Positions 1 through 8,887 of a stretch of DNA of 8,887 nt are shown here, in pieces. A program made the position numbers and the translations under genes. Below the pieces are notes generated by a model. The model searched no databases, had not been told where the DNA came from, and saw only the letters and a program-made list of their open reading frames with translations. How positions within the stretch are numbered: the first letter of the stretch is position 1; each line of letters opens with the position of its first letter. This DNA comes from a virus. Its lineage: Duplodnaviria; Heunggongvirae; Uroviricota; Caudoviricetes. The DNA lies in the IMG/VR virus record IMGVR_UViG_2671180695_000003. The stretch is one strand, 5' to 3'.

Positions 1-1
1 G

Positions 2-748
2 CCGGATGAAGATCCGCAGAATCTGGCGGACCCGGCTTACCGCCGCCGTCGCATCATCATGCAGAACATGCGTGACGAAGAGCTGGCCATTGCTCAGGTC
101 GAAGAGATGCAGGCAGTTTCTGCCGTGCTTAAGGGCAAATACACCATGACCGGTGAAGCCTTTGATCCGGTTGAGGTGGATATGGGCCGCAGTGCGGCGA
201 ACAACATCACACAGTCCGGCGGCACGGAGTGGAGCAAGCGTGACAAGTCCACGTATGACCCGACCGACGATATCGAAGCCTACGCGCTGAACGCCAGCGG
301 CGTGGTGAATATCATTGTGTTTGACCCGAAAGGCTGGGCGCTGTTCCGTTCCTTCAAAGCCGTCAGGGAGAAGCTGGATACCCGTCGCGGCTCTCATTCC
401 GAACTGGAGACAGCGGTAAAAGACCTGGGCAAAGCGGTGTCTTATAAGGGAATGTATGGCGATGTGGCCATCGTCGTGTATTCCGGACAGTACGTGGAAA
501 ACGGCGTCAAAAAGAACTTCCTGCCGGACAACACGATGGTGCTGGGTAACACTCATGCACGCGGTCTGCGCACCTATGGCTGCATTCAGGATGCGGATGC
601 ACAGCGCGAAGGCATTAACGCCTCTGCCCGTTACCCGAAAAACTGGGTGACCACCGGCGATCCGGCGCGTGAGTTCACCATGATTCAGTCAGCACCGCTG
701 ATGCTGCTGGCTGACCCTGATGAGTTCGTTTCCGTACAACTGGCGTAA
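2..748 (+). CDS. E: Major capsid protein, lambda gpE-like; 5'-truncated by the window edge (C-terminal ~248 codons present)
   Basis: Frame 2 is open from position 2 to TAA at 746-748. The translation (PDEDPQNLADPAYRRRRIIMQNMRDEELAIAQVEEMQAVSAVLKGKYTMTGEAFDPVEVDMGRS...PDEFVSVQLA) matches my recall of the lambda E C-terminus almost residue for residue. The ORF track's start at 59 is just the first in-frame Met; the true start lies upstream of the window. Confidence 0.93.
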   Translation, partial: PDEDPQNLADPAYRRRRIIMQNMRDEELAIAQVEEMQAVSAVLKGKYTMTGEAFDPVEVDMGRSAANNITQSGGTEWSKRDKSTYDPTDDIEAYALNASGVVNIIVFDPKGWALFRSFKAVREKLDTRRGSHSELETAVKDLGKAVSYKGMYGDVAIVVYSGQYVENGVKKNFLPDNTMVLGNTHARGLRTYGCIQDADAQREGINASARYPKNWVTTGDPAREFTMIQSAPLMLLADPDEFVSVQLA

Positions 749-751
749 TCG

Positions 752-778
752 TGGCCCTTCGGGGCCATTTTCTCTCTG
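752..778 (+). terminator. Putative intercistronic stem-loop: 6-bp GC-rich stem TGGCCC/GGGCCA closing a C-UUCG-G tetraloop, followed by a U-rich tract (TTTTCTCTCT). Possible partial terminator or mRNA-stabilising hairpin between E and FI
   Basis: Read directly: 752-757 TGGCCC, loop 758-761 TTCG, 762-767 GGGCCA (exact reverse complement), then 768-777 TTTTCTCTCT, immediately upstream of the FI Shine-Dalgarno at 780-786. Its function is inferred from the structure only. Confidence 0.3.
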
Positions 779-789
779 TGGAGGAGTTC

Positions 790-1176
790 ATGACGAAAGA
801 TGAACTGATTGCCCGTCTTCAGGAGCTGGGTGAGCAACTGAACCGTGATGTCAGCCTGACGGGAACGAAAGAAGAACTGGCGCTCCGTGTGGCAGAGCTG
901 GAAGAGGAGCTTGATGACACTGCCGATCAGGATACCCCTATCAGCCCGGAAAATGCGCTGACCGGACATGAAAATGAGGTTGTATCAGCGCAGCCGGATA
1001 CCGTGACTGATACGGCTGATCTGGTCACGGTTGTGGCACTGGTGACGCTGCATACTGATGCACTTCACGCCACGCGGGATGACACTGTGGCATTTGTGCT
1101 GCCGGGAACGGCGTTCCGTGTCTCTGCCGGTGTGGCAGCCGAAATGACAGAACGCGGCCTGGCCAGAATGCAATAA
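790..1176 (+). CDS. FI: DNA-packaging / head assembly accessory protein, lambda gpFI-like
   Basis: ATG at 790 is preceded by GGAGGAG (780-786). The translation MTKDELIARLQELGEQLNRDVSLTGTKEELALRVAELEEELDD...VAFVLPGTAFRVSAGVAAEMTERGLARMQ matches recalled lambda FI, with an acidic linker between conserved N- and C-terminal parts. The track's GTG at 751 is an upstream in-frame extension that would run through the hairpin and lacks an SD. Confidence 0.9.
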   Translation: MTKDELIARLQELGEQLNRDVSLTGTKEELALRVAELEEELDDTADQDTPISPENALTGHENEVVSAQPDTVTDTADLVTVVALVTLHTDALHATRDDTVAFVLPGTAFRVSAGVAAEMTERGLARMQ

Positions 1177-1187
1177 CGGGAGGCGCT

Positions 1188-1541
1188 GTGGCTGATTTCG
1201 ATAACCTGTTCGATGCTGCCATTGCCCGCGCCGATGAAACGATACGCGGGTACATGGGAACGTCAGCCACCATGACATCCGGTGAGCAGTCCGGCGCAGT
1301 AATACGTGGTGTTTTTGATGACCCTGAAAATATCAGCTATGCCGGACAGGGCGTGCGCGTTGAAGGCTCCAGCCCGTCCCTGTTTGTCCGGACTGATGAT
1401 GTGCGGCAACTGCGGCGTGGAGACACGCTGACCATCGGTGAGGAAAACTTCTGGATAGACCGGGTTTCGCCGGATGATGGTGGAAGCTGTCATCTCTGGC
1501 TCAACCGTGGGCAACCACCCGCTGTTAACCGGCGACGATAA
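1188..1541 (+). CDS. FII: Head-tail joining protein, lambda gpFII-like (117 aa)
   Basis: GTG start at 1188 is preceded by GGGAGG (1178-1183). The translation MADFDNLFDAAIARADETIRGYMGTSAT...SCHLWLNRGQPPAVNRRR matches recalled lambda FII in sequence and length. Confidence 0.92.
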   Translation: MADFDNLFDAAIARADETIRGYMGTSATMTSGEQSGAVIRGVFDDPENISYAGQGVRVEGSSPSLFVRTDDVRQLRRGDTLTIGEENFWIDRVSPDDGGSCHLWLNRGQPPAVNRRR

Positions 1542-1556
1542 ACGCAGGGTGAAATT

Positions 1557-2132
1557 ATGGCGATAAAAGGGCTTGATCAGGCGATTGATAATCTGAGCCG
1601 GGTTCGTAAAAACGCCATTCCGGCGGCTTCAGCAATGACGATTAACCGCGTGGCCACAACGGCGATTAATCAGTCTTCGTCACAGGTTGCCCGGGAAACC
1701 AGGGTGAGACGGAAACTGGTAAAGGAACGGTCCAGACTGAAACGGGCGACGGTCAGAAATCCGAATGCCAGAATTATCGTTAACCGCGGTGATCTCCCTG
1801 TGATTAAGCTGGGGATCAGAATGCTGGGACGTCGTCCGAACAGCATACTCAAAGCCGGTCAGCATCGTTATCAGCGGGCATTTATCCAGCGATTAAATAA
1901 TGGGCGCTGGCATGTTATGCAACGTCTTCCCCAGGCCAGATATGAGGAGGGCAATGACGACAAGGGAAGGAAAAAGCGTAATCGCCTTCCCATTCAGGTG
2001 GTGAAAATCCCGATGGCGGCCCCACTGAAACAGGCATTTGATGAGAATGTTGACCGTATCCGGCGTGAACGCCTGCCTAAAGAACTGGCATACGCGCTGA
2101 AACAACAACTGAGGATTGCAATAAAACGATGA
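1557..2132 (+). CDS. Z: Tail completion protein, lambda gpZ-like (191 aa)
   Basis: ATG at 1557 is preceded by AGGGTGA. N-terminus MAIKGL and C-terminus ...[41 protein letters not shown] match recalled lambda Z. The position between FII and U is as in lambda. Confidence 0.88.
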   Translation: MAIKGLDQAIDNLSRVRKNAIPAASAMTINRVATTAINQSSSQVARETRVRRKLVKERSRLKRATVRNPNARIIVNRGDLPVIKLGIRMLGRRPNSILKAGQHRYQRAFIQRLNNGRWHVMQRLPQARYEEGNDDKGRKKRNRLPIQVVKIPMAAPLKQAFDENVDRIRRERLPKELAYALKQQLRIAIKR

Positions 2133-2524
2133 AACACACTGACATTCGTGCCGCAGTGCTGGATGCACTCGAGCAGCATGAACACGGGGCGACGCTGTTT
2201 GATGGTCGCCCCGTTGTTTTTGACGAAGAGGATTTTCCTGCGATCGCGGTTTATCTGACGGATGCAGAGTATACCGGTGAAGAGCTGGATGCAGATACCT
2301 GGCGGGCCACGCTGCATATTGAGGTGTTTTTACCGGCACAGGTACCGGATTCAGAGCTTGATCAGTGGATGGAAAGCCGGATTTACCCGGCGATGACCGC
2401 GATCCCGGCACTGGCAGGACTGATTACCACGATGGTTACGCAGGGCTATGAGTATCGTCGTGATGACGATATGGCGTTATGGAGTTCTGCGGATCTGACT
2501 TATTCCATTACATACGAGATGTGA
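2129..2524 (+). CDS. U: Tail terminator protein, lambda gpU-like (131 aa)
   Basis: The start overlaps the Z stop in an ATGA (2129-2132). The translation [54 protein letters not shown]...[10 protein letters not shown] matches recalled lambda U in sequence and length. Confidence 0.93.
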
Positions 2525-2531
2525 GGACGAT

Positions 2532-3278
2532 ATGTCAACACCAAATCCCCTTGAGCCGGTAAAAGGTGCCGGTACCACCCTGTGGGTTTATAACGGTCAG
2601 GGTGACGCCTATGCAAACCCGTTGTCAGACGATGACTGGCAGCGACTGGCTAAGGTGAAGGATCTGACGCCGGGCGAGATGACGGCAGAACCCTACGATG
2701 ATAACTACCTGGATGATGAAGACGCGGACTGGACTGCGACCGGGCAGGGGCAGAAGTCTGCAGGAGATACCAGTTTTACGCTGGCCTGGAAACCGGGAGA
2801 AGAAGGTCAGAAAGGGCTTATAGGCTGGTTTGAAAGCGGCGATGTCCGGGCCTATAAAATCCGTTTTCCGAATGGCACGGTGGATGTGTTTCGTGGCTGG
2901 GTCAGCAGTATCGGTAAGGCCGTGACGGCGAAAGAAGTGATCACCCGCACGGTGAAAGTCACTAACGTGGGTAAACCTTCTGTAGCGGAAGAACGCAGCA
3001 AAATTACGCCGGTCACTGCGATTAAGGTAACGCCGACAGGTACGGTTGAAAAAGGGAAAACAACCACCCTGACCGTTACTGTGGAACCGGAAAATGCAAC
3101 GGATAAGACATTCAGGGCGATTTCCGCCGATCCATCAAAAGCCACCATTAGCGTGAAAGATATGACGATTACTGTGACGGGGGTTAAGGATGGAAAAGTC
3201 AGCATCCCTGTGATTTCCGGTAATGGTCAGTTTGCTGCGGTGGCTGAAATTACCGTTAATAATGTGCCGGGTGGCTAA
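2532..3278 (+). CDS. V: Major tail tube protein, lambda gpV-like (248 aa), with a C-terminal Ig-like (Big_2-type) domain
   Basis: ATG at 2532 is preceded by GAGGA (2524-2528). The N-terminal ~150 aa (…[23 protein letters not shown]…[41 protein letters not shown]) match recalled lambda V. Residues ~157-243 (coords ~3000-3260) are a T/V-rich beta-strand segment typical of phage Ig-like domains. Confidence 0.93.
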
Positions 3279-3296
3279 AGAGCTGAGAGATAAGCG

Positions 3297-3728
3297 ATGT
3301 TCCTGAAAACAGAACAATTTGAATATAACGGTGTATCCGTCACGCTTTCTGAGCTGTCTGCGCTGCAGCGTATTGAGCATCTTGCCCTCCTGAAACGGCG
3401 GGCAGAAGAGGCTGAAGCCAGCGGCAACCTGCAGGTGAGTGTGGAAGATCTTGTCAGAACCGGCGCGTTTCTGGTGGCGATGTCCCTGTGGCATAACCAT
3501 CCACAGAAAACGCAGTCACCGTCAATGAATGAGGCCGTGATGAAGATAGAGCAGGAAGTGCTCACCACCTGGCCTGCCGATGCCATTGCCCGGGCGGAAG
3601 ACGTGGTGTTGTGCTTGTCCGGGATGATCGAAGCTGTTCGTCCGGATACTGATATTACTGAAGTGGCGAAAAATAACACGCTGACTGATGATGATTTTTC
3701 TGCGGGAAAGTCTTCGACGGCGAGCTGA
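3297..3728 (+). CDS. G: Tail assembly chaperone, lambda gpG-like (143 aa, zero-frame product)
   Basis: ATG at 3297 is preceded by GAGAGA. The translation MFLKTEQFEYNGVSVTLSELSALQRIEHLALLKRRAEEA...DDDFSAGKSSTAS matches recalled lambda G, and the slippery heptamer lies 6 codons before the stop, as in lambda. Confidence 0.92.
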   Translation: MFLKTEQFEYNGVSVTLSELSALQRIEHLALLKRRAEEAEASGNLQVSVEDLVRTGAFLVAMSLWHNHPQKTQSPSMNEAVMKIEQEVLTTWPADAIARAEDVVLCLSGMIEAVRPDTDITEVAKNNTLTDDDFSAGKSSTAS

Positions 3729-4168
3729 ACTTTGCCCTCAGACTGGCGCGTGAGATGGGGAGACCCGACTGGCGCGCCATGCTTGCCGGGATGACATCCA
3801 CCGAATATGCCGACTGGCACCGTTTTTACCGCACGCATTATTTTCAGGATACCCAGCTGGATATGCATTTTTCCGGGCTGACGTACGCTGTACTCAGCCT
3901 GTTTTTTTGCGATCCGGATATGCATCCCTCTGATTTCAGTCTGCTTGTCCCCCGGCATGAGGAAGAGCAGGTGGAGAGGCCGGATGAGGACAAAATGCTG
4001 ATGCAGAAAGCGGCAGGACTTGCCGGAGGCGTCCGGTTCGGTGGGGACGGAGGGCGCGATATTTTATCGTCTGCGGATGTGGCGGATGTCATGGTGGATG
4101 ATGCCGCATTAATGATGGCTTCAGCGGGGATTCCGGGAGGTGTGAGATATGTCCCAGCCGGTTGGTGA
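3297..4168 (+). CDS. GT: Tail assembly chaperone fusion gpGT-like, made by -1 frameshift at 3704-3710 (G frame 3297-3710, then T frame 3710-4168; predicted ~290 aa)
   Basis: The -1 frame translation after the slip, VFDGELNFALRLAREMGRPDWRAMLAGMTSTEYADWHRFYRTHYF...AGLAGGVRFG..., matches recalled lambda T/GT. The ATG at 3755 listed in the ORF track is internal to this frame and has no convincing SD. In lambda, T is made only as the GT fusion (established knowledge). Confidence 0.85.
3704..3710 (+). promoter_or_regulatory. Programmed -1 ribosomal frameshift slippery heptamer G_GGA_AAG (zero-frame codons GGA AAG)
   Basis: Read directly: GGGAAAG at 3704-3710 with the G frame reading GGA(3705-3707) AAG(3708-3710). 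The -1 frame is open from 3710 (GTC TTC GAC GGC GAG CTG AAC ...) through to the stop at 4166-4168. This is the same heptamer and arrangement as the lambda G/GT site. Confidence 0.88.
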
Positions 4169-6647
4169 TCTTGTTATTGACCTGAGTCTGGATGCTGTCC
4201 GTTTCGATGAGCAGATGAGCCGGGTAAGGCGTCATTTTTCAGGTCTGGATACCGACGCCAGAAAAACCGCCAGTGCTGTTGAACAGGGCCTGAGCCGCCA
4301 GGCGCTGGCTGCACAAAAAGCCGGGATTTCCGTCGGGCAGTATAAAGCGGCCATGCGAACCCTGCCCGCACAGTTTACGGATATCGCCACGCAGCTTGCC
4401 GGTGGTCAGAATCCCTGGCTGATCCTGCTGCAACAGGGCGGTCAGGTGAAGGACTCCTTCGGCGGGATGATCCCCATGTTCAGGGGGCTTGCCGGTGCGA
4501 TCACCCTGCCGATGGTCGGGGTCACCTCGCTGGCGGTGGCGACAGGTGCGCTGGTGTACGCCTGGTACCAGGGAGATTCCACGCTTTCAGCGTTTAATAA
4601 AACCCTGGTTCTTTCCGGTAATCAGTCCGGACTGACTGCCGATCGTATGCTGACTCTCTCAAGAGCCGGGCAGGCAGCAGGGCTGACGTTTAACCAGGCG
4701 AGAGAGTCACTGGCAGCCCTGGTGAATGCTGGTGTGCGTGGTGGTGAACAGTTTGATGCCATCAACCAGAGTGTCGCGCGTTTTGCGTCTGCATCCGGTG
4801 TGGAGGTGGATAAAGTCGCTGAAGCCTTCGGGAAGCTGACCACTGACCCGACGTCGGGACTGATGGCGATGGCGCGCCAGTTCCGTAACGTGACGGCAGA
4901 GCAGATTGCGTATGTTGCACAGCTGCAGCGTTCCGGAGACGAGGCCGGGGCATTGCAGGAGGAGGCGGATAAAACAGGGAAGGCATTCAAATCGATGTGG
5001 GATGCCATTCTGGATATCGGTCGTCCTGAATCCTCAGCGGATATGCTCGCCAGTGCGCAGAAGGCATTTGATGAGGCGGATAAAAAATGGCAGTGGTACC
5101 AGAGCCGGAGCCAGCGCCGGGGAAAGACCTCCTCTTTTCGTGCGAACCTTCAGGGGGCATGGGATGACAGGGAAAATGCCCGTCTGGGTCTGGCAGCGGC
5201 CACGCTGCAGTCGGATATGGAAAAAGCCGGTGAACTGGCGGCAAGGGACCGGGCTGAGCGTGAGGCGTCACAGCTGAAGTATACCGGAGAGGCGCAGAAG
5301 GCGTATGAGCGCCTGCAGACGCCGCTGGATAAATATACCGCCCGTCAGAAAGAGCTGAATAAGGCCCTGAAAGACGGAAAAATCCTGCAGGCGGATTACA
5401 ACACGCTGATGGCGTCGGCAAAAAAGGATTATGAATCGACGCTGAAAAAGCCGTCCGGTGTGAAGGTGTCTGCCGGTGAGCGCCAGGAAGACCGGGCGCA
5501 TGCAGCCATGCTGGCGCTTGAAACCGAGCTCAGGACGCTGGAAAAACACAGCGGTGTGAATGAGAAAATCAGCCAGCAGCGCCGGGATTTATGGGAAGCG
5601 GAAAATCAGTATGTGGTCCTGAAAGAGGCCGCCACGAAACGGCAGTTATCTGAGCAGGAAAAATCCCTGCTGGCTCATGAGAAAGAGACGCTGGAGTACA
5701 AACGCCAGCTGGCTGAGCTGGGAGACAAGATTGAACACCAGAAGCGGCTGAATGAGCTGGCACAGCAGGCGGCGCGGTTTGAACAGCAGCAGAGCGCGAA
5801 GCAGGCGGCAATCAGCGCAAAAGCCCGCGGCCTCACTGACCGTCAGGCGCAGCGGGAGTCGGAAGAGCAGCGCCTTCGTGAGGTGTACGGTGATAATCCG
5901 GCTGCGCTGGCGAAGGCCACATCTGCACTGAAGAACACCTGGTCTGCGGAGGAGCAGCTTCGTGGAAGCTGGATGGCCGGGATGAAGTCCGGCTGGGGCG
6001 AGTGGGCGGAAAGTGCGACGGACAGTTTTTCGCAGGTTAAAAACGCGGCCACGCAGACCTTTGACGGTATTGCACAGAATATGGCAGCGATGCTGACCGG
6101 CAGCGAACAGAACTGGCGGGGATTCACCCGTTCGGTGCTCTCCATGCTGACAGAAATTCTGCTTAAGCAGGCAATGGTGGGGATTGTCGGGAGTATCGGC
6201 AGCGCCATTGGCGGGGCTGTTGGTGGCGGCGCATCCGCGTCAGGCGGTACAGCCATTCAGGCCGCTGCGGCGAAATTCCATTTTGCAACCGGAGGATTTA
6301 CGGGAACCGGCGGCAAATATGAGCCAGCGGGAATTGTTCACCGCGGTGAATTCGTCTTCACGAAGGAGGCAACCAGCCGGATTGGCGTGGGGAATCTCTA
6401 CCGGCTGATGCGCGGCTATGCCACCGGCGGTTATGTCGGTACACCGGGCAGCATGGCGGACAGCCGGTCGCAGGCGTCCGGGACGTTTGAGCAGAATAAC
6501 CATGTGGTGATTAACAACGACGGCACGAACGGTCAGATAGGGCCACAGGCACTGAAGGCTGTTTATGACGTAGCCCGTAAGGCGGCAATGGATGTTGTGA
6601 CCGGGCAGATGCGCGATGGTGGTCTGTTCTCCGGAGGTGGACGATGA
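4149..6647 (+). CDS. H: Tail tape measure (length-determining) protein, lambda gpH-like (832 aa)
   Basis: ATG at 4149 overlaps the 3' end of the T frame by 20 nt. The N-terminus (MSQPVGDLVIDLSLDAVRFDEQMSRVRRHFSG...ISVGQYKAAMRTLPAQFTDIATQLAGGQNPWLILLQQGGQVKDSFGGMIPMF) and C-terminus (...GIVGSIGSAIGGAVGGGASASGGTAIQAAAAKFHFATGGFTGTGGKYEPAGIVHRGEFVFTKEATSRIG...MRDGGLFSGGGR) match recalled lambda H. The long central Q/E/K/R-rich region is predicted to be helical. Confidence 0.93.
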   Translation: MSQPVGDLVIDLSLDAVRFDEQMSRVRRHFSGLDTDARKTASAVEQGLSRQALAAQKAGISVGQYKAAMRTLPAQFTDIATQLAGGQNPWLILLQQGGQVKDSFGGMIPMFRGLAGAITLPMVGVTSLAVATGALVYAWYQGDSTLSAFNKTLVLSGNQSGLTADRMLTLSRAGQAAGLTFNQARESLAALVNAGVRGGEQFDAINQSVARFASASGVEVDKVAEAFGKLTTDPTSGLMAMARQFRNVTAEQIAYVAQLQRSGDEAGALQEEADKTGKAFKSMWDAILDIGRPESSADMLASAQKAFDEADKKWQWYQSRSQRRGKTSSFRANLQGAWDDRENARLGLAAATLQSDMEKAGELAARDRAEREASQLKYTGEAQKAYERLQTPLDKYTARQKELNKALKDGKILQADYNTLMASAKKDYESTLKKPSGVKVSAGERQEDRAHAAMLALETELRTLEKHSGVNEKISQQRRDLWEAENQYVVLKEAATKRQLSEQEKSLLAHEKETLEYKRQLAELGDKIEHQKRLNELAQQAARFEQQQSAKQAAISAKARGLTDRQAQRESEEQRLREVYGDNPAALAKATSALKNTWSAEEQLRGSWMAGMKSGWGEWAESATDSFSQVKNAATQTFDGIAQNMAAMLTGSEQNWRGFTRSVLSMLTEILLKQAMVGIVGSIGSAIGGAVGGGASASGGTAIQAAAAKFHFATGGFTGTGGKYEPAGIVHRGEFVFTKEATSRIGVGNLYRLMRGYATGGYVGTPGSMADSRSQASGTFEQNNHVVINNDGTNGQIGPQALKAVYDVARKAAMDVVTGQMRDGGLFSGGGR

Positions 6648-6973
6648 AAACCTTCCGCTGGAAAGTGAAACCCGGTATGGATGTGGCTTCGGCCCCTTCT
6701 GTAAGAAAGGTGCGCTTTGGTGATGGTTATTTCCAGCGAGCGCCTGCCGGGCTGAATGCCAACCTGAAAACGTACAGCGTGACGCTTTCTGTCCCCCGTG
6801 AGGAGGCCACGGTACTGGAGTCGTTTCTGGAAGAGCACGGGGGCTGGAAAGCCTTTCTGTGGACGCCGCCTTATGAGTGGCGGCAGATAAAGGTGACCTG
6901 CGCAAAATGGTCGTCGCGGGTCAGTATGCTGCGTGTTGAGTTCAGCGCAGAGTTTGAACAGGTGGTTAACTGA
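6644..6973 (+). CDS. M: Minor tail protein, lambda gpM-like (109 aa)
   Basis: ATGA overlap with the H stop (6644-6647). The translation MKTFRWKVKPGMDVASAPSVRKVRFGDGYFQRAPAGLNANLKTYSVTLSVPREEATVLESFLEEHGGWKAFLWTPPYEW... matches recalled lambda M in sequence and length. Confidence 0.92.
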   Translation: MKTFRWKVKPGMDVASAPSVRKVRFGDGYFQRAPAGLNANLKTYSVTLSVPREEATVLESFLEEHGGWKAFLWTPPYEWRQIKVTCAKWSSRVSMLRVEFSAEFEQVVN

Positions 6974-7671
6974 TGCAGGATATCCGGCAGGAAACACTGA
7001 ATGAATGCACCCGTGCGGAGCAGTCGGCCAGCGTGGTGCTCTGGGAAATCGACCTGACAGAGGTCGGTGGAGAACGTTATTTTTTCTGTAATCAGCAGAA
7101 CGAAAAAGGTGAGCCGGTCACCTGGCAGGGGCGACAGTATCAGCCGTATCCCATTCAGGGGAGTGGTTTTGAACTGAATGGCAAAGGCACCAGTACGCGC
7201 CCCACGCTGGCAGTCTCTAACCTGTACGGCATGGTCACCGGGATGGCGGAAGATCTGCAGAGTCTGGTCGGCGGAACGGTGGTCCGGCGTAAGGTTTATG
7301 CCCGTTTTCTGGATGCAGTGAACTTCGTCAACGGAAACAGCGACGCCGATCCGGAGCAGGAGGTGATCAGCCGCTGGCGCATCGAGCAGTGCAGCGAACT
7401 GAGCGCGGTGAGTGCCTCCTTTGTACTGTCCACGCCGACTGAAACGGATGGCGCTGTTTTTCCGGGTCGTATCATGCTGGCCAACACCTGCACCTGGACC
7501 TATCGCGGCGATGAGTGCGGTTATCACGGTCCGGCTGTCGCGGATGAATATGACCAGCCGACGTCCGATATCACGAAGGATAAATGCAGCAAATGCCTGA
7601 GTGGCTGTAAGTTCCGCAATAATGTCGGCAACTTTGGCGGCTTCCTTTCCATTAACAAACTTTCGCAGTAA
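6973..7671 (+). CDS. L: Minor tail / tail tip protein, lambda gpL-like (232 aa), with C-terminal cysteines that are candidate iron-sulfur cluster ligands
   Basis: TGATG overlap with the M stop (6971-6975). The translation MQDIRQETLNECTRAEQSASVVLWEIDLTEVGGERYFFCNQ... matches recalled lambda L, with the same length. C-terminal Cys at residues 173, 182, 205, 208 and 212 (codons at 7489-7491 ... 7606-7608). Confidence 0.92.
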   Translation: MQDIRQETLNECTRAEQSASVVLWEIDLTEVGGERYFFCNQQNEKGEPVTWQGRQYQPYPIQGSGFELNGKGTSTRPTLAVSNLYGMVTGMAEDLQSLVGGTVVRRKVYARFLDAVNFVNGNSDADPEQEVISRWRIEQCSELSAVSASFVLSTPTETDGAVFPGRIMLANTCTWTYRGDECGYHGPAVADEYDQPTSDITKDKCSKCLSGCKFRNNVGNFGGFLSINKLSQ

Positions 7672-7676
7672 ATCCC

Positions 7677-8420
7677 ATGACAGAGACAGAATCAGCGATT
7701 CTGGCGCACGCCCGGCGATGTGCGCCAGCGGAGTCGTGCGGCTTCGTGGTGAGAACGCCGGAAGGGGAAAGATATTTTCCCTGTGTGAATATCTCCGGTG
7801 AGCCGGAGGCGTATTTCCGTATGGCTCCGGAGGACTGGCTGCAGGCAGAGATGCAGGGTGAGATTGTGGCGCTGGTCCACAGTCACCCCGGTGGTCTGCC
7901 CTGGCTGAGTGAGGCCGACCGGCGGCTGCAGGTGCAGAGTGATTTGCCGTGGTGGCTGGTCTGCCGGGGGGCGATTCACAAGTTCCGCTGTGTGCCGCAT
8001 CTCACCGGGCGGCGCTTTGAGCACGGGGTGACGGACTGTTACACGCTGTTCCGGGATGCTTATCATCTGGCGGGGATTGAGATGCCGGATTTTCATCGCG
8101 AGGATGACTGGTGGCGTCACGGTCAGAATCTCTATCTGGATAATCTGGAGGCCACAGGGCTGTATCAGGTGCCGTTGTCATCAGCACAACCGGGCGATGT
8201 GCTGCTGTGCTGTTTTGGTTCATCGGTGCCGAATCATGCCGCCATTTACTGTGGTGATGGCGAGCTGCTGCACCATATTCCTGAACAACTGAGCAAACGA
8301 GAGAGGTATACCGACAAATGGCAGCGACGCACACACTCCCTCTGGCGTCACCGGGCATGGCGCGCATCTGCCTTTACGGGGATTTACAACGATTTGGCCG
8401 CCGCATCGACCTTCGTGTGA
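7677..8420 (+). CDS. K: Tail tip assembly protein, lambda gpK-like (247-aa long form): N-terminal JAB/MPN (JAMM) metallopeptidase-like domain plus C-terminal NlpC/P60 cysteine peptidase-like domain
   Basis: ATG at 7677 lies 6 nt after the L stop. The JAMM signature is read directly: H68-S-H70-x7-S78-x2-D81 (HSHPGGLPWLSEAD, coords 7878-7919), with upstream acidic residues. NlpC/P60-like Cys121 (TGT 8037-8039, in GVTDCYTLF) and downstream His187/His199 (NHAAIYCGDGELLHH). The translation closely matches recalled lambda K. Confidence 0.9.
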   Translation: MTETESAILAHARRCAPAESCGFVVRTPEGERYFPCVNISGEPEAYFRMAPEDWLQAEMQGEIVALVHSHPGGLPWLSEADRRLQVQSDLPWWLVCRGAIHKFRCVPHLTGRRFEHGVTDCYTLFRDAYHLAGIEMPDFHREDDWWRHGQNLYLDNLEATGLYQVPLSSAQPGDVLLCCFGSSVPNHAAIYCGDGELLHHIPEQLSKRERYTDKWQRRTHSLWRHRAWRASAFTGIYNDLAAASTFV

Positions 8421-8887
8421 AAACGGGGGCTGAAGCCATTCGGGCGCTGGCCACACAGCTCCCGGCGTTTCGTCAGAAACTGAGCGACGGCTGGTATCAG
8501 GTACGGATTGCCGGGCGGGACGTCAGCACGTCCGGGTTAACGGCGCAGTTACATGAGACTCTGCCTGATGGCGCTGTGATTCATATTGTTCCCAGAGTCG
8601 CCGGGGCCAAGTCAGGTGGCGTATTCCAGATTGTCCTGGGAGCAGCCGCCATTGCCGGATCATTCTTTACTGCCGGAGCCACCCTTGCAGCGTGGGGGGC
8701 AGCCATTGGGGCCGGTGGTATGACCGGCATCCTGTTTTCTCTCGGTGCCAGTATGGTGCTCGGTGGTGTGGCCCAGATGCTGGCACCGAAAGCCAGAACT
8801 CCCCGTATACAGACAACGGATAACGGTAAGCAGAACACCTATTTCTCCTCACTGGATAACATGGTTGCCCAGGGCAATGTTCTGCCT
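8318..8887 (+). CDS. I: Tail assembly protein, lambda gpI-like; 3'-truncated by the window edge (first 190 codons): N-terminal ubiquitin-like beta-grasp region followed by a glycine-rich hydrophobic segment
   Basis: This ORF is absent from the supplied track because it has no stop in the window. I translated it myself from the ATG at 8318 (frame +1 relative to K, inside K codons AAA-TGG), with GAGAGG 12 nt upstream. The translation MAATHTLPLASPGMARICLYGDLQRFGRRIDLRVKTGAEAIRALATQLPAFRQKLSDGWYQVRIAGRDVSTSGLTAQLHETLPDGAVIHIVPRVAGAKSGGVFQIVLGAAAIAGSFFTAGATLAAWGAAIGAGGMTGILFSLGASMVLGGVAQMLAPKARTPRIQTTDNGKQNTYFSSLDNMVAQGNVLP matches recalled lambda I. It overlaps K by 103 nt. Confidence 0.88.
   Translation, partial: MAATHTLPLASPGMARICLYGDLQRFGRRIDLRVKTGAEAIRALATQLPAFRQKLSDGWYQVRIAGRDVSTSGLTAQLHETLPDGAVIHIVPRVAGAKSGGVFQIVLGAAAIAGSFFTAGATLAAWGAAIGAGGMTGILFSLGASMVLGGVAQMLAPKARTPRIQTTDNGKQNTYFSSLDNMVAQGNVLP

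What the first reader, a model, noticed from the sequence alone, without database searches (positions are those of the whole stretch)
7677..8887. K/I pair: JAMM/MPN + NlpC/P60 peptidase gene overlapping a ubiquitin-like protein gene inside the tail-tip assembly cassette
The K product carries an intact JAMM metalloprotease signature (HxH-x7-S-x2-D at 7878-7919) and an NlpC/P60-type Cys/His set (Cys121 at 8037-8039). The next gene, I, starts inside K in another frame (103-nt overlap, 8318-8420). Its N-terminal ~85 residues have the character of a ubiquitin-like beta-grasp domain ending near ...VAGAKSGG, followed by a long Gly/Ala-rich hydrophobic segment (~8618-8788). In eukaryotes, JAMM enzymes cleave after ubiquitin-like domains. 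Comparative-genomic work has proposed that the lambda-family K/I pair is a prokaryotic ubiquitin-like processing module, but to my knowledge the substrate, cleavage site and role in tail-tip assembly are not settled. This is the most system-like element in the window. It is a conserved feature of lambdoid tails rather than a new insertion.
Basis: partly seen in the sequence, partly recalled or inferred. Interest (0 to 1): 0.55.

Follow-up and report, generated by a model that had tools for sequence, protein, structure and literature searches.

The report
Lambda tail-tip K protease and I
These are the ordinary lambda tail-tip assembly genes K (a two-headed protease) and I (a tail plug protein made with a removable ubiquitin-like tag); the pairing was predicted in 2006, has recently been reported as shown experimentally, and is not new here.

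Summary
K (7677-8420, 247 aa) has a Prok-JAB/MPN+ domain (E19, H68-S-H70, S78, D81) fused to an NlpC/P60 domain (C121, H187, H199). I (8318 to beyond the window end) starts inside K in the -1 frame. I carries an N-terminal beta-grasp domain, then a 57-residue uncharged Gly/Ala-rich segment.

The window is lambda-like. I is 100% identical to lambda gpI over 190 aa. K differs from lambda K at 7 of 247 residues.

- The K JAB domain best matches P. furiosus JAMM1, an enzyme solved in complex with SAMP2.
- Both catalytic sets are conserved in 158 diverse K homologues.
- 133 of 133 intact I-anchored loci have a JAB+NlpC/P60 K directly upstream.
- I ends its Ubl in an invariant G96-A/S97, the positional equivalent of MoaD's Gly-Gly.
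- Mature lambda tails show gpI only from residue 101 or 134/135 onward.

The idea is not new. Iyer et al. (2006) predicted it. A 2025 conference summary reports that gpK cleaves the Ubl from gpI. An F-pyocin preprint shows removal of the homologue's N-terminal region.

I found no published exact cleavage site. The role of the conserved NlpC/P60 site remains open.

The parts
7677..8420 (+). K gene (tail tip assembly protein K), 247 aa, full-length form
   Evidence: ORF. Homologues align from residue 1-10 to about 227-247. 7 of 247 differences from corrected lambda K.
7686..7970 (+). JAB/MPN+ (JAMM) metalloprotease domain of K, aa 4-98
   Evidence: Pfam PF14464, E 3.8e-14. PDB 2kks, E 3.9e-5. 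Foldseek top hits are P. furiosus JAMM1 (5ld9, and 5lda with SAMP2), Rpn11 and CSN5.
7731..7733 (+). Codon of E19, the JAMM general-base glutamate
   Evidence: Conserved in 85 of 86 diverse homologues. Lost from the 199-aa RefSeq lambda K.
7878..7919 (+). JAMM zinc-site motif H68-S-H70-x7-S78-x2-D81
   Evidence: Regex match. H68, H70 and D81 in 86 of 86; S78 is S or T in 86 of 86.
8007..8348 (+). NlpC/P60 (C40) papain-like peptidase domain of K, aa 111-224
   Evidence: Pfam PF00877, E 5.5e-13. Foldseek matches to MepS/Spr and a C. difficile autolysin.
8037..8039 (+). Codon of C121, the NlpC/P60 nucleophile. The partner histidines are H187 at 8235-8237 and H199 at 8271-8273.
   Evidence: C121, H187 and H199 each in 85 of 86. 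Retained in all 158 unique K ORFs from loci.
8364..8408 (+). C-terminal helix of K (aa 230-244, motif FTxIxNDL), encoded in the overlap with I
   Evidence: AF2 helix 230-244. The motif is conserved in distant K tails.
8318..8420 (+). K/I overlap (103 nt from the lambda-type start; 64 nt from M14 at 8357); dual-coding stretch
   Evidence: Overlaps of 58 or 64 nt in 98 of 126 unique relatives.
8318..8887 (+). I gene (tail tip assembly / plug protein I), first 190 of 223 codons; runs off the window
   Evidence: 100% identical to gpI of PDB 8iyk, 8iyl, 8k35 and 8xcg over 190 aa.
8357..8608 (+). Ubiquitin-like beta-grasp domain of I (aa 14-97), MoaD/SAMP/ThiS type
8603..8620 (+). Predicted processing motif G96-A97-K98-S99-G100-G101
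   Evidence: G96 in 124 of 125, A/S97 in 124 of 125, G101 in 113 of 114. hhalign places G96 opposite MoaD G80. gpI is resolved from residue 101 in closed tails (PMC11101478).
8618..8788 (+). Uncharged Gly/Ala-rich hydrophobic segment (aa 101-157), the H1/H2 helices of mature gpI
   Evidence: 26 of 57 G+A and no charged residue. Described as predicted transmembrane helices H1/H2 in PMC11101478.
8792..8887 (+). Start of the plug / C-terminal structural domain of I (aa 159-190 within the window)
   Evidence: Plug domain 159-175 and beta strands are resolved in lambda tail structures. Conserved NTxFSxLxN..QG..P..YGE motif.

Best explanation
This is the lambda-family tail-tip maturation module.

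The two proteins:
- I is made as a precursor. It has a MoaD/SAMP-like ubiquitin-like domain (aa 14-97), joined through G96-A97-K-S-G-G101 to two very hydrophobic helices and a C-terminal plug domain.
- K is a soluble assembly enzyme that does not end up in the virion. Its N-terminal JAMM zinc protease is the same kind of enzyme that cuts after the C-terminal Gly-Gly of SAMP, MoaD and ubiquitin.

Proposed sequence of events:
1. The C-terminal part of I docks into the J-L tip complex.
2. K's JAB domain recognises the beta-grasp domain and cuts just after it. I predict the cut falls after A97, or within the stretch G96-G101.
3. The ubiquitin-like tag is released.
4. The remaining I (about 98/101-223) stays as a trimeric plug. 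It holds the C-terminus of the tape-measure protein H and closes the tube.
5. The tag probably keeps the hydrophobic helices soluble and blocks later steps (docking of H and M, and of the tube) until the tip is correctly built.

What is shown and what is inferred:
- Shown here: domain identities, conservation of the active sites, the obligate K-I linkage, and the conserved Gly motif.
- Shown by others: the tag is absent from mature tails, the F-pyocin homologue is processed, and gpK cleaves gpI (conference summary only).
- Inferred: the exact bond, that JAB rather than NlpC/P60 does the cut, and the function of the tag.
For: K domains and active sites:
- Pfam hits for both K domains and for I.
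- JAMM and NlpC/P60 catalytic residues are present in 85-86 of 86 representatives at 34-58% identity, and in 158 unique K ORFs from loci.
- The K model (pLDDT 87) best matches P. furiosus JAMM1 (5ld9, and 5lda, the complex with SAMP2), then Rpn11 and CSN5.

I ubiquitin-like domain and its C-terminal motif:
- I residues 77-96 align to MoaD 61-80, so G96-A97 sits where MoaD's Gly-Gly sits.
- G96, A/S97 and G101 are near-invariant.

Linkage of K and I:
- 133 of 133 intact I-anchored loci carry a JAB+NlpC/P60 K directly upstream.
- This includes PA0639, next to PA0640.

State of gpI in mature particles:
- gpI is resolved only from residue 101 or from 134/135.
- gpK is absent from virions by mass spectrometry.
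- The single gpI peptide reported (9.87% coverage) can only be residues 202-223.
- The PA0640 N-terminal region is present in stalled tips and absent from mature F-pyocin.

Direct report:
- Conference summary that gpK cleaves the Ubl from gpI after gpI joins the tip.

Selection on I:
- All 9 nucleotide differences from lambda within I are synonymous.
Against: - The direct experiment is available to me only as a two-sentence conference summary. No data, cleavage site or catalytic-mutant results could be read.
- The hhalign match to MoaD is weak (probability 14%, E 0.002).
- 'Resolved from residue 101' is also what a flexible, uncleaved linker would give.
- The mass-spectrometry argument rests on one peptide from a protein present at 3 copies per virion.
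- The F-pyocin authors saw the N-terminal region removed by unknown host proteases when PA0640 was expressed alone in E. coli, so cleavage does not strictly need K.
- Iyer et al. note prophages where TAPI is fused to J and the neighbouring NlpC/P60 protein lacks JAB. That does not fit a strict JAB-Ubl dependence.
- I could not model the K-I complex.
Confidence: 0.85

Rival explanations
1. The NlpC/P60 cysteine peptidase domain of K, not the JAB domain, makes the cut in I. Alternatively, the two sites act in sequence, with JAB serving mainly to bind and position the ubiquitin-like domain.
For: - The C121/H187/H199 triad is as strongly conserved as the JAMM site.
- Papain-fold enzymes are the commonest deubiquitinases.
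- Iyer et al. raised this possibility and reported JAB-less NlpC/P60 neighbours of TAPI.
- The two K domains are predicted to pack as one unit (pTM 0.80).
Against: - All JAMM zinc ligands and the Glu are also conserved, which argues for a catalytically active JAB.
- The closest structural relatives of the NlpC/P60 part are peptidoglycan endopeptidases (MepS/Spr, an autolysin), not deubiquitinases.
- The conference summary names the 'deubiquitinating domain'.
Confidence: 0.12
2. The NlpC/P60 domain is a peptidoglycan endopeptidase that helps DNA delivery across the cell wall, as proposed for the K-like peptidase g14 of the Rhodobacter gene transfer agent.
For: - Best fold matches are cell-wall endopeptidases.
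- RcGTA g14 degrades peptidoglycan and is needed for tail formation (PMC7296036).
- The lambda enzyme that opens the cell wall is unidentified.
Against: - gpK was not detected in lambda virions by mass spectrometry and was not seen in any tail structure.
- PA0639 is absent from mature F-pyocin.
- PMC12617516 states that lambda virions contain no such enzyme.
- A cytoplasmic assembly factor has no access to the wall of the next host.
Confidence: 0.1
3. [quoted passage not shown] That cut falls in a Gly-rich stretch resembling the I linker region.
For: - The protease for gpH is unknown.
- H has an uncharged Gly/Ala-rich stretch from aa 676 (nt 6174), similar in character to I aa 101-157.
- K has a second conserved active site with no assigned substrate.
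Against: - From my own knowledge of the classical lambda assembly pathway (not checked here), K acts at the J-I-L stage, before H joins.
- gpH is cleaved only after the tail is assembled.
- K is not detected in finished particles.
- There is no comparative or experimental link.
Confidence: 0.05
4. The ubiquitin-like domain is not removed in lambda. It stays attached but disordered, and K acts only as a chaperone.
For: The cryo-EM papers describe the N-terminal domain simply as unresolved, and one speculates that it has a function at infection.
Against: - Conference report of cleavage.
- Processing of PA0640.
- Only the C-terminal peptide was seen by mass spectrometry.
- Strict conservation of both protease active sites.
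- The closed tip lumen that houses the gpI trimer is narrow (about 1-2 nm). It is my own inference that this leaves little room for three extra 9-kDa domains.
Confidence: 0.03

Closest known systems
Bacteriophage lambda gpK / gpI (TAPK/TAPI of Iyer, Burroughs and Aravind 2006)
   Same: It is the same gene pair. I is 100% identical over 190 aa. K is 97% identical (7 of 247 differences, none at catalytic residues). The gene order M-L-K-I and the 103-nt overlap are the same.
   Different: Only neutral sequence variation: 40 of 1211 nt. The window's K is the intact 247-aa form. The RefSeq lambda record annotates 199 aa because the reference lacks one base.
Archaeal JAMM1 / SAMP (P. furiosus JAMM1-SAMP2, H. 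volcanii HvJAMM1-SAMP1) and bacterial JAMM trimming of MoaD/ThiS-like carriers (Mec+/CysO, QbsD/QbsE; the last two from my own knowledge)
   Same: A JAMM zinc protease paired with a MoaD-type beta-grasp protein, cutting at the C-terminal small-residue pair. They are the best structural matches for both partners.
   Different: - In the phage the Ubl is a cis-encoded N-terminal tag on a structural protein.
- The phage motif is Gly-Ala/Ser rather than Gly-Gly.
- There is no E1, sulfur chemistry or conjugation.
- The protease is fused to an NlpC/P60 domain.
Pseudomonas aeruginosa F-pyocin PA0639 / PA0640
   Same: Homologous K (JAB+NlpC/P60, motifs intact) directly upstream of a homologous I. [quoted passage not shown] A K deletion gives tip-less tubes.
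   Different: It is a tailocin rather than a phage. About 35% identity. The authors did not identify the protease.
RcGTA g14 cell-wall peptidase (K-like, 150 aa)
   Same: It sits at the same position in an M-L-K-J type tail cluster and is required for tail formation.
   Different: - At 150 aa it is too short for a JAB+NlpC/P60 fusion.
- From my own knowledge, not checked here, there is no separate I gene with a Ubl.
- It was shown to degrade peptidoglycan and is possibly carried in the tail lumen.
Phage T5 pb3 plug domain
   Same: The mature C-terminal part of I occupies the place, and does the tube-closing job, of the pb3 plug.
   Different: The T5 plug is an internal domain of the hub protein, with no Ubl tag and no dedicated protease.

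Membership tests
JAMM/MPN+ metalloproteases (Prok-JAB, PF14464) | Profile match above the curated threshold | tested here: met
   53 bits against a cutoff of 25, E 3.8e-14, aa 4-98.
JAMM/MPN+ metalloproteases (Prok-JAB, PF14464) | E-x(n)-H-S/T-H-x7-S-x2-D catalytic/zinc motif | tested here: met
   E19 and H68-S-H70-x7-S78-x2-D81. Conserved in 85-86 of 86 representatives.
JAMM/MPN+ metalloproteases (Prok-JAB, PF14464) | MPN fold | tested here: met
   AF2 model with pLDDT 87. Foldseek probability 1.00 to JAMM1 (5ld9), Rpn11 and CSN5.
JAMM/MPN+ metalloproteases (Prok-JAB, PF14464) | Zinc-dependent cleavage after a Ubl C-terminus | not testable with these tools
   Only a conference summary reports gpK cleaving gpI.
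NlpC/P60 (C40) peptidases, PF00877 | Profile match above the curated threshold | tested here: met
   49.2 bits against a cutoff of 23, E 5.5e-13, aa 111-224, covering the full profile 1-105.
NlpC/P60 (C40) peptidases, PF00877 | Conserved Cys-His-His/polar catalytic triad | tested here: met
   C121, H187 and H199 each in 85 of 86. All 158 locus-derived ORFs keep them.
NlpC/P60 (C40) peptidases, PF00877 | Peptidoglycan (gamma-D-Glu-mDAP or cross-link) endopeptidase activity | not testable with these tools
   Fold neighbours are MepS/Spr and an autolysin. K is absent from virions.
Lambda_tail_I family, PF06805 | Profile match above the curated threshold | tested here: met
   100.2 bits against a cutoff of 23.8, E 8.8e-29, aa 14-97. 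Identical to lambda gpI.
Ubiquitin-like beta-grasp, ThiS/MoaD/SAMP/Urm1 clade | Beta-grasp fold | tested here: met
Ubiquitin-like beta-grasp, ThiS/MoaD/SAMP/Urm1 clade | C-terminal Gly-Gly at the end of the last strand's tail | tested here: inconclusive
   The equivalent positions are G96-A/S97 (Gly invariant, second residue Ala or Ser). They are internal, not terminal, and are followed by K-x-G/A-G101.
Ubiquitin-like beta-grasp, ThiS/MoaD/SAMP/Urm1 clade | Activation by an E1-like adenylating enzyme (sulfur carrier or conjugation) | not tested
   No E1-like gene lies between M, L, K, I and J in the window or in the annotated phage loci viewed. The rest of the genomes was not searched.

The most novel reading that the evidence does not exclude
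The strictly conserved NlpC/P60 active site of K has its own, still unknown, substrate in tail assembly. Two possibilities:
- It makes the unexplained gpH to gpH* cut in the Gly-rich region of the tape-measure protein.
- It acts as a transpeptidase, forming an acyl-enzyme with the released ubiquitin-like domain and transferring it. That would be an E1-independent Ubl ligation.
Probability: 0.08. Interest if true: 0.65.

Novelty: already known. Interest (0 to 1): 0.2.

Why it matters
The K/I pair is a clear bacterial-virus example of a ubiquitin-like domain paired with a JAMM 'deubiquitinase'. It is used as a removable tag that orders the steps of building a phage tail tip. It bears on the origin of ubiquitin signalling and on the engineering of phage tails and tailocins.

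In this window it is the standard lambda version, so the window adds no new biology.

The useful residue of this analysis:
- A sharpened, testable prediction of the scissile site: after G96-A97, with the new N-terminus at about K98-G101.
- The second active site of K is as conserved as the first and remains unexplained.
- A reminder that the RefSeq lambda K annotation is truncated by a one-base reference error.

Tried and rejected
- **Programmed -1 frameshift making a K-I fusion.** I lies in the -1 frame of K. I rejected this for three reasons: there is no in-phase slippery heptamer in 8285-8420; in many relatives a stop codon immediately precedes the I start; and the K-I fusion proteins in the databases are singletons with different junctions, so they are errors or pseudogenes.
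- **Natural K-I fusions as a surrogate for a complex model.** Pointless, because no coordinates or PAE are returned.
- **Scans with large alignments.** Sub-alignments A2 and A5 worked.
- **Sequence-profile search of I against the PDB.** It did not reach MoaD/ThiS. Only the fold comparison and hhalign did.
- **Co-loss test** (JAB-less K paired with Ubl-less I). My 137 I-anchored loci contained no JAB-less K. The one apparent exception, L208, is a degraded element that keeps only the last 91 aa of K. The JAB-less cases mentioned by Iyer et al. were therefore not examined.
- **N-terminal part of gpI as the cell-wall hydrolase** (speculated in PMC11101478). Unlikely: it is a MoaD-like beta-grasp with no hydrolase fold.
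- **Literature.** I searched for a full paper on gpK cleaving gpI and found only the conference summary.
Full report
**What is in the sequence**

The window is a lambdoid head-to-tail block: E, FII, Z, U, V, G/T, H, M, L, K, I. In the finding's region there are two genes.

- K runs from ATG 7677 to TGA 8420 and encodes 247 aa.
- I starts at ATG 8318, inside K and in the -1 frame, and runs off the window end after 190 codons.

- HSHPGGLPWLSEAD is aa 68-81, nt 7878-7919.
- Cys121 is at 8037-8039.
- The overlap 8318-8420 is 103 nt.
- Residues 101-157 of I (8618-8788) have 26 of 57 Gly+Ala and no charged residue.

Pfam results:

| Protein | Family | E-value | Residues |
|---|---|---|---|
| K | Prok-JAB | 3.8e-14 | 4-98 |
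| K | NLPC_P60 | 5.5e-13 | 111-224 |
| I | Lambda_tail_I | 8.8e-29 | 14-97 |
| L (upstream) | Phage_tail_L | 3.2e-100 | 29-230 |
| M (upstream) | Phage_min_tail | 7.2e-39 | 2-108 |

**Identity with lambda**

- I is 100% identical over all 190 residues to lambda gpI as deposited in PDB 8iyk, 8iyl, 8k35 and 8xcg.
- K differs from lambda K at 7 of 247 residues, none of them catalytic.
- The DNA differs at 40 of 1211 positions.
- All nine differences inside I are synonymous.
- The closest phage records are lambda-like Escherichia phages at about 97% identity.

**K is a conserved two-site enzyme**

A search of 1.84 billion representatives returned 2745 relatives. I aligned 86 full-length ones at 34-58% identity.

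| Residue | Conserved in |
|---|---|
| E19 | 85 of 86 |
| H68, H70, D81 | 86 of 86 |
| S78 (Ser or Thr) | 86 of 86 |
| C121, H187, H199 | 85 of 86 each |

All 158 unique K ORFs recovered from genomic and viral loci keep both sets of residues. The few regex failures were spacing variants.

The AlphaFold model of K has pLDDT 87 and pTM 0.80, with the two domains packed together. Foldseek gives these best matches:
- JAB half: Pyrococcus furiosus JAMM1 (5ld9, and 5lda, the complex with the ubiquitin-like SAMP2), then Rpn11 and CSN5.
- NlpC/P60 half: MepS/Spr and a C. difficile autolysin.

**I carries a MoaD/SAMP-type ubiquitin-like tag**

- a MoaD-related protein (1v8c)
- SAMP1
- MoaD
- ThiS/CysO
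- Urm1

This is exactly the relationship Iyer et al. proposed from sequence profiles.

In 126 unique I homologues the domain ends in P92-x3-G96-[A/S]97-K-x-[G/A]-G101:
- G96 in 124 of 125
- A/S97 in 124 of 125
- G101 in 113 of 114

hhalign places I 77-96 (QLHETLPDGAVIHIVPRVAG) on E. coli MoaD 61-80 (SFDHPLTDGDEVAFFPPVTG). G96-A97 therefore occupies the positions of MoaD's terminal Gly-Gly. The score is weak (E 0.002), but the alignment has no gaps and agrees with the fold match. I therefore predict the scissile bond lies after A97, or at least within G96-G101.

**The pair is obligately linked**

When I anchored the search on I rather than on K, 133 of 134 loci with enough upstream sequence had a JAB+NlpC/P60 gene directly upstream. 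The one exception, L208, is a degraded element that keeps only the last 91 residues of K.

The same M-L-K-I-J order is annotated in three further phages:
- Burkholderia phiE125
- the T1-like phage ADB-2
- the HK97-like phage HK446

The Ubl part of I alone finds 868 phage records.

The gene overlap is itself conserved.
- Counted from the M14-equivalent start, it is 58 or 64 nt in 98 of 126 unique cases.
- It encodes both a conserved C-terminal helix of K (FTxIxNDL) and the first strand of the Ubl.
- The lambda clade uses an upstream ATG (8318 here, with a GAGAGG Shine-Dalgarno). This adds a conserved 13-residue extension.

**What is already known**

- Iyer, Burroughs and Aravind (2006) described TAPI as a ThiS/MoaD-like Ubl with a conserved C-terminal glycine, and TAPK as JAB+NlpC/P60. 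They predicted that JAB releases the Ubl by cutting at that glycine.
- Cryo-EM of lambda shows gpI only from residue 134/135, or from residue 101 in the closed tail. It forms a trimeric plug that grips the C-terminal helix of gpH.
- gpK is not seen in those structures and was not detected by mass spectrometry.
- The one gpI peptide in that data set, at 9.87% coverage, can only be the 22-residue C-terminal peptide 202-223.
[quoted passage not shown] Deleting the K homologue PA0639 gives tip-less tubes. The protease was left open. I find that PA0639 has intact JAMM and NlpC/P60 motifs.
- I found no full paper.

**Most likely mechanism and open points**

1. The Ubl is a removable tag on a very hydrophobic plug protein.
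2. K's JAB domain removes it at the tip-complex stage.
3. K and the tag leave.
4. The mature I plugs the tube and anchors the tape measure.

I rate this 0.85.

In the texts I could search, three things are unpublished or untested:
- the exact bond
- direct proof that JAB rather than the cysteine site does the cutting
- any function for the equally conserved NlpC/P60 site

The candidates for the NlpC/P60 site are a second proteolytic step, a peptidoglycan role as in RcGTA g14, or gpH processing. None has support in lambda, and K's absence from virions argues against a role at infection.

**Verdict**

The feature is the known lambda K/I module in essentially reference form. Novelty: already known. 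Interest: low (0.2).

Noticed in passing
window about 7811-7812 (lambda NC_001416 about 14266/14267); L241, L081-L092: The RefSeq lambda genome lacks one base (G) here relative to this window, to L001, and to at least 10 contigs that otherwise match lambda 13000-15700 with zero mismatches. The missing base splits K. RefSeq therefore annotates a 199-aa K starting at M49, which lacks E19 and half of the MPN fold. This looks like an error in the old reference sequence. From memory, it is listed among the known differences of commercial lambda DNA.
   Followed up: yes
L081-L093, L103, L104, L106, L107, L110, L112, L116, L134, L141 (genome contigs): Lambda DNA appears on short or low-coverage contigs in assemblies labelled Neobacillus, Pseudoxanthomonas, Enterococcus, Paenibacillus, Bradyrhizobium, Chromatium, Streptomyces-like and others. 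K is about 97% identical to the window throughout, and about ten of these contigs match the lambda reference with 0 mismatches over 2-2.7 kb. These are almost certainly lambda spike-in or laboratory contamination, not prophages of those species.
   Followed up: partly
L114:3675-4214 and 4245-4808; L164:3431-3970 and 4001-4564: Two complete I genes (Ubl + plug) lie in tandem downstream of a single K, in a Budvicia prophage and in one viral contig.
   Followed up: no
L206, L213, L220, L226-L228; L301 (HK446) 2715-2979: Extra DNA (0.3-2.1 kb) is inserted between K and I in some relatives. In HK446 it is a small ORF followed by an annotated terminator. This breaks the usual K/I overlap.
   Followed up: no
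window 4149-6647 (H), especially 6174 to about 6300: The tape-measure ORF is 832 aa, against the 853 aa quoted for lambda gpH. From aa 676 it has an uncharged Gly/Ala-rich stretch (GSIGSAIGGAVGGGASASGG...) resembling I aa 101-157. It lies in the region where gpH is cut to gpH* by an unknown protease.
   Followed up: no
window 3704-3710: GGGAAAG lies near the end of G (3297-3728), followed by the T ORF (3755-4168). This is the expected lambda G/GT -1 frameshift site.
   Followed up: no
window 8318-8356: The 13-residue N-terminal extension of I (MAATHTLPLASPG) is predicted disordered (pLDDT 48). It is absent from most relatives, which start at the M14 equivalent behind a GGAG Shine-Dalgarno embedded in K's conserved WRH motif. 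It is conserved in the lambda, Morganella and E. albertii clade.
   Followed up: partly
L296, L297 (2753-3115 and 3130-3480); L298: Some distant K homologues have two NlpC/P60 domains in tandem after the JAB domain. One (L298) shows NlpC/P60 before a weak JAB match.
   Followed up: no
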